Assembly: GCA_050293845.1 (NCBI GenBank)
Contig: JBNKNM010000151.1
Span: 1-13,673 of the forward strand
Length of the DNA: 13,673 bases
From: Pseudobacteriovorax sp.
GTDB taxonomy: Bacteria > Bdellovibrionota_B > Oligoflexia > Oligoflexales > Oligoflexaceae
Reading direction: 5' to 3'
Positions 1 through 13,673 of this stretch are shown in pieces. The notes under the pieces were generated by a model. That model worked only from the letters and a program-made list of their open reading frames with translations. It made no database searches and had not been told where the DNA came from. Both the position numbers and the translations under genes were made by a program. How positions within the stretch are numbered: the first letter of the stretch is position 1; each line of letters starts with the position of its first letter.

Positions 1-165
1 TTGAATTCTTGTCGAAATCAATCCCAAACGGTTCTGTTCCATAATTTATGGCATTCCGTCGATATTGAGAAGTTACAAAATTCTGGCCTAACTATTAAAA
101 GATACTTTGTTAGGGAGGGATTAAAACCTTCATTTATTGTTATAACTATGACCAAACTTAACTAA
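1..165 (+). CDS. Possible 3' end of a CDS entering from the left edge (unknown protein)
   Basis: Frame 1 is open from base 1 to TAA at 163-165 (LNSCRNQSQTVLFHNLWHSVDIEKLQNSGLTIKRYFVREGLKPSFIVITMTKLN*). It would overlap the end of the convergent DUF3626 gene by 36 nt. No diagnostic motif. Confidence 0.35.
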   Translation: MNSCRNQSQTVLFHNLWHSVDIEKLQNSGLTIKRYFVREGLKPSFIVITMTKLN

Positions 166-1218
166 TATATGCCATAAATATTTTATAGCTTGGAGAGGAT
201 CTGGATGACCAAGTTCCATGGATACCGCTTCAGAGTTTTTCATATACCTTTCCGAAATACCTCCCAACTCTCTGACAGATAAATACCCATCTCCTACGAT
301 ACGCCTAGCAATGAGCGGCATATCTTTACCACGAAAATTTTGGGGTACCTCTAAACTAGAAAGCTGAAACCCAGGATGCCAAGAAACAGGTATATTATAT
401 TTAGCTTCAATATCATTCAAAAAACCACGAATTGGTGGCGAATCAACAAAAGATCTATCAACCACTAATCTTTCAACATCCTTCATTAACTCAATACTTC
501 CATGAATCTGAGCTTCAACATAGTGATTTAAGTTTCTACCAACTGGCTGATTGAAATAGGTTTCATCGTATCCGTTCGAGGAAGAATGAAATAATATGTC
601 AACGACTTCGTCTGTGGAAACATGGAATTTACCAAGAAATAACTCATTTATAAATACACCTGTAAAAAGCTCTGCAAGCAAGCAATCCCAATTTCCAAAA
701 GTGGCCTTACCGTTGGAATTTAGATTTGAATCCATAAATGTGAATGTTGATCTTTTCATAACATCAAGACTTAGTACCATATAGCAGGATCCAAAACGAG
801 GAGCTGGTCCCTCGGGAAATAGTCTGAAGTCTAGAGCTCCATATTTGGGTCTACTGACTTTTGGAGCACGAACAAATGAATCTCCGAACAAGTCATGCTC
901 CCATTGAACTCTTTCACCTCCTTCGTATGCAGATAGTCCTCCATTTGAAATTCCTGTCTCAAATTGGTTTTTGTAAACTCCCTCTTCTAACAAAGATTTA
1001 AGAACCATATTCCCCCTTCGATCAATGCGATCGGGGTGAAAATGAATCGCTACTCTATAGTGTTGATCTATTACAGAGCTTAGCTCGAACCTTTTTTTCA
1101 TGGGGATATCGCACATATGAAAAATATGGTTTAACGTCTCAATAGACGACTCATTTAGTTTTTTAGAATTATTAGAAAATTGCTTAATCGCATTTAATTG
1201 GAATTTGTCCAGCTTCAA
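130..1218 (-). CDS. DUF3626 domain-containing protein
   Basis: 362-aa ORF with motifs I recognise from DUF3626: HFHPDR, YKNQFETGISNGGLSA..GGER..WE..LFG, RPKYGAL, PRFGSCY, RSTFTFMDS, YVEAQIHG..L..DVE.LV.D.SF. The TTG start has AGAGGA just upstream on the minus strand. Confidence 0.85.
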   Translation of the reverse strand: MKLDKFQLNAIKQFSNNSKKLNESSIETLNHIFHMCDIPMKKRFELSSVIDQHYRVAIHFHPDRIDRRGNMVLKSLLEEGVYKNQFETGISNGGLSAYEGGERVQWEHDLFGDSFVRAPKVSRPKYGALDFRLFPEGPAPRFGSCYMVLSLDVMKRSTFTFMDSNLNSNGKATFGNWDCLLAELFTGVFINELFLGKFHVSTDEVVDILFHSSSNGYDETYFNQPVGRNLNHYVEAQIHGSIELMKDVERLVVDRSFVDSPPIRGFLNDIEAKYNIPVSWHPGFQLSSLEVPQNFRGKDMPLIARRIVGDGYLSVRELGGISERYMKNSEAVSMELGHPDPLQAIKYLWHILVKFGHSYNNK

Positions 1219-1440
1219 TTGACATCCTCTATTTGACGTACTTTATTCGTCTTCTCTTTACCAGTCTGCGTCCTAGTTATATTTTAACTCTTCTGTAACA
1301 GTATGGAAAGAGAGCAAGGTAAAACATCGGGTGAAGGTAGACTTTTGGCCCAATACTAGCTTTATAGTCGTCTACCTATCAACTGAACCCCTTCAAAGGC
1401 AGAGCTTACCTCAAGGCTAAGATTTTTTTAATTTAGCTGC

Positions 1441-1469
1441 TTCTCATCAATAACTTTATAAAATAATCT
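1441..1469 (+). promoter_or_regulatory. Candidate sigma70 promoter for the ABC operon
   Basis: TTCTCA (1441-1446), 17-bp spacer, TAATCT (1464-1469), about 40 nt upstream of ATG 1508. Confidence 0.3.
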
Positions 1470-1507
1470 AAGCATTTCCCTTGACCACGCACTGCAGAAA
1501 GGTTGCC

Positions 1508-2389
1508 ATGTTATCTATTCGTAATATAAACAAAACCTATGAAAATGGCGTTCGGGCGCTATCGGACGTAAATCTTGAGATTCCTCAAGGTATGTTTGGC
1601 CTGCTTGGGCCAAACGGTGCGGGAAAGTCATCCTTAATGCGCACTATCTCGACTCTTCAGGATGCCGACTCGGGGACCATCGAGTTTGATGGTGTGAATG
1701 TATTGAAAAACCCTGAGACACTAAGAAAAAATCTAGGTTACCTACCCCAAGATTTTGGTGTTTACCCACGAGTAAGTGCAGAGTTTATGCTCGATCACAT
1801 GGCAATCCTCAAGGGTATCAAGCAAAAAAACCAGAGAAGAGAGCTTGTTGGTCACCTATTGCAGCAAACTAATCTCTACGAAGTACGCAAAAAAAATATC
1901 TCAACTTTTTCAGGTGGTATGAAACAAAGATGGGGCATTGCCCAAGCCTTAATAGGCAACCCTAAGCTGATAGTAGTCGACGAACCTACTGCAGGGCTTG
2001 ATCCCACAGAGAGGATCCGTTTTCATAATTTACTTTGCGAGATCGGTGAAAATGTCGTTGTTATTCTTTCCACCCACATTGTTGATGATGTGGCTGATCT
2101 TTGTCCCAATATGGCCATTCTAAATAAAGGAAGTGTCACTGCCAAAGGCAACCCTATAGACTTAATCGATGGGGTAAAAGGAAAAATCTGGGAGAGAACT
2201 TTTGATCGCAAGGAAGTAGAAGGAGCCAAAGCAAATTGGAATGTCATTTCCACTCAACTACAAATGGGAAAAACGATCGTTAGAGTTTTCAGTGAAGATT
2301 GTCCTGATTCCAGTTTTTCACCAGCAAAAGCAGGTCTAGAAGATGTCTATTTTAGCCGTTTAAGTGAACAAAGTGAGGTTCACCTATGA
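1508..2389 (+). CDS. ABC transporter ATP-binding protein (ABC-2/drug-exporter-type ATPase)
   Basis: Walker A GPNGAGKS, Q-loop YLPQ, signature FSGGMKQR, Walker B IVVDEPTAGLD, H-loop LSTH. ATG 1508 (after GAAAGG) is preferred over the track's TTG 1481. Confidence 0.95.
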   Translation: MLSIRNINKTYENGVRALSDVNLEIPQGMFGLLGPNGAGKSSLMRTISTLQDADSGTIEFDGVNVLKNPETLRKNLGYLPQDFGVYPRVSAEFMLDHMAILKGIKQKNQRRELVGHLLQQTNLYEVRKKNISTFSGGMKQRWGIAQALIGNPKLIVVDEPTAGLDPTERIRFHNLLCEIGENVVVILSTHIVDDVADLCPNMAILNKGSVTAKGNPIDLIDGVKGKIWERTFDRKEVEGAKANWNVISTQLQMGKTIVRVFSEDCPDSSFSPAKAGLEDVYFSRLSEQSEVHL

Positions 2390-5300
2390 CCTGGAATATT
2401 TTTAAATTCGAATGTCGCTATCAGCTAAGGCAACCTACCTTTTGGGTTTCTGCCACCATATTTTTCCTTTTAGCCTTCTTTGCTACCATTTCAGATAACG
2501 TACGTATAGGAGATACAGCGTCCAACATTTTCGTAAATGCTCCCTATACCATTTTCATTACTAACTTTATTTTCTCCATCATCGCTATTTTCTTCGCTGC
2601 TTCCTTTATCGCCAGCACAGTCATTAGGGATTTTGAAAATAAATCGGCTGAGATTCTATATAGCACACCTATGTCCAAATTTTCCTATCTATACGGTCGG
2701 TTTTCAGGTGGCTGGATTATGAGTGTAGCAGCCTTTGCCATGGTGAGCTTAGGTATTCTTTTGGGAAGTATTTGGCCAACCCTAGACCCCGAAACGGTAG
2801 GCCCCTTTACTGTTGCACCCTATCTGCAATCATTATTTCTCATCATATTGCCAAACCTATTTATTTCGGGTTCCATTGTTTTCTTCTTATCTACGATGAC
2901 TCGCAGTCTCATGGCTACCTACTTAGGTCTTTTGGTTCTCTTTATCATCTATTTTGTTGGTCAGACCTTCCTAGATAACCCTGAATTAAGGACCATCGCA
3001 GCACTTTCAGATCCATTTGGTCTCAGTGCCTTCGGTGATATGAGTCGCTATTGGACCCCACATGAGAAAAATCATAGTCTTATGTCTTTAAGTAAGATTT
3101 TTCTAATGAACCGCCTCATATGGATCTTTTTCTGCAGCATTCTATTAGGCCTTACGAGCTATTTATTTCCCATGACAGCTATCAAAAAGACAAAGATAAA
3201 AAAAGCTTCTTCAAAAGATGAACAAAAGCCATCCTTCAAAACAAATTTTTCAGATATAGACAAGGGAAATCAACCTCTAAAGCAATTTATCACTCGCGTA
3301 ACATTCGAAACCTTATCAGTGTTTAAATCCATTCCTTTTATTGTTCTTTTATTCATGACCATTCTCCAGGTTGCTGGGCTCATCTATGCCCAGCGATCGT
3401 TTTTGGATGCAGATATCTATCCTTTAACCCGTATTATGACCGAAGTGGTTAACAATGCGAGTAATCTCTACTTACTCATTGTTCTCATTTACTACGCAGC
3501 AGAGATTTCTTGGCGCGAACGAAAGGCTCATATCCATGAAATCATTGACGCTACACCGGCTCCAAACTGGACCTTTAGTTTGGCCAAGGTTTTTTCAGTT
3601 CTCCTGGTCATTGGCTCAACCATGATGGTAGGAATCGCTACCACTATTGTCTATCAACTGGTGAAGGGAGTCACCAATCTTGAGTTGGGACTTTACTTTA
3701 CGAACACCCTATTAATAGGGGGCTTTCGCCTTTATCTCCTCGCTTTATTGGCTATGTTTATCCAACAGTTCGTTAAAAACCAATTCATAGGTATGATTAT
3801 TATCGTCGCCTATTTCATCTTCAATGTCATGATCTCTAATTTAGGCTTTCAAGATGGACTTTATCGCCTCGGCTTTACCAAATCTATCCCCTACTCTGAT
3901 ATCAATGGATATGGACATTTTTTTAGTCACTCTAAATGGTTCTTCTTTTATTGGTCCTCCTTTGCGGGTCTACTTATTGCAGTGACTATGGCTCTATATC
4001 GAAGAGGAACCTCCTTCTCTCTTGTTAACCGATTAAAACTAGCCTGGTTAAACCAGAGTTTAGCAAGTAAGAGCTTAGTGAGCCTTTTTTTGATTGGTAT
4101 GATCTCTTCTGGTGCCTATATTTTTCACAATACTCATGTGGTCAATGAATTCCGTTCTTCAGAGGAGAAGCTTGACTTGAGTGCTGCCTATGAGAAAGAG
4201 TTTATCAAGTTCAAAGATCTTGCCCAGCCCAAGGTCACCAAAGTGTACACCGAGGTCAACCTATTTCCTCACCAACAGAGGGCAGAAATAGACGGAACAT
4301 TAACACTTGTTAACAAGTGGGACAAAGAGATCCAGTCTCTTCACATCACGATTCCAAAGAAAATTACTGTCCATGAACTCAGGTTGTCAAGAACCACTAC
4401 AAAAGAAATTCCCAATGAGAAGTTTCGCCACTACATCTATCACTTTGAAGAACCACTTCAACCCCAGAGCTCTCTTACCCTTAATTTTTCTGTGACATAT
4501 GGACGCAAAGGCTTCAGCAATAGCTCCATAGAAACAGCTGTCGTAGACAATGGTTCCTTCTTACACAGCTATAAATTTTTGCCTGGAATAGGTTATAACA
4601 AATCTTGGGAGGTCTCAGACCCGAAGGATCGGAGAGATCGTGACCTACCTAAGACGACTCCTCTTCCACCTCTAGAAAGTACTAAGGATTATCAGAATCA
4701 CTACATCGGTGACGATGCCGACTGGGTAGATTTCGAGACAGTAGTAAGTACAGTGGAGGATCAAACCGCTATCGCTCCAGGTTATTTGCAAAAAGAATGG
4801 ACAGATAACGGGAGAAAATATTTCCATTATAAAATGGATGCCCCCATCCTATACTTCTTTGCTTATCTTTCAGCTAGGTTTGAGGTTGCCAAAGAAATGC
4901 ATCATGGCATCTCTCTGGAAATATACTACCACAAAGGGCACGATTACAATTTAAGTAATATGTTCGATAGTATGAAGGCGTCTATTGACTACTTTTCCGA
5001 ACAATTTAGTCCTTATCAGCATCGACAAGCAAGGATCATCGAGTTTCCAGCTTATGCGTCCTTAGCCCAATCTCTCCCTAATACCATTCCATACTCAGAA
5101 TCTATTGGGTTCATCGCTGATCTAAGAGACAAAGAAGCCATTGACTTTGTCTATTATGTAACGGCCCATGAACTCGCTCATCAATGGTGGGGCCACCAAT
5201 TAGTTGGTGCAAATGTTCAAGGTGCTACCCTATTGTCAGAATCTCTTTCCCAGTACTCAGCCCTGATGGTGATGGAAAAAACTTACGGTGAATATCAAAT

Positions 5301-5949
5301 CCGCAAGTTTTTGAAGTTTGAACTCGATCGCTACCTCCGGTCTCGGGGCAACGAAAGTCGTAAGGAACTTCCTATAGGCCGCAATGAAAATCAACAATAT
5401 ATCCACTATCGTAAGGGAAGTCTGGTTCTATATGCTTTGAAAGACTATATAGGTGAAGAGAAACTCAACAGAGCTTTGAATAAGTTTGTCGAACAGTACA
5501 AATTCAGAGGACCTCCCTATCCCACCAGTAAAGATCTCATTAAATATATTAGAGAAGAGGCATCAGCTGAACATCAGGACATCATTACTGACCTTTTTGA
5601 AAATATTACGCTCTATGATCTGAAAGCGAAAAAAGTTACTTTGACCAAACAAGAAGATGGTAAATTTGCCATAGAATTCAAAATTGAAACAGTAAAACTT
5701 TACGCCGATGAACATGGAATGGAGTCGTCTTCACCTTTAGATGAGTTGATTGATATCGGTGTATTCACCAAGCACCCCAAAGAAATCAAGTCTAAAGATG
5801 ATGTTCTCTACTTAGCAAAGCACCGAATTCAAGGTGATGATAATATCATCCGCCTCGTTTTAGACAAGGAACCTAAGTATATTGGCATTGATCCTTATAA
5901 CAAGTTGGTTGATAGGGACTCTGATGACAATATTAAAATCATCAACTAG
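2386..5949 (+). CDS. ABC-2-type permease (two tandem membrane repeats) fused to a C-terminal M1-family zinc aminopeptidase domain
   Basis: The N-terminal half has two hydrophobic multi-TM blocks with matching RDFENKSAEILYSTP and RERKAHIHEIIDATP loops. The C-terminal half has HELAH (5167-5181), a downstream Glu (5239-5241) and YRKG. ATGA overlap with the ATPase stop suggests translational coupling. Confidence 0.92.
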   Translation: MTWNIFKFECRYQLRQPTFWVSATIFFLLAFFATISDNVRIGDTASNIFVNAPYTIFITNFIFSIIAIFFAASFIASTVIRDFENKSAEILYSTPMSKFSYLYGRFSGGWIMSVAAFAMVSLGILLGSIWPTLDPETVGPFTVAPYLQSLFLIILPNLFISGSIVFFLSTMTRSLMATYLGLLVLFIIYFVGQTFLDNPELRTIAALSDPFGLSAFGDMSRYWTPHEKNHSLMSLSKIFLMNRLIWIFFCSILLGLTSYLFPMTAIKKTKIKKASSKDEQKPSFKTNFSDIDKGNQPLKQFITRVTFETLSVFKSIPFIVLLFMTILQVAGLIYAQRSFLDADIYPLTRIMTEVVNNASNLYLLIVLIYYAAEISWRERKAHIHEIIDATPAPNWTFSLAKVFSVLLVIGSTMMVGIATTIVYQLVKGVTNLELGLYFTNTLLIGGFRLYLLALLAMFIQQFVKNQFIGMIIIVAYFIFNVMISNLGFQDGLYRLGFTKSIPYSDINGYGHFFSHSKWFFFYWSSFAGLLIAVTMALYRRGTSFSLVNRLKLAWLNQSLASKSLVSLFLIGMISSGAYIFHNTHVVNEFRSSEEKLDLSAAYEKEFIKFKDLAQPKVTKVYTEVNLFPHQQRAEIDGTLTLVNKWDKEIQSLHITIPKKITVHELRLSRTTTKEIPNEKFRHYIYHFEEPLQPQSSLTLNFSVTYGRKGFSNSSIETAVVDNGSFLHSYKFLPGIGYNKSWEVSDPKDRRDRDLPKTTPLPPLESTKDYQNHYIGDDADWVDFETVVSTVEDQTAIAPGYLQKEWTDNGRKYFHYKMDAPILYFFAYLSARFEVAKEMHHGISLEIYYHKGHDYNLSNMFDSMKASIDYFSEQFSPYQHRQARIIEFPAYASLAQSLPNTIPYSESIGFIADLRDKEAIDFVYYVTAHELAHQWWGHQLVGANVQGATLLSESLSQYSALMVMEKTYGEYQIRKFLKFELDRYLRSRGNESRKELPIGRNENQQYIHYRKGSLVLYALKDYIGEEKLNRALNKFVEQYKFRGPPYPTSKDLIKYIREEASAEHQDIITDLFENITLYDLKAKKVTLTKQEDGKFAIEFKIETVKLYADEHGMESSSPLDELIDIGVFTKHPKEIKSKDDVLYLAKHRIQGDDNIIRLVLDKEPKYIGIDPYNKLVDRDSDDNIKIIN

Positions 5950-5958
5950 TCTAATTGA

Positions 5959-5994
5959 CTATGCAAGATTCATATAATCTTGCATAGGATTTTT
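5959..5994 (+). terminator. Intrinsic terminator-like hairpin after the ABC operon
   Basis: Perfect 12-bp stem CTATGCAAGATT (5959-5970) / AATCTTGCATAG (5976-5987), 5-nt loop, followed by GATTTTT. Confidence 0.75.
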
Positions 5995-6171
5995 ACACCA
6001 CTAATACATCTGAATACGATGCTCTCTTAAGTAACAGTACATATCCGATGGTAGACTTTTTTGCGAATTTTCCGTCAATTCGTGACTGTTTTTTCGAAGC
6101 TCATGATTGTCGCAGTGGAGACGTTCCACAGTAACAGTATTACCCAGTGTGATTCTGCTTAACAGGTTCCC

Positions 6172-6207
6172 ATATCTTTTCCCTATCGCACAATAGTTAT
6201 GATATAT
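6172..6207 (+). promoter_or_regulatory. OxyR/LysR-type binding box upstream of katG
   Basis: ATAT-N7-CTAT-N6-ATAG-N7-ATAT, versus the OxyR consensus ATAG-N7-CTAT-N7-ATAG-N7-CTAT. Lies about 95 nt upstream of a catalase-peroxidase gene. Confidence 0.55.
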
Positions 6208-6302
6208 TCGAAAAATTCTTGTGACTTGTCGATACTGAGTCCGTAACAAAAAATCCACTATCTTCGCAAGCGAAGTATTGTAACGACTGAAGGAGTAGCG
6301 AT

Positions 6303-8585
6303 TTGAAAAGGAATCAGACGACTAAATTAATCAGAGTGCTAAGTGTTGCAGCATTTACAGCAGCATCTTATGGTTATGCAAAGCCAGAAATGAATAAATC
6401 TATGGGGGGTAATCATAATAAGTACATGCAAGCAGACCAGCCTAAAAACAACCAATACTGGTGGCCCGACCAGTTGGACCTATCCCAGCTGAGGGATCAT
6501 GATAAACGCTCTAACCCGCTTGGTGAAGATTTCAACTATGCAGAAGAATTTAACAAGCTTGACCTCGATGCATTAAAAAAAGATATAGATAAACTTCTTA
6601 CGACTCCCCAGGACTGGTGGCCAGCTGATTTTGGCAATTATGGACCGTTCTTTATCCGCATGGCCTGGCATAGTTCAGGAACCTACCGCACGCTTGATGG
6701 GCGCGGTGGTGGTGATGGCGGCCAGATGCGCTTTAATCCCCTCAATAGCTGGCCCGACAACGCAAGTTTAGACAAGGCGCGCCGTCTTTTATGGCCTATC
6801 AAACGAAAGTATGGGGCCAGCATCTCTTGGGGTGACTTGATGATCCTTACGGGCAACGTGTCCCTAGAAAATATGGGATTCAAAACTTATGGTTTCGCTG
6901 GAGGTCGTACCGATGATTGGGAGCCGGATCTGGTCTATTGGGGACCAGAGCTTGAGATGCTAGCAAGCGATCGCATTGAGAAGTCAGGCGAGTTAAAGCG
7001 CCCCTTAGGGGCCACCCATATGGGTCTAATCTATGTAAACCCCGAAGGTCCTCGTGGCAGGCCGGACCCTATAGGTTCTGCCAAAAACATTCGCGTTGCC
7101 TTTGGTAGGATGGCGATGAATGACGAGGAAACAGTGGCTCTTGTCGCCGGGGGTCACACTTTTGGAAAAATGCACGGGGCGCACAAAGCTGCCAAGTGTA
7201 TTGGCAAAGACCCTGGTGGTGCAGCCATCGAGCAACAAGGCTTAGGCTGGAAAAATAAGTGTGGTAAAGGTCATTCCGAGGACACGGTAACTAGTGGCCT
7301 CGAAGGTGCATGGACGCAAGCCCCTACAAAATGGACAACACTTTATTTGCAAAACCTCCTCAACATTGAATGGGAGCAAACGAGAAGTCCTAGTGGAGCC
7401 ATCCAGTGGGTTCCCAAAGACAAGGCATTGCACAAGGCCGCTCCCGATGCCCACATCAAAGGAAAAAGAAATCCTATAGTCATGACAACAGCTGATCTAG
7501 CTTTAAAATTCGATCCTCAGTACAAAAAGATCGCTGAACGTTTTCTGAAAAACCCGGATGAATATCAAAAGGCTTTTTCCAAAGCCTGGTACAAGCTTAC
7601 CCATCGTGATATGGGTCCCAGAACGCGCTACCTAGGTAAACAGGTTCCTAAAGAAACCCTAATCTGGCAAGATCCGATTCCGGTAGTAGATTATAAAACA
7701 GTCGACGCTGAAGATATTAATGAGCTTAAAGAAGATATTCTTGAATCTGGGCTCACGGTACCTGAGTTGGTACGCACTGCTTGGGCTGCGGCCACTAGTT
7801 TCCGGGCTTCCGATATGCGAGGTGGAGCCAATGGTGCTCGCCTTCGCCTAGCGCCACAAAAAGACTGGGCCGTAAACAACCCCAAAGAATTAGTGAAAGT
7901 TCTCAAAAAACTCACTGACATTCAAGAGGGTTTCAATAGCGCTTTCTTTGGAAAAGCCAAGATATCTCTGGCAGATACGATTGTTCTTGCAGGAGCAGCC
8001 GCAATCGAAAAGGCGGCTAAGCATGCTGGTGTGACGGTTAGCGTGCCCTTCAAGCCGGGGCGTGCCGATGCCAGTCAAGAGCAAACGGACATAGATTCCT
8101 TTGCCGTGCTTGAGCCTAAGGCAGATGCTTTCCGCAACTACTTTAACCCCAAAGGCAACTACCGCTCTCCTGCAGAAATGCTTGTAGATCGTGCTGACCA
8201 ACTACGTTTGACAGTTCCTGAGATGACAGTTCTCGTCGGCGGTATGCGCGCACTCGATGCAAACACCGGTGGATCGAGACACGGTATCTTTACAGACAAA
8301 CCTGGGACTCTCAGCAACGACTTCTTCGTCAATCTACTTGATATGAGCACACGCTGGCGTAAAGGAAACAATGATGGGCTTTATGAAGGGCTCGATCGTA
8401 AGTCCGGTAAGGTCAAATTTACCGCGACGACAGTCGATCTGATCTTTGGCTCCAACTCTGAGCTACGCACCATAGCTGAAGCCTATGCATACAGCGATGC
8501 CAAAGAGCGTTTTGTTAAAGACTTCGTTAAAGCCTGGACTAAGGTCATGCAGTTGGATCGTTTTGATCTGAAACACGATATTTAA
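6303..8585 (+). CDS. katG: Catalase-peroxidase with a probable N-terminal Sec signal peptide
   Basis: Distal [21 protein letters not shown] (adduct Tyr), [23 protein letters not shown] (adduct Met, proximal His), [19 protein letters not shown] and the duplicated C-terminal domain. TTG start with AAGGAG at 6290-6295. Confidence 0.98.
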
Positions 8586-8651
8586 GATACTTTGCTTCGA
8601 TTTTTCCTATAGCAGCTTCTTAAAGTGTTTATTTCTCGGATCGGAAAGATT

Positions 8652-8823
8652 GAAAAATAAGTTAATAATGTTAAGGAATTCGAAAAACTTCGGTTGCCAG
8701 GCATAATGACCTTACTAAACTGTAGCGACCGAGGTAGGTGAGGATTTCGGAAGGTTGGCACAACGCAACAAGTGAAGAGTTTTTCGGATTCCAGTTATTT
8801 CTATTTTTCGCTTGCCTGGCAAC
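8652..8823. repeat. Interleaved inverted-repeat element (candidate invertible segment or structured ncRNA)
   Basis: GGAATTCGAAAAACT 8675-8689 / AGTTTTTCGGATTCC 8778-8792 (14/15). GTTGCCAGGCA 8693-8703 / TGCCTGGCAAC 8813-8823 (11/11). GAAAAATA 8652-8659 / TATTTTTC 8802-8809. The repeats are directly visible; their function is not established. Confidence 0.8.
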
Positions 8824-8964
8824 GTCACATTCATGATAAACAGCTTGACACACTGAAAATCATTGGGTTTATTTACTCACTCTAAAGATTCTGTTTACTT
8901 TATTGTAGGTCCTCATTTTTTTGAGTAAAATAAATGTATAAAAACAAAAGGAATGGGACAAGTT

Positions 8965-9318
8965 ATGGAACGTAAAGCTAAACTCCTTGTTGTTGATGAC
9001 GACTGTGATCTCTGTGAAATTATACTAGGAATGATAGAGCACGCTTATGAAGTCAAAACAGCGAATAATGGGAACGAGGCCAATCAACTTCTTCAACAGG
9101 AACATTTTGATCTTGTGATATCTGACTATAAGATGCCGGGTCTAACGGGAGCAAATTTGGCAAAAAAACATCCCAATACAAAATTTTTAATAATCACTGG
9201 CATGACCCATAAGCCAGCATCGATAAAGCACTACGAAATCTTGTCAAAACCTCTTTCTGCACAAACTTTACTTAATCGCATTTCAAAAATATTAACTGTA
9301 GACCAAAAGGCCATCTAA
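8965..9318 (+). CDS. Single-domain response regulator (receiver only)
   Basis: LLVVDDD acidic pocket, DLVISDYKMP phospho-acceptor Asp, IITG, LSKP. No output domain. ATG 8965 has better spacing to GGGA than ATG 8953. Confidence 0.92.
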   Translation: MERKAKLLVVDDDCDLCEIILGMIEHAYEVKTANNGNEANQLLQQEHFDLVISDYKMPGLTGANLAKKHPNTKFLIITGMTHKPASIKHYEILSKPLSAQTLLNRISKILTVDQKAI

Positions 9319-9359
9319 TTTGTAGCTTTACATATTTAAATTGCGGTTATTGATAAATT

Positions 9360-9968
9360 ATGAAAAAAATTGGCATTTACTATCGCGTTTCAACAGAAAA
9401 GCAGGATCTAGCTAGTCAAAAAAACGAAGTGCAGAAATGGCTAGACTCCCTAGATCAAGACAATAAACCTCAACACATCTTTGAATTTTGTGACACAGGT
9501 ATCTCAGGTAAAACTAGCAAAAGACCCGGTTATCAGAACATGCTTCGTGCTGCCTTTGAACGCCGCATCGATACTATCGTAGTTTACAGGCTAGATCGCA
9601 TGAGCCGTAATGCCACAGAAGCTATCCAAACATTGCTATCATTAGATCAGGCAGGAGTTGCTTTCATATCAGTAACACAACCTGTTTTAAACTTAGGACA
9701 TGATAATCCATTTCGTCGCACAATCCTTGCAGCATTCTCAGAAATTGCAGAAATTGAGAGGGAAACTATAGTAGCACGAGTCAGAAGTGGGTTGAACGCG
9801 GCTCGCATGCGAGGAATGAAGCTTGGCCGCCCCAAGAAGTACACTCGTGAAAACCAAGAGCAAGTCCGCGAATTACGCAAGCAAGGTTTAACATATATGG
9901 AAATTAGCCGTCAGACAGGTATTAGCCACGGTGCAGTACAAACCCTGGCGAAAGGCCCTGATCTCTAG
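9360..9968 (+). CDS. Small serine recombinase (resolvase/invertase family) with C-terminal HTH
   Basis: YYRVSTEKQ (catalytic Ser11), DTGISG...RPG, VVYRLDRMSRN, AEIERETIVARVRSGL (E-helix), GRPKK arm, HTH GLTYMEISRQTGISHGAV. Confidence 0.95.
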   Translation: MKKIGIYYRVSTEKQDLASQKNEVQKWLDSLDQDNKPQHIFEFCDTGISGKTSKRPGYQNMLRAAFERRIDTIVVYRLDRMSRNATEAIQTLLSLDQAGVAFISVTQPVLNLGHDNPFRRTILAAFSEIAEIERETIVARVRSGLNAARMRGMKLGRPKKYTRENQEQVRELRKQGLTYMEISRQTGISHGAVQTLAKGPDL

Positions 9969-10336
9969 GATGCAGGCAAAAGTTTTTTCAATATAAGCAT
10001 GATAGCTTCATCTTTAAATGGCTTTACCAGCCAGGCTTTCACCCCTGCTTCCTTTGCAGCTGTTTTAACGCTATCATCGCCAATTTCCGTTGTAATCATA
10101 ATAATTGGCGGGGGTTTATTATCTGAAATTTTACAAATCCGTTGACACATTTCCAGCCCGGTAAGAATAGGCATATTATGATCTGAAAGTATAAGATTAA
10201 CTGTATTTTTCTGGAAGACATCGATCCCTTCTTGGCCGTTAGTAGCCAGTAATACTTCGTGACCCGCCAGCTCAATTAAGTCCTTAATATTATTGCGTTG
10301 CATTTCCGAATCATCTACAACAAGTACTTTTGCCAT
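9965..10336 (-). CDS. CheY-like single-domain response regulator
   Basis: VLVVDDS, LILSDHNMP, IIMITTE, AGVKAWLVKPF. ATG at 10336 follows a strong GGAGG and is preferred over the track's start at 10384. Its stop shares CTAG (9965-9968) with the recombinase stop. Confidence 0.92.
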   Translation of the reverse strand: MAKVLVVDDSEMQRNNIKDLIELAGHEVLLATNGQEGIDVFQKNTVNLILSDHNMPILTGLEMCQRICKISDNKPPPIIMITTEIGDDSVKTAAKEAGVKAWLVKPFKDEAIMLILKKLLPAS

Positions 10337-10401
10337 CGATTCCCTCCATTCGCCCCAAAGATCGGTCTCACTGTAGTTTATCACAATCCAGCCTCAATAG
10401 C

Positions 10402-11181
10402 TTAGTCTCCCCGTAAAAAGACTACACAAAGAACATTTTGTTTCGTATCACAGGACATAGTTATGCGATAGTCATACCAAGGAAATCTTTCTTTTACAGA
10501 GGAATTTTCCTTTCCAGGCAGAATGGAGCCATGGTTGCCTCCCACCCGCCCCCATGATTCATCACTGGACCAATCGGAGCAGTTATGAAATGGCTGCTTT
10601 TTAGACAGAGGCCAAATGCGCACCCCACTCCAAAACAAACCATTATAATCATTGACTTTATCGCTTTCTTTCCCAAATACTCCCGCAGCAGCTAGGCTGA
10701 TTAATAGCTGCGGGGTGGTAGAGTTGGCCTTATCAACAAACAAAGACTGCCAATGCTCCGCAACCTTGATTTGCTTGGGTAATGAATAAACCGGAGACTT
10801 ATCATCAAAACCGAGCTCGTCTCTAATGGAGGTAGATAAAAGCCTATCGGTGAATCCCAAAAAAGAAGTACATTTACCAGAAAACTCCCCTTTAATAGCT
10901 GAAAGGCATAGCTTGCTACTGCCATCGCGTCCACCTAAATTCCCTGAAAACGCACCGGGTGAAAATAAATAGACTCTGCCTGACTTTATTGACTCTGCTT
11001 GAAATATCTGTATAGTTTTTTTGTCTTTTCTAGAAATTTTTTTATCAAAATCTATCAAGGATGAGTTTGAAGTTTTGGCTCGCTTTAAATCTTTGGCTAG
11101 CATTTGGATATCTTGATTTAAGTCTTTGTCTTTCTGACAAGCTAATGCGCACCCCGCAATGAGTAAGTATAAGACTTTCAA
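10402..11181 (-). CDS. Predicted lipoprotein with a DUF1554 / endostatin-like domain
   Basis: Signal MKVLYLLIAGCALAC (lipobox Cys11 or Cys15), then F....FSGNLGGRDGSSKLC, FWSG, NCSDWSS..G.VG and W......SC....VLCV, matching the DUF1554 pattern as I recall it. TTG start with AAAGGA upstream. Confidence 0.7.
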   Translation of the reverse strand: MKVLYLLIAGCALACQKDKDLNQDIQMLAKDLKRAKTSNSSLIDFDKKISRKDKKTIQIFQAESIKSGRVYLFSPGAFSGNLGGRDGSSKLCLSAIKGEFSGKCTSFLGFTDRLLSTSIRDELGFDDKSPVYSLPKQIKVAEHWQSLFVDKANSTTPQLLISLAAAGVFGKESDKVNDYNGLFWSGVRIWPLSKKQPFHNCSDWSSDESWGRVGGNHGSILPGKENSSVKERFPWYDYRITMSCDTKQNVLCVVFLRGD

Positions 11182-11327
11182 AGATATTCCTTTTAAAAAT
11201 TCTATTTTAGATTTTAAAGCAAATAGTAGAGTATTCCAAATAAATATGTCTCGATAACAGTATCAGGGAATAATTTTCATTTTTTCTTTATTTTATTAAG
11301 GTTTTACTCCTAGGATTTCTTGACCTT

Positions 11328-11336
11328 TGTTAAAAT
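11328..11336 (+). promoter_or_regulatory. Candidate extended -10 promoter for trkAH
   Basis: TG-t-TAAAAT at 11328-11336, with a very T-rich tract (about 11271-11299) upstream, 63 nt before the trkA ATG. Confidence 0.4.
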
Positions 11337-11399
11337 TTCATTCATTGAGAGCGTGGGGCTTCGTGGGGAAGTCGGAACTTTGAAAAAGAAACTGAGAAT

Positions 11400-12743
11400 A
11401 TGAAGCATTCTAAGGACATTATTATCAGCGGTGCCGGTGAAGTGGGTAGTTTTGCAGCTCAATTGCTTTCTGAAAACGGTCATAATGTCACCGTTATAGA
11501 TGAAAACCCTGATTGTCTTGAAAAGCTGTCGCAGATAGTCGAGGCAAAAATGGTTCTGGGCTCTTCCTGTCACGCCCATATTCTGAATGAAGCTAGAATA
11601 GATAGCTGTGACGTTATGATCGCTGCCACAAGTTTGGATGAGATCAACTTACTATCGGGAGCCCTAGGCAAGCAACTAGGGGCTGGGAAAGTTATTTCTC
11701 GAATCCATAATAGGAATTACCGAGCGAGCAAAAGATTCGATTATGCTAAAGGCTTGGGTATTGACCACCTTATCTACCCAGAGGAATTGACGGCGCGCTC
11801 CATTTGTTCTCATATAAACGATCCTGGGGTTATGGCCATCCAAACCTTTGCCAGGGATCAGATTGAACTGCACCAATATCGTATCGATCACAACAGTCGC
11901 GTGCTTAACCTCCCTTTAAAGGAGGTCCGCCTTCCCGACGGCTTAAGAATCGTCAAAATCAGAAGAGATGGGGAGCTGGTTATACCTAATGCAGAAACTA
12001 CCCTACTCCCAAATGACATTGTCACGCTGATTGGACCTAGTGAAAGATATCAGCAAATAAAAGGCATTTTTTCGAAAGAAAAACGAAAAAGTAAAGAAAT
12101 AGCCATTGCGGGTGGAAGCTCTACTGCGGAGTGGGTGATTGCTCATCTCAAAGGTCAAGATGTTACCATCCGACTATTCGAGCAAAACTTCGAACGCGCA
12201 AATGAATTAGCAAGCAATTATAGTCGCATCACCGTGTTAGCAGCAGACTCCCTGGACATCCACACATTTGAGAGCGAACATTTGGAAAGATGCTCATCTT
12301 TGTTGGCTTTATCAGATAGCCAGGAGCGCAATATTCTTGTGGCCCTACAATCTAAAAAATTAGGTGTTGAGTCAACATTTGCGGTAATTCACAACTCTAC
12401 CTACCTCAGCGCCCTAGAGGAAGTTGGTATAGACCATTGCTATAGCCCTCGTATGGAAGCAGCTAAAGAGCTTCTTCGCTTAATGGATGATTCTCCTATC
12501 AAAACCATAACAACCCTGGGCGATGGTAGTTTTCATATTTATGAGATGACAGCTCAAGAAGGTGGAGCCATTGGGCATAAACTAAAAGATGTAAGCTTCC
12601 CCAATCATTCGTTTCTTGCAGCTATACAAAGAGGAACGAAAGTTTTTTGTCCCGAAGCAGATGATATTGTCGAAAAAGACGATACTCTTATTGTTATTGG
12701 CCCCGAAGAAATTGAACCTGTACTGACAGAACTATATGGATAA
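11400..12743 (+). CDS. trkA: Trk potassium uptake system regulatory subunit (two RCK_N/RCK_C pairs)
   Basis: IIISGAGEVG nucleotide-binding motif, IAATSLDEINL, LGIDHLIYPE, RRDGELVIP, second RCK with ERNILVALQSKKLG and SPRMEAA. 447 aa, directly upstream of trkH. Confidence 0.95.
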   Translation: MKHSKDIIISGAGEVGSFAAQLLSENGHNVTVIDENPDCLEKLSQIVEAKMVLGSSCHAHILNEARIDSCDVMIAATSLDEINLLSGALGKQLGAGKVISRIHNRNYRASKRFDYAKGLGIDHLIYPEELTARSICSHINDPGVMAIQTFARDQIELHQYRIDHNSRVLNLPLKEVRLPDGLRIVKIRRDGELVIPNAETTLLPNDIVTLIGPSERYQQIKGIFSKEKRKSKEIAIAGGSSTAEWVIAHLKGQDVTIRLFEQNFERANELASNYSRITVLAADSLDIHTFESEHLERCSSLLALSDSQERNILVALQSKKLGVESTFAVIHNSTYLSALEEVGIDHCYSPRMEAAKELLRLMDDSPIKTITTLGDGSFHIYEMTAQEGGAIGHKLKDVSFPNHSFLAAIQRGTKVFCPEADDIVEKDDTLIVIGPEEIEPVLTELYG

Positions 12744-12749
12744 ATTTTT

Positions 12750-13673
12750 ATGAACTATTCTGCTGTTGGAAAGATTCTGGGTTTGCTATTGCTTTTGCTA
12801 ACTGCCGGTATGGCTATTCCTCTAGGTATATCTGCAGTTGAGTTTTTTACATCGACTAACCCCTATCAGATTATCCCTCTTCAAGGAATCCTGAGTGGCA
12901 TTGGTGGCGGTTTATTAATCAGCATGACTTTGCTATATCTTAACCGTAATGCTGAGGCAAGCTTTGGTAAAAGTGAAGCTGTACTACTGGTATTTCTAGC
13001 CTGGTTTATTGGCGCTATCATAGCTGCTCTTCCATTTTATTTTTGGGCTGAATACCATCATACAGCATCAGGAAAAGTCACTCCATTTATGAATTATGTG
13101 AATTGTTTTTTCGAAACCGTAAGTGGCCTCACCACAACGGGAGCTTCTATTCTTACCAACATAAGTGAAATTCCCGATGCACTTCTTTTTTGGCGTGCAT
13201 TGATCCAATGGTACGGTGGACTAGGAATCGTTGTTCTTTTCGTGGCTATACTCCCTATGATTTCGGGTGGCAACAAAAAACTCTTTTCAGCAGAAGCAAC
13301 GGGGATTTCTAAGGATGGCAGTACCCCAAAAATTCAAGAGACAGCCCGTAGTCTTTGGCTCATATATGTTTTCATAACTGCCTTACAGGTCTTGGTTATG
13401 AAATTACTAGACCCTTCTTTATCACTGTTTACAGCTATCACATTTGCCTTTTCAACAGCTGCGACAGCTGGATTTAGTGTCTTTAACGAAAGTGCTGGAA
13501 CCATGATTCCGGCCATTCAGTGGACTATAATTGTTTTTATGGTAATCGCGGGCGTCAACTACGGGCTTTACTATCAAGTTATTAAGGGGAAATGGCGAGA
13601 CTTGATCTTTGATATGGAGTTCGTGAGCTATATCATTATCTTAACGATTGCAGCTGTGCTCATTAGTATGAAT
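12750..13673 (+). CDS. trkH: Trk potassium uptake membrane subunit, 5' part (runs off the window; missing from the ORF track)
   Basis: Open frame from ATG 12750 (MNYSAVGKILGLLLLLL...) with ALPFY, FFETVSGLTTTGASIL (first pore loop), FWRALIQWYGGLGIVV, TPKIQETARSLWLIY, FSTAATAGFS (second pore loop) and FMVIAGVNYGLYY. Confidence 0.95.
   Translation, partial: MNYSAVGKILGLLLLLLTAGMAIPLGISAVEFFTSTNPYQIIPLQGILSGIGGGLLISMTLLYLNRNAEASFGKSEAVLLVFLAWFIGAIIAALPFYFWAEYHHTASGKVTPFMNYVNCFFETVSGLTTTGASILTNISEIPDALLFWRALIQWYGGLGIVVLFVAILPMISGGNKKLFSAEATGISKDGSTPKIQETARSLWLIYVFITALQVLVMKLLDPSLSLFTAITFAFSTAATAGFSVFNESAGTMIPAIQWTIIVFMVIAGVNYGLYYQVIKGKWRDLIFDMEFVSYIIILTIAAVLISMN

Follow-up and report, generated by a model that had tools for sequence, protein, structure and literature searches.

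What is the folded segment that lies between a catalase-peroxidase gene and a response-regulator receiver gene, and does it belong to that locus? The DNA analyzed here, a stretch of 13,673 nucleotides hereafter called the window, carries both genes on the + strand. A first-pass annotation of its letters had proposed that the spacer encodes a structured RNA with pseudoknot-like or switchable pairings, either a small RNA of its own or a leader element that acts on the receiver gene as a switch or attenuator. The genes and the parts of the spacer, as delimited in this work, are the following (R1 and R2 are covariance models introduced further below).

6303-8585, + strand: katG, encoding the catalase-peroxidase KatG (PF00141; TIGR00198, 1102.7 bits)
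8629-8634, unstranded: left target-site duplication TTATTT, from flank comparison
8635-8794, + strand: full-length copy of the dispersed repeat, long form (5′ arm, then structured core), from BLAST, nhmmer, and alignment
8635-8651, + strand: 5′ terminal inverted repeat CTCGGATCGGAAAGATT, which differs from the reverse-complemented 3′ end by one indel and few mismatches
8652-8673, + strand: A/T-rich linker of the 5′ arm, from the terminal repeat to the core, aligned among the copies of the same genome
8674-8794, + strand: structured core, 121 nt (R1 106.8 bits, E 4e-25; R2 88.2 bits)
8795-8800, unstranded: right target-site duplication TTATTT, within the U-rich tract of the first-pass annotation
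8813-8823, + strand: 11-nt perfect complement of 8693-8703, in unique flank outside the repeat
8953-9318, + strand: single-domain response-regulator receiver gene (PF00072)

The repeat begins 49 bases past the katG stop codon, on the same strand as katG, and the start codon of the receiver gene, likewise on the + strand, is found 158 bases beyond the repeat end. In genome G001 the katG homologue (65% DNA identity) is followed by a plain hairpin and then by no element, and the downstream region is not syntenic with the window. The best plasmid matches of KatG itself are gammaproteobacterial, at no more than 74% identity, a weak clue to the taxon. A cyanobacterial origin was rejected, as no PSII family match was found and GCGATCGC is limited to 52 occurrences in the window's own genome.

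The window's own genome (G000) comprises 6.68 Mb in 741 contigs. With the spacer between katG and the receiver gene as query, dozens of look-alikes of positions ~8634-8798 were detected in this genome. BLAST returned 32 matches, 71-92% identical to the window copy, while an nhmmer profile made from 19 copies returned 51 matches at E ≤ 0.01, with 22 of these spanning the whole unit. Positions 8635-8794 are one copy of a dispersed repeat of ~160 nt; of its copies in this genome, about 22 are full-length and about 29 are partial. When the copies were aligned together with their flanks, the similarity was found to start at 8635 and to end at 8794, and beyond these positions all flanks differ. Contig depth rises from ~7-8 in the flanks to ~40-120 over 8644-8791, and the contigs of three DNA runs over 8200-9300 stop inside the repeat, with no joint across the element seen among them. 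The window copy is itself rather degenerate, scoring 106.8 bits versus 145.5 for the best copy.

The flanks of these copies were examined with boundaries set from the profile, and the left flank of each copy paired with the right flank of another served as control. Exact flanking repeats of at least 6 bp (6-8 bp, abutting the element) were observed for 12 of 22 full-length copies versus 5 of 462 mismatched-flank controls. In the window the identity of the two flanks extends to 8 bases (8629-8636 matching 8795-8802). One indel and one mismatch separate the consensus of the 5′ end, CCCGGATCGGAAAAATT, from the reverse-complemented 3′ end, CCGGAATCCGAAAAATT, and in the window copy the 3′ arm of the closing helix (P1, below) doubles as the 3′ terminal inverted repeat. 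The window element thus carries marks of transposition, in the form of terminal inverted repeats and a target-site duplication. Two further properties of a miniature inverted-repeat element (MITE) were also observed: the unit is small (160 bp in the window) and without a coding frame, the only open reading frames over it being minus-strand frames of 59-60 aa that were judged spurious, and its many dispersed copies vary in number between relatives. The first-pass annotation had foreseen that a match to a MITE family would remove the novelty of the structure; the match proved to be one of kind, to a MITE-like element, with no named family found. The flanks also bear on two details of the annotation. 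Its outward extensions of the closing stem, AATAA/TTATT and GAAAAATA/TATTTTTC, are present in the window, but their 3′ halves (8795-8809) differ in the other 18 copies aligned and the pairings are not conserved. Because the duplication lies at 8795-8800, the TTATT partner and the U-rich tract, which is present as described, amount to the duplicated target plus unique flank, and no terminator-like site was found by the scan.

To determine how widely the unit occurs, 41 genomes (G000 and 40 relatives) were searched by BLAST, which matched one other genus and only with the 3′ two-thirds of the unit; one such match was a tandem array of 3.3 × 117 nt. In the copies of the genome so matched, G002, the stems are quite different in sequence, whereas the unpaired words are identical. 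A covariance model (R1) was built from a MAFFT alignment of 17 cores and used to search a phylum sample of 131 species-representative genomes, all in one class. The family had 6 positives among 22 genomes, the order 14 among 95, and the class 16 among 131. After the model was rebuilt from 47 matches (R2), positives rose to 46 of 131 genomes, covering 31 of the 55 genera of the phylum, and the other 85 of the 131 genomes had no core copy at E 1e-5 or better. The number of scored matches per genome ranged from 0 to at least 48, and many genomes had at least 27. Distribution of the element is patchy, and its copy numbers are bursty, with copies sometimes in tandem; judged by these models, the 121-nt core is a phylum-wide structured family. 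Outside this sample, the best copy had no blastn match in plasmids and phages, and two conserved-word scans of a contig collection, which may leave out near records of the window's genome, returned 0 records. Two viral-contig loci retrieved with one motif pattern were set aside as chance matches since neither fits model R2.

The fold of the core was then considered. On the + strand, positions 8674-8794 fold at −38.8 kcal/mol (z −3.85), a value reached by 0 of 200 shuffles; the − strand gave −28.6 kcal/mol (z −2.36), equaled or bettered by 6 of 200. The folding advantage over shuffles expected by the annotation is therefore seen for the core but not for the wider stretch 8645-8830, which is unremarkable at −46 kcal/mol (z −1.67), a value that 11 of 200 shuffles reached. 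Copies of the same genome had little to say about conservation of this fold: RNAalifold on these copies alone gave almost no consensus (−1.18 kcal/mol), and when the consensus structure was placed on 21 G000 copies, 88.5% of cells were paired versus 87.4% in shuffles, with both-side changes in just 4 pairs, all from a sublineage. Within one genome, copies mostly decay without compensation. The structure emerged once copies from another genus joined the alignment. With the MAFFT alignment of 17 cores, RNAalifold predicted 37 pairs, 18 of which displayed compensatory change. The covariation test set comprised 47 sense-strand matches from 14 genomes. In this set a rod-like hairpin of 37 pairs was found to be paired in 90.1% of cells versus 67.4% in shuffles, 33 of the 37 pairs had changed on both sides, and the covariation score was 0.554 versus 0.168 in shuffles; the observed values on all five measures were reached by 0 of 500 shuffles, and slid controls gave 28-42% paired. 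These counts overstate the number of independent events because the 47-sequence alignment is fitted to the model and many of its rows are related copies that share a genome. Single-sequence minimum-energy folds of four other subfamilies yielded the same rod at z −6.5 to −11.8, and together with the MAFFT/RNAalifold result they provide two independent checks that support the structure. The secondary structure is thus backed by covariation, albeit in a model-fitted alignment with related rows, and the core fold is kept across the phylum by the compensatory changes that the annotation had asked for in homologues. The parts of the fold are as follows.

8676-8689, + strand: helix P1, 5′ arm, pairing with 8776-8791; the closing stem of the first-pass annotation
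8776-8794, + strand: helix P1, 3′ arm, which is also the 3′ terminal inverted repeat
8695-8705, + strand: region of short conserved pairs (8695-8697/8768-8770, 8700/8764, and 8704-8705/8759-8760)
8696-8702, + strand: loop motif GCCAGGC in the window copy; family consensus GCAAGGC
8707-8721, + strand: helix P2, 5′ arm, pairing with 8742-8757
8742-8757, + strand: helix P2, 3′ arm
8717-8725, + strand: conserved motif AAACTGTAG in the window copy; family consensus AAACCGCAG (column conservation 0.83-0.98)
8725-8739, + strand: apical hairpin P3 (8725-8729/8734-8739), with a near-invariant G-U pair
8739-8747, + strand: conserved motif TGAGGATTT (column conservation 0.89-1.0)
8760-8769, + strand: conserved motif ACAACGCAAC in the window copy; family consensus ATAACGCAGC (column conservation 0.8-1.0)

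Support varied along the rod. All 13 pairs of helices 1 and 2 (P1) had changed on both sides, with 93-98% of cells paired, as had 14 of the 15 pairs of helix 5 (P2; 84.9% of cells paired). In P3, both-side changes were observed in 3 of 5 pairs, and 45 of 47 sequences have G-U at columns 55/93. The window copy is one stem base short in P3 and has a C-A mismatch at 8697/8768. Four near-invariant internal-loop motifs separate the helices, with an overall column conservation of 0.8-1.0 in the 47-sequence alignment. Against this fold, the pairings first proposed for the spacer fared unevenly. The long closing stem (8675-8689/8778-8792, 15 bp with one U-G pair) is real, corresponds to P1, and covaries between genomes. 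An inner 11-bp helix (8687-8697/8725-8735) can be drawn in the window, but it was paired at 73.5% both in the 21 own-genome copies and in their shuffles, and over the 47 copies from 14 genomes it was no better than chance (55.5% versus 55.1%, reached by 208 of 500 shuffles); moreover, it competes with conserved helices. The alternative pairing of 8693-8703 with 8813-8823 rests on a genuine and mildly unusual complement (reached by 17 of 1,000 flank shuffles), yet the 3′ partner belongs to the flank and not to the element, and homologues therefore offer no test of it. This 11-nt complement was also considered as a fragment of a second inverted repeat in the flank, for which nhmmer found nothing. 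The partial pairing with GCAAC (8765-8769) was a near miss, 1 to 3 bases from the conserved helix 8695-8697/8768-8770; a G-to-A change in the window copy shifts the GCAAC pairing off this conserved TGC/GCA helix. The pseudoknot and its alternative pairings are not upheld, as their partners are either outside the element or not kept by other copies.

The annotation had argued from G-U pairs that pairing occurs at the RNA level and on the + strand, and at the family level this argument was borne out. Cells of the structure read on the sense strand include 126 G-U versus 34 A-C (81 versus 33 without the invariant pair), G-U exceeds A-C in 42 of 47 sequences, and in each of the five pairs folded the sense strand had a stability advantage of 6-17 kcal/mol over its complement. 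The argument is only partly circular since the strand was assigned from the asymmetric loop motifs and not from the stems. Both the G-U excess and the modeled stability suggest that the sequence functions single-stranded and in this sense, for which RNA would be the simplest form and single-stranded DNA with G-T pairs an alternative. The element is not a member of an existing Rfam family, in agreement with the failure of the annotation to place it. Rfam models gave 0 matches at gathering thresholds over the whole window; relaxing the threshold to E 10 for 8500-9000 recovered nothing relevant (JPX, idnO, snoRNA, and DUF805b at E ≥ 0.78), and at E up to 1 for 12 loci with other copies only sub-threshold microRNA-hairpin noise was recovered. 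The microRNA precursor models came from one near-perfect hairpin copy and were far below their cut-offs. Promoter-like signals were not above chance, with 3 sites versus 1.4 ± 1.1 expected.

The genes that surround the copies were also compared, using crude calls of open reading frames (at least 90 aa, longest non-overlapping). In G000 the 26 long matches were all intergenic save one that overlapped a doubtful 98-aa frame, and the upstream frame was co-oriented for 17 of 23 copies, at distances of −23 to 199 bases. Among 48 copies of other genomes, the upstream frame was co-oriented in 28 of 45 cases, for an overall 45 of 68 that represents a modest bias based on crude frame calls. The commonest setting in these genomes was between convergent genes (17 copies), often 0-6 bases from both stop codons. 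Copies are intergenic and typically lie a few to ~200 bases from a stop codon, a placement that fits with targets containing TAA or TAG and with tolerance of insertions in terminator regions. Neither a constant place upstream of one class of gene nor an expression platform, as would mark a riboswitch or attenuator, was found. The reading of the spacer as a single-locus small RNA or as a switch in the receiver leader does not hold for a dispersed, duplication-flanked repeat whose neighbors are unrelated and which mostly follows stop codons.

The ends of the element were found to differ between subfamilies to a degree that its interior does not: stem and terminus sequences are unrelated, whereas the loops are shared. 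Two forms were distinguished. Short forms consist of the core alone (117-125 bp), with P1 supplying the inverted termini; the A/T-rich linker is missing in those of G005, G007, and G015. The long form adds to the core a 5′ arm of ~40 nt, the outer part of which mirrors the 3′ end, and is associated with 6-bp duplications. It was detected in G000, G001, G023, G038, and G045, which represent three families; 6-bp duplications surround both long-form copies of G023 and the one of G045, and the flanks in G001 and G038 match at 5 of 6 bases. Among the short forms, identical 4-bp flanks (TTAG, CTAA, TTAG, and TTAA) were observed for 4 of 5 copies in G007, and the flanks in G015 were compatible with TA or a 4-bp CTAG-like word (exact 4-bp match in 2 of 5 copies). 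Elements of the IS5 group typically use a 4-bp YTAR target. In G005 the flanks suggested 8 bp, with 8, 7, 6, 6, and 5 of 8 positions matching across five copies, and four tandem units were found to be spaced by 8 bases. Exact 8-bp flanks were present around a copy of G030 (L098, related to those of G005) and a copy of G032.

G000, G005, G023, and G013 were searched for an autonomous insertion sequence that shares these termini, and none was found among the few candidates per genome, three of these four assemblies being fragmented. Inverted pairs of termini 250-6000 bp apart were absent from G000. Solo termini in G005 were internally deleted or truncated copies, and a 1.65-kb interval between termini in this genome carries a MATCAP-family gene. 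A short-chain dehydrogenase gene of G023 lies between two inverted elements, of which one is a four-unit tandem array, and in G013, a one-contig genome, two solo termini adjoin genes for a GST, a patatin, and an ammonium transporter. The link to a transposase that defines a MITE is thus missing among the candidates of these four genomes; the partner may have diverged ends or may since have been lost.

Overall, we consider it probable that positions 8635-8794 are one insertion of a non-autonomous, MITE-like element with a core of ~120 nt that folds, most likely as RNA of the + strand, into a rod-like structure. Such an element would be moved in trans by DDE-type transposases, and its copies would be transcribed passively with their neighbors, in the present case as a hairpin in the 3′ untranslated region of katG. 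Selection would act on the propagating (master) copies and not on each resident copy, and the fold and loop motifs may be kept because propagation depends on them, perhaps through the binding of some factor; from such selection it would follow that the fold and loops serve the element's own persistence or spread. A need of the propagating copies is more likely than a host function of each copy. Locally, the element would most likely act as a stable hairpin at the 3′ end of the katG message, changing message stability or read-through into the receiver gene, and not as a dedicated switch. A DDE transposase requires the termini only, so that the transposition model does not itself account for an interior so strongly conserved. 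A bolder account, which we regard as unlikely, is that the core is a selfish structured-RNA module read by a conserved factor through its four invariant loops. Its closing stem, being free to change, would then repeatedly mimic the ends of diverse resident transposons, with their duplications of 4, 6, or 8 bp, the module could spread phylum-wide under selection for the RNA fold of its propagating copies, and the RNA may even join in mobilization.

Of the other explanations, an element acting purely at the DNA level deserves the most attention, although we regard it as unlikely. Its hairpin and loops would act as single-stranded or cruciform DNA, or as protein-binding sites in the duplex, and the RNA fold would be a by-product. 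Terminal repeats and target duplications do show that DNA transposition acts on the element, and P1 is both a stem and an inverted terminus; however, the excess of G-U over A-C (126 versus 34) and the sense-strand advantage of 6-17 kcal/mol suit RNA over duplex DNA, as does the retention of a G-U pair in 45 of 47 sequences. The covariation of the inner helices P2 and P3 also argues against it, and to our knowledge such covariation has no known role for a DDE transposase. If RNA is the acting form, it could in principle serve the host, as a multicopy non-coding RNA (e.g., protein-binding or sponge) that transposases have occasionally spread. This we find quite improbable: near-invariant loops in subfamilies that have unrelated termini and duplications of 4, 6, or 8 bp, together with occurrence in 31 of 55 genera of the phylum, speak for it, but 85 of 131 genomes have no copy at E 1e-5 or better, genomes with a single copy are also duplication-flanked (8 of 8 bases in copies L098 and L100), the G000 copies gather unpaired changes almost without compensation, and promoter-like sites are not above chance.

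Two further readings have very little to recommend them. A locus-specific small RNA, or switch or attenuator of the receiver gene, as proposed at the outset, draws on the position of the element, which has katG on one side and the receiver gene on the other, all on one strand, and on the 11-nt complement in the flank (reached by 17 of 1,000 shuffles). Other copies, however, flank unrelated genes and mostly follow stop codons, the alternative partners are outside the element or not conserved, and neither a terminator-like site nor an Rfam riboswitch match was obtained, which renders this reading very improbable. Hardly credible, and the least so of all, is spread through RNA, in which a reverse transcriptase would copy the folded RNA into DNA and the boundaries would be those of the RNA hairpin. 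The boundaries of short forms do coincide with the P1 ends, no DDE partner was found in four genomes, and selection seems to act on the fold of propagating copies. Yet the duplication length is constant within each subfamily, target words are specific (e.g., CTAG/TTAG/CTAA), and the 5′ arm of the long form, which extends beyond P1, mirrors the 3′ end. Constant duplication lengths, specific targets, and mirrored ends are typical of cut-and-paste DNA transposition.

A repeat of this kind has practical consequences. It breaks assemblies, with contigs ending inside it, and can lead motif hunters into false calls of locus-specific riboswitches. It also sets stable hairpins directly past stop codons, where termination and the stability of the mRNA can be affected. 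Should the fold act at the RNA level, it would represent a large unrecognized RNA family outside Rfam, and the family offers a tractable case for what the persistence of a mobile element requires besides a transposase.

Several known repeats of bacterial genomes are comparable. REPINs are inverted doublets that are not known to have target duplications. Like REP and REPIN sequences, which are associated with RAYT transposases, the present family is intergenic, hairpin-forming, multicopy, and often clustered or tandem; unlike them, it has target duplications, and the asymmetry of its loop motifs means that one arm is not an inverted copy of the other. The element is thus neither a G+C-rich palindrome of the REP type, which the passages on REPs in PMC3184786 describe as ~25-35 nt long, nor an inverted doublet lacking duplications.

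The element more closely resembles, by analogy, bcr1, ERIC, and the Correia elements, with bcr1 and ERIC closest. Correia (nemis) elements of Neisseria are described in the part of PMC3184786 devoted to them as MITEs of ~104-157 bp that have terminal inverted repeats and form a long hairpin when transcribed, and as reported to carry promoters and an IHF site. The present family shows no promoter-like signal above chance and differs from that description in this respect. For bcr1 of the Bacillus cereus group, the same source's account (PMC3184786) gives a non-autonomous, dispersed element of ~155 bp with short direct repeats (5 bp), unevenly distributed between strains, with RNA-level structure kept by compensatory base changes, a cruciform-like fold of two independent stem-loops, and transcription shown experimentally. 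Compared with bcr1 by this description only, the present family is similarly dispersed, duplication-flanked, uneven in distribution, and marked by compensatory changes; it differs in forming a single three-helix rod and in having duplications of 4, 6, or 8 bp according to subfamily, and its host phylum appears to be different. ERIC, as portrayed in the corresponding section of PMC3184786, is a MITE of ~127 bp with terminal inverted repeats and a target duplication, flanked by TA and conserved in sequence throughout, that is often co-transcribed at the 3′ ends of genes and whose RNA fold can change mRNA stability. The present element is likewise a small MITE-like unit with terminal inverted repeats and target duplication; unlike ERIC so described, it keeps the same internal loops in subfamilies whose termini are entirely different.

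What normally defines a bacterial MITE is its conserved ends, the interior being dispensable. In the family described here this relationship is reversed: the ends and the duplication length vary, whereas an asymmetric, covarying interior with near-invariant loops recurs in 31 of 55 genera.

The genome carrying the window has an overall G+C content of 41% and a tmRNA tag of GNDQLALAA, and a search of the whole genome, whose assembly includes runs of N, returned no match to the PSII families. The phylum sample used for comparison comprised 131 species representatives from one class. Within the window, the following neighboring genes were identified:

1481-2389, ABC ATPase gene, preceding the 1187-aa ORF
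2386-5949, + strand, 1187-aa ORF with ABC-2 membrane-transporter domains in its N-terminal part and an M1 peptidase domain close to its C-terminal end
9360-9968, + strand, serine recombinase of 202 aa (Resolvase and HTH_7 domains), 41 bases 3′ of the receiver gene
9965-10384, − strand, convergent receiver gene, its end overlapped by the last 4 bases of the serine recombinase gene

No connection was found between the serine recombinase (9360-9968) and the dispersed repeat. A perfect 11-nt inverted repeat was detected between the interior of the window copy (8693-8703) and the unique downstream flank (8813-8823), and a match of this quality was equalled by 17 of 1,000 dinucleotide shuffles of the flank; beyond this complement, no further similarity of the downstream flank to the repeat was found. 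In the sister species (G001; L103, ~1380-1420, minus strand), a conventional G+C-rich hairpin is positioned 3′ of the katG homologue in place of the repeat.

Core units were also found in tandem in related genomes, including: (i) 3.3 units with a period of 117 nt and 98% identity in G002 (contig C62; L030, 1222-1602), of which only the final unit retains the full 3′ arm of the closing stem P1; and (ii) four complete units separated by 8-base spacers in G005 (C11:167232-167728). The latter spacing is the length of the target duplication of the G005 subfamily, as if each new copy had inserted into the duplicated target of its neighbor. Internally deleted derivatives of ~73 nt (L084, 501-573) and ~37 nt (L085, 470-506), in which only a portion of the core remains between the termini, were likewise detected in G005. 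In G023 (L106; C3:131300-133200), a solo 5′ terminus lies just upstream of the start of a short-chain dehydrogenase gene and a four-unit inverted tandem array lies downstream of the same gene, a bracketing that looks like a composite arrangement.
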